Assembly: GCF_009914755.1 (NCBI RefSeq)
Contig: NC_060941.1
From: the human T2T-CHM13v2.0 reference genome, Homo sapiens
Direction: 5' to 3' (one strand)
DNA: 64,000 nucleotides
How positions within the stretch are numbered: position 1 is the stretch's first letter; every line of letters starts with the position of its first letter. Both the position numbers and the translations under genes were made by a program. This document shows, piece by piece, positions 1 through 64,000 of this stretch. The notes below the pieces were generated by a model. That model saw only the letters and a program-made list of their open reading frames with translations, was not told the DNA's origin and did no database searches.

Positions 1-980
<980 letters not shown>

Positions 981-3715
981 TCATCTATGAAGACATACAT
1001 AGACTGAAAGTGAAGGGATGATAAAAGATATCCTATGCAAATGGAAACAAAAAAGCAGGAGTAGCTATAATACTTAGACAAAATAGACTTTAAGATTAAA
1101 AAAAGATAATTGTATAATGAGAAAAAAGTAAACAGCAGCCTAACAATTATAAATGAATATGCAACCAACACTGAAGCATCTAAATACAGAAGCAAATATT
1201 CACAGGCCTTAAAGGATAGATGGAATGCAATACAATAGAATACCTCAACACTCCACTATAATCAACACCCTACTATTGTCAATGGACAGATCATCCAGAC
1301 AGACATCATTAGTTCAGTAGCACATGAATTATTCTCCAACACAGACTATGTGTTAGGCCAAAAAACAAGTCTCAGCACAATTTCAAAAACTGAATTCATA
1401 TCAAGTATCTTTTCTAACCACAGTAGAATAGTGTTAGAAATCAGTAACAGGAGAAACTTTAAAACCTGTACAAATATATGGAAATTAAAATACAGGGTCA
1501 TGAACAACCAATGGAAAAAAAGGAAATTAAATGTTTATTGAAACAAGAATAGAAACACAACATAACAAATCCTGTGGGATGCAGCAAAGGCAGTTCTAAG
1601 AGGAAAAGGGCATAGCTATAAATGCCTTCATCAGAAAAGTAGAAACATCTCAAATAGCCAACCTGACAGTACACCTCCAGTAATGAGAAAAACAAAAAAA
1701 ATTCAAATGCTAGAATCAGTAGAAAAAATATCATAAAGATTAGGGCGGAAATTTTAAAAACAGAAACAAAACATACAAAAAGTCAATGGAACAAAGAGCT
1801 GGGGTGATTTAGAAAAAAAAAATCAAAATTGACAAGCTTTAGCTAGACTAAGGATAAGAAAAAGAAACAAAACCATAGATGAAAAAGCAAACATTACAAT
1901 TAAACACAAAAATACAAAGGATTGTAAATGATTACTAAAGACGTTTATATACAAACTGAAAAATCTAGAAGTGCTTCAATTTCTAGACACATAATGAATT
2001 CCCAAGATAGAATGATAAACAAAAAACCTGAACAGACCAATAATGAGTAATGCAATTAAAGCAGTAATAAAAAGTCTCCCAGCAAAGAAAAACACAAGAA
2101 TCATGGTTTTACTGCTGAGTTACCAAGCATTTTTTAAAGAGCTAATACCAATTCTACTCAAAATGTTCCCCATAAAATGAACAGGAGAGAAGGCTTCGAA
2201 ACTTGTTCTATGAGGACAGCATGACCCTGGTACAAAAACCAGAGCAGGACACAACACACAAAGACAACCACAGGCATTTTAAATAACCCTGATGAACACA
2301 GATGCAAAAAGTCCTCAACAAAATACTTGAAAATTGCATTTGACAACACAATAAAATGATCATGTGCCATGATCAAGTGAGATTCATCCCGGGAATATGA
2401 GGATGATTCAATAAACACAAATAAATGTGTAACATCACATTCAGTGAATCAAGAAAACACATAAATCATTTAAGTAGATGCTGAAAAAAAAATCATTTCT
2501 TCATAGAAACTCAACATGAGTACAGAAGGAACATGTCTCAGTGCAATAAAGGCCATATATGACAAACCCACAGCTAACATCATAATCAATGGAGAAAAGT
2601 TAAAAGCTCTTCCTCCAAGATCTGGAACAAGTATGGCTACTTTTACACCACTTTCATTCATCATAGTACTGCAAGTCCTAGCTACAGCAATTAGACAAGA
2701 GAGTGCAATAAAAAGCATCCAAATTGGAAAAAAAGGAAGTCAAATTTCGTGTTTGCAGGTGACATAAACTTATACATATCTAGAGAGAGAGAGAACCCTA
2801 AAAATTCCACAAAAATCCTACTAGAAATAATAAATTTAGTCAAGTTGCAAGATACAGTATCAACATATAAAAATGAGTAGCATGCCCATGCACCAATAGC
2901 GAAATACCTAAGAAAGAAATCAAGAAAGCTATTTCATTTCAAAAAAATATATATCTAGGGATAAACTTAACCAAGAAGGCAAAAGATACCACAATGAAAA
3001 CTATAAAACACAGATGAAAGATATTAAAGCAGACATAAGTAAATGGAAAGATATCCCATGTCCATGCACTAGAAGAATATTGTTAAAATATCTATATCAA
3101 CCAATGGGATCTACAGAATCAATGCAATCCATCTTAAATTACAAAAGACATTCTTAATAGAAATAGAAAAAACCATCCTAAAATTCATACGGAAATGCAA
3201 AATAACTCAGACAGACAAAAGAAATAAAATGAAAAGTTGGAAGCATCACACTACCTGATTTCAAAATATACTACAAATCTATAGTACGCATGGTACTATC
3301 AAAACAGCATGGTACTATCAATAAAAAGGGCGGGGGAGAGACAGAGATGAACAAATGACAGACAAGTGAAGCACAATACACAAATCAGGAATAAATTCAT
3401 GCATTTATTGTCAACCTATTTTTAACAAAGGCACCAAGAACACACATTTGGGAAGGACAATATCTTCAATAAACTGTGCTAGGAAAACCCAACACCCACA
3501 TGTACAAGAATCTATCTAGGCCGTTATCTTACCATATACAAACATCTACTCAAAATAAAGATTTAAATGTAGGACCTGAAACTATGAAACTACTAGAGAA
3601 GAAAACATAGGATAAATGCTTCATGAAACTGGAGAAGACGAGGAATTTTCAAATAGACATCAAAAGCACAAACAACAGCAAACATGTAATTACATTAAAC
3701 TTAAAAGCTTCTGCA

Positions 3716-4007
3716 GGCTGGGTGCAGTGGCTCATGCCTGTAATCCTAGCACTTTGGGAGGCCGAGATGGGCGGATCACGATGTCAGGAGATTGAGACCA
3801 TCCTGGCTAACATGGTAAAACCCTGTATCTACTAAAAATACAACAAATTAGCTGGGCGTGGTAGTGTGCACCTGTAGTCCCAGCTATTCAGGAGGCTGAG
3901 GCAGGAGAATGGCATGAACCCAGGAGTCGGAGCTTGCAGTGAGCCAACACCACGCCACTGCATTCCAGCCTGGGCAACAGAGTGAGACTCCGTCTCAAAA
4001 AGAAAAA
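3716..4007 (+). mobile_element. AluY-like SINE
   Basis: Dimeric Alu with Y-type diagnostics (GAGACCATCCTGGCTAAC, GAATGGCATGAACC, GAGCTTGCAG); imperfect TSD AAAAGCTTCTGCA/AAAGGCTGCTGCA. Confidence 0.93.
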
Positions 4008-4051
4008 GGCTGCTGCAAAGCACAGGAAGCAATCAGTAGAATGAAGAAACA

Positions 4052-4365
4052 GGCTGGGTGCAGTGGCTTACGCCTGTACACTCAGCACTTTGGGAGGCTG
4101 AGGCACGCCGATCACAAGGCCAGGAGATCAAGACCATCTTGGCTAACACAGTGAAACCCCGTCTCTACTAAAAATACAAAAAAATTGTCCGGGCGTGGTG
4201 GCAGGCACCTGCAGTCCCAGCTATTCAGGAGACCAAGGCAGGAAAATGGTGTGAACCCAGGAGGCAGAGCTTGCAGTGAGCTGAGATTGTGCCACTGCAC
4301 TCCAACCTGAGCGACAGAATGAGACTCCATCTAAAAAAAATTAAATTAAATTAAAAATTTTTAAA
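4052..4365 (+). mobile_element. AluY-like SINE
   Basis: Full Alu with a 12-bp TSD AATGAAGAAACA at 4040-4051 and 4366-4377. Confidence 0.94.
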
Positions 4366-4499
4366 AATGAAGAAACAACCCAGAGAATGGAAGCAAGTAT
4401 TTGCAAACTATGCATCAGGCAAGGGATTCATGCACAAAATATATGAAGATCTCAGACTATTCAAAAACAAAAATACAAATGATCTTATTTAAAAAATCT

Positions 4500-5725
4500 A
4501 CTCAAAACCATTGTCCCCCACCATTATTTCCCTACCTTCTTTTCCCGAGCACCTTTGGCCCCCTTCCCCTCGCCACCCTTTTTCTTCCATCTGCCCCCAA
4601 ACTTCTTCACCATTTTTTTCCCCACCATCATTTCACAAAGCCTTCTCTACTCTCCTGCTCAACACCTTTTCCCCATCCATTTACCCAAACCCCTTCCCCA
4701 CTGTTTCTTCCCACCATCTTTTCCCCTTATCCCTGGCCACCCTTTTTCCCCCTCCTGCTCTCATCACCCTCTTTTGCTCCTTCATCTAAGCAAAAACATT
4801 TTCCCCCATCTTTTCCCAAAACCTTCTCCCCACTCCTACTGCTCGCCACCCTCTTTTCCCCCTTCATCTACCCAAAAACTCTTTTCTTCATCGTCTTTCC
4901 CCCCGTTCCTCCTTGCTATTCTCTTTCCCTTTTCCATCAACCCAAAAACATTTCCCCCCATCTTTTCACACAGCCTTCTCCCTACTCCTGCCTACCTCCC
5001 TCTCTTCCTTCTCCATCTACCCCCCAAAACTTTTCCCACCATCTTTTCAAAGTCTCCCCCCTTTACCACTCATGCTCTTCTTTTCCCTATCCTGCTTGCC
5101 ACCCTCTTTTTTGCCCTCCATCTACACCAAACTATGTTTCCGTCGTTTTCCCAATCCTCTGTGCCTGCTCCCTCTGGCCACCCTCTTTCCTCCTCCTCAT
5201 CACCCTCTTTCCCCCACCATCTATCAAAACACTTTTTACCCACTGTCTTTCCTTTCTCCACCATCTTTCTTTTCTGCCACTGTCTTTTCACAAAACCTTG
5301 TCTTCCTCCTGCTGGCTACCCTCTTTTTCTTTCTCCCACTTGCTACCCTCTTTTGCTCCTCTACCCAAAAACTTTCCCCCACACTGTATTTTCTCCCCAC
5401 TGTCTTTTCACAAAGCCTTCTCTCCCTACTGCTCGCCCCCCTTTTCCCCCATCACCTTCCTCTCTTTCCTCCTCCCACTTGCCACCCTCTTTTCCCCCTC
5501 CATCTACCCTGAAACTTTTTACCCACCGTCTTTCTGCAAAACCTTCCTTCCCTCCCGCTCCCCACCCTGTATTTCCGCCTCCATTTACCCAAAAACTTTT
5601 TTCCCCACCATCTTTTCGCCGCCATCTTTTTGCAACGCCCCTTCTCCGGCTAAGCTATCCTTTTCTGCCTTTGGCACTAACTACCCTCTTTACTCCCCTC
5701 CATCTATCCCAAAACTGTTTTCCTT
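4500..5725. repeat. Degenerate pyrimidine-rich minisatellite (about 12 units of 70-140 bp); + strand very G-poor
   Basis: Anchor CATCTACCCAAAAAC or variants near 4588, 4678, 4783, 4865, 4935, 5014, 5119, 5218, 5359, 5501, 5582 and 5701, with recurring GCCACCCTCTTTT and CAAAGCCTTCTC. Confidence 0.85.
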
Positions 5726-5916
5726 CTCCTACCGCTCCAGCCGCACTCCTATCTCCGTCGCTGCCAACAACCGCAGCGAGGCGAGCCGCGCTCCCGCGGC
5801 TCCAGCCTCCAGCATACGGCCACTGACTCCTGATTCCTAGTCCTCCATGCCGTGGAGCGAGCAACTCAACGGGAAGACACAGGAACCTGAAAACACCTGA
5901 CTGCTCTTCAGCATCA

Positions 5917-6160
5917 TTTATATACTGCGGCTATGCCCACGGAGGTTCCTGGACTGCATGTTTTGATTGGATGAGAAAAAACCTCCAGGCTTACTCTGAT
6001 TGGACTTTATGATCATGTTCTGATTGGATGAGAGCAAGTCTTAACACAACCAATCACAGCATGAAAATAAAGTCCAATCAGAGTAGGCCTAGAGGTTTTT
6101 CTCTCATCCAATCAGAATATGTAGTCCAGGAACGGCATTTGCATAACCTCGGTATATAAA
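5917..6160. promoter_or_regulatory. Palindromic bidirectional core promoter: TATA(-)/3x ATTGG/3x CCAAT/octamer/TATA(+)
   Basis: TTTATATA 5917-5924; ATTGG 5966, 5999, 6023; CCAAT 6050, 6074, 6108; ATTTGCAT 6137-6144; TATATAAA 6153-6160. The TATA and CCAAT elements are symmetric about 6038.5. Activity is not shown by sequence alone. Confidence 0.7.
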
Positions 6161-6529
6161 GCATGGTGAGGTCGCATCAGGTCATTTCAGGCTCTGCTGT
6201 GTCAAGTCGGGGAGCGGCTCTTTGCTCAGCTTAGAGAACTGGAAGAGGCCGCAACCTTCTGCCTGCTGGAGGCTGGAGGATGGATGGAGCCTGGAGCCTG
6301 GGACACTACCTTGCTGTGGTTGGTGGTGGCGACAGAGCAGTAAGAGGGTGGCCGGCAGCAGGAGCTTGTCCTGCTGGGCTGGAGGACTAGGAGAAGGAAG
6401 AGGCACCACCACATGCTGGAGGCTGAAGCCTGGAGTCTGTGCCACCATGGCTCGCCTCGCTGTGGTTGGTGGTGACGCTGGAGACTGCAGCTGGGCCACA
6501 GTGGTAGAAATGTGATGGGGTAGGTGAGT

Positions 6530-7175
6530 TTTCTGGGCTGCCCTGTACGCTTCTGGGGGCAAGGGTTGGGTGTCCTTTTGGTGATCACTGCTAGAGGCCA
6601 CCCTGCCTGTGTCAGTGGTCTGGTTGGGGGCACTCTCCAGGGTTGCATTGCTGGTAGTGGGGCAGGTTGGCTGGCTATCTGGGGCTATACTGCCTGCGGT
6701 GGCAGGGGTGGTGGGGGGAGGCAGATTGTGTACAGTAATGTGTGCTGCTGGTGGCTGGTGAAGGATTAGGGGCACTATCTTCTGCTGCACTGCCCACAGC
6801 AGGGGGTGGGTTGGGTGGAGTTATCTGGGTCTACAATGCTGGCAGTGGGGGGTGGTTTAGGGGCATTGTTGGGTGCTGCACTGCCTGTGACTGGGGGGTG
6901 CACCATCAGGAGCTGAACTGCCCGTGATGGGGTGGGGGGAGGCGGGTTTGGGATGCTATCTAATGCAGCAACACCCGTGGCTGGGTCAGATTGTGGGCAC
7001 TATTGGGTGGTACACTCCCTGAGGTGTGGGGGGAGTGCTTTGGGGGGGGGGCATTGGGGTTACATTGCCTGAAACTGTAGGGTGTGTTGGATGTGCTATC
7101 CGGGGGCTACACTGCTAGTGGCAGGGGGCAGATTAGGGGTGCTATGGGGGCTACACTGCCAGCAGCATTGGTGAG
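6530..7175 (+). repeat. Degenerate G-rich minisatellite with many G-runs (G-quadruplex-prone)
   Basis: Recurring GGGGC(A)CTATCTGGGGCTACACTGC(T/C)...GGCAGGGGG-like units; long G tracts, e.g. at 7042-7051. Confidence 0.7.
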
Positions 7176-7756
7176 CTGAGGAGGTGGCAGCAGCAGCGAC
7201 AGCAGTGGTCTCCTTCTTCTGGTGGCCTCCAAGTAAGAGATCGTTCTCCTCTTCCCGGACTCCAGACTCTAGAAGGCAATTTTCTCCCGCTCGAGCTAGA
7301 TTGCACGGCAGGGCCCCCACACCCACTGTGGTTTCCCAGCCTGCCGTCATGCTCTGTGTTGCAAAGACCACCTAGGACTACTGGGCAGGGACTAGTAGGC
7401 ACCATGGGGGAAGTTGGGGACAGGGCACTGTGGGTGGAGGTGTCAGGAATGGGAACCAGCCCTTGGGTGGGGAGGGCTGGCTGGGTCTGAGTTTCTCCTA
7501 CTTGGGTTCCCCGAGAAGGGCAGGCTTGGTGGACCCAGCAATTCCTGGCCAGCTGGACTTGGCCAGGGGCCAGTTTCAGTGAAGGCATTCACTCTCTCCC
7601 CAGGCCCCAGTTCCTGGCCAGCTTTTGCCAGAAGGAGAGGCTGGACTTTGGAAGGTGGGTGTGAGTGCCTTCAATGAAACGGATCCCTGCCACCTAGTCA
7701 CCAGCGTGACAAGATGAGGCTCTAACGGTTCCACTCCCTGAGTCCTGTCTTGGGCT

Positions 7757-7840
7757 TTTCTGGCTTTGCCTGCCCAACTGCTCCAAGCCAGGCTGAAGGA
7801 GGAGAAGGAGGAGTCACCTGTGGTACGGTCGAGCAGATGA
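7757..7840 (+). pseudogene. BAGE-homologous coding fragment with no in-frame ATG
   Basis: Translates [27 protein letters not shown], versus recalled [40 protein letters not shown]; in-frame upstream TGA at 7739-7741. Confidence 0.65.
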
Positions 7841-8658
7841 TGTGGCTCTGCAGCTTGCCTCATGTGTTTGGTGGTGGTGATGGAGACCGCAGCTCAACTG
7901 GAGCAGTAGGAGGGCACCCACGGGGACCAGGCGGTAGGATCCTGGTAGGGTGGGCTGATACATTGAGGGTGACAGTGGTTGTATTGGCATTGGTGCTAGT
8001 GGTGGTAGCAGTAGGAAGTCTGGGGAACGGGAAGCGGGAGTAGGAGCACTGCAGGGCCTATCCCATTCTGGGGCGGGGAGGAAACTTTAGGTGCTGTAAC
8101 GAAGGCCTTGGTGGCAGTGGTGGTGGTACATCTAGGGCAAAGAGGAGTCCTCCCCCTTTTCCTGCAGTCTCTGGAGGGTGCCCTCCTCCTGCTGGTGCCT
8201 GAGCTAGGCATGAGTAGCAGCATTATCTCATTCTTAACAAAATTTAGGGGGTGACTATTTGTGTATCCTTTTGCTTGTTTTTTGTTGTGATACTCTGGGA
8301 GTTACTCAAATTTTATGAATGGAGGAGGGGATAAAAGGTATCATAATAGGCCTTCTAATTCCCACACCTGTTCTTTTTCCTTTCTTCCATTGTGTATTTT
8401 CTTCTCATTTTCTTGTTCCTCTTCATTTTCTTTTGCTACTGCTTCTGTCTCATGTTTGTATTCTTGTTTCTCCTCCTGTTTTTGTTTTTGTTTTATACCA
8501 AGCAACGGCCTTAACACACCAAAACTGAGTTGAAAATAAAATACTTGTCACTGTTGTATTTTTTAAATAACTGATCCCTTACTATGTTTTAGAAATGAGG
8601 AAAAAAGTCAGTTGTATAATTAGTTACTTGAATAGCTATGCTTTCATAATCGTGTTAA

Positions 8659-8783
8659 TGCACTTATGCCTAGTGTTCCATTATTGGGACATTACTTATA
8701 TCCTACTGCTAAATGTCATCAACAAGGTCTGATTTTTCACTTATGCAAAAATTCAAAAAATGGCAACCTCTGGCATAAATGGG
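8659..8783 (+). mobile_element. MER85 non-autonomous piggyBac (PGBD3-derived) MITE
   Basis: TTAA at 8655-8658, then ..ACTTATGCCTAGTGTTCCATTATTGGGAC..TATATCCTACTGCT..CAAGGTCTGATT..GCAAAAATTCAAAAAATGGCAACCTCTGGCATAAATGGG, then CTAA (degenerate TTAA). Confidence 0.88.
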
Positions 8784-9714
8784 CTAATGCATTGTAAGTG
8801 TTATTCAAGGAATCAAAAAATGAAGCATCACATAAAATATTAGTAGCAAACAGCCATTTCATCTCTCTCACATATTTTTTCTGGAGCTATGGAGGAGTCA
8901 CAGGGGTAATAAGTTCTAATTTATGAGATGATTAAGTGAACCATATTCCCTTCATTTTTTTTCTCTGCCACCATTTTCAAGAGTATTGTCATCTGCATGA
9001 GCAAACCTGGTTTATCACCACATCTTTGCAAGAGGAAAAAGAAAGGGGGAGAATCATGTATAACGTTGTAAGGCAAAGATTCACAACCAAAAACAAGGTT
9101 TTATTAACTTTCGCCTTTAAGAACCTTCAGTGTTTAGCCCTCTTTGATTCCTAGTATTACTACCTTTGGTATGAACTCTTTTTTTAAACTGATCCACTCT
9201 AGAAGTTTATGCATTTTGTATCATTTTTCAAGCCAACAGAAATGTGTAAGGCCTATAATTCTGACATTTTTAGTTATTTTTAAGGCTGTGAGCATGTAAG
9301 ATAGTGTTCATATATGGAAGAATATGTATAAATACCACTAGGTAGCTTATTTTGAAGAGATAGTATCTAAATTTTTGTCCAGAGTAGATTGGTTGCAGTT
9401 TCTTAGGTGTGTCTCTTAATACGTTGCCTCAATGTTTTAAAGCATGTAGAAATTTGAACACAGTTTAACTTCATATAGTCCTTTGTTTATAGGTTTAATA
9501 CTTCTAAAGACTGAAGACATCACAGCTCCCTTTAAGATTCAGTAATATTAATAAAATTTTAGAAATATAGGGTTAGAATCCAACAAATTCAGAGGAAAAT
9601 TGTTAAATTATATAGCTGTAGAGCAGGAATGAAACCCAGGTTCTAAGCTCTAAGGGGGCCATGAGGTACCATACAGGTGCATCAGTGACTGGGCATAGAT
9701 TCAGCAAAATTACA

Positions 9715-9815
9715 GGATGGTTAAGAGAGTGAGCTGTGGAGCCCAACTCTATGTAAACATGAATTTTTAAACTGCATGGTGCCTCAGTTTATCCATCTTT
9801 ACAGTGGGGACTGTA
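9715..9815 (+). mobile_element. MIR fragment
   Basis: GGTTAAGAGAGTGAGCT...GCCTCAGTTTATCCATCTTTACAGTGGGGA matches the MIR core pattern. Confidence 0.55.
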
Positions 9816-9839
9816 GTTAAGTTTTTCTCCTCAGTTGTC

Positions 9840-10790
9840 TGTCTTGTTGCCACTGTTCCCTAGTCTGTCTTGTTACCACTCAGTGCCCACATGAGAGGAT
9901 CTAAGGTAATTTCTGACAGGCTGGGACTCCTTAAAGAAAAATAGAAGGTGCTACAAAACCCATTTTAGGAGAAACTTCTGTTGTCCTCATGGAACCTCAA
10001 GAACTTCAGGCAGACAGGTCTCTCAAACTCTAAGGCTCTCCTCTGTTTTGCTTTGCGTTATCTGACCTTTTAAGTTTGGGTGGGAATCAGAAATCAGTCA
10101 GGGAGAGAGATCTAGAGAAAGTTGTGGATATGAAGATGTATTTATGTTAAGAAAAGTTGTGAAGCAAAGAAATGTTATATAAGAGAGGATCTTGTATGGC
10201 AAATTTTTGTCCTAAAGTAGAATGACTAATTATGAAAGAGGGAAATAAAGGAAAAGTCAGAAAGTTCATGTCATAGATGGTCTGTGGAAGTTGCGTTAGG
10301 GTTCATAAAATGAGAAAGAAAAACTTACAACTGCTAGATCTTTTCCTGTCTAGAAGTGTTGTGTATGTGATGTATATATAAAGGAGCCCTAATTACTTGG
10401 CTTAGAAGAAAAGGAAGGTTCTTAAATATTTTGTCAGAAAAATAGAAGCTCTAATGCCTTTTATTTCACATGACTTCAGTAATCTTTGGGAAATAAAGAC
10501 AGTGTTAAAATCATTGGTAAAAAAACATCAAAATTTATCCATTTTGTCTAATTTAAGTCAGAGGTTAAATTTTAGAAGTGCTTTAATGTCACAAATTGTT
10601 TGACTTCGGAAAATTGTTCTGTTTACCTGGTTTGGAGCTGTTCAATTTCTAGGTAAGGGCTGGGGACAGGTGGAATTAGCCATGTCTCCTGGCTATGCTG
10701 GAAAGAGTCAGACTTTACCTACAGTTCTGTCTTGTATCCTATACGCTGCACCTGGTACGTTATTAAAACTTCCTGCTGCTTCTAATCTCT
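9840..10790. mobile_element. ERV1 (MER4-group-like) internal fragment
   Basis: Motifs such as CCCACATGAGAGGATCTAAGGTAATTTCTGAC and TAATCTTTGGGAAATAAAGACAG resemble recalled MER4-group internal sequences; subfamily and orientation uncertain. Confidence 0.45.
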
Positions 10791-11609
10791 TGAGTTCCAC
10801 TTAAAATTTTTTCATCACTTGAATACTATTCCCTGTACTAAATTTTTCCACAATTAAATACTTAGAATCATTTTTGCCCACTTGACCCAAGCATTAGTGA
10901 TATATCTTTAAAATACTTATAATGTGTCACAATATATTTATCAAATGTAGGGAACGGCATTTTTACTTTTGTCAGCATTTATGTAGCAATGCTATCTCAA
11001 GTATTTTTAGTCATTTAAATGTTGCATAATATGCTTTTGATTCCTTTGTTTCTATGTAAATAAATATGAGATATTCAATAAATAGTATCAATGTTTCATT
11101 TATAGAATATATTTATTAGGGTTATTTTTAAACACTACATCATATTTACTTGTTGGCTTTATAAGTTAGAAATAATATTTTGGATTAACTGTGTGACTCA
11201 TGAGAGAGGGAGTTTGTGCAATTATAATCTTTACAAATTTTTACTTGATTTTCAAGACTTACACTGCAACTGTTAGAACAAGGTAATAAGCATATCTATT
11301 AATATCAACTCTTGGCTAGACCCAATGATAGTGTAGGAATTAACATAATTTTTCCTGCTAAAGGTATTGGATTTGTTTTGAGAGACTGCAGTTTAAAATC
11401 ATTGACATAGAAAGTTTAAAAATTGTTAAATTTTTAAAATGCCTTTAAAATTGTTTTATAGAAAAATAATTATCTTGGTTTACCTTGATAGGTTTTTTTT
11501 AATAAGGACTAGACCAAGAGAAAGAGAGAGTAGTGATAAATGTCCAGGTTTCCAAGTTGAAAAGTGAAAATCAGTGTATTACAACAGATGGATTTGATGT
11601 CAAATTACA

Positions 11610-12945
11610 AATACTGAAAACATTATATGTAATCTACTAGCCAGAGTAATTGTACAAGGCAAAGAAATGAAAGGCATCCAAATAGCAAAGGAAGGGGTGA
11701 GATTGTCTCTGTTTTCTGAAAATGTAATCTTAACATAAAGAAAATCTTAGACTCCACCAAAAAAAACCCGTTAAAGCTGATAAACATATTCAGTAAAGTT
11801 GAGAGTTACAAAATTAACATAAAAATAGTATTCTTGTTTCTATACACCCATGACAAACTATCTGAAAAATAAATTAATAATGTAATTCCATTTATAATAG
11901 CATCAAAACAAATATATAAGTAATTAAAATACTCAGGAGTAATTTTAATGAAGGGTGTGAAAGATGTGTATACTGAAAATTATAGCACATTGATGAAAGA
12001 AGTTGAAAGTGACATAAATAAATAGAAAAATATCCCATATTTATGAATTCAAAAAATAATATTGTCAAAATTTCCGTGCTACCCAAAACAATCTACAGAT
12101 TAAATGGAACCACTATCAAATTCCAATGCCCACAGAAACAGAAAAATTAGTCCTAAAATCTGTATGGAACCACAAAAGACGCTGAAAAAAACAAAGCAAT
12201 CTTGAGCAAAAAGAACAAATCTGGAGGCATCAGACTACCTGATCTTTGATAAAGCAAACAAAACATAAAGTGGGGAAAGGACACCCTATTCAATATATGG
12301 ATGGTGCTGGGATAATTGGCAAGCAACATGCAGAAAAAGGAAACAGTTCTTCAAAAGGTTAAATATAGATTTACCACGTGACTCAGTAAATTCACTCCTG
12401 TGTATACACCAAAAAAAATTAAAACAAATGCCTACACAAAAAGTAGCATACAAGTATTTATAGCAACAAAAAGTAGGAAACAACAGAAATGTTCATCAAC
12501 TGAGGAGTAGATTAATGAAATGTGGTCTGTCCATAAAATATTATATTGGCAATGAAAAAGAAAAAGGTATTAATACATGCTGCAAAAAGGATAAACATTG
12601 AAAACATGGTAAGTGAAAGTAGTGAGTCGCACGTAACTATATATTATTATGATTCCGCTTACATGAAATGTCTAGGATAGGCAAATCCTTCCAGAATAGG
12701 CAAATCCTTAGGAAGTAGATGGATGGTTGCCTAGGGCTGGGAGGGGTTTAAAGAAAGAGTGGGGAAAATGGGGAAAGATTGCTAATGGGTGCAAGGTTTC
12801 TTTTAAGGAGCATGAAAATGTTCTAAAATTATATTGTGGTGATTGCGTATCCACCTAGTTAATGCCCTAAAAAAATTGAATTTTATACTTTATATGAGTG
12901 AATTAAATAATATATAAATTATATCTCAATGAACCTGTGAAAAAA
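11610..12945 (+). mobile_element. Old L1 (L1MB/MC-type) ORF2 pieces and 3' end
   Basis: AAAGGCATCCAAATAG..., CTGGAGGCATCAGACTACCTGA, and a 3'UTR-like tail GGTTGCCTAGGGCTGGG...TTATATCTCAAT. Confidence 0.75.
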
Positions 12946-12979
12946 GTTAAAAAATATGTGATATGCATACACAAAATTT

Positions 12980-13338
12980 CTTCATTTTATTTTGTTTCCA
13001 TAGGTTTTTGGGGAACAGGTGGCGTTTGATTGTAAGAGTAAGTTCCTTAGAGGTAGGTGATTAATGAGATTTTGATGCACCCAACACCTATGCAGTATAC
13101 ACTGTCCAACTTGTAGTCTTTTATTCCTCATGCCCCACACCCTTTCTCCCAAGTCCCCAAAGTCCATTGTAGTATTCTAATGCCTTTGCATCCTCATAGC
13201 TTAGTTCCCACTTACAAGCGAGGGCATACGATGTTTGGTTTTCCATTCTGACATTATTACTTCACTTAGAATAATAGTCTCTGATTCCACCCAGGTTGCT
13301 GTGAATCCCATTTTTTTTCCTTTTGTGGCTGAATAGTA

Positions 13339-13374
<36 letters not shown>

Positions 13375-14450
13375 AATTTCTTAATCTACTTATTGATGGG
13401 CATTTGGGCTGGTTACATATTTTTGCAATTGTGAATTGTGCTGCTATAAACATGCATGTGCAAGCACCTTTTTCATATAATGACTTCTTTTCCTCTGGGT
13501 AGATACCCAGTAATGGAATTGCTGGATTAAATGGTAGTTCTACTTTTGTTCTTTAAGAAATCTGCACACTGTTTACCATAGTGGCTGTACTAGTTTACAT
13601 TCCCACCAGCAGTGTAAAAGTGTTCCCTTTTCACCACATGCCCACCAATATTTATTATTTTTTGATGTTTTGATTATGACCATTCTTGCAGGAGTAAGGT
13701 GGCATGGCTTTTTTTTTTTTTTTTTTTGATAGAGTTTGTTGCCAGGTTGGAGTGCAACCTCTGCCCCCTGAGTTCAAGTGATTCTCCTGTCTCAGCCTCC
13801 CAAGTAGCTGGGACTAGAGGTGCCTGCCACCACACTCGACTAATTTTTGTGTTTTTAGTAGAGATAGGTTTTCACCATGTTGGCCAAGATGGTCGTCGAT
13901 CTCTTGACCTCGGGATCCACCCATCTCAGGCTCCCAAACTGCTGGGGTTTCAGGCGTGAGCTGCGAGCCACCACGCCCGGCCCAGCACCAGCATTCTGGT
14001 TTCGATTAACGTATCTCTGATCATTAGTGATGTTGAGCATTTTTTCATATATTTGTTGGCCATTTTTTATATCTTCTTTTGAGAATTGTCTATTCAAGTC
14101 CTTAGACCATTATTTGAATGGATTGGGGGTTTTTTTTCTGCTAATTTGTCTGAGTTCCTTGTAGATTCTGGATATTAGTCCTTTGTCAGATGTATAGATT
14201 GTGAAGATATTCTCCCATTCTGTGGGTTGTCTGTTTACTCTGCTAATTGTTTCTCTGGCTGTGCAGAAACTTTTTGGTTTAATTAAGTCTCACCTGTTTA
14301 TCTTCATTTTGTTGTTGTCGCACTTGCTTTAGGGTTCTTGATCATGAAGTCTTTGCCTAAGCCAGTGTCTAGAAGGGTTTTTCCAATGTTATCTTCTATA
14401 ATTTTTATGGTTTCAGGTCTCAGGTTTAAGTTGATCTTTGTTTAAGGTAA
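12980..14450 (-). mobile_element. L1PB-type 3' portion, interrupted by an Alu and a (TA)n at 13341-13371
   Basis: TTTCCATAGGTTTTTGGGGAACAGGTGGCGTTTG is a typical reversed L1PB 3' end; ORF 13855..14097 begins MNRQFSKEDI. Confidence 0.82.
13709..13982 (-). mobile_element. Alu (S-type), internally deleted
   Basis: Poly-T 13709-13727; GGAGTGCAACCTCTG shows loss of the segment between two TGCA microhomologies. Confidence 0.9.
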
Positions 14451-14687
14451 GAAGTGAGATACCCATTGTTTCTCTTTTAATACATTTAAAACAAGCAAAC
14501 CTTCTACCCAGTTTAGATTTATTATTCTTCATTGATTGTTTCATTCTCTTGGAGAACATTCTGGCAGTAAAGTAATAGATACATTGCATCCATCATTGTG
14601 TGTCAAAAGGCCATCAGGTCGATGGCTCTTTTTGAACTATGTTGTTTCAGAAAACCATAGCTGAGTATTATAGGCAGAAGTTTGACA

Positions 14688-14988
14688 TTTTCTTTGTTTT
14701 TTTTTTTAATTTTATTTTATTATTATTATACTTTAAGTTTTAGGGTACATGTGCACAATGTGCAGGGTAGTTACATATGTATACATGTGCCATGCTGATG
14801 TGCAGCCCCCATTAACTGGTCATTTAGCATTAGGTATATCTCCTAATGCTATCCCTCCCCCCTCCCCCCACCACACAACAGTCCCCAGAGTGTGATGTTC
14901 CCCTTCCTGTGTCCATGTGTTCTCATTGTTCAATTCCCACCTATGAGTGAGAATATGTGGTGTTTGGTTTTTTTGTTCTTGCGATAGT
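14688..14988 (-). mobile_element. 5'-truncated L1PA3-like 3' end
   Basis: T-rich tail, then TACTTTAAGTTTTAGGGTACATGTGCAC...TTTAGCATTAGGTATATCTCCTAATG...GAGAATATG. Confidence 0.9.
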
Positions 14989-15592
14989 CAATTGACTTTT
15001 ACGTGTTTCTGAAGTGAGGCTTGTGCTTCAATTGCAGAAGAAATAGCTTTTATAATATTGGAGAAACAAAATAGAAATTAATATAAAATTTGGATAACAA
15101 TAGCTTCAATGAAAGTGAGAATTGTATTTTAGTGGTATTATAATATTTTAAATCCATTGAAATAGAATCTGAAATAGAAATTTATGGAAAAAGGTACAGA
15201 AATAGAATAATGTCTACCAAATCAAGGTAGTAATGAATAAAATTTACACATAAAAACTCAGAACTGGAACATGTTTAAGGAAATCAAATATTATTAAAGA
15301 AGAAATATATAACTGTAATTTGCAATTTATGATATACATATATGTTATGTGTATATAAACACATGACTGCTTATTATACTTGCTTAATTTATCTCTTGCT
15401 CCTGGCTCCAGAAAAAATGAAAAAACTCTTTTGTCCATGAGTATATGAATAGCATTTATCATAAAGCTGTGGCAAAGTAGGCATTTAATAGTATTTGATA
15501 CTGAATATGTTAAAATACTAAAAATAAAAATACTTTTACCATTTTATACTTTTTAATGTTTAAAATGCTGTTTTGCAGGGGGATTTGTGGAG

Positions 15593-15800
15593 TTTTGTTT
15601 TTTTTTTTTTTAGTTAAAACAAATTTACTCCTTTATTTTCGCTAACTTCTAAAAGAAATTTAGCACTTCCTTCAGTTATGAATGTAAACAAAAGACAGTG
15701 GCAGTATCTCTGATTTTGTCATCAACAGGTATCGCAGATATTTTCATGTCATATTACAGATTTGTAGACATCTTGAAATACTGTTTAATCGTTATCACTA
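15593..15800 (-). other. Putative L1 3'-transduced segment with its own polyadenylation signal and poly(A) tail
   Basis: Second poly-T at 15593-15611; TTTATT (AATAAA on minus) at 15632-15637; TSD-like GTGGAG(A)TTTT at 15587 and 21816. Confidence 0.75.
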
Positions 15801-16008
15801 TTTTTTTTTATTAAAGTTTTAGGGTACATGTGCACATTGTGCAGGTTAGTTACATATGTATACATGTGCCATGCTGGTGCGCTGCACCCACCAACTCGTC
15901 ATCTAGCATTAGGTATATCTCCCAATGCTATCCCTCCCCCCTCTCCCCACCCCACAACAGTCCCCAGAGTGTGATATTCCCCTTCCTGTGTCCATGTGAT
16001 TTCATTGT

Positions 16009-19833
<3,825 letters not shown>

Positions 19834-19896
19834 TATGATGTTAGCTGGTTATTTTGCTCGTTAGTTGATGCAGTTTCTTCCTAGTCTCGATGGTCT

Positions 19897-20913
19897 TTAC
19901 ATTTTGGCATGATTTTGCAGTGACTGGTACCGGTTGTTCCTTTCCATGTTTAGTGCTTCCTTCAGGAGCTCTTTTAGGGCAGGCCTGGTGGTGACAAAAT
20001 CTCTCAGCATTTGCTTATCTGTAAAGTATTTTATTTCTCCTTCACTTATGAAGCTTAGTTTGGCTGGATATGAAATTCTGGGTTGAAAATTCTTTTCTTT
20101 AAGAATGTTGAATATTGGCCCCCACTCTCTTCTGGCGTGTAGGGTTTCTGCTGAGAGATCCGCTATTAGTCTGATGGGCTTCCCTTTGAGGGTAACCTGA
20201 CCTTTCTCTCTGGCTGCCCTTAACATTTTTTCCTTCATTTCAACTTTGGTGAATCTGACAATTATGTGTCTTGGAGTTGCTCTTCTTGAGGAGTATCTTT
20301 GTGGCGTTCTCTGTATTTCCTGAATCTGAACGTTGGCCTGCCTTGCTAGATTGGGGAAGTTCTCCTGGATAATATCCTGCAGAGTGTTTTCCAACTTGGT
20401 TTCATTCTCCCCATCGCTTTCAGGTACCCCAGTCAGATGTAGATTTGGTCTTTTCACATAGTCCCATATTTCTTGGAGGCTTTGCTCATTTCTTTTTATT
20501 CTTTCTTCTCTAAACTTCCCTTCTTGCTTTGTTTCATTCATTTCATCTTCCATCGCTGATACCCTTTCTTCCAATTGATCACGTCAGCTCCTGAGGCTTC
20601 TGCATTCTTCACGTACTTCTGGAGCCTTGGTTTTCAGCTCCATCAGCATCTTTAAGCACTTCTCTGTATTGATTATTCTAGTTATACAGTCTTCTAAATT
20701 TTTTTCAAAGTTTTCAACTTCTTTGCCTTTGGTTTGAATGTCCTCCTGTAGCTCAGAGTAATTTGATCGTCTGAAGCCTTCTTCTCTCAGCTCGTCAAAG
20801 TCATTCTCTGTCCAGCTTTGTTCCGTTGCTGGTGAGGAACTGCGTTCCTTTGGAGGAGGAGAGGCACTTTGCTTTTTAGAGTTTCCAGTTTTTCTGTTCT
20901 GTTTTTTCCCCAT
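19897..20913 (-). pseudogene. L1 ORF1 with a single in-frame premature stop
   Basis: MGKKQNRKTGNSK...CRSLRS* (TGA at 20584-20586, a CGA>TGA change); the same frame continues as EERVSAMEDE...LQNHAKM. Confidence 0.95.
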
Positions 20914-21364
20914 CTTTGTGGTTTTATCTACTTTTGGTCTTTGATGATGGTGATGTACAGATGGGTTTTTGGTGTGGATGTCCTTTCTGTTTGTTAGTTT
21001 TCTTTCTAACAGACAGGACCCTCAGCTACATGTCTGTTGGAATACCCTGCCGTGTGAGGTGTCAGTGTGCCCCTGCTGGGGGGTGCCTCCCAGTTAGGCT
21101 GCTCGGGGGTCAGGGGTCAGGGACCCACTTGAGGAGGCAGTCTGCCCGTTCTCAGATCTCCAGCTGCATGCTGGGAGAACCACTGCTCTCTTCAAAGCTG
21201 TCAGACAGGGACATTTAAGTCTGCAGAGGTTACTGCTGTCTTTTTGTTTGTGCCCTGCTCCCAGAGGTGGAGCCTACAGAGGCAGGCAGGCCTCCTTGAG
21301 CTGTGGTGGGCTCCACCCAGTTGGAGTTTCCGGGCTGCTTTGTTTACCTAAGCAAGCCTGGGCA

Positions 21365-21673
21365 ATGGTGGGCGCCCCTCCCCCAGCCTCGCTGCCGCCT
21401 TGCAGTTTGATCTCAGACTGCTGTGCTAGCAATCAGCGAGACTCCGTGGGCGTAGGACCCTCTGAGCCAGGTGCGGGATGTAATCTCCTGGTGCGCCGTT
21501 TTTCAAGCCCGTCGGAAAAGCGCAGTATTCGGGTGGGAGTGACCCGATTTTCCAGGTGCCGTCGGTCACCCCTTTCTTTGACTCGGAAAGGGAACTCCCT
21601 GACCCCTTGCACTTCCCAAGTGAGGCAATGCCTCGCCCTGCTTCAGCTGGCACACGGTGCGCACACCCACTGA
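21365..21673 (+). CDS. L1 antisense ORF0 (open, 102 aa)
   Basis: GCAATGG start in strong Kozak context; MVGAPPPASLPPCSLISDCCASNQRDSVGVGPSEPG... matches primate L1 ORF0. Confidence 0.6.
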   Translation: MVGAPPPASLPPCSLISDCCASNQRDSVGVGPSEPGAGCNLLVRRFSSPSEKRSIRVGVTRFSRCRRSPLSLTRKGNSLTPCTSQVRQCLALLQLAHGAHTH

Positions 21674-23259
21674 CCTGCGCCCGCTGTCTGGCACTTCCTA
21701 GTGAGATGAACCGGGTACCTCAGATGGAAATGGAGAAATCACCGTCTTCTGCGTCGCTCACGCTGGGAGCTGTAGACCGGAGCTTTTCCTATTCGGCCAT
21801 CTTGGCTCCTCCCCCGTGGAGATTTTTTTAAATAAAGATTTGAAATAACTTTCTCTTTTAGTAATAATAAATTATATTTTAAATAATATGCTCAAGTTTT
21901 AAAAGTGCTGTAAGTCCTTCTCTGTGTACCTAAGACATTTCTGTGTCACTACACTTAAAAGGATATGAGGCTGAGCCTTCAGCTTTATATTTTTCAACCA
22001 TGATTTTATTCCTCATACATGCATATTTACATTTCTATGTAACAATATATTTCAGATATAATTTTTTCATGCAAAAAATCACATGAGATTGTTTTAAAAT
22101 TATGATTTCATTGTTTGATGAGTATACAAAATCATGAAAAGAATACTTGAAAAGAGAAAATTTTCATGTCCCCAAGATTCTTGCTATTTAGAGTTCAGGT
22201 GAGTTTATGATGAACTTTCTTTCAGGCCATTCAAATAAAAATGTAGCACAAATAGCTTATTATTTAATAATTATTAATACCATATAGGTTCATATGTTTT
22301 CATATGCACAACTAGATAGATGACAGATAGATAAATAGATAATTATAGACCAGTATCGATATTTCCAATACAAACACTCTAATATGTGACAGTTCTCAAT
22401 TCTCTACCCTTCTGTATAATAAATTCCTTGAAGGATTAGAGTAAGTATTCTACACGTACTCCTTTTCAATCCACTTGCATAGTAAGAGTGTGTACAAATG
22501 ATGACTAATAATGATGAGGCCATTTTGATTCAGTTTCATCAGAGGTGTAAAATGGTAGTCATGAAAAACATAAGACATCTTTAATTTTTCCTTTTTGAGA
22601 TTTTGTGGATTTGTTTTTGTCCTGACATTAGTACAAAGAAAATCTGTTTCTCTCCTCGGACAATTAAAATACTGTTGTTATGTAATAAATCAACAAGAAC
22701 ACAAATTATGAAAATTATGAAAAACGTTGGTAATTTTGCAGAAATATCCTCAATACATATTTCAATTACTTAACCTTTCTAAGATGTTACTTTTTTTACT
22801 CCAATTGTATTACTTATTTTTCTTACAGCATTTTGTATATCTTATGTATCTGTTTAAAATTCTTATCATAATTATATTAAATAAATATCTCTAACATAAA
22901 TTATTCAAAACAACATTTTACCTTGATAGGTATTATTAATGATGTTCTCAATTGTCTTAACAGGTCAAGGAAACAAAACATTGACCAAAAAGAATATTAA
23001 AAAAATCAATAAATTTTATTTTGAATAGGTGAAACCCAGTTATACCACTGACTGACAAAATATGAGATAAAGTTCCTTTAGTATCTTTACTCAAGTACTG
23101 CAACTTTATTTGTCAGATATTTTTTCTCATGTAAAGGCTTAAGTTGTGTAATACCAGAGACTGAGACTCAAACTTGAGTCTGACTCCACAGCCATAGTAG
23201 GCTTTACTGCATCATGCTGCCTCACCATTGACAATAGGAAGGCCTCTGGTCTGGGGTTA

Positions 23260-23863
23260 TGTTACCAGAAAGGGGTTCCAATCCAGACCCCAAGAGAGGG
23301 TTCTTGATCCTTGTACAAGAATTTATTTATTAAGAAAGTAAAGGAATAAAGAATTGCTACTCCATAGGCAAGCAGTGGCGTGGGCTGCTTAACTGAGTAT
23401 ACTTATAGTTATTTCTTGATCATGTGCTAATCGAGGGGTAGATTATTCAAGAGTGTTCCAGGAAAGGGGTGGGGTGGGCAATTCCTGGAATTGAGGTTCC
23501 TCCCTGCTGTTTTAGACCATATAGGGCAACTTCCAAATGTTGCCATGGCATTTGTAAGCTCTCATGGCTCTGGTGGGAGTGTCTTTCAGCATGCTAATGC
23601 ATTATAATTAGCTAATAATGAGTACTGACGATGACCAGAGGTGACTTTCTTCACCATCTTGGTTTGGGCATGTTTTGGCAGCTTCTTTACCATAATCTGT
23701 TTTATCAGCAGGATTTTTGTGACTTGTACTTTGAGCTAACATCCTATCTCATCCTGTGACTAAGAATGTCTAATCCCCTGGATATGCAGCCCAACAGGTC
23801 TCAGCCTTATTTTTCCCAGCCCCTCTTCATAATGGAGTATCTTTGGTTCAAATGCCTCTGATA
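23260..23863 (-). mobile_element. MER41 (MER41B-like) solo LTR
   Basis: Left TGTTACCAGAAAGGGG...CAGACCCCAAGAGAGGGTTCTTG and right CAGCCTTATTT...TTGGTTCAAATGCCTCTGATA match the reverse-complemented MER41 termini. Confidence 0.88.
23456..23490. promoter_or_regulatory. Tandem GAS (STAT1) motifs in MER41
   Basis: TTCCAGGAA 23456-23464 and TTCCTGGAA 23482-23490. Confidence 0.65.
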
Positions 23864-23999
23864 AAACCAATAAGTTTTCATGATGTATAAATCTGAGGCT
23901 GTGGGTCTTTATATATTGAATATAACTTTGTGAGATAGTCCTAAGTAGTCTCTTTGGAGTACACATGCATCAACATAATTATAATTCCTTACGGACCTA

Positions 24000-24862
24000 T
24001 CTGACCACCCAATGGGTTCATCTTGCCCAGATATAGCTGATTTATCAAGAGAGGGGAGTTGCAATAGAGAGAGTTTAATACATGTAGAGCTGGCTAAATG
24101 GGAGACTAAAGTTTTATTACTACTCAAATCAGCCTCCCACAAAATGTGGAGGCTAGGGCTTTTCAAGGGCAGTTTGGCAGGCAGAGGGCTAGGAAAATTG
24201 CTGATTGGTTGATAAGGTGTACAAAATGGTCCTTCTGGACTGAGTGTGCTTCTGAGTTGGAGCCACAGAGTAGTCCCTGGCCTAGGTGGAGTCATCAGGT
24301 TTTCAGAAATGCAAAAGTCTGTAAAAACACCTTAAAAAGCCAATCTTAGGTTCTAAAATAGTGATGTTAATTACAGAAATAATTAGAGAAGTTGCAGATC
24401 TTGTAACCTCTAGAACAATGACTGGTAATTGTTTAAGCCTAAGTTGTGTAATACTAAGCAGAGGGACTGAGACTCAAACCTGGGTCTGACTTCACAGCCA
24501 TAGTAGGTTCTACTGCATCATGCTGCCTCTCCATTGACAGTAGGAAGACATATGGTCTGAGGTTATATAACCAGAGAGAGGTCGCAATCCAGACCCCAAG
24601 ACAGGGGTCTTAGCAATATTCAGGCCCCTCTCAGCCTCCTAACCTGGTGGACTTTCATTAGTTTTACAAAGGCAGTTTAGTTTCTGGGAAGGGCTATTAT
24701 CATGTAAACTATAAACTAAATTTCTCCCAAAGTTAGCTTGGCCCATGCCCAGGAATGACTAAGAGCAATTTAGAGGTTAAAGGCAAGATGGAGTAGGTTA
24801 GGTCAGATCTCTTTCACTGTCATAATTTTCTCCCTGTTACCATTTTTGCAAAGGCAGTTTCA
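24000..24862 (-). mobile_element. LTR8A-like solo LTR carrying a ~170-bp foreign insert at 24441-24611
   Basis: ACCACCCAATGGGTTCATCTTGCCC...TTATTACTACTCAAATCAGCCTCCC and terminal TTTTGCAAAGGCAGTTTCA. Confidence 0.82.
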
Positions 24863-25704
24863 CTACTGTTCGGTTAAATGAATTTGATCACTAAATAATT
24901 TGTGCAATCTTCTAAAACTGGAAAAAAATACATTTTGATTTAGTACCTTTTTACATCAACACTATGTTTATTCAAGTTAAAGAAACATAGTTATTTTAGA
25001 AGGGATATAAATGAGACCAACCATAGTTTCTAAGGGAAAACATTGAGGTTAAGGAAAGCAGTAATTTAAGAACTATAAGAAAATACAGAAAGTTCTACAT
25101 CTAATGGAATTTATAATTGTGTGATCTATCCACATTAATATATCTAAAGTCTGGTATTCCTGACTCCATTTAAATTAGATTAAATAATTTAAGTCCAACA
25201 TCGTAGATTCCCCTCAAGTACATTTGCTGCTGTTTTGATGTTAATTATCCACATCACTCAGATAATTACCACCTAACTTGTTTATAGCACAAGGTATGCT
25301 GTAACTTTTTATCTCAAGGAAGCTTAAGTATTTCTTTTATCATGGGCCAGAGCAGTTTTCAATGTCACTTAATTGTGTCCTAGAAAATTACTAGAATAAT
25401 AAGCACATTCACAGGGTTAAATATTAACAGATGAGGCAATTACTTGAAGGGAAAACTGCAAATCATTTTAACAATTCTTTTCTTGCACTTTTTTAAAGCA
25501 GCATTTGCCAAATGCGATCCTCAGATCACTTAGCCTGAGAAGATAACGTCTGTTAAAAATTTTTCTATGGTGAAAATAATTTTGACAGCTCAGGAAAATG
25601 ATATGAAAATTTGTAATAGTAATCAAAGGGTTAGAGAAGTTCTGCCATCAAGAAAAATGCTAAAAACTTGTTTTTCTAATATTGTTTTATAACCTTCCTA
25701 ATAA

Positions 25705-25921
25705 CAGTTTGCAGAGTTTTTCTATAAAGGGCAAGAGGGTAAATAGTTTGGGCTTTGTAGGCTGTATGGGTCTCTCTGGCATCTACTCAACTCTTCCTTT
25801 ATAGTGCAAAAGCAGACTTAGATATAACAGAAACAAATACGTGGCTGGGTTCCAATACAACTTTATCAAATCAGCCCACTGGGCTGGATTTGGCCTGTGT
25901 GCTGGAATTTTCCAACCCCCG
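25705..25921 (+). mobile_element. MER58A-like hAT MITE
   Basis: TTTTCTATAAAGGGC...TAAATAGTTTGGGCTTTGTAGGC...GTTCCAATACAACTTTAT...GGATTTGGCC. Confidence 0.75.
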
Positions 25922-27398
25922 ACAATATTATGCAGAGGTAGTTTTTAAAAATGTCTGATTTGGAAATCTCTGTTTTAGATTTTATACATAAATATCAAAC
26001 TCTCTAAAATTGTATCTACAAGATAGCCCTTCCTCTTTGCTTACTCTCATTCTTGAGAAATTTGTAGCAGTAGAGGAGGGCATGAAGAAGGGAATCACTT
26101 TTTGCAGAGAATAAACTCTTTCAGCCTTGGTACCCATAGCTATCCCACCACTATCACCTTTGTGCTATATACTGTATGACTAAGGAAAATGAGTCACATA
26201 CTCTTCCTGCCCTCAAGGAGCTAGCTGTATGGTCTACTGGGAGTGAGGGTGATAATTTTGCAAATGACAAGGAATGTGTCTACTCCACATAATAGTACAA
26301 TAAAATGTGTGATATTAATGCCACATGAGCAGTAACAATTTCCCCAAGGGGATTAAAAGGAAGAACATAATTTTGGTTACAAGTACCAGGCAAGGCTTTA
26401 AATGAGAGATAATGCAGGCAAGGCTTTAAATAAGAGATATTGCTGTAGATAAGCTTGTAAAGAGTATTCCTAGTCATCAACAGGCAGCACTGCAGAGGAG
26501 AAAATTGTGAGAAAGTATTGCTGCTAGATGGAAAAGCATAAATAAGGAAAAGGAGGTGGCAATGGTAGCAAATAGTCACTTAGCAGGAGCATATAGTGTT
26601 AGTCTGAAAAGTCAGTCTGCATCAACAAGATACTTATAAGGTACCATATACTTGATCCAACAGAAATGCAAAGGTGCTGAAGAACGTTAGCATGATAGGG
26701 ACCCCTTTTATTCTTTGATTGAGGGGTGCCCATTTGCACTTAGGTAAGAATGGTGCATATTTAAAATGCCTGATGATGCTGTTAATATTGTCTGTCCTAA
26801 GTAGTGACATAGCACATGTGTTAAGTAGTTTCAAGAGTTTTGGGGACCAAAAAAGCATTATTTGGATATTTCAGATGTGAATGAATATAAACAACAGTAA
26901 AACCTACAACACCTCCCTTCCCTCTGCCTCCACCTCCCACCAAGACAAATCCAGAGGATGGCAGTTGCTAGTGTGTTTTCAGTAGTGCAAACATGTCAGG
27001 GCTGCCTCCCGGATTGCTTTCAACTTTCCTTTAGGTGGACAGATTACTGCTGGCTCTCTAGTCATTGTGCTCAGATTTAAAGCAAGAAAAAAGTAAAATC
27101 TGCACGAAAGCTTGCTTCTTTACTGTGAGAAAGCCAAACTTTCTCAGAAGCACAAATTTTTACATTGATATTTTATGACCCAGAACTGGATGACAGGGCC
27201 ACTTCTCACTGCTAGTGAAACAGAGAAAAAATTATTTGGCTTTCTCTTTCATGTGGGAATTGAAAGGGTAGAAGAAGATTTAGAGTAGCTTTAAAGATGC
27301 CTAAAGGTGTCCAAATAAATGTTTAAGTATTTTATGAGAAAGTTCAGAAGCACCTAAGAGTTTTAGGCAAACTACATCATATATTTATTTTTCACCTT

Positions 27399-27724
27399 AA
27401 TAAATATAACCTGATAATTTTATTGAGAGAGGAAAAAAACTGTCTTTTGCAAAAGGATAAACAAAGATGTAATATATATGTTTTATATATAATATCTTTA
27501 TATATATTTCTTTATATATACATACACATAATATATAATGTCTATATATAATATAGATATATCTTAAATATATCTTTATAAAGATATGTAATTATATATC
27601 TTTATATATCTCTTTAAGACGTATATATATATTTACACATTTACAAAACACAGTTTTTCTTTTCTCTCTCAATAAATTTACCAGGTTATATTTATTTTGT
27701 CACATCCTAGCCTAACAAATCTTG

Positions 27725-27764
<40 letters not shown>

Positions 27765-27977
27765 CATAGATCTTTATATAGTGTATATATAGGTAGATCT
27801 AGATATATATCTTTATAATATATATAATTTGTTTGTATGCATATATATGTGTGTGTATATATATATACACACACATACATATATATGATAATCTTACCTC
27901 CTAAAGGAAATTTGAAGAGATATGTATAACTATATATAGATACAACTGGATTTATTAGTCTAGGATGTGACAAAATA
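27399..27977. repeat. Two adjacent inverted repeats enclosing TA-rich and (TG)n microsatellites
   Basis: Arms 27399-27449/27644-27696 and 27693-27721/27949-27977; (TG)n at ~27728-27762. Confidence 0.88.
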
Positions 27978-28039
27978 TTCAATTTGAAACTGTATTAGCA
28001 GCTTTTTAGATTTCATTTATGAGTGGTGCATTATAATAT

Positions 28040-28260
28040 GAAGGAGTTGTAAAACTTTTAAGGATTTTGCAGTCCGAAGATATGAAATATAATCCCAAGT
28101 CCACCATTCACTAGCTATTTGTCTGTACTAAAGTCATTTAGCCACTAAGGACATCAGCCTCCCTTTCATCATTTTTAAAATGAGGATAATAATAACTGCC
28201 CTTCACACTGTGTAGGTTTGTTGCAAGGCCCAAATGAGGTGATATTTTTAAAATTGCTTC
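28040..28260 (+). mobile_element. MIR
   Basis: AATCCCAAGTCCACCATTCACTAGCT...TAAAATGAGGATAATAATA...AAATGAGGTGATAT. Confidence 0.65.
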
Positions 28261-28949
28261 ATCAACAACAAAACACTCTCGCACTTCTCTCTCTGTCTTG
28301 ATCTCTCTTTCTCTCTCTCTTCTCCCTCCCTCTCTCCCTCTCTTTCTGACACACATATCCCACACACATTTCCACATAAAGCTCCCCGCTCAATCCCTTG
28401 AGATTATAAATGCCATCACAGAAATATATCAAGTGCCTCTGACAGCTTCTGGCTTCTGTTGCTCACTTTGTTTTTTTCTTTCTTTTTTTTTCTTTTTTTA
28501 CTTAGAACAAATTGAATCATGCTATTAGGTACCACTTCTTTAATGATTTCATCTATTTGTCACTTCAAAAGGTTTTATTTTTGACCCCAGGCCCTCTGAA
28601 AGCCTGTCAGATATAATCAGCTGTTATTCAATTTGTCTGAATATTGAGGTTCATACCACAACTAGAGAAACTGGTAGTGGAGGCACTTCTGTCTTGGAAT
28701 ATAATCAATGGCTGAAATAACTTTGTCATTAAGAATGAAGATTTCCCCTCACAAGGTAACAGAGGATTTGGAAATCTTTAAAATGTGGAATTTCAATAAT
28801 ATTATTCCCCATCACTCCTACCTACCACTTTACTTCTGTCTCACATCTGTTTACACCTAACACATTAGTGGAATCCCAAAGCATTAGTATCCACATACCA
28901 GATCAGAAATCCAAACCCAGCACTCATTACCACTAGCTGCATATAACAT

Positions 28950-29075
28950 TTTTATAATTATTAAGTTGCCACTCTAGAAGAGAAGAAATGTAATTTGTAT
29001 ACATACAAATGTGTGTGTGTGTGTATAAGACATGCATTTCTTCACTTCTAGAGTGGCAACTTAATACTTATAAAA
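28950..29075. repeat. 41-bp inverted repeat around a (TG)n-containing spacer
   Basis: 28950-28990 matches the reverse complement of 29035-29075 at 39/41 positions. Confidence 0.9.
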
Positions 29076-29855
29076 GATATATGTATATATATATATATAT
29101 ACGTACACACATATTTGTATGATTTTGAATGTAAATTGTTTTGGAGCTATAGAGCGTAATAAATTTACCAATAGTTTGCATAATATTTATGTATTTATGT
29201 TAATATATTTTTAATGATTTTATATATATAGATAGAATGACTGCCTTCACATATGTGTTAAGATACTTTATTGTAAAAGTAATAAAAACATAACTAAAAT
29301 TGCCACACAGAATATAGCATATTCATTGGCTTATGAATCTGAAGGTCTAGAATTCCTCTCAGGCTTCAGGCAAGGACTGACCCAAGAGTTTAGCGGTATT
29401 ACTATCTGCCAGCTTTTACTTCATTGATCATGACTTCATTTTAAGACAGTCTTCCCTCATAATCTCAGTCTATCCTATTCCACTTTCAAATTTATATGCA
29501 TAACACTTTCAACAGTCACCAACCCCTCTCTGTTTAGCCCACCATTGTAACATACCCATTTCTGAACAAATAGATGATTGTGTGTATTGCTTATTGACTT
29601 AGCTTAGGTTACAAACTCCCCCTCTGGAATAAGGTCATTATCATCTTACCCATAATCACAGTGATCTCTAGAGATTGCAACTACTGAAATCAGAAAGATG
29701 CAGAGTGGGAATAAGTAAAACCTATTCTAATAATAAAAGAGTAAATTTTACATGTGCACATAGGTATATTTATTGTCTGGATTCTAATTCCTGATGCAAA
29801 GAATAAAGACAGATTCTCCCATGAGTGAATAAAATAAATTTTTTTTCATGAACTA

Positions 29856-29933
29856 TTAGGTTAAGACACATAAAACTGCCACATGGAGGTGCCAATTGGT
29901 CAAAACGCAGCAACTTCATACTGTTCAACCTAA
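29856..29933. mobile_element. MADE2-like mariner MITE
   Basis: About 80 bp with termini TTAGGTT...AACCTAA and partial internal self-complementarity. Confidence 0.5.
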
Positions 29934-30733
29934 AAGAAGGCCGCCGTAGGGAAAACTGGCCACAGTTGCTTTACCTATACTAAAGACCACGACCATCAGT
30001 ACATGTAATATCCTCCATTGTTTCCCTAGCTTATTTAATATATCTGTGTGGCAATGATCTCATTCGTTTTCCTAAAATTATATGTTTAATTTTTTCAAAA
30101 GTTGCTATAGCAAGATAGAAACCTCCTAAAGCTGAATATCCCTTGAATGCGTCATTGGTATATTTTAGCCTCAAGCTTCACATGAAGGATCATTATCCAT
30201 ACATATATTTTGCAGATGTAAATTATTTGTCTGTGCAGTGGATTGGAGTGTAGGTCCTTTGTATGTATGAAATAGACCCCTTTATTTCTGGGAAAACATT
30301 GTTCTCTTCGTGGGTTTCCTGTGATCACGTGTTGTTGCTATCCACGTGTAGGTCTTCTCTGAACTCCTGTAGGATGATTCGGCCCCAGCTCTGGTTTTGT
30401 TGACTGCTGAATCATGTAAATGGAGCCTTAGTGAAAAATATCTCTATTGAAATGCCTTGTCAGAAATCAATAATAGCTGATCTTTACAGCAAAATACATA
30501 CCAAAAGCTGGTTTTACAAAACATTATGTAAGGATGATTGCTTCTTTATTTTGTATAGACATACTATGTGCACTGAATTGTCAGCTCACTCATCAGGGAC
30601 TTGATGAGTACTTCTGGCATCTTTGGGATAGTTTCATGTAGACAAACCCTTTAAGGGAAAAGCCCCAATAATTATGTTTCTGTTTCTATCAAAGGAAAAC
30701 AAGATAGCCTATACTACAAAATAGGTATAGGTT

Positions 30734-31034
30734 GGCTGGGCGTGGTGGCTCATGCCTTTAATCCCAGCACTTTGGATGGCCGAGGCGGGCAGATCACGAG
30801 GTCAGGAGATCCGAGATCATCCTGGCTAACACAGTGAAACCCCGTCTCTACTAAAAAAATTCAAAAAAATTAGCCGGGCGTGCTGGTGGGTGCCTGTAGT
30901 CCCAGCTCCCCAGGATGCTGAGGCAGAGGAATGGCGTGAACCTGGGAGGCAGAGCTTGCAGGGAGCCGAGATCACACCACTGCACTCCAGCCTGGGCGAC
31001 AGAGCGAGACCCCGTCTCAAAACAAAACAAAAAA
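30734..31034 (+). mobile_element. AluY
   Basis: GAATGGCGTGAACC/GAGCTTGCA diagnostics; TSD AGGTATAGGT at 30723-30732 and 31035-31044. Confidence 0.94.
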
Positions 31035-31311
31035 AGGTATAGGTCATTGTCACTATTGGCAGGGAGCTAGAAATCATGCATGGGAGTGAATTCTAAAGAT
31101 GTTAGACAATGGGCAACAAAATACAAAACTTGCTGAAGCTGAATTCTTTTGCACAAATGCATTCACCCTGAATTCAGGGTGTGATGTTTTGGCTACCACA
31201 ATGAAAAGTGGCATTAATAGTCAGCTAGATTAGCTAACTGAAACCAAGTCTCAGTAATAGCTTATAGTTAATGAAGTCAAAATGTCTGAACTTTTACAGC
31301 ACATTATAAAA

Positions 31312-31798
<487 letters not shown>

Positions 31799-33184
31799 GA
31801 TAAAGCCTACTTTCATAAAGTGAGACACATAGACAAGCAGCATCAACTAGAAGGCTCTACCCTCCTACCCTATATCTACTAAATCAGAAGTTATAATTCT
31901 AACAAGATCTCTAGGTGATTCATGTGCACATTAAAGTTGAGAAGCCCTACTTTAGAGGAGTTTAAAATTTCAGAGTGATGGAAATGTGCAATGAATTTAT
32001 CTTCATGTGTAATCTGAGAAACCAGTTTTTTATCTATACACTTCTAAGATAACCAGAGGACACGCACTTCAGCAAGATTTAACAAGTATATTGGTAAAGG
32101 GGCATCCTGCTCTTCCTTGAAGAGCCCTACAGTCTGTTTTCATTTTTTTTCTCTGTAGATTAGGGATGTCAGTGGGGGATGCTGTAACAGAATGGGCTTC
32201 CTGTTCTCAATAGGAATAAATAAATGATCCTGTGTGTAAAGTGCTCATAGTGACCTAGATGGGATTAATATGTGGGCTCAACAAGATAGCATTACTAAGG
32301 CTAATCTGATTACCTCTGTTGCTGTTACTCAATGTGCCAGTAATAGAACCCAAATCTGAATCCCTAATATGGTATCATTCCTCAGGGAACCAGCTCACTG
32401 ACCAGTGGCATTAAACCCACTTTTACCACGGAGGAGGGTCCTTATATGGATAAATATTATTCAGTATGGATTTGTGTTACTTGTCTGTAGATCTTCTACC
32501 TGAAACAACATTCATATGTTCAGAGAACATCTTTCCAATGCTTTTGATCATTATCTGGTGGACATACCACCTCATTTCCAACAAGGTGATTTATTTTAAC
32601 GTGAAGAATCATAGCAAAGAGCTCACACCACAGACAAATCCAATAATGTTTCTAAAATGCCTACCATTCAGAAGCAGCTAGCACAAGAAGATGGTAGGAT
32701 AGAATTCTTAATTCTTAGATAACTGCTAGTAGAAGATGAACTTCAATGAGGTTTGGTCATTCTCTTACAGTATGTGGCATATGCTTTAAATTAGAGGTCA
32801 CAAAGGCATGCCCTCTCCTGAATAGCTATGCAGGAGATGGCATGACATAACAGAGCCTGGACAACTTGAAGTGAAGATGAAAGTGATCTCTCTTGCTATC
32901 TTACTTAATAATCTGTGAATAATTTTGGCTTTCTTGTCTGTGACCTTCAGTTGGGTGACATTTGAGTTCTAGGACCAGAAGTTGAAAGCTTTGATGATGA
33001 AACTCAGCCATTGTTCTGACTAATTGGAAGCTCAGATTGTCCTCTGGCCATTTTTGGACCCTTCATGCTGATGAACGTTTGAACAGAGAAAAGGCTTTCC
33101 ATACTTATGGGGGATAATTGGCCCTAATGCCTTCTAGCAAATACAATAAGGACAACTGAAGGAAGAGGAACAGATGTAAACATA

Positions 33185-34760
33185 TCTGAGTGTACAGTTC
33201 AGTGATATTAAGTATATTCATATGGTTGTGCAACCTTTACCACCACCTATTTCTAGAACTCTATTTATCTTGCAAAACTAAAACTCTATACCATTCATCA
33301 ATAACTCCTCATTACACCCTCCCCAAGTCGTTGGTAACCACCATTCTACTTTATCAATGATTTTGACTACTTTAAGTACCCCATAAAAGTGTGTTACCAA
33401 AACACCAGGGATTTGGTCTAGGTCCTGCTGTTTGACACACGAACTCAATCACTGAGACGATGAATATTGCCAATGAAGAAGGTTTTAATCAGGTGATACA
33501 GCCAAGGAGATGGGAGCTGTCTCAAATTCATCTCCCTGACTGATGAAAACTAGGGGTTTATATAGTAGGGAAGAAATGCAATAATGTGCAAGAAACAGGA
33601 ATTACAGAGGGACAAGGAAGCAAGAATAATGAATGAGGGATCCTGCATCTCATTGTCTGGATGTGGTTATATGGTGAGTTTCAGTTCTTTGATACTTTGA
33701 GAGGCCTGAAGATCATTTTGTAAATTTCAAACTTGCAGATCAGAAAAGTAAACACCTATGTTTATTTAAAAATATATGGAAGTATTGGGTCATTTTCAAG
33801 TATAATCATGCCATATTTGTCTTTTCATGAGTGGCTTATTTAACTTAGCATACCAGCCTCACTCTTGATCCATGTTGTAGCATGTGTCAGAATTTCCTTC
33901 TTTTTCAAGGCTGAACGATATTCCTTTTGTGTATATACCACATTTTGTTTATTGATTTATCCATGGATGGATGCTTAATTTGCTTCCAAGTTTTAGCTAT
34001 TGTGAATGATGCTGCCAGGAACACGGGTATATAAGTACCTCTTCCAGAGACTGCTTTCAAGTCTTTTGAGTACATACTCAGAAGTAAAATGGCTGAATCA
34101 CATGGTAATACTGTTTTTAATTTTTGAGGAAACATAACGTTTTCCACAGTTTCCATGTGATTTTATTTTAAACTTTCAATTTTTTAATAAAAATTGTATA
34201 TATTTCTTTTGTAAAACATGATGTTTTGATATGCGTATGTATTGTAGAATGGTTAAATCAAGCCAACTAACAAATGTATTACCTCACTTATTTTATTGTA
34301 CAGACAGCACTTAAAATCTACTCTCTTAACAATTTTCAAGTGTACAATACATTGTTATTAACTATAGTTACTAGGATGCAAAATTAATCTCTTGAACTTG
34401 CTTCTTTTGTGTAACTGAAATTTTGGGCTGCACCACTTTGCCTTCCAACCAACAGCGCACTAGTGTTTCAATTTCTCCACATGCTCACCAACACTTGCTA
34501 TTTTTTAGGTTTTTTGTCTAGTAGCCATCCTAATGAACGTGAGGTGGTTTATTATTTTAGTTTTCATTTTCATTTCCCCAATGATTAGTGATGTTCACCA
34601 TCTTTTTGTGTGTTTATTATTTGTATATTTTCTTTGAAAACATATCGATTCAAGTTCTTTACACACTTTTCAATCAGATCATTTGTTTTCTTGTAGGATT
34701 TCAGAAGGTCTTTATATATTCTGCATAACAATGCCTGTTTATAGTGGGAAAAAGTTATGT
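33185..34760 (-). mobile_element. Old L1MB-type 3' end with nested MER57 LTR and an L1MA-type fragment (~34160-34430)
   Basis: TGTACAGTTCAGTG...TTGTGCAACC...; ORF 33905..34156 resembles the ORF2 C-terminus (FTIAKTWKQ...INKMWYIH). Confidence 0.75.
33392..33798 (-). mobile_element. MER57-like solo LTR
   Basis: TGTTACCAAAACACCAGGG..GGTCTAGGTCCTGCTG ... TTTTCA; near-TSD AGTG/AGTA. Confidence 0.75.
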
Positions 34761-34914
34761 TGAGAAAGTAGATAATCACTTTCAGGTGGCTCTCTGATTA
34801 ATATTTGAATAATATTATGTAAAAATAAAACATATTAAAATATCTGCTTATTATTATATGAAGTTAAACAATCTTCCTCTTTCTTAAATACACTGTGTGT
34901 AGAAAACCCTAAAG

Positions 34915-35140
34915 CAAACTTGTCCAACCTACGACCAGCAGGCCACATGCAGCCTAGGACAACTTTGAATGTGGCCCAACACAAATTTATAAACTTTCTT
35001 AAAACATTATGAGATTATTTTTTGGGATTTTTTTTGTAGCTCATCAGCTATCGCTAGTGTTAGTGTATTATCTGTGTGGCCCAAAACAATTCTTCTTCTT
35101 TCACTGTGGCCTAGGGAAGCCAAAATATTGGGCATCCCTG
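34915..35140. mobile_element. MER30 hAT MITE with perfect 8-bp TSD
   Basis: CCCTAAAG at 34907-34914 and 35141-35148; internal GAATGTGGCCCAACACAAATT...GCTCATCAGCTATCG. Confidence 0.88.
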
Positions 35141-35153
35141 CCCTAAAGATTCT

Positions 35154-35184
<31 letters not shown>

Positions 35185-35190
35185 CACACA
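35154..35190. repeat. (CA)n microsatellite
   Basis: Direct reading. Confidence 0.95.
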
Positions 35191-37141
35191 ACTAATAACT
35201 AAATTCAGCAAAGTAGTAATTACAAAACCAATGCACAAAAATCAGTTGTACTTGTATACCTAACAATTAATAAGCTAAGAAAGACATTAAGAGAATAGTT
35301 CAGTTTACAATAGCATCAAAAAGAATAAAACACATAGGAATTAATTTAACCAAGGAGGTGAAACATTTATGCAATGATTATTAGAAAATATTTTTGAAAG
35401 TAAAGTACTTTGTCAGGCTTTAAAATAGCTTCTTCAATGTGTAAAATGATTTTCATCATCTTACAGACCAAATGAATAAAATGACCTTTAGAAAATATCT
35501 GAAAGAATCTTAATTTAGTTTAGTTTATTTATTTGATTTTTTAAAAAGGGCAAGTACCTGTGCTATTGAAAAGGAATACGACTTAGAAAGTTTACTTCAT
35601 TTGCAGTTAGAGTACATTAAATTAAATTTGTTTGGCTGGATTACCCTCTCAAATGATAAGCCTATCAGAAAACTTTGAACATTTGAGTACTCTTTAGTTA
35701 ATTACATTTGTGGTGCTTTAATTATCAAACTTAAGCTTATTTATTTTTCTACAATAGGCACTGCCATAGAAAAAAATGACAGAATTTAGTCTTAATACTT
35801 GCCCACTTTTACATGAAAAAAGCAAAGTGTGCTTGAGCACGTATGGTTATTAAATATGTCCTCCAATTAATTGTTTCCAGAAGCAAATTGCCTATAGAAA
35901 CAAAACATTTTTCTGTAACAGTTCTAATTCACATGTAGTATAGTCATAACATCCTTCTGTTTTATTATTTTCAATAACTTCTTAAAGAATTTTCCCTTAT
36001 TGTTTACAGAATTGTTAATCTGAATGATTTTATAGGTGAGAAAACAGATTTAACCGTAGGGTTACGGCAACTTAGAATTCTCCTAGAGGTACTGAAAAAC
36101 CACATTTTCTATTGTACAAATTTATCTACGGAATAAAAAGTTTTAAATATCTTATATTAAAAATTAAATCTGAAATCAGAGGAGAAATGGGGGAGGATTA
36201 TGATGTGAGCTTTCCCTCTGCCTAGAATATAGGCAGATCAACCAGAAACTCAAAAAATAAAATAAATGGAGTTGTTGAAATATGTTTGTTGATTCACTAC
36301 TACTAGTTAATTCCACATCCATTTCTTAAACTTATTCTTTACCTTATGTAATTCTGTTTGTTGTCCTACAGTCAATTAGGTGCTTTTGTTTATTTTTTGA
36401 ATATGTGGGTTGTCTTTGCATGGAATATTGCTTGGGTTTTAACTAATATTAAATATGTATAAATGACATAGATAAAATCAAAATCATATTTGACCATAAA
36501 ATGTAAACATTTTCATTCCTGTTATGAACATAGGAAGACTGAAAAACTAAGGCAAAACACTTTAGTTTGTTCTGTGATTAAAGTTCTATTTAACTCATAA
36601 GCTTAACAAACTTACTTCCCTTATCCAAAGTACTATATATGCAATCTTTAATAATTAAACTACTGTGATGTTGATAAATTTAATACAAACTCTTCAAACA
36701 TGTAAAAAGGTAGGCAAGCATACCCAAGAGGATTTTTTTTCTCAAGGCACTTAATCAATTCTTTCAATCTAATCAATCACACTTACAAATTTACTGAATC
36801 GAATTATTTAAAACTGAAATGGTGTTTAAAAGCTTAGTCAAAATTTTTATATTTTAAATCACATATCTAACAACAACTACTTTCTACAGTTGCATTTTCA
36901 CTAAAAAAAGGAATTTCACAAGTTGAAATGAAGTTTTAGTTAAAAAAAAGGGGGGGATCTTCAGCTTGGTAGAGATTTAATTTCTTGGTTAGGGAATTGA
37001 AGAAAAACCCAAAATTTGAGGTTTATAATTGATTCTAATGGAGACACAGGTTAAGAGGTTGAGCTTTTTCATCAAGTAGGGCTTTTTTGGCTTTTATCTT
37101 TTCAAATCAATCTTTCATATACATTTTAAAACTATATTTTT

Positions 37142-37439
<298 letters not shown>

Positions 37440-37588
37440 TCAACAATATTTCTTTCTTTGATTTGAACCCCTGAGATATATTTTTCTAATGAACAGAACT
37501 GCCTGATTAGATTCTATACTCTTTTGTTTTTTGGTGGAGGAGAGTGGGGTATGAAGATTGTTTTTTACCCACTTTAATCATTATGTTG

Positions 37589-37589
<1 letters not shown>

Positions 37590-37626
<37 letters not shown>
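37590..37626. repeat. (CA)n microsatellite
   Basis: Direct reading. Confidence 0.95.
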
Positions 37627-37627
<1 letters not shown>

Positions 37628-38384
37628 GCGTGGTCTGCTTGTACTTTTAATTTTAACTGCAGCAATTTGATGGTCTGAAAATAATAAAATCTTGCAGTAT
37701 TCTGAAGGTATGAACCTTTCCCATTTACACCAGTCTGAGAATTAAATATGGCAATTCCCTGAAAGTCTTTATATTTTATCTCTTAGTCCAGTTAATACCG
37801 TCAGCAAATGCTAATAAGTACTAATAAGCATTTTTGACCTTAGTAATATGATTTTTATTGCTTATTATCTTGTTCATTTTTGCTTTTGGCAGCAAGAAAT
37901 GGCCTTTTATTTCATGAAAAATTATCAATGGTAACTGTGAATAAACTGTTGCCGTCTTTTTGTTTTATGTTTTACACATATATACATAGTCTTTTATTTT
38001 CTTGCTGGTTTTTATGTATATTCTGTGCTTCTTTTATTTCAGTTGTAAAGAAAGTACATTTTACATTTCAAAAAATTTTGTTAATGTTCCCAATTTAATG
38101 AAAAATAATATATAACTCCTTTATATGCTTAAATCTATATAAATTCCTAGTAGCTGTAGGATGAAAAATGTTATTCTTTGGTTAATTGCATGCCTCCACT
38201 TACATTCATTTTTTTTTTCTCATAGAACTCTATATTGCCAATTGTAAAAATCTTGGGAACTTGCTTAAGCTCACAGTTAGTAAGTAGTGTGCGGCCAAGA
38301 TTCTGAACATAGATCTTTTGACATTAAACCCTGTATCAATTACCTGTTATTGTATAACAGTATCATTAAAATTAGATAATTAAA

Positions 38385-38730
38385 AAAACACACATTTATT
38401 ATTTGATAGTTTCTTTGAGTCAGGAGGCCAGACACAGCATAGCCAGGTACTCTGCTTAAGGTTTCACAAGAGTATAATCAAGGAATTGTCAGGGCTACCA
38501 TTTGATCTGAAACATGATTAGGGAAGCATTTGCTTCCAAGCTCAATCAGATTGTTATGTATTCCTTATGGACTCAGAACACAACACAGTTTGTGTTCTCA
38601 TGTTATACAGACACATAGACAAATGTATACAACATAGAATCTCATGTTATGTAACCACATAATCACATACATGGGAAATAGAAACATAGACTTTTCTTTG
38701 GGGTAGAAGCAAGTCACAGATTTTTTGGAC
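38385..38730. mobile_element. MaLR (MLT1-like) LTR remnant
   Basis: ACACATTTATTATTTGATAGTTTCT...GAGTCAGGAG...AGAAGCAAGTCACAG is typical of MLT LTRs. Confidence 0.45.
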
Positions 38731-39479
38731 CATCCTTAATGCCCCCTATCCTCTTTCATGGGTGGCAAGCTCTAATGTCACAGATGACATCTATATCTAT
38801 CTCTGTATCTATGACCTAGGGAAATTGATTCTAGGGTCATGTCGGTAATTATATTATACTCTTCTCCCATATTTTAGAGTCATTTCCATTGTAATCTTTT
38901 GAACTTTTGCGAAAAATGTTATAGGGCATGAAATTCAAAATAGTGAATTTATACGTATTCAGGATTTTTGAGTAACTTTCCCAAGAACTGAAAACAAAAC
39001 TAAAAAGATGTTTATGTTTTTATATTTTAAAAATGTGTATATCCAAGAGAAAAGCAAAATATAGGGAACTAGGGAAAGGAGAACCAAACTGTCAATTAGT
39101 AGAATCAGGCTTTTGTTTTGAATCTGCTTTTATTATCTAGGTTGTCTTGGTTAGGTGATTTTAACTCTTGGGATTGGAAAATGTGGAGATAACAGTCTTA
39201 GATTGACTTTATGTTCCACCTATACATACATAAAAAGGGATGCTAAGTTTCCTCCTAGTTCTAAAATTTTGTGATTCAATTTTTACTTGTATGTGACTTT
39301 TGAACAAAATAAGCATAAATTCTACACCAAAATGTACAATGTACGTGCATTTACTTAGTACTTTATTCACAACATAATAGAATAATAAATATTTAGTAAG
39401 TACCTAAATATTAAGGTATTTCTTTCAGTTTCTAAAGAAAAAGCTAAAGATAGAAGAACAAAACTCCAATTCTGAACGA

Positions 39480-39728
<249 letters not shown>

Positions 39729-41292
39729 CATAATAAATAATTTTAACAATCTTCCTTTGAAAAAGATCTTATATTCCTGTCTTGGCTAAAAGCTAACATT
39801 TCTTATGGCCCTAGAATCAATGAGAGATGGTAGAAGTGGGTCATGAAAAGAATTGATATTAGCTCTGGAGGAAACTGTCCAAATATAGTTAGTGTAAGGC
39901 TATTAGGCAGAAGAGGACTAGAGAAAGTGAGAGGGTCTATGTTCACTAGCCAGAAAGTTCATGGAATTGAGAGATTAAATGTTTTTACCCTTATCATTTT
40001 TCCCATCTCATGTCTCAATGTCTTTTTTCCCCCCAGTGCCGATTTTCAGTGCCTTTTCTTTAGCTTAAGAGGACCAAAAGGGTTGAGAGTTCCAAGTATG
40101 TTGCATCTCTGCAACACTTATAATTATAAAAAGATGGGCTCCTTCAAAGCTGCCCTGATGACATTCTGTTTCTCCATGTGTTCTTACTGCATTTTATACC
40201 TGTTAGTTTTACATTTTCCCTGTATACATTCTCAAGTATATAGAGAATATATACTTGGTTGTCATGAGAAACCAAATGTAATAATTACTACTATTGCTAC
40301 AGTGATTAATTGCTTCAGCCACTTGATCATCCAATACTTTATACTTGCACTCATCCTATGCCACCACAGGTGTCATTTGAGTAATTGTGATGCCACATCT
40401 GGCAAAAATTAGCCACAAGCTATGTGAATCCCCACCTCCACAAAAGGAGTTTATGCATGGATCCTTAATATGCACAGTCCAATCCAAGAATCTCATTTTG
40501 AGGTTTTTTTTTTTCTCAGAGACAACTCAAGCACCAATTACTATAATACTTGGTGTATCAGCAAGAAAATGTCACCCTCAAATTTGGATAAACCAATGTG
40601 TTTTTAGTAAAGGAAAGCTTAAGAGAGGTGTGAGTAGAGTATAGGGTAACTATAAGAGGTAATGTCATACACTGACAAAACAAGGAATACAGAAGAAAAA
40701 TTTCGCCAGAAAAAAACATAATCTAATGGGAAAATGTCATATAACATGAGCCGTATTTAGAAAAGAAGGCAGCCAGCTTGGAGAGAACCTATGCAACACA
40801 TACCTGGCTATTATTTGCCTCTTCCCCTTCATCTTCTCCTTTCTTTGCCCATTTGTGGAAGCCAACTGAATGTCAGATGGCTCAGGAGCCTTCTGATGTA
40901 ATCCATGCATCTCTGAGCAAGTGAAGAGTGGATGTAAAGGGCAAACAGACATATCTGCAGCTTACCTCCTCAAGGCAGTATCTTCTGAATTGGTCTTGTC
41001 AAGAGAATCTCAATCAACAATGGGATATAGATTCAGGAGAAATTGAGAGGAAATTTATGAGTTAAAGCTTAAGTGATTGGCTTAGGAAAACAAGTGCCAT
41101 ATAGGGTGAGGCATAATAACACTGTGGTATTGGACATTATTTAGTTGTGGTTTCCTTTATGTGTTTGTATAAAATCAACTTTTAGTTATATAATTTGCTC
41201 TATAGTATAGGTACTTTGTTTCAATCTCTCTCTTTCCACTATAAGAATTGCATACACATTTTAAAGCTAGTTTAATTTTAAAAAAATTATTA

Positions 41293-41616
<324 letters not shown>

Positions 41617-41691
41617 TTACTAGCTTCTATTGTGAGTAACGAAAGATTATACTTCTGTGTTTAGATCATATTGATAGTATTTGTAACATTA

Positions 41692-42016
<325 letters not shown>

Positions 42017-43446
42017 TTGCATTGCTGCAAAATGAGAAAGCTGCTCCTCTAGCCAGAGTATGGCTAAGGGAAGTACATCATAACTTTTAATCATTGATGT
42101 GTGATTAAAATTTTAAAGCTTTGATAACATTTTAATTAATGATTTAAGATGTTTGGCTAATTTTCATCTCAATTTAGATTCAAGCACTTTGCAAGCCTGT
42201 TTTAATCTCTATGCTTAAAAACCTACATATTAATAAAATCAGCCTTACTACATACAAGCTGTCAACAAACTGTTCTAAACACAGTGGAGGTATGAAGTCA
42301 AGTACCTTTCTAGCTAATGTAGTCAGCCTATACAGTTGTTCAATGGGGCAACACAATCATATCTCCAATTGTTACAGAGATTGAAATGATTATCATCTGA
42401 ACTACTGCACTTGGTAGCAAAGTTTTCTTTCTCAAGAAGGTTTTTGGTAAAATACAGATCTATCAACAGGAGATACCATTACATTTTTTGCATTTACCAA
42501 ATCATTTGCAGAGGGATACACTCAGAATATGATAGTTTCCATGAAAAATAGTGAACCATAAAAACCGAACTAAATGGAATATAGAACAGAAGTATTGGAA
42601 TGCGAGGCAAATGTTAAGAGGAAGAGATATAGGAAAATATATCAACTCATTATTCAAGCTTTATTTACATCACAAAAAGTTTCCATTCACAAATTTTTCA
42701 AATAAAACTGAAAGGTTTCCATGATATTTTAAAAATATACTCTGTATTTTATCTTCACAAGAACTTGGAACAATAGTCTATCCACAATTCCTGATCCAAA
42801 CAAGTGCCCAATCTTCATCTATCTTGCCTCATATTTTCAGTATAAAAAGCCCATTCAATTTTTAGGGAAAAAGACACAACACAATGGCACAATTCCTAAG
42901 GTTCTTATTATATACAACCCTATAGCTAATAATGCACATTTCATTTCCATTTCTAGGTTGAATAATTTTGATGGGCAGAAGTGTTCTAAAGTATGCTTTT
43001 ATAAACCTCATATCACAGTAATCCATTGTTGAAACATGGCTTAATGCATGTTTTAGGATGGGTGAAGGAAGGAGAGAAGGGAAAAAGAAAAGATGAAGAA
43101 AGGAAGAAAAAAAGAAAAAAGAAGGTGAAGGAAAGAGAGAGGAAGAAAGAAAATGAAAATATGAGCATGTTATGAAGAAAACTGAAAATATGTAATTATT
43201 TTTTCTTAATTTTAGCAGGTGTAGAAACTCTTAAGGCTGATGATGAGATAGCTATTTTTGCCATAAATTACATGAATTATATTCATTTTTACATTCTTAT
43301 AATACAGCATTAGAATATGTTGTGTTATACGTAGACTCCTTAGAAGATACACATAAATAAAAGAAAAAAATTAAAAGCTGCTTTCAACTTACTATCATTC
43401 ATGTCCATCTCTGTGTGCATGTATTACACACACACACACATCCCCA

Positions 43447-43638
43447 CAGTAAGAACCCACTAAATATTGTTAAGTTCTGGGAAAATATGACCTTAAGTGA
43501 AATGACGTACAATAGGTCCTTGAATAACATAGTCATTTAGATATAATTATAATATGGAAAAAATGGATTTTGTTATGCATCGTTTTGATTAAAGTCACAG
43601 TTTCCAAGAACCTATTGATGACATTGAGGAGTTTATAC
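43447..43638. mobile_element. TcMar-Tigger-type MITE
   Basis: Imperfect terminal inverted repeats: GTTCTGGGAAAATATGACCTTAAG versus TTAAAGTCACAGTTTCCAAGAAC. Confidence 0.55.
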
Positions 43639-43925
43639 ACACACAAACATACACAAACATGCACACACATACAACACACACACACACAAATGTAGTTATA
43701 CACAATATACTGACTGCCTTATAAGAATTTTTTTTCTATCTTGTAATAATACATGAGTACCACATTTTTCAATGCATTTAATCATGCTGTATCTGAGAAT
43801 GTGACTTAAGTCCCATAATAGAGTATAAATGTTCAATGTATTATTGTAGATAGATAATATGAAACTGTGTGTGGGAGTGGAGTGAGTAATAATTTAAGAA
43901 AAGGCTCTTCCTGAACCAGTTCATC

Positions 43926-44490
43926 TATGGGAGATCAGAATATGGCACCCCAAAATAGGATGGTTTGGCATAAGGATTATTGAGCTGAAGGCAATTAAGA
44001 AGCAGATGAAGAAAAGCTCTCTGCCTCTATTTACCTAAAAGGAAGATATACATTTACAAAGATAAAAAATATCCCACCTCCCCTCTAAACCAGGGAGAAC
44101 AAATGTTATCTACTGAAGAGAACATTAGACTGTTATGGGCCTGGAGATGGCACCAGAGGAATGTACGTTAACAAGCTTTACTTAGACTTTATCTGCCTTT
44201 TCTTTGCCTTGCCTCAAGTTGCTGTCTTTAGAAATTCAAAATCCTTTTCCTTTGTCATGTCACTTCCCTAAAATTTACTGTTCTTTGTTGAACAACGCGT
44301 TATACAGCTGAAATTCAAACTCACCTCCTTGACAGCTACTCATTCCCTTGCTGTCTTCCATGTATATATGAAATACACATGTCAATAAACTTCTCTGGCG
44401 TTTCTCTTGTTAATCTCTCTTTTGGTCCATGGGTCCATTCCAACTAATACTTTACAAGAATTGAGGAAAAAAATATTTTTCCTCTTCCAA
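43926..44490 (+). mobile_element. MER39/MER34-family solo LTR
   Basis: CAGAATATGGCACCCCAAAATA...TTTGGCATAAGGATTATTGAGCTGAAGGCAATT; AATAAACTTC polyA region; 3' TTTTTCCTCTTCC. Confidence 0.72.
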
Positions 44491-45111
44491 ATAGCTATTT
44501 AGTATTTTCTGGCTGTCAGAGCAAGTGTATTGACAGAGTACTCACATTTCATTCTCTTTCCAACACTCTTCTTTGGATACACTTTAATTATAATCCTTAA
44601 AAATCAGTCTCTGTGTTAGAAGTTGACATGATATATGGAGGAAAAGGGCCACTTTTTAATTCTGGAAGTTAATGCAATAATATAAAGTAGAAAAATAGCA
44701 TATCTTGAAACATATTTCATGTCAAACACAGACATATCCTTCTAAAATGCAGCATCAGGAAATAAGCATAATAACAGAGTTCAAACTATGATTTCGAAAC
44801 AGATAATTTGACAACTCAAGTATATGGATATAATAAGCCTTTATTCTGATTTTTTTTCCAAATAGTCTGATAGTGGAAAATGTTCAAAGAAAATTTGAAG
44901 GAGGAGGACTGTGTACTATCTTATTTTCCCTCATTATTTTTCTTATATACTTTAAAGTAATTTTATTCTGCAATATTGTGTCGATCTATGAATTTCTCAA
45001 CCACTGTTTCTGAATTGCAATAAAATCAAACCAAGCAAGATGGCCTTAATATTTCCCTCATCTTGACGAAACTTTAAACAGTTTTCTTCCTGACCACATG
45101 TCCTGACTTTT

Positions 45112-48309
<3,198 letters not shown>

Positions 48310-51300
48310 TAGAAAATTTTCCATTGTAAATTCTTCCTATGACTCTTTGAGTTATAATTTTCTCCCAGCCACTCATTAGTTTTATAACCCAGGGATGTCT
48401 CAGAAACCTTGGAGACATCCCTTTGAAATATTGTTATCCAGAAAGATATTTTCCCAGTCTCCCAGTTTGTATAGATAATAGGAGCTGAAATTCCATAGGC
48501 AACAATTAAACACAGGTGGTCCAAACTCAGGGAAAAACCTCCCCTTCACTTCCTCCAGTGCTTTTCCACTAAAATTTTCTTGCATTTCATTTCAAAAGAA
48601 CTGAGTTCAATTTCTATCCACTATTGCAATAGCCTTGAATAAAGTCTTGCCTGTTTAACTCTATCTGGTATAATTTTTCTTCAAAAGAACTTAGTCACGT
48701 TCTATTTTGGCAATGGGATTCATATTGGAACTTAATTTTATATTATAAAATAGATCATCACAAACATAAAATATGAGTATATGTTTCCAACAACATTGTG
48801 TGCATCAAACCAGGCACTAAATGGCAAAGGTATACATAATCATAATAACAACTTTTGTGGTGATAGAGTTTTTTCTAGATGCACTAGATATGCAGATATT
48901 CTTAAAATAAAGTTTCTTACAGATTAACCAAAAGATACTTCTGCCAGACAAAAGTTTTACTCATTATTACAAGGATTCTAGACCTTTTAAAATTCAGATA
49001 TTCTGTTTGAAAGTCAATGTACAAATTCCCCTAAGTTCTTAAAAAATAGGGGCCAGTTTCATGGTGACCTGTTCAAAGATCTATTGCTGAGATAGATTTT
49101 AGTAAATCAATTTGGTTCACTATCCTAGTTGGTCACAAATAGGAGTTTTTGTTATTACTTCAATTATCTTATTCATTACTTACTCAAAATAATTTTTAAG
49201 TTTTATCCCATGCAAAAAATAGATGGTAAGGTTTTTAAAGTAACTATATGACTATTAGACTTATTTCCAGGTAACTTGCTTTATTTTGGCATGTCTTTAA
49301 GAAGATTTATTACATAAAAAGTAAGAAAAATTAATTTTAATGCATTTCTAAAATTTCAAAATCTTGCTTTTTAAAAAAATTAGTCTTAATTTAAAAAGCA
49401 CAATGAAAGAAAATAAGTCGTTAAGTGATCTATATTATCCTAATTATGTTATATAAATCAAAATTTGTGAAAAAAATAGGTTCACACTTCTGAATCTCAA
49501 ATAAATTTTATAGATCAAAAATTACCACCAAAGGTGCTCAGAAACAATGACTAAAATTTCCATCTCTAGCAATTTTATATACAAAAAAATTGTCTCAACA
49601 ATGCTAGCTAATAAATTAGAGTTTAGTTACAAAATGAACAGTGATAAAATCTATCACAGGCAGGAAAATTTTAGAAAAGGTCAAGACCTCTTAGATGATC
49701 TTACCTTCAATTTTAGACCAATGAAAGTTTATAAGTGAAATTTAACCCTTCAAAAATGCCCCCCAACATAGTATCTTATTCTTGTGTAACCTGAAAAAAC
49801 AAAAAAAAACTGATATTAGAAAAAAAATCCAAATCTTCTGGTAGCCTAGAAATAATCAATAGCCTTGTAGACAACCATGTATCTGGGTTGCATTATGAAC
49901 TAAGCATAGGATAGAATTAAACTAGATACTGCTAAAATGAATGGACAATTTTTAGTGGTGTGTATACAACGCTTAAAGTTCAAGTAACGTAAATGGCCTA
50001 CTTCAAATATATTTTCTAAACTGTAGAATTTTACACCAAACAGTATATTCTGCCACAGTAAACTGTCTCTGGCTTTCTTAAAAGTGATTTATTTTATACT
50101 GCAAATTATTTTGTCATGTCTATTTTGCATATATGTGTGTTCCCTTCCGATTTTCTCAACAACTCTCTCTTAGACGGAAAGCATTTTCTTTTTATAAACC
50201 ATTTTGAATACATCATCACATATATGTAACAGAACATTTAAAAAGAAACTGTTTCATCCAAAACTATGCTACCTACTCTCAGTGAAGAGAGTTGCAGACA
50301 ACTTTTGTAGAACATGGAAGAGAAGTGACTGAAGTTCAGTGTGTAACATTCACATGATTAAATATCATATAAATATAAATAATATAATGATTAAAGATGG
50401 GAGGCTCAGGTAGCTTGGAGACTGAGGATTTGGGAGGAAAGCAATATTACAGAGTGTTGATTGTAAGTTGTCAACAAAAAGTCATCGGACTTCTTGCATT
50501 TCTCCATAAGCTTCATGACAAGAACATCAGGAGGGTCTCTCTGAAAAGAACTAAATTTACAGAAGTTAGAGAATTTAGAGAAATTAGTTGATGAGTATCT
50601 GACTTTCACTTGACAACTTTAAAGGGTGAAAGTCTAAATGAAGAACTTTTGCAGGAGATTAAAGGCCTGCAGTTAGGAAGTAACTGTATTCCAACTAGAG
50701 ATGAGTCTCAAGTGAGTGTTTCCCACCAGCAAATGTGGGCCATGCAAGAGAGTAGACAAGAAGGAGACGATCTCAAGCCCAGCCCAAGAGAATCACCATG
50801 AGGAATGAGGAGACCTCAGCAGTAAGATGCTGGGCTGTGCAGCCACATCCGCGGGAACAGCAAGAGTAAGTAACCACATGACAAATTCTCCAGCCATCCC
50901 AGGAATTGCCAGAAACAGCTATCCAAATTTGGAGGTCTCCAAAGTATCTGCCTACGTGGTTCAATCTCAGGAGTTGCCAAAATCAGACGTAGAGAGTACA
51001 GCAATGCACCCTTTCTTTTCTCTTTACCTCTAATGCTTTTTCCAGGGTCAAAACTGGAGGAGATGAAAATCAGCATTTAGTAAGTTGAAGAAAGAGAGAT
51101 GAATAAGGCAGAGAGAGAACAAGGTTGTTGACACCCAGATTCTAAGGCAGCCAGGAAAAATGATGCCTACAAAAGGATATCTGTGCAGAAAAAAAATTGG
51201 AGTAGATTTCTAGCCAAACTTACAAGTCCTCTGTGTCTAATGTATTTCAGAGTAGGAGATAAAGTATTTGTTGGATTAGCGCATTAGCAAAATTATCTAG

Positions 51301-52559
51301 AGAAAGGAATACGTGTGTAATGTCCAATAAAGGCCAGTGATTCTCCAATTGAACATAAAATGGACTAAGTTGATAAGCAATGTGGGGCTTTTTCAACAAG
51401 TAGTTTAAAATAAAAATCATGAAGGTGGATGAAATATTTCTTTACCTCAAAAAAAATAAATGGATAAAGACACTTCTACTATCTTTGTTATTTTTCACTA
51501 TACTAGCCCTAATTATTTCATTACTAACTTTACCATCAATTGAAAGTTATAAAATGCATGTTTCCATCATGATACTGTGTCATATATATTTTAAAAGATG
51601 GTTATAAAAGTCATCTATCATTATTAAATTAAATTTTGAGTCAATATATATTTGTATTGGGCCATGAATATGCATAAGAAATTAATACTCTGAATAATAT
51701 GTACTCTTTCAGTGCCCTAGAAAAGACAATAGGAGCCTGCTACAATTTGTTATTATTGCACAGTGACAGTTAATCAAAAATTATTAATTCATTATCAAAG
51801 TATCGTTTCCATGACAAAGACTAGAGGAAAACAGGCAGACTGTGTCCAGATTTCTTCCAGATATCTACCAGCAAAATATCACCAAAATTAAACAATGAAA
51901 GATAGAGGAAAGGAGAAAAAGGTCAGAGGGAGAGGAGAGAGACAGAAAGAGAATGATTATGTTTTACTTAAAAAAACAGTAAATTGAATTCCTTACTTGA
52001 TTTTTATAGGTATTGTTCATCCAGTTTGTAGTAAAGGGAACATGGCTGTAGACAGGAAACTGTCATTGTTGAAAATTTGGAGCTTAAAAGTATTTGGTAA
52101 TTTTAAATGCAGGACATGTATTTTTGAAACCATTCATAATTAAGAAATTAAAAAGATTTTAGTAACATTTGTGAAAAACAGAAAGAAAATATTTAAAAGC
52201 CTTTGCCCTTTGGAGATAGTGCCTGGCTTTTGTAGATTCCTTTCACCTCTACACTATGCTAAAACCTGGCTTTGTCTAAAAAAACTTTAGCTATATAGAT
52301 GGTCACTTCCTATAAAGGCTTTTCTTTGTTATTGTCATAGCATTATAGAATATTGATGACTTCCATATCACCTACACAGAAAAACTGTATATGACTTTTG
52401 GAAAAAAATGAGAGATTTAGGGCAAGCAAAGTTAGGGTGGTGTTGTAGATTCAAAAGAAAATGACATTTTAGGTTAAGTATGTTTTCAATGTTCCAATTA
52501 TAATTGTAAAACTATAAATGCAGGTAGAGGTAACCTCATTAGAAATAACTCCTTATTCT

Positions 52560-53545
52560 AAGAGCAAAGAGAAAAACTGAAATGCTAAAATGGATACTCA
52601 TTCTTAATAGCATCAAGAAACACCAAATACCCAGCAAATATCCAAAGATTATGTTCAATGACTCTGAACAAGGAAACAAGCAAAAAATTAAGTGAAACAT
52701 GAATGAAAGAAATTACAGAAATCTAAACAAAGGTATAATACACAATATCAATGGATTGTAAAACTCAGTAGCTTAAGGATGCTAAAATCTCCTCATGTAA
52801 TGTCAATAAAAATTTTAGCAATTTTGAAGAAATTGAAGAATTAATTCTAAAATATATACAATTCAAATTACAAAGTGTATGCAAGTAATTTATGACTTTA
52901 CTGGTTAATTCTATCAGTATATAAAGAAGAAAACATCTTAAACAAGCTATTACAAAAAATAGTAGGAAACACATAGTATTTTGTTTTTTGATGCTAGCAT
53001 AACCCTGATAACAAACCTGACAAAAATACATCAAAGAATAAAAAAGTACACATGAATATCCTCATTCACACAGATACAAAAATACTTAATGAATTTATTT
53101 AAAAAATAAATCCAGCAGTCTATAAAATGAATAATGCATTATGATCAAGTTGGTTTTACCAAGAACGCATGTTTGATTTAATGTATAAAATAAATAAAAT
53201 CTTATTAACAGAATGAGGGAAAAAAACATAACTCAAACAACATAGAAAATTCATGTATCAAAAGTAAACATGTATTCAAGATAAAAAAAAGTTAAGCAAT
53301 TAGGAATAGAAAGTAACTTCCTCAATCTGATAAGCAAAATTTTTATATCAAAGAAAACAGAACTAAACTAAACTAAAGCTGACAGAAAGAAGAAGGCAAG
53401 ATCATACAATCTTTTAATTTCTATTCCTCATGGTAGTTGGAATTCCTAGCCACTGAAATAAAGCAAGGATGAAAGATATATGTTAACAACAAAGAAGAAA
53501 TATGCTCCTATTTAGAAACAGCATGATCCTTTATGTATAAAATAT
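52560..53545 (+). mobile_element. Old L1M ORF2 fragments
   Basis: GCTAGCATAACCCTGATAACAAACCTGACAAA; ATGATCAAGTTGGTTTTA; ATTAGGAATAGAAAGTAACTTCCTCAATCTGATAA. Confidence 0.65.
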
Positions 53546-53549
53546 TAAA

Positions 53550-54432
53550 TACATATACTCCTTTTATTGCTTTCTTTATTACTTTATTGAACTCCACAGA
53601 GATGGCATTTTAAAAAAAATTGAAGGTTTGTGGCAACCCTGTGTTCAGCAAATTTATTAGCTGTTTTTTCCATGTGCTCACATAATGTCTGTGTGTCACA
53701 GTTTGGTAATTCATGCAATATTTCAAACTTTTTCATTATTATATCTTTTATGATTATCTGTAATCAGTGGTTTTTACTATTATTACTATTATAATTATTT
53801 TGGGGTGCCACAAACCATTCCCACATCACATTGAACTTAATTCATGAAATGTTTTGTGTGTTCTGATTGTTCCACCTACTGGCAAATATCCCATCTTTCT
53901 CCATCTCTTCAGACCTCTCTATTCCTTGAGACACAACAATATTAAAATTAGATCAATTAGTAACCCTACAATGACTTCTAAAGGTTCAAGTGAAAGAAAG
54001 AGTTGCACATCTCTGACCTTAAATCAAAAGCTAGAAATGATTGAGCTTAATGAGGAAGGTATGTTGTAACCAAGATAGGCTGAACGCTAGCCATCTTGCA
54101 CCCAACAGTTAGCCAAGCTGTGAATTCAAAGAAAAACTTAAGGGAAACTAAAAGTGTTATTCTAGTGAATACACAAATGATAAGAAAGCCAAAAAACCTT
54201 ATTGGTGATAAGTAGAAAGTTTGAGTGATCTGAATAGAAGATCAAACAAGACACAACATTTTCTTAAGCCAAAACAAAATCCAGAGCAAGGACCTAGCTC
54301 TCTTCAAAGCTATGAAGGCTGAGAGAGGTGAGGAAGCCACAGAAGAAAAATTGGAATCTAGCAGATGATGGTTCATAAGGCTTAAGGAAATAAGCCATCT
54401 CCATAACACAAAAGTACAAGGTGAAGCAGCAA
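53550..54432 (+). mobile_element. Tigger1 5' fragment including the start of the transposase
   Basis: AAATTGAAGGTTTGTGGCAACCCTG; peptide MTSKGSSERKSCTSLTLNQKLEMIELNEEGM from 53971; truncated by L1. Confidence 0.88.
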
Positions 54433-56715
54433 CCACATGATTATGTCAATAGATGCAGGAAAGGCTTTCAATAAAATTCAACACCCCTTCATGTCAAAAA
54501 CTCTCAAAAAATTAGGTATTGAAGGAACAGACCTTGAACTAATAAGAGCCATATGTGAAAAACTCACAGCCAACATTATACTGAATTGGCAAAAGCTGGA
54601 GTATTTCCCTTGAAAACCGGCACAGGACAAAGATACCCTGTCACCACTCCTATTCAACATAGTATTGGAAGTTCTGGCCAGAGCACTCAGGCAAGAGAAA
54701 GAAAAAGGGGCATCCAAATAGGAAGAGAGGAAGTCAAACTATCCCTGCCAGCGCAAGACACGTACCTATATTCAGAAACCCTCAAAATCTAGGCCCAAAA
54801 GATCCTTAAATTGATAAACAACTTCAGCAAGTCTCAGGATACAAAATCAATGTACAAAAATAACTAGCACTCCTGGACACCAATAACAGTCAAGGATCCA
54901 AATCAGGAATGCAATCCCATTCATAATTGCCACATACACACACAAACACACAAAACCTAGAAATATAATTAAACAGGAAGGTGAAAGATCTCTACCAAAG
55001 AACTACAAAACACTGCTAAAAGAAATCAGAGATGACACAAACAAATGGAAAACAGTCCATGCTAGTGAATAGAAAGTATTATTTTTGTTAAAATGCCTGT
55101 AATATCCAAAGTAATTTATAGATTCAATGTTATTCCTATTAAACTACCAATGACATTCTTCACAGAACTAGAAAAGGCTATTTTAATATTCATATGGAAC
55201 CCCAAACAGGGCCTGAATAGCCAAGGCATTCCTAAGCAAAAAATACAGAGCTGGAAGCATCTGGCTACCCAACTTCAAACTATACTACAGGGGCTACAGT
55301 AACCAAAACAGCATGGTACTGGTATAAATACATCCACATAGACCAATGAAATAGAACAGAGAACCCAGAATTAAGGTTGCCTGCCTACAACTATCTGATC
55401 TTTGACAAAGCTGACAAAAATAATCAATGGGGAAAGGACTCCCTATTTAGTAAATGTGTTGGGAGAACTGATGAGCCATATGCAGAAGATTAAAACTAGA
55501 CCCCTTCCTTATACCATATACAAAAATGAACTCAAGATGAATTAAAGACTTAAATGTAAAACCAAAAACTATAAAAACCCATTTCCCTGGATGTAGGAAC
55601 AGGCAAAGATTGCATGACCAAGATGCCAAAAGCAATTGCAACAAAAGTAAAATTTGACAAATGGGATCTAATTAAGCTAAAGAGGTTCTGTACAACAAAA
55701 GAAACCATCAACAGAGTGAACAGACAAACCTACAGAATGGGAGAAATTTTTTACAAACTATGCATCTGACAAAGGTCTAATATCCAGCATCTAAAAGGAA
55801 TTTAAACAAATTTTTAAGGAAAAAAGCAACCCCATTAAAAAGTGGGCAAAGGACATGAACAGACACTTTTAAAAACAAAACATACATATGGGCAACAAGC
55901 GTATGAAAAAAATCTCAACATCCCTAATCATTAGAGAAATCCAAGTCAAAACCGCAATAATATACCATCTCGCACCAGTCAAAATGGCAATTATTACAAT
56001 TTAAAAAGTCAAAAAATAGCAGATGCCAGTGAGGTTGCAGAAAAAAAGCAATGCTTATACACTACTGGTGGGAGTGGAAATTAGTCCAACCATTGTGGAA
56101 GAGAGTGTGGTGATTCCTCATGGACCTAAGAACAGAAATACCATTTGACCCTGCAATCCCATTACTGAGTTTATACCCAAAGGAATAAAAATTGTTCTGT
56201 CATAAAGATACATGCATGTATATGTTAATTGGGTCACTATTCACAATAGCAAAGACATGGAATCAACTTAAATGCCCATCAATGTTTGAATGGATAAAGA
56301 AAATGTGGTACATAAACCACACTTGGAATGTGGTACATTCCATGTGTACCACATGGAATACTATGCAGCCATATAAAGGATGAGATAATGTCTTTTGCAG
56401 GAACATGGATGGAGCTGGAGGCAATTATCCTTGGCAAACGAATGCAGGAACAGAAAACCAAATACTGTATGTTCTTACTTATAAGTGGGATATAAATGTT
56501 GATAACATGTGGACACATACAGGGGAACAACACAGTGAGGCCTATTGAAGGTTGGGAGGAGGGAGAGGATCAGGAAAAATAACTAGTGGGTACTAGGCTT
56601 AATGTCTGAGTGATGAAATAGTCTGTACAACCAACCCCCATGACACAAGTTTACCTACATAACAAACATGGACATATACTCCTGAACATAAAATAAAAGT
56701 TAAATTTAAAAAAAA
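54431..56715 (+). mobile_element. 5'-truncated L1PA13-16-type element
   Basis: ORF2 RT-to-C-terminal homology; 3'UTR ATCAGGAAAAATAACTAGTGGGTACTAGGCTTAA...CCCCCATGACACAAGTTTACC. Confidence 0.88.
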
Positions 56716-57259
56716 CTAAAACTTAACATGCAATATTTTTAGTGGTACAAATATATTTATGTAACTGTAAAAAAGAGAGATGTATAAGAATATATACAAA
56801 ATGTAATAATGGTTACTTCCAAACAATATATGAAGTTTAGAAGTTGAGTTTTTTTTTAATCTGTAAGGTTTTCTTTTAAAAAAGAAAATGTATTAGTATA
56901 TTGTTTTACAATTTTTTTAAAATGTACAAGAAAGTTCTTATTTCTACTATATTGGTCTGCTTCTTTGTATTTTTTCTGGCCCAACCCGAATCAGTCTTTT
57001 CAAAGTTTATCTACATTGGTTAGAGATGGAGCCTTATAGAACATTTAATTAAAGGTAGTCACCCAAGCAGTTATTGTATGGAAAAGATCTGTGTACTAAA
57101 TATGAACGTGTGTATTGTGTGGGGGCTTATAGTATTAACAATATGCATTTTGTCTTTTTGTTCTTTATGTGTATTGTTTGTGTACCTGTGAATTTCAGTA
57201 TTCGTGAGCTATGCATTAATGTATACCACAGTTAAATAAATGAATTAGTTACAGAAAAA

Positions 57260-58350
57260 GGAAGATCAAAATTGGAAGGCCTTATCTATCTGATTTTAAG
57301 ATGTACTAAAAAGCCACAGAAATAAATAAATAAATAAATAAATGGACTAGAATAGGTAGGAATTAGTCAACTTTATCATTAAAGGGCCAGATACTAAATA
57401 TTTCAGGCCTTGTGGGCCACATATGAGGTGTCTGTCACTTTTTGCCCCCTTCCTCCTCCTTTCTCCTCTTCTGCCTCTTTTTCTACCTCTTATTTTGACA
57501 ATATTTTAAAGATGCCAAAATTGTTATTAGATTGTGAGCCACATAAAAACAGGCCAGGAGTCATTATTTGGCAATTTTTGGAACAAAGGCAAAAAACAGA
57601 CCCACAGTAGCCTTTCCACTAACACTTCACAGGAATTTGATGGATCAGGAAAAATCTCTGTAGCACATGATGCTAGGACAACTGGGTATCCATATGAAAA
57701 ACAAAAGTTAACCTTAACCCCTACCTCATAACAAACACAAAATTAAATAAGGAGCAAAGGTAAGAGTAAAAGGCCAAACTACAAAGTATTTAGAAGAAAA
57801 CAGGGGATTATCTTCATAGCCTGCTGTGAAACAACACAGAAAGCAACAACCATAAAAGACAACTTTAATATATTAGAGTTTCTTAAGAATTTGAAACTTT
57901 TGTTCTTCAAAAGATACCGCTACATAAATTATAAACTGGAAGAAAAATATTTGCGGAACATGTGTCTAACAAACACTTGTACGCCAAATACACAAAACTC
58001 TATGACAACTCAATAATATAAGGACAAATTTTAAAATGGACAAACTACTTGAAAGAAACTTCCTGAAGGAACGTGCATGAATAAATAATAGTTATATGAA
58101 GTGCTCAATATCCATTGATAAAAAATTCTTAAATAGGCAAAATGAATCTACAGTGATAGAAAACAAATTGAGTTGCTTGGGGAAAAGGATGGAGAAAACT
58201 GATTGGAAAAAAGTACCTGGGAACTCTTTAGAGTAATTTAATTTTTCTATACCTTGTTCAGAGTGGTAGTTACATGTGTGTATATACTTTCCAAAACTGT
58301 ATAGTTAATGTTGGTATATTTCATTGATTTCAATGTAGGTAAATCTAACC
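57260..58350 (+). mobile_element. Old L1M fragments with a nested MER58-type element (~57360-57560)
   Basis: AAATTGGAAGGCCTTATCTATCTGATTTTAAG; TAAAGGGCCAGATACTAAATATTTCAGGCCTTGTGGGCCACAT; L1M-like 3' end at 58135-58350. Confidence 0.6.
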
Positions 58351-58757
58351 TCAAATATCCATAAAAATAATAATCATATGGAAGGTCACTTCCAAATTAG
58401 TGGAGGAATAGTTGAAAAAATAGTCTAATACTATTATTTTTTAATCTGGATAATGGCTCCATGATAGTTTGTTATGGCATTCAATTTATTCTGTATATGG
58501 CTGAAATTTTAAAACTCTTAAGCTAAAAAGCATTTGTCACATGCTTTTGCTGAAATATTGGTTCCTTGTAACTTCTCACTTAATTAAAGCAGACATCTAA
58601 AGGTGATTTATTTCCCACCCAGAAAACTAAGAGTACAAGGATTCATTTGTGTCCACTAGGGAATCAAGTGATCCAGGAGAATGTGCTTCACTATTTTTTG
58701 CTTTTCCTGACCCTTAAACTAGCTTCTAATTCCTCTTGCTAAAAAAGGAAAAGGGAT

Positions 58758-59056
<299 letters not shown>

Positions 59057-59885
59057 GGAAAGGAAGCAAAGAAAATAGAAAAGTTACTTCCTCGAAGGTA
59101 ACCCTAGGAGTTTTCTTCAGTGTATTTAGGAACATAATTAGCTTTTTTAAAAAGAAATATTGATGCATGCTTGCTTTCTCTCTGTGTAGAACTACATTAC
59201 GCAGAAGTGTTAATGATGTTTTCAAGGTGACAGTGTTATCTCACAACATATAATTTCCTCTCTTAAAAGTACTATCATTGAAATGGGCTCACATAATATG
59301 TAAATATATGGTGATAAATTTATAGTCTCATTACAAACTATAAGAATTATTCCGTACATGTAAAATATGAACTACTATAATTAGGTGTAAAACCAAGGTT
59401 GTAAATTTAATTTTAATAATTTGCCTATAATATTTATCAGTCCAAAGTGATTTGAAAAGGAAATCTCTTTATTATGAGTTTTACAATATTCTTACATTAC
59501 TTCTGTCATTATATATGAGACAAATCATGACACATCAGCATTTGACAGGTGTAGCAGATGCCGTGGATCAACTTACACAAAACTTATTCCAACTACCTCC
59601 TTTGCACATGTTTCTGAACTGCAGAACTGAGAAGCTAAAACTATACTTAAAAGATTCAATTGCAGCTATGATTCTATGTATGGGGTTACTCTGACAAGAT
59701 TATTTTTATATAAGACATTGTTCAGAATGTACTATGAAGGAGACAGGTGTTACACTTTTGGCAGGTACAAATCATGGCAGAAGTGCTGTGGTTCTAGTGT
59801 TAGCTGTGGTTCTGTAGTTGGCAATGCCAGCATCAGCTTTCTGGAACCAGGCATCTGGATCATGGAAAAGGCAGCTTTTTCTAGG

Positions 59886-60244
59886 TGGTATTGTTTGGCT
59901 ATGTCCCCACCCAAATCTCATCTCGAATTGTAGCTCCGATAATTCCTTCATGTTGTGAGAGGGACCCAGTGGGAGATAATTGAATCACAGGGGCGGTTTC
60001 TCCTATGGTGTTCTCATGGCAGTGAATAAGTCTCATGAGCTCTGATGGTTTTATAAAGGGAAAACCCTTTCACGTGGCTCTCACTCTCTTGTCTGCCACC
60101 ATGGGAGACATGTCTTTCACCTTTCACCATGATTGTGAGGCCTCTCCAGCCACATGGACCTGTGAGTCCATTAAACCTCTTTCTTTTGCAAATCGTCCAG
60201 TCTCAGGTATGTCTTTGTCAGCAGTGCGGAAGTGGCCAATTATA
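59886..60244 (+). mobile_element. THE1 (B/C-like) solo LTR
   Basis: TTTGGCTATGTCCCCACCCAAATCTCATCTCGAATTGTAGCTCC...CCATGATTGTGAGGCCTC...CCATTAAACCTCTTT. Confidence 0.9.
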
Positions 60245-60642
60245 CTATAGCAGATCAGTTATGTTGTGGTTTTGCACCTCATTCCTGGCAGGTCAAAACA
60301 GAATCTATCTCTTCCATCCTTTCAATAATATGTGAGCTATTTATGCCACTTAATAATTCCCTTCAGCTTGAGGAAGCTAGAGTATATTGCTTTTTGTAAC
60401 TAGTATCCCTAACTGATATTGCAAACTTCACATAAAAACATCCTGTTGAAGATGAAGAACTAGAAGTAGAAGATTCTTTTTCCCCAGGGACATATGATAT
60501 TTAAAAAAAGCTACAGGTAGCTGGTCTTTACTGTGTACATTATCAATCTCTTACCCAAAATACTATAGTGGTATTCACTGCTATAACTATTTACAGTATA
60601 TACAGCTGTTTTCTTACGGTCTTAGCAAAACCATCTTCTCCT

Positions 60643-61038
60643 CTGTTGTGACTTGCATGTGCCCCCCCAAATTTCATGTGTTGGAAACTAAATTCCCAAA
60701 TTCATATGTTGAAGATATTTGGAGGTGGGGCCTTTGGAGGAAGTAATCAAGATTAGATAAGGTCATTAAAGTTGTTCTCCCATGTTGAGACTGGCAGCTT
60801 TAGAAGAAAAGAAAGAGAGATGTGAGCTGACTTGCATACTCTTGCCCTCTCACTATGCGATGCCCTCTCACCATGCAATGCCCTCTCACCATGTATGATA
60901 CAGTAATAAAGCCTCACCAGATGCCAATGCCATACTCTTGGACTTCCTAGCCTCCAGAACCATAAGAAATAATTTTTTTCTTTGTAAATTACCCAGTCCA
61001 TAGTATTCTGTTACAGCAACAGAAAAGCAATTAAGATA
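60643..61038 (+). mobile_element. MST/MLT1A-type MaLR solo LTR
   Basis: CCCCAAATTTCATGTGTTGGAAAC...GGAGGTGGGGCCTTTGG...GGACTTCCTAGCCTCCAGAAC...TATTCTGTTACAGCAACAGAAAA. Confidence 0.8.
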
Positions 61039-62419
61039 CCGTCTCAAACCTGGTTTTGTCTATACCTTGTGAGAACCTCACAACTGTAATTCTTCTGTAT
61101 AACACATCAATTAAAATAGAGTCTAGACAAAATGTCAGTATTAAAGAAATCAGGAAAACAGGGCCGGGTTGATAATAAGGCCACAATATTTGCTGCCTCT
61201 GAGAATTTGGAAAGGAATGAATTTGAAGAAGAAGCTTTCTGCTTGCATATCTAGTTCTTATTCATATGCACACAAGCCTAAGGGGAAAAATTCAGGCTCA
61301 TCATCCTTTCAATTGCTTAGAAGCATGTAGCAGCTCTCCAACTTACCTTTCTTAACAAAACAGCTCAGGCTGCAGAATGATCATAGTTTTGAATTCAGCC
61401 ATGGCTTTTAATTTATTTATTTTAGGCTTTGCTAGATTATAAAGCTCTGGAAGCTGGGGTTCAAAGGCAATCATGTTTAAAGAAAATACTTAGTTGGGAA
61501 TATTCTAAGAGCAACTGATGGGTTTAATAATTCTCGTAGATACTATATAAACTTTTGAATAGCTAGCATTTAGGTAAATAATCACAAAGAAACACTCTTC
61601 TTTTGGAATAAATTACATAGGGTCCTGTTGTTATCTATTTGCAAATAATCTCATTCACGTTTTGATGAAACTCACAATGTACAGGTTTTCTGAGTAAAAT
61701 GGAAACAGGAGGCCTCCTGAAGATACAATAAGATGGTTATATTTATTTTCAAACCTTTAAGGAAAGCTCCTGCAAGTTAGGCTAAGATGTAAATTTTAGT
61801 GAGGATTCTATTAGAAGTTCCAAGGCAACAGTCACTTTCAAAAATGATAGACCCACTGTGAGCAAAAGAGAGAAGATAATGACTCTGACCGAGCTGGCAT
61901 TGTTGAATAAGGGCCCCGATTTGCTGCTCAACAGTTGACTCTGCAGGTTTCAATTATAGGAATAGCTGGAATATACTGCTCTACAATATTACTGGCAGAA
62001 TTTGCAAAGAATTGATAGAGTTTAAGTGTGTGTCTGTGTGTGTGTGTTTGTGGGTGTGCATGTGCAGCACACAGACATGCATTATGAAGAGGGAGTTACT
62101 CAAGTAAAAAGCACCTGCCATTACCATAACAGGTATGATCTAGGCCGACCCACGATGCTTGGGTGGGTGGTGGGACATTCATAATAGAACATTTAACTAC
62201 AGGCATGCTTATATTCCAGTTATGTAGAGGGCCCAGTACACCTCTAAATTGTTGCACTAGAGTCTTTATTTTGGCTGGATTTAAAGGCCAGTTCCCAAAA
62301 TTTGTGTAGATTCTTTGTAGTTACATAATTAAAAATTGAAAGAATTTTAAAAATGACAACTGTAGTCTCACTGATTTTTTTAAATAAAATTAAAAGACCA
62401 GTATAACTGTAAGCCCTAG

Positions 62420-64000
<1,581 letters not shown>

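What the first reader, a model, noticed from the sequence alone, without database searches (positions are those of the whole stretch)
5725..6490. Self-symmetric bidirectional promoter: a palindrome with 3+3 CCAAT boxes and two divergent TATA boxes
Seen in sequence: 5945-6030 matches the reverse complement of 6047-6133 at about 87% (10 mismatches and 1 gap by hand alignment). ATTGG at 5966/5999/6023 mirror CCAAT at 6108/6074/6050, and TTTATATA 5917-5924 mirrors TATATAAA 6153-6160 about the same axis (6038.5). The symmetry continues more loosely past the TATA boxes: CAGGTGTTTTCAGG on minus versus CAGGTCATTTCAGG on plus, GGAGGACTAGGA on both arms, and the GCTGGAGGCTGGAG..GCTCGCCTCGCTG unit on both arms. 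Established: clustered CCAAT boxes bind NF-Y in either orientation. Inference: a head-to-head duplicated promoter cassette that could fire both ways and produce two paralogous 5' RNAs. It is probably the REP522-type pericentromeric repeat, normally masked as junk but possibly acting as a portable germline/cancer-testis promoter.
Basis: partly seen in the sequence, partly recalled or inferred. Interest (0 to 1): 0.85.

Follow-up and report, generated by a model that had tools for sequence, protein, structure and literature searches.

The report
Palindromic CCAAT promoter core of REP522
This is the centre of one copy of a known human repeat with about 60 copies, almost certainly REP522; its two mirror-image halves each carry three CCAAT boxes and an outward-facing TATA box, and the family is already reported to supply promoters that switch on in cancers.

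Summary
Window 5945-6030 pairs with 6047-6133 at 75 of 85 positions with one gap. The wider palindrome folds 17 sd better than shuffles. Three ATTGG and three CCAAT boxes and two outward TATA boxes sit symmetrically about 6038.5.

It is not unique. T2T-CHM13 holds at least 59 copies, mostly pericentromeric, acrocentric or in segmental duplications, each inside a shared unit of 3 kb or more.

The family is very probably REP522. That repeat is described in print as about 1.8 kb, largely palindromic, and strongly enriched among cancer-activated CAGE promoters. The identification is indirect, through miR-5701 loci on chr15.

RefSeq places the first exon of lncRNA LOC105371703 (5733-5880, minus strand) 37-44 nt downstream of the left TATA box. 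The right arm has no annotated transcript here.

What may be new: the 189-bp CCAAT core is the slowest-evolving part of the unit (median identity 0.936 against 0.82 for other windows). All six boxes survive in 25 of 40 copies, while exact TATA boxes survive in only 16 and 18 of 40. The arms show no compensatory change.

Verdict: a known repeat-borne promoter. NF-Y binding and firing in both directions are inferred, not shown. Interest is low to moderate.

The parts
5945..6030 (.). Left arm of the conserved palindrome core
   Evidence: Pairs with 6047-6133 at 75 of 85 positions with 1 gap. With the right arm it forms the slowest-evolving 189-bp window of the unit.
6031..6046 (.). 16-nt unpaired centre; symmetry axis at 6038.5
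   Evidence: (I1: 16 nt between the arms).
6047..6133 (.). Right arm of the conserved palindrome core
5964..5970 (-). Outer left CCAAT box (CCAATCA on the minus strand)
   Evidence: The pentamer is intact in 38 of 40 copies.
5997..6003 (-). Middle left CCAAT box
   Evidence: Intact in 38 of 40 copies.
6021..6027 (-). Inner left CCAAT box
   Evidence: Intact in 35 of 40 copies.
6050..6056 (+). Inner right CCAAT box
   Evidence: Intact in 29 of 40 copies.
6074..6080 (+). Middle right CCAAT box
   Evidence: Intact in 39 of 40 copies.
6108..6114 (+). Outer right CCAAT box
   Evidence: Intact in 38 of 40 copies.
5917..5924 (-). Left TATA box (TATATAAA on the minus strand)
   Evidence: Exact in 16 of 40 copies. 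It changes at 2.0 steps per site against about 3.3 in neighbouring columns.
6153..6160 (+). Right TATA box (TATATAAA)
   Evidence: Exact in 18 of 40 copies and deleted in 11. It changes at 1.88 steps per site against about 3.1-3.5 in neighbouring columns.
6137..6144 (+). Octamer ATTTGCAT just upstream of the right TATA box; right arm only
   Evidence: Present in only 12 of 40 copies, so it is specific to a subfamily.
5733..5880 (-). First exon of lncRNA LOC105371703 (NR_135673.1), with a GT donor read from 5732-5731
   Evidence: Hub gene table. The donor trinucleotide is kept in at least 32 of 40 copies. CpG observed/expected is 1.32 in 5700-5799.
6179..6339 (+). Predicted mirror-image first exon of the right arm (not annotated), with a GT donor at 6340-6341
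   Evidence: Inference from symmetry. The A at 6179 lies 26 nt after the first T of the TATA box. GT at 6340-6341 is kept in at least 34 of 40 copies.
6262..6480 (+). Two tandem copies (spacing about 146-150 bp) of the GCTGGAGGCTGGAG...GCTGTGGTTGGTGGTG unit; the left arm has one copy (5753-5815)
   Evidence: Direct repeats D11, D12 and D14 and inverted repeats I2, I9 and I13; axis shift.
4400..5700 (.). C/T-rich degenerate tandem repeats forming the left flank of the shared repeat unit
   Evidence: Composition is C 42%, G 6%. Repeat families D2-D6. Homologous in most copies.
6500..7700 (.). G-rich degenerate tandem repeats forming the right flank; a compositional mirror of the left flank
   Evidence: Composition is G 37%. 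Repeat families D1, D7 and D8. Homologous in most copies.

Best explanation
Window 5725-6490 is the centre of one copy of a dispersed human low-copy repeat, very probably REP522.

Anatomy. The centre is an old, imperfect inverted duplication. A 189-bp CpG-free core carries six CCAAT boxes of the CCAATCA type, three facing each way and spaced 24-34 bp apart. On each side there follows an outward-facing TATA box about 45 bp beyond the outer box, then a CpG- and G-rich first exon of about 150-160 nt ending in a GT donor.

Proposed mechanism (inferred). The CCAAT cluster is bound by NF-Y and acts as a shared upstream element for two divergent core promoters. The outer box sits about 70-95 nt upstream of each start. 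The element is normally silenced by DNA methylation and H3K9me3, and fires when that silencing is lifted (cancer, 8-cell embryo).

What is shown and what is not. In this copy the left promoter is documented by the RefSeq lncRNA LOC105371703. The right one is predicted only. The palindrome is inherited rather than selected for pairing. What is kept is the sequence of the CCAAT core.
For: Anatomy:
- The palindrome and motif positions are confirmed.

Family:
- Forty loci match 5880-6200 on both strands at 75-94% identity.
- A 30-nt core pattern gives 78 matches against 0 for the reversed control. I count 57 loci in that table by hand; with L012 and L023 the total is at least 59.
- Homology spans at least 4380-7700.

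Constraint on the core:
- Median pairwise identity to the window copy is 0.936, against a median of 0.82 for 44 other 189-bp windows. None of the 44 is as high. By subfamily the counts are 0 of 44, 0 of 42 and 1 of 38.
- Parsimony steps per site are 1.07 in the core, 3.66 in the near flanks and 3.08 in the far flanks over 39 copies. At non-CpG columns they are 0.90, 2.76 and 2.59. In 16 well-aligned copies they are 0.275 against 0.587. No background window is as low (0 of 268 and 0 of 274).
- CCAATCA columns change at 0.71 against 1.16 for spacers (p 0.004). The six boxes are intact in 38, 38, 35, 29, 39 and 38 of 40 copies, and all six in 25 of 40.
- TATA columns change at 1.9-2.0 against about 3.1-3.5 in neighbouring columns.

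Transcription:
- The RefSeq exon 5733-5880 (minus strand) begins 37-44 nt past the left TATA box (hub table).
- Mirror-image GT donors are kept in at least 32 and at least 34 of 40 copies.
- This copy has CpG observed/expected 1.32 in that exon.

Identity and activity, from passages read:
- It is up-regulated at the 8-cell stage (PMC6545021) and enriched in lncRNA exons (bioRxiv 10.1101/189753).
- A REP522-rich locus carries H3K9me3 in human liver but H3K4me3 and Pol II in Tc1 mouse liver (PMC3560060).
- hsa-miR-5701 overlaps Rep522 (bioRxiv 10.1101/2021.12.09.471935) and lies at 15q11.2 (PMC9365560).
- The reverse complement of its printed target site GACAAUAA (bioRxiv 10.64898/2026.05.26.727855) sits in the inner palindrome arm of two chr15 copies and one chr22 copy, out of the 57 loci.
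Against: - No CAGE, ChIP or methylation data could be consulted. NF-Y and TBP binding and right-arm initiation are therefore inferences.
- No transcript is annotated on the right arm of this copy, and its CpG observed/expected is only 0.26-0.35.
- Exact TATA boxes survive in only 16 and 18 of 40 copies. A subfamily of about 12 copies (L028, L030-L040) has lost both.
- The sequence around the predicted starts is not conserved (3.65 steps per site).
- REP522 identity rests on an indirect literature chain, not on a RepeatMasker or Dfam match.
- The constraint signal is moderate. The best other window reaches 0.903 identity. In the most diverged subfamily one window (4715-4903) is as conserved as the core (0.879 against 0.865).
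- Far-flank values from the 39-copy multiple alignment are inflated by misaligned tandem repeats (compare).
- The core's A+T-rich, CpG-free composition may lower its mutation rate somewhat.
Confidence: 0.68

Rival explanations
1. The palindrome matters as an RNA hairpin. Read-through transcripts fold into a long stem that is diced into small RNAs (miR-5701-type), and that is why the core is conserved.
For: The core folds into a long stem. Rfam miRNA models give sub-threshold hits across 5972-6104 on both strands. hsa-miR-5701 is reported to overlap Rep522 (bioRxiv 10.1101/2021.12.09.471935, passage). The complement of its printed target site lies in the inner arm of the chr15 copies L045 and L046.
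Against: There is no compensatory evolution. In 35 distinct sequences, 89.4% of cells pair, equal to the shuffled mean of 89.4 (265 of 500 shuffles as high). Nine pairs change on both sides against 7.7 expected. The best Rfam hit scores 41.7 bits against a gathering score of 100. The seed-matching 8-mer is present at this position in only 3 of 57 loci, and not in the window copy. The element's own TATA boxes point away from the hairpin, so its own transcripts would not contain it. The preprint lists miR-5701 among putative miRNAs that overlap repeats.
Confidence: 0.07
2. It is an inert relic. An old inverted duplication of a promoter was copied about by segmental duplication, and the motifs persist only by descent and low mutability, with no present function at most copies.
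For: The element travels inside larger duplicated blocks. The core has no CpG. The TATA boxes and the octamer decay freely. The ATG in Kozak context at 6447 is kept in only 9 of 40 copies, and no open reading frame is shared.
Against: The core is less diverged than every other window overall (0 of 44). The effect holds at non-CpG columns (0.90 against 2.6-2.8). The C/T-rich left flank is also nearly free of CpG, yet it is 12-20% diverged. A RefSeq transcript starts at the left arm. Published CAGE places REP522 among the most cancer-activated promoters (PMC4896275).
Confidence: 0.15
3. The CCAAT cluster works mainly as a chromatin element, not a promoter. An NF-Y array that displaces a nucleosome would act as an enhancer, boundary or accessibility site in pericentromeric heterochromatin, and transcription would be a by-product.
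For: Conservation is centred on the 189-bp core, not on the TATA or start regions. The subfamily without TATA boxes keeps the boxes; eight of its 12 members are among the 25 copies with all six intact. The six boxes at 24-34 bp spacing cover about the length of one nucleosome.
Against: No occupancy or accessibility data are available. The one direct observation here is a transcript start (hub table), and the published evidence is CAGE promoters (PMC4896275). TATA columns are still more conserved than their neighbours.
Confidence: 0.1

Closest known systems
REP522 (RepeatMasker 'Satellite/telo'; an unclassified interspersed repeat)
   Same: Print describes it as about 1.8 kb, largely palindromic and a source of cancer-activated CAGE promoters (PMC4896275). 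It occurs in pericentromeric chr21 (PMC3560060), is enriched in lncRNA exons (bioRxiv 10.1101/189753), and overlaps miR-5701 (bioRxiv 10.1101/2021.12.09.471935). The element here is palindromic, multi-copy, has several chr21 copies, starts a lncRNA, and its chr15 copies carry the miR-5701 seed match.
   Different: No alignment to the REP522 consensus could be made. The unit shared among copies here is at least 3.3 kb, longer than 1.8 kb. PMC6545021 calls REP522 mostly telomeric, whereas these copies are mostly pericentromeric, acrocentric or interstitial. I could not see whether the CCAAT/TATA anatomy or the constraint on the core is already in the full 2016 paper, which is not held.
NF-Y-driven promoters carried by repeats, such as LTR12 / ERV9 long terminal repeats
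   Same: It is a repeat-borne promoter with several CCAAT boxes, silent in most tissues and reactivated when epigenetic silencing is lifted. [quoted passage not shown]
   Different: It is not a retroviral LTR. It has no polyadenylation or U3-R-U5 layout. It is palindromic with two outward promoters, and it spread with segmental duplications rather than by retrotransposition.
Cellular bidirectional promoters with CCAAT boxes, including divergent histone H2A-H2B promoters (recalled)
   Same: It has two outward TATA boxes about 230 bp apart sharing central CCAAT boxes. One arm also has an ATTTGCAT octamer just upstream of its TATA box, as in H2B promoters.
   Different: It is a true sequence palindrome. 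There is no histone or other conserved open reading frame on either side. The octamer is present in only 12 of 40 copies and on one arm only. The second start is not annotated here.
MIR5701 (miRBase hairpin at 15q11.2)
   Same: The chr15 copies L045 and L046 carry the complement of the printed miR-5701 target site in the inner palindrome arm, between the inner and middle CCAAT boxes.
   Different: The window copy lacks that 8-mer in the core. Pairing is not maintained by compensatory change. No Rfam family reaches its threshold.

Membership tests
REP522 repeat family | Significant alignment to the REP522 consensus or Dfam model | not testable with these tools
   No RepeatMasker, Dfam or Repbase library is available. 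Rfam holds no such model.
REP522 repeat family | About 1.8 kb, largely palindromic (PMC4896275, abstract O12) | tested here: met
   There is sequence symmetry over 5726-6364. Mirror-image base composition and inverted tandem repeats extend over roughly 5000-7050. The length agrees only roughly.
REP522 repeat family | Dispersed multi-copy repeat, including pericentromeric chr21 | tested here: met
   There are at least 59 loci on 13 chromosomes. On chr21 the copies lie at 7.88, 9.10, 10.71, 11.72 and 11.86 Mb.
REP522 repeat family | Overlaps hsa-miR-5701 loci at 15q11.2 | tested here: met
   The complement of the printed target site lies in the core of the chr15:18.86 and 19.73 Mb copies (papers). 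Only the 8-nt seed comes from print.
NF-Y-dependent CCAAT promoter | CCAAT pentamer in the extended NF-Y context (consensus recalled, not from a call) | tested here: met
   All six boxes read CCAATCA, followed by G or C.
NF-Y-dependent CCAAT promoter | Box about 60-100 nt upstream of the transcription start (recalled rule) | tested here: met
   The outer left box at 5966-5970 is 86-90 nt from the RefSeq start at 5880. The outer right box at 6108-6112 is 67-71 nt from the predicted start at about 6179.
NF-Y-dependent CCAAT promoter | NF-Y occupancy in cells | not testable with these tools
   No ChIP data are accessible.
Bidirectional promoter | Two divergent transcription starts less than 1 kb apart | tested here: inconclusive
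   The minus-strand start at 5880 is annotated (hub table). No plus-strand transcript is annotated. A mirror-image TATA box and GT donor are present.
miRNA precursor | Hairpin whose pairing is preserved by compensatory change, or a match to a curated family | tested here: not met
   Pairing is 89.4%, equal to the shuffled mean (265 of 500). The best Rfam score is 41.7 bits against a gathering score of 100.
Histone H2A-H2B divergent promoter | Flanking histone coding sequences and a conserved octamer | tested here: not met
   There is no histone-like open reading frame. The octamer is present in 12 of 40 copies.
Cruciform-prone AT-rich palindrome (PATRR type; features recalled) | Near-perfect arms with no spacer | tested here: not met
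   The arms are 87-89% complementary and have a 16-nt spacer.

The most novel reading that the evidence does not exclude
The 189-bp core with six CCAAT boxes is under purifying selection in most of the roughly 60 copies, independently of the TATA boxes. On that reading REP522 would be more than a cryptic promoter unmasked in cancer. It would be a host-maintained array of NF-Y sites, about the size of one nucleosome, that opens pericentromeric and acrocentric heterochromatin at a defined time. The 8-cell embryo or the germline are candidates. The lncRNAs and miR-5701-like small RNAs would be read-outs.
Probability: 0.25. Interest if true: 0.6.

Novelty: already known. Interest (0 to 1): 0.3.

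Why it matters
The main idea, a palindromic pericentromeric repeat that serves as a portable promoter awakened in cancer, has been in print for REP522 since 2016. The finding therefore does not open a new class.

- a base-level anatomy: 3+3 CCAATCA boxes, two TATA boxes and mirror-image first exons with GT donors;
- a census of at least 59 copies in a complete genome;
- evidence that the CCAAT core, rather than the TATA boxes or the hairpin, is what evolution has kept;
- evidence that the annotated miRNA gene MIR5701 is simply the centre of two such copies.

If the constraint holds in orthologue comparisons, these elements have a host function that is still unnamed.

Tried and rejected
- BAGE link. 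PMC3560060 places a large REP522 region at the chr21 BAGE locus. I tested whether family copies on chr21 (L008 at 9.10 Mb, L032 at 11.72 Mb) abut sequence derived from chr7q36, which by recall is the origin of BAGE. None of the four 10-kb flanks matched chr7 near 153 Mb. No BAGE-like open reading frame stood out within 1.5 kb of the core in five copies (judged against a recalled protein). The link is therefore not shown, and is not excluded at larger distance.
- Rfam. Only sub-threshold generic hairpin hits were found.
- Coding potential. No shared open reading frame was found. The ATG at 6447 is kept in 9 of 40 copies.
- Selection for the hairpin was rejected.
- A histone-type promoter origin was rejected.
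- The 39-copy multiple alignment overstated far-flank divergence because tandem repeats misalign. I replaced it with pairwise window identities, which weaken the contrast but do not remove it.
- Sources not available. The full papers Kaczkowski 2016 and Horie 2017 are not held.
- Searches for prior description. 'REP522' returned 14 papers, and none of the passages read describes the CCAAT/TATA anatomy. 'NF-Y' + 'CCAAT' + 'pericentromeric' + 'segmental duplication' returned 0 papers. The 6 papers mentioning LOC105371703 appear, from their titles and abstract starts in the listing, to be association or database listings; their texts were not opened.
Full report
**Observation**

- ATTGG starts at 5966, 5999 and 6023 and CCAAT at 6050, 6074 and 6108. 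TTTATATA starts at 5917 and TATATAAA at 6153. The two 14-mers and the GGAGGACTAGGA pair are where stated, within one base.
- A local alignment of the reverse complement of the left side against the right side gives two core blocks. 6030..5977 pairs with 6047..6100 at 47 of 54, and 5976..5946 pairs with 6102..6132 at 28 of 31. That is 75 of 85 with one gap. The alignment continues more loosely to 5726 / 6364 (230 of 298, 77%). The repeat finder reports the same arms (I1 54 nt 87%, I4 37 nt 89%, I3 54 nt 72%).
- Folded as single-stranded DNA, 5883-6194 gives -97.5 kcal/mol against -33.5 +/- 3.7 for 100 dinucleotide shuffles (z -17.3, none as good).
- All six boxes have the extended form CCAATCA. 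The window holds 12 such sites, no more than chance (14.7 +/- 3.7), but six of them lie within 151 bp.
- One correction. The right arm has an extra tandem unit of about 146-150 bp (D11, D12, D14). The outer matches (5764-5847 with 6380-6472) are therefore about a shifted axis.

**It is a repeat family**

- A search of the window's own assembly with 5880-6200 scored 40 of 66 candidates. It returned 81 matches, which I read as 40 loci, nearly all matching on both strands as a palindrome must, at 75-94% identity.
- The loci lie on chr2, 5, 7, 9, 10, 13, 14, 15, 17, 18, 20, 21 and 22. Most are next to centromeres, on acrocentric short arms, or in known duplication-rich regions.
- A 30-nt stretch of the core, searched with up to 3 mismatches, gave 78 matches against 0 for the reversed control. 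I count 57 distinct loci in that table by hand. With L012 and L023, whose boxes are mutated, the family has at least 59 loci.
- Most copies are colinear with the window over the whole of 4380-7700, and many continue to about 10,500 on the right. So the palindrome travels inside a larger duplicated unit. On the plus strand that unit is C/T-rich to the left and G-rich to the right.

**What evolution has kept**

I aligned the 40 fetched copies and counted parsimony changes per column on a tree built from the flanks.
- L026 has lost part of the left arm. It was dropped and from the rate counts.
- Over 39 copies the core 5945-6133 changes at 1.07 steps per site, against 3.66 in the adjoining 95-bp flanks and 3.08 further out. 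At columns where no copy has a CpG the values are 0.90, 2.76 and 2.59. None of 268 background windows is as low.
- In the 16 copies that align end to end the values are 0.275 against 0.587, and 0 of 274 windows is as low.
- The multiple alignment misplaces tandem repeats in the distant copies, so I repeated the test with pairwise local alignments of 189-bp windows. Median identity to the window copy is 0.936 for the core. The median of 44 other windows is 0.82 and the maximum is 0.903.
- The core ranks first overall and in two subfamilies (0 of 44, 0 of 42). It ranks second in the most diverged subfamily, where 1 of 38 windows (4715-4903) reaches 0.879 against 0.865 for the core.
- The signal is therefore real but moderate, at 1.5- to 3-fold.
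- Within the core, CCAATCA columns change less than spacers in the 39 copies (0.71 against 1.16, p 0.004). The difference is not significant in the 16 copies (0.214 against 0.293, p 0.14).
- The six pentamers are intact in 38, 38, 35, 29, 39 and 38 of 40 copies, and all six in 25 of 40.
- The TATA boxes fare worse: exact in 16 and 18 of 40. Both are lost in the subfamily L028, L030-L040. TATA columns still change less (1.9-2.0) than their neighbours (about 3.1-3.5), while the predicted start regions do not (3.65).
- The ATTTGCAT octamer at 6137 is in 12 of 40 copies.

**The palindrome itself is not under selection**

On 39 copies (35 distinct) and 85 mirror pairs, 89.4% of cells are complementary, exactly the mean of column shuffles (265 of 500 as high). 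Double changes occur at 9 pairs against 7.7 expected. The symmetry is inherited from an old inverted duplication. Each arm has since changed on its own.

**Promoter evidence**

- The hub's RefSeq table places exon 1 of lncRNA LOC105371703 at 5733-5880 on the minus strand.
- The exon ends at a GT donor (minus-strand reading CG|GTAGGA). The donor trinucleotide is kept in at least 32 of 40 copies.
- The right arm has a mirror-image GT at 6340-6341 (GCA|GTAAGA), kept in at least 34 of 40 copies.
- In this copy the left exon keeps its CpGs (observed/expected 1.32 in 5700-5799). The right arm does not (0.26-0.35). That fits an active left promoter and a decayed right one here.
- There is no shared open reading frame. 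The ATG in Kozak context at 6447 is kept in 9 of 40 copies.

**Identity and what is already in print**

I could not run RepeatMasker or Dfam. The following comes from passages I read.
[quoted passage not shown] It cites Cancer Res 76:216, which is not held.
- PMC6925957 cites Horie 2017 for REP522-driven, cancer-specific lncRNAs.
- PMC6545021 reports REP522 up-regulated at the 8-cell stage.
- bioRxiv 10.1101/189753 reports it enriched in lncRNA exons.
- PMC3560060 reports a large REP522 region at the chr21 BAGE locus, carrying H3K9me3 in human liver but H3K4me3 and Pol II in Tc1 mouse liver.
- PMC4240582 gives its RepeatMasker class as Satellite/telo.

The link to this family comes through miR-5701.
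- bioRxiv 10.1101/2021.12.09.471935 lists hsa-miR-5701 as overlapping the Rep522 repeat.
- PMC9365560 places miR-5701 at 15q11.2. It reports DNMT3A, MBD1 and HDAC3 at its 'promoter', and a rise on MBD1 or HDAC3 knock-down.
- bioRxiv 10.64898/2026.05.26.727855 prints its target site GACAAUAA.
- The reverse complement of that site lies in the inner arm of the palindrome, between the inner and middle CCAAT boxes. It does so in two chr15 copies (18.86 and 19.73 Mb; L045, L046) and one chr22 copy, and nowhere else among the 57 loci.

I take this as good though indirect evidence that the family is REP522 and that MIR5701 is the centre of two of its copies.

**Mechanism**

- Shown: the anatomy, the family, the constraint on the core, one annotated start, and the published promoter activity of REP522.
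- Inferred: NF-Y binds the six boxes. Their context and their spacing of 24, 27 and 33-34 bp fit recalled rules for NF-Y sites and for joint occupancy. The outer boxes lie 86-90 nt from the annotated left start and 67-71 nt from the predicted right start.
- Also inferred: the cluster serves both outward core promoters, and methylation and H3K9me3 keep it silent.

**Rivals**

- A miRNA-hairpin function has low support, for lack of covariation and because only sub-threshold Rfam hits were found.
- An inert relic is weakened and by the annotated transcript.
- A chromatin-opening NF-Y array that is not primarily a promoter stays open, because the core is kept where the TATA boxes are lost.

**Novelty and verdict**

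The base-level anatomy, the T2T census, the constraint on the CCAAT core and the MIR5701 identification are additions. I could not check their novelty against the unheld 2016 paper or its supplements. Interest 0.3.

Noticed in passing
L045 (chr15:18855300-18858400) and L046 (chr15:19726350-19729450): Two further family copies carry, in the inner palindrome arm, the complement of the printed miR-5701 target site. The miRBase gene MIR5701 at 15q11.2 therefore appears to be simply the centre of this palindrome.
   Followed up: partly
window 4715-4903: A stretch of the C/T-rich left flank is almost as conserved among copies as the CCAAT core. Median identity is 0.885 overall, and 0.879 against 0.865 for the core in the most diverged subfamily. 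The reason is unknown.
   Followed up: no
window 4410-5840 (+): An open frame of 476 codons runs through the C/T-rich tandem repeats. It is proline-, serine-, phenylalanine- and leucine-rich and of low complexity. It is probably a by-product of composition rather than a gene.
   Followed up: no
window 6137-6144: An ATTTGCAT octamer lies 9 nt upstream of the right TATA box, on this arm only and in only 12 of 40 copies. The layout resembles an H2B or immunoglobulin promoter and has arisen or survived in one subfamily.
   Followed up: partly
window 7700-10515: The right-hand flank of the unit also occurs at loci that did not appear in the core search: chr9:106.72, chr2:110.13, chr8:78.6, chr18:11.7 and chr10:43.57 Mb. 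Some of these regions do hold a core match (chr9:106.72 and chr10:43.57). The duplicated blocks are mosaics.
   Followed up: partly
L041, L042 (chr21:9084675-9107995): The flanks of the chr21 9.10-Mb copy match chr4:33.8 Mb on one side and chr17:16.1 Mb on the other at about 91%. This is a typical acrocentric mosaic of transposed segments.
   Followed up: no
window 5700-5799: This copy keeps 11 CpGs in 100 bp (observed/expected 1.32) in the lncRNA first exon, against a family mean of 0.81. The mirror region on the right arm has 0.26-0.29. That hints the left promoter is unmethylated in the germline.
   Followed up: partly
window 3714-4338: Two adjacent Alu elements (period 337, 1.9 copies, 80% match) bound the left end of the homology shared with the chr21 copy.
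   Followed up: no
chr5:178354268-178354735 (seen): A head-to-tail array of seven 67-bp units lies next to a chr5 family copy. Each unit is 92% identical to a single 66-bp stretch beside the chr21 copy.
   Followed up: no

What the first reader, a model, noticed from the sequence alone, without database searches (positions are those of the whole stretch)
15587..21832. Full-length L1 carrying a ~190-bp 3' transduction
Seen: there is no TSD next to the L1's own short tail (15801-15809). The sequence following the L1 5' end, GTGGAGATTTTTTT|AAA (21816 onward, a canonical TTTT/AA endonuclease site), reappears as GTGGAGTTTTGTTT at 15587, directly before a second poly-T (15593-15611). An AATAAA on the minus strand (15632-15637) sits about 20 nt upstream of that tail. 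Established: read-through of the weak L1 polyA signal mobilises downstream flank. Inference: 15612-15800 is a barcode for the source L1 elsewhere in the genome.
Basis: partly seen in the sequence, partly recalled or inferred. Interest (0 to 1): 0.7.

Follow-up and report, generated by a model that had tools for sequence, protein, structure and literature searches.

The report
L1 with 189-bp 3' transduction
A full-length but broken L1 retrotransposon on chromosome 17 carried along 189 bases copied from chromosome 15 when it inserted, a well-known by-product of L1 copying, and the parent L1 is no longer at the chromosome 15 site in this genome.

Summary

- **The insert.** A 6,006-bp minus-strand L1 (15810-21815) has normal family ends. 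It is followed by its own A9, then 189 non-L1 bases (15612-15800), then a second tail (15593-15611). That tail lies 20 nt past an AATAAA.
- **The flanks.** GTGGAG plus a T-run brackets the whole composite, not the L1 alone.
- **Empty site.** A paralog on chr10 joins both flanks with one GTGGAG and has neither the L1 nor the 189 bp.
- **Source of the 189 bp.** It has exactly one near-identical copy, with 2 differences in 189, at C15:45029484-45029672. There it is part of a longer old repeat, has no A-tail, and stops matching at a TTTT/GA site.
- **No parent L1.** This assembly has no L1 beside the chr15 copy. It is the unscarred empty site of a source L1 that is absent here, presumably never fixed.

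Best reading: a textbook L1 3' transduction (0.8). The main rival is a trans chimera of a chr15 transcript with L1 RNA (0.1). The "L1PA2" label is untested. Nearest copies are 96-97% identical, and ORF1 and ORF2 are broken. This is an ordinary member of a known kind, of low interest.

The parts
15587..15599 (.). Left copy of the target-site duplication: GTGGAG plus a T-run that merges into the tail
   Evidence: The chr10 paralog has a single GTGGAG+T5 at the joined flanks.
15593..15611 (-). Terminal poly(A) of the composite insert (TTTTG then T14 on the + strand). It is not templated at the chr15 donor or at the chr10 empty site. Its first bases overlap the target-site duplication.
15612..15800 (-). 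Transduced 189-bp segment copied from C15:45029484-45029672
   Evidence: 99%, full length; 2 ungapped differences, at 15620 and 15740
15632..15637 (-). AATAAA used for the read-through transcript, 20 nt before the tail
   Evidence: The same hexamer is in chr15 at L002 1521-1526.
15784..15789 (-). ATTAAA hexamer inside the transduced segment, 11 nt past the L1's A9. It was evidently not used.
   Evidence: L002 1673
15801..15809 (-). The L1's own short A-tract (A9). Four of these A are also present in chr15. The L1's own AATAAA spans 15807-15812.
15810..21815 (-). Full-length L1 body, 6,006 bp, with both family ends
   Evidence: 31 of 39 non-self hits start at the same 5' base, give or take a few; 6 of 6 relatives share the 3' end CTTTAAT+A; Pfam domains
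19897..20913 (-). ORF1 frame of 338 codons, with one in-frame stop at codon 110
   Evidence: (Tnp_22_trimer, Transposase_22, Tnp_22_dsRBD)
16009..19833 (-). ORF2 region, broken into at least five ORF pieces in different frames
   Evidence: (Exo_endo_phos in two pieces, RVT_1)
21816..21829 (.). Right copy of the target-site duplication (GTGGAGATTTTTTT), followed by AAATAAAG, which makes a TTTT/AA site

Best explanation
This is one L1 retrotransposition event with a 3' transduction.

A source L1 sat in minus orientation on chr15. Its tail abutted the bases that now read AAAATAGTGATAACG on the minus strand, at about C15:45029672. Transcription ran past the L1's own AATAAA and past an ATTAAA 11 nt further on. 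The transcript was cleaved and polyadenylated 20 nt after the next AATAAA, 189 nt downstream.

The read-through RNA (L1 + A-tract + 189 nt + poly(A)) was inserted by target-primed reverse transcription at a T-run/AA site in the chr17 copy of a chr10/chr17 duplicated segment. This duplicated about 11-14 bp of target (GTGGAG plus T-run).

The source L1 is absent from this assembly. The most likely reason is that it was never fixed in the population. The offspring has since decayed: there is one stop in ORF1, and ORF2 is in pieces.

Shown here: the anatomy, the empty paralog, the chr15 origin and direction of copying, and the absence of an L1 at the donor site. Inferred: that an L1 once sat at the donor site and that the RNA was one read-through transcript.
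For: 1. The composite is bracketed by GTGGAG plus a T-run. No repeat abuts the L1's own A9.

2. On chr10 the left flank (C10:56015881-56016225, 97%) and the right flank (C10:56015500-56015886, 93%) are contiguous. They share one GTGGAG, with no L1 and no 189 bp between them.

3. The 189 bp has one near-identical copy, on chr15, with 187 of 189 bases identical. The other 38 scored hits are 69-83% identical.

4. chr15 is the donor.
- It has no A-tail where the window has T19.
- The old repeat that holds the segment continues past the junction in 3 of 6 family members aligned.

5. The tail starts 20 nt after AATAAA. chr15 has a T-rich stretch just past the cleavage point.

6. Homology with chr15 ends exactly at TTTT/GA on the + strand, a pyrimidine-run/purine nick site of the kind L1 endonuclease uses. 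Such TTTT/R sites make up 21 of 3189 positions on that strand of L002.

7. The L1 has both family ends and the ORF1, endonuclease and reverse-transcriptase domains.

8. The non-L1 part lies 3' of the L1. That is the order expected for transduction and the reverse of the described L1 chimeras (passages).
Against: - No source L1 is at the chr15 site in this assembly, nor any in the right orientation within 10 kb on either side. The defining cis link between L1 and flank is therefore inferred, not seen.
- The internal A-tract is very short. It has 9 A, of which 4 are templated by chr15 and 3 belong to the L1's AATAAA. A young active source would be expected to have a longer tail, so shrinkage must be assumed.
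- No second offspring carries this barcode.
- The empty site is a paralog, not an ortholog.
- The two target-site duplication copies differ in the T-run (12 of 14 positions).
Confidence: 0.8

Rival explanations
1. A trans chimera. Reverse transcription began on the poly(A) of an independent chr15 transcript, from a host gene or a repeat, that ended at the same AATAAA site. After 189 nt, at the AAAA run, the enzyme switched to the start of the poly(A) of an L1 RNA and copied the whole L1. Alternatively, the two RNAs were ligated before insertion. No L1 ever sat at chr15.
For: - The chr15 site has no L1 and no scar.
- The junction lies in an A-run that offers microhomology with an L1 tail.
- The internal A-tract is short.
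- Template switching and RNA ligation by the L1 machinery are described for other chimeras (passages).
Against: - The described chimeras keep the L1 3' end at the 3' end of the insert and place the other RNA 5' of it (passages). Here the order is reversed.
- Copying a full 6-kb L1 after a switch would be unusual.
- No other retrocopy of that chr15 3' end exists in the genome, so an abundant transcript is not indicated.
- The junction is also a good endonuclease site, as the cis model needs.
- From recalled literature (Goodier 2000 and Pickeral 2000, seen only as reference-list entries; the abstract of PMC13009371 says ~25%), 3' transduction is common among L1 insertions.
Confidence: 0.1
2. Two separate insertions. 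First a 189-bp tailed retrocopy of a chr15 transcript inserted into chr17. Later an L1 landed exactly at its 5' junction.
For: The chr10 paralog lacking both parts does not by itself show that they arrived together.
Against: - The L1 alone has no target-site duplication. The only shared 8-mer lies 20 and 24 nt from the junctions.
- The second insertion would have had to hit the junction to the base, between the retrocopy and its own duplicated target.
Confidence: 0.03
3. DNA-level duplication or gene conversion moved 189 bp between chr15 and chr17, without an RNA step.
For: The region is a pericentromeric duplicated segment.
Against: - The copy ends in a non-templated A-tail 20 nt after AATAAA.
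- It starts at the L1 tail.
- It sits inside a target-site duplication that the chr10 paralog shows as single-copy.
Confidence: 0.01

Closest known systems
L1 3' transduction (read-through of the weak L1 poly(A) signal). Moran 1999, Goodier 2000, Pickeral 2000 and Szak 2003 are recalled and were seen only as reference-list entries. Population maps: PMC9311842, passages read.
   Same: - Order of parts: L1 3' end, short A-tract, unique flank, second poly(A) after a downstream AATAAA.
- The target-site duplication surrounds the whole composite.
- The flank maps to one other locus on another chromosome.
- Its length of 189 bp falls within the 7-997 nt range reported in PMC9311842 (abstract passage).
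   Different: - The progenitor L1 is not at the mapped locus in this assembly.
- The offspring is an old, fixed-looking, decayed copy, not a polymorphic L1HS.
- The barcode is itself a piece of an old interspersed repeat.
L1 chimeric insertions such as U6/L1, Alu/L1 and mRNA/L1 "5' transductions" (bioRxiv 10.1101/2025.02.02.635956, passages read)
   Same: One insertion event joins L1 and non-L1 RNA sequence in the same orientation, with a target-site duplication, an endonuclease motif and a poly(A).
   Different: In those chimeras the non-L1 part lies 5' of the L1 and the L1 3' end carries the tail. Here the non-L1 part lies 3' of a complete L1.
Orphan 3' transduction (Solyom 2012; recalled, seen only as a reference-list entry)
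   Same: The source L1 is not in the reference genome, and the transduced flank identifies the source locus.
   Different: As I recall it, an orphan transduction lacks the L1 part at the new site. Here the complete L1 is present, and it is the parent that is missing.

Membership tests
LINE-1 (primate L1PA lineage), full-length copy | Family 5' terminus | tested here: met
   The query included 20 nt of flank. 31 of 39 non-self hits begin at query 20-26, where the L1 start is 21. The other 8 begin at 2-16 with lower identity.
LINE-1 (primate L1PA lineage), full-length copy | ORF1 and ORF2 domains (RNA-binding ORF1; endonuclease and reverse transcriptase) | tested here: met
   Tnp_22_trimer, Transposase_22, Tnp_22_dsRBD, Exo_endo_phos (one piece above and one just below the curated cut-off) and RVT_1. 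2 of the 6 pieces had no Pfam match. The frames are broken.
LINE-1 (primate L1PA lineage), full-length copy | Family 3' end with AATAAA and an A-tract | tested here: met
   6 of 6 close relatives end in CTTTAAT followed by an A-rich tail, as here.
   No Dfam or RepeatMasker library is on hand. The best of 40 scored copies are 96-97% identical over the 3' 591 bp and 93-96% over the 5' 300 bp. The 3' UTR shows the GAG state at the site where, by my recall, L1HS-Ta has ACA. If so, the copy is older than L1HS.
L1 3' transduction | Non-L1 sequence directly 3' of a complete L1 3' end, ending in a second poly(A) 10-30 nt after a poly(A) signal | tested here: met
L1 3' transduction | The target-site duplication brackets L1 plus extra sequence, and the empty site lacks both | tested here: met
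   The empty site is a chr10 paralog. The orthologous site in apes could not be examined.
L1 3' transduction | The extra sequence maps to a single other locus, which has no tail there | tested here: met
   C15:45029484-45029672, 187 of 189 identical, no A-run in chr15
L1 3' transduction | Corroborating rather than defining: a progenitor L1 directly 5' of the mapped locus, in the same orientation | tested here: not met
   There is no L1 at the junction in this assembly. Within C15:45020000-45039999 the only L1 match is a 128-bp fragment on the opposite strand with its own target-site duplication. Progenitors absent from the reference are reported for polymorphic events (PMC9311842 passage: one prolific non-reference progenitor).
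Template-switch or ligation L1 chimera (U6/L1 type) | The L1 3' segment forms the 3' end of the insert, with the partner RNA 5' of it | tested here: not met
   the partner lies 3' of a full-length L1. Family definition taken from passages.

The most novel reading that the evidence does not exclude
No L1 ever sat at the chr15 site. The insert would then be a reverse-order chimera. L1 reverse transcriptase primed on the poly(A) of an unrelated chr15 transcript, copied 189 nt, then jumped onto the start of an L1 RNA tail and copied all 6 kb. That class of L1 chimera has the partner RNA at the 3' end and is not among those described in the passages I read. It would mimic 3' transductions and inflate counts of "parentless" ones.
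Probability: 0.1. Interest if true: 0.5.

Novelty: new member of a known kind. Interest (0 to 1): 0.2.

Why it matters
It matters little beyond book-keeping.

- It is a clean, fully bracketed example of an L1 3' transduction.
- It pins an extinct or unfixed source L1 to one base on chr15.
- It dates the insertion to after the chr10/chr17 pericentromeric duplication.

Such barcodes let lineages of old source elements be traced. The chr15 site is also a specific place to look for a filled allele in ape and pangenome assemblies. If none exists anywhere, the case would bear on whether some "parentless" transductions are really trans chimeras.

Tried and rejected
- The repeat finder on 15000-22400 showed only the 20 largest of at least 60 families. 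None was the flank repeat and none was informative.
- Szak 2003 and Pickeral 2000 are not held. They are cited from recall and from a reference list only.
- bioRxiv 10.1101/083295 (passages) gave nothing on progenitors.
- I looked for a progenitor list in the supplements of PMC9311842. Those supplements may bear on that point.
- A nearby L1 on chr15 was considered as the source and rejected. It is a 128-bp 3' fragment on the opposite strand, 2.3 kb away. It has its own target-site duplication and a different 3'-end variant.
- The shared 8-mer TTGAAATA was rejected as a target-site duplication for the L1 alone, because it abuts neither junction.
- A splice-acceptor reading of the chr15 junction (...AAAATAG|TG) was rejected, because the window keeps the ATAG bases.
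- The old repeat that holds the 189 bp could not be named, since no repeat library is on hand.
- The fetch from genomes returned 10,000 of the 20,000 bases asked for per region. The rest was fetched.

Full report
**What is there**

On the minus strand an L1 runs from 21815, its 5' end, to 15810, where it reads ...CCCTAAAACTTTAAT. Nine A follow (15809-15801).

The element is full length at 6,006 bp.
- I searched the genome with its first 300 nt plus 20 nt of flank. 31 of 39 non-self hits begin at the same L1 base, give or take a few (query 20-26). The other 8 begin at 2-16.
- 6 of 6 close relatives share the 3' end CTTTAAT followed by an A-rich tail.
- Pfam finds the three ORF1 domains, the endonuclease in two pieces, and RVT_1. 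2 of the 6 ORF pieces had no match.

The copy is dead.
- The ORF1 frame of 338 codons has one in-frame stop at codon 110.
- The ORF2 region is split into at least five ORFs in different frames.

**The extra segment**

After the A9 come 189 non-L1 bases (15800-15612 on the minus strand). A second tail follows, which on the + strand reads TTTTG then T14 (15593-15611). A minus-strand AATAAA (15632-15637) ends 20 nt before that tail. An ATTAAA lies 11 nt after the A9 (15784-15789) and was evidently passed over.

**Target-site duplication and empty site**

GTGGAG occurs directly before the second tail (15587-15592) and directly after the L1 5' end (21816-21821). With the T-runs, the two copies agree at 12 of 14 positions.

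Nothing comparable abuts the L1's own A9. The longest shared word is 8 nt and lies 20 and 24 nt from the junctions. Only two T-runs of 8 or more lie within about 1 kb left of the L1's 3' end (14801-15810), so there was one candidate place for a second tail.

The decisive result is a paralog on chr10.
- The left flank, 15250-15592, matches C10:56015881-56016225 (minus strand, 97%).
- The right flank, 21816-22200, matches C10:56015500-56015886 (minus strand, 93%).
- The two matches are contiguous and overlap by exactly 6 bp.
- chr10 reads ...GCAGGGGGATTTGTGGAGTTTTTATAAAAATAAAGATTTG..., with one GTGGAG, no L1 and no 189 bp.

The paralogy covers window 14450-30696 at about 92.5-96% identity. The duplication is therefore much older than the insert.

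The target was a T-run followed by A, the kind of site L1 endonuclease nicks. The duplicated target is 6 bp for certain and about 11-14 bp if the T-run is counted. The two copies and chr10 differ in that T/A run.

**Origin of the 189 bp**

I searched the whole genome with the segment. 40 of 71 candidates were scored.
- One hit was the segment itself.
- One was a full-length near-identical copy at C15:45029484-45029672.
- The other 38 were 69-83% identical.

The segment is thus a piece of an old interspersed repeat with a single recent relative. Window and chr15 differ at 2 of 189 positions, 15620 and 15740. That is about 1%, which is roughly human-chimpanzee-level divergence. With only two events the interval is very wide.

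chr15 is the donor, for three reasons.
- It has no A-run where the window has its tail. chr15 reads ...gtgaacttgtgt|agttaaaa.
- It carries the same AATAAA, with a T-rich stretch just past the cleavage point.
- The old repeat continues beyond the other junction in 3 of 6 family members aligned.

**The source site is empty**

On chr15 the match ends at ...cgttatcactatttt|gaaactgtg, with 4 T where the window has 9. No L1 follows.

In C15:45020000-45039999 the only L1 match is a 128-bp 3' fragment on the opposite strand, 2.3 kb away. It has its own target-site duplication and a different 3'-end variant. It is unrelated.

The break point is a TTTT/GA site. Such TTTT/R sites make up 21 of 3189 positions on that strand of L002. 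A source L1 inserted there in minus orientation would have its tail abutting AAAATAGTG..., exactly as the offspring shows.

Because the old repeat is unbroken across the point, the chr15 allele looks like a never-filled site and not a deletion scar.

**Mechanism**

The best reading (0.8) is a single retrotransposition of a read-through transcript from a source L1 at that chr15 site.
- Shown: the anatomy, the empty paralog, the donor locus and the direction of copying.
- Inferred: that an L1 once stood at the donor site, and that it was lost because it never reached fixation.

The short internal A-tract needs shrinkage or a short-tailed source. It has 9 A, of which 4 are templated by chr15 and 3 are part of the L1's AATAAA.

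The main rival (0.1) is a trans chimera, made by template switch or RNA ligation between a chr15 transcript and L1 RNA. The empty donor site and the A-run junction fit it. But the described chimeras keep the L1 3' end at the insert's 3' end, with the partner RNA 5' of it (passages of bioRxiv 10.1101/2025.02.02.635956). That is the reverse of the order here. In addition, no other retrocopy of that chr15 3' end exists in the genome.

Two separate insertions (0.03) and DNA-level copying (0.01) fit poorly. The L1 alone has no duplication, and the tail is not templated.

**Age and subfamily**

The best of 40 scored relatives are 96-97% identical over the 3' 591 bp (5587 candidates, 40 scored). Over the 5' 300 bp they are 93-96% identical.

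The 3' UTR has GAG at the place where, by my recall, L1HS-Ta has ACA. If so, the copy is older than L1HS. "L1PA2" could not be tested, because no repeat library is on hand.

**Comparison with what is known**

This is the textbook L1 3' transduction.
- Moran 1999, Goodier 2000, Pickeral 2000 and Szak 2003 are recalled. They were seen only as reference-list entries, and the papers themselves are not held.
- Population surveys report 268 high-confidence L1 transductions of 7-997 nt, and both reference and non-reference progenitors (PMC9311842, passages).
- An abstract states that about 25% of L1 insertions carry a transduction (PMC13009371, listing).

I did not find this particular locus in print, but I ran no search aimed at it. 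The supplementary tables that might list chr15 progenitors could not be opened.

**Verdict**

This is an ordinary member of a known kind. The one notable point is that the parent is missing from the assembly.

Noticed in passing
window 14450-30696 (excluding 15593-21815): This stretch is a reverse-orientation paralog of C10:56.006-56.017 Mb at about 92.5-96% identity. It is a two-copy duplicated segment in the chr17 pericentromeric region. The left edge of the paralogy is near 14450, and the right edge was not reached. Only chr10 matched either flank.
   Followed up: partly
L013 1603-2398 (C10:56007602-56008397), equivalent to window ~29200-29210: The chr10 paralog carries its own ~795-bp L1 3' fragment that the window lacks. 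The two window alignments overlap by about 10 bp there, which may be its target-site duplication.
   Followed up: no
L018 (C7:94826300-94826440, minus strand): In one of the L1's close relatives, the A/T-rich tail is followed by about 16 non-A bases and then a pure A19 run. This may be another, very short, 3' transduction.
   Followed up: no
L022 1924-2131 (C15:45031923-45032130): A 128-bp, 5'-truncated L1 3' end lies on the + strand with a clear 13-bp target-site duplication (gaaatactatttg). Its 3' end is a different variant (CTTAAAGTATAAT...) from the window L1's CTTTAAT. It is 2.3 kb from the donor site and unrelated to it.
   Followed up: yes
L002 ~1505-1864 (C15:45029488-45029847) and window 15612-15800: The transduced segment is the terminal part of an old interspersed repeat (38 further hits at 69-83%). 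That repeat ends at about the poly(A) cleavage point, so the AATAAA used by the read-through transcript was supplied by the old repeat. The family is not named.
   Followed up: partly
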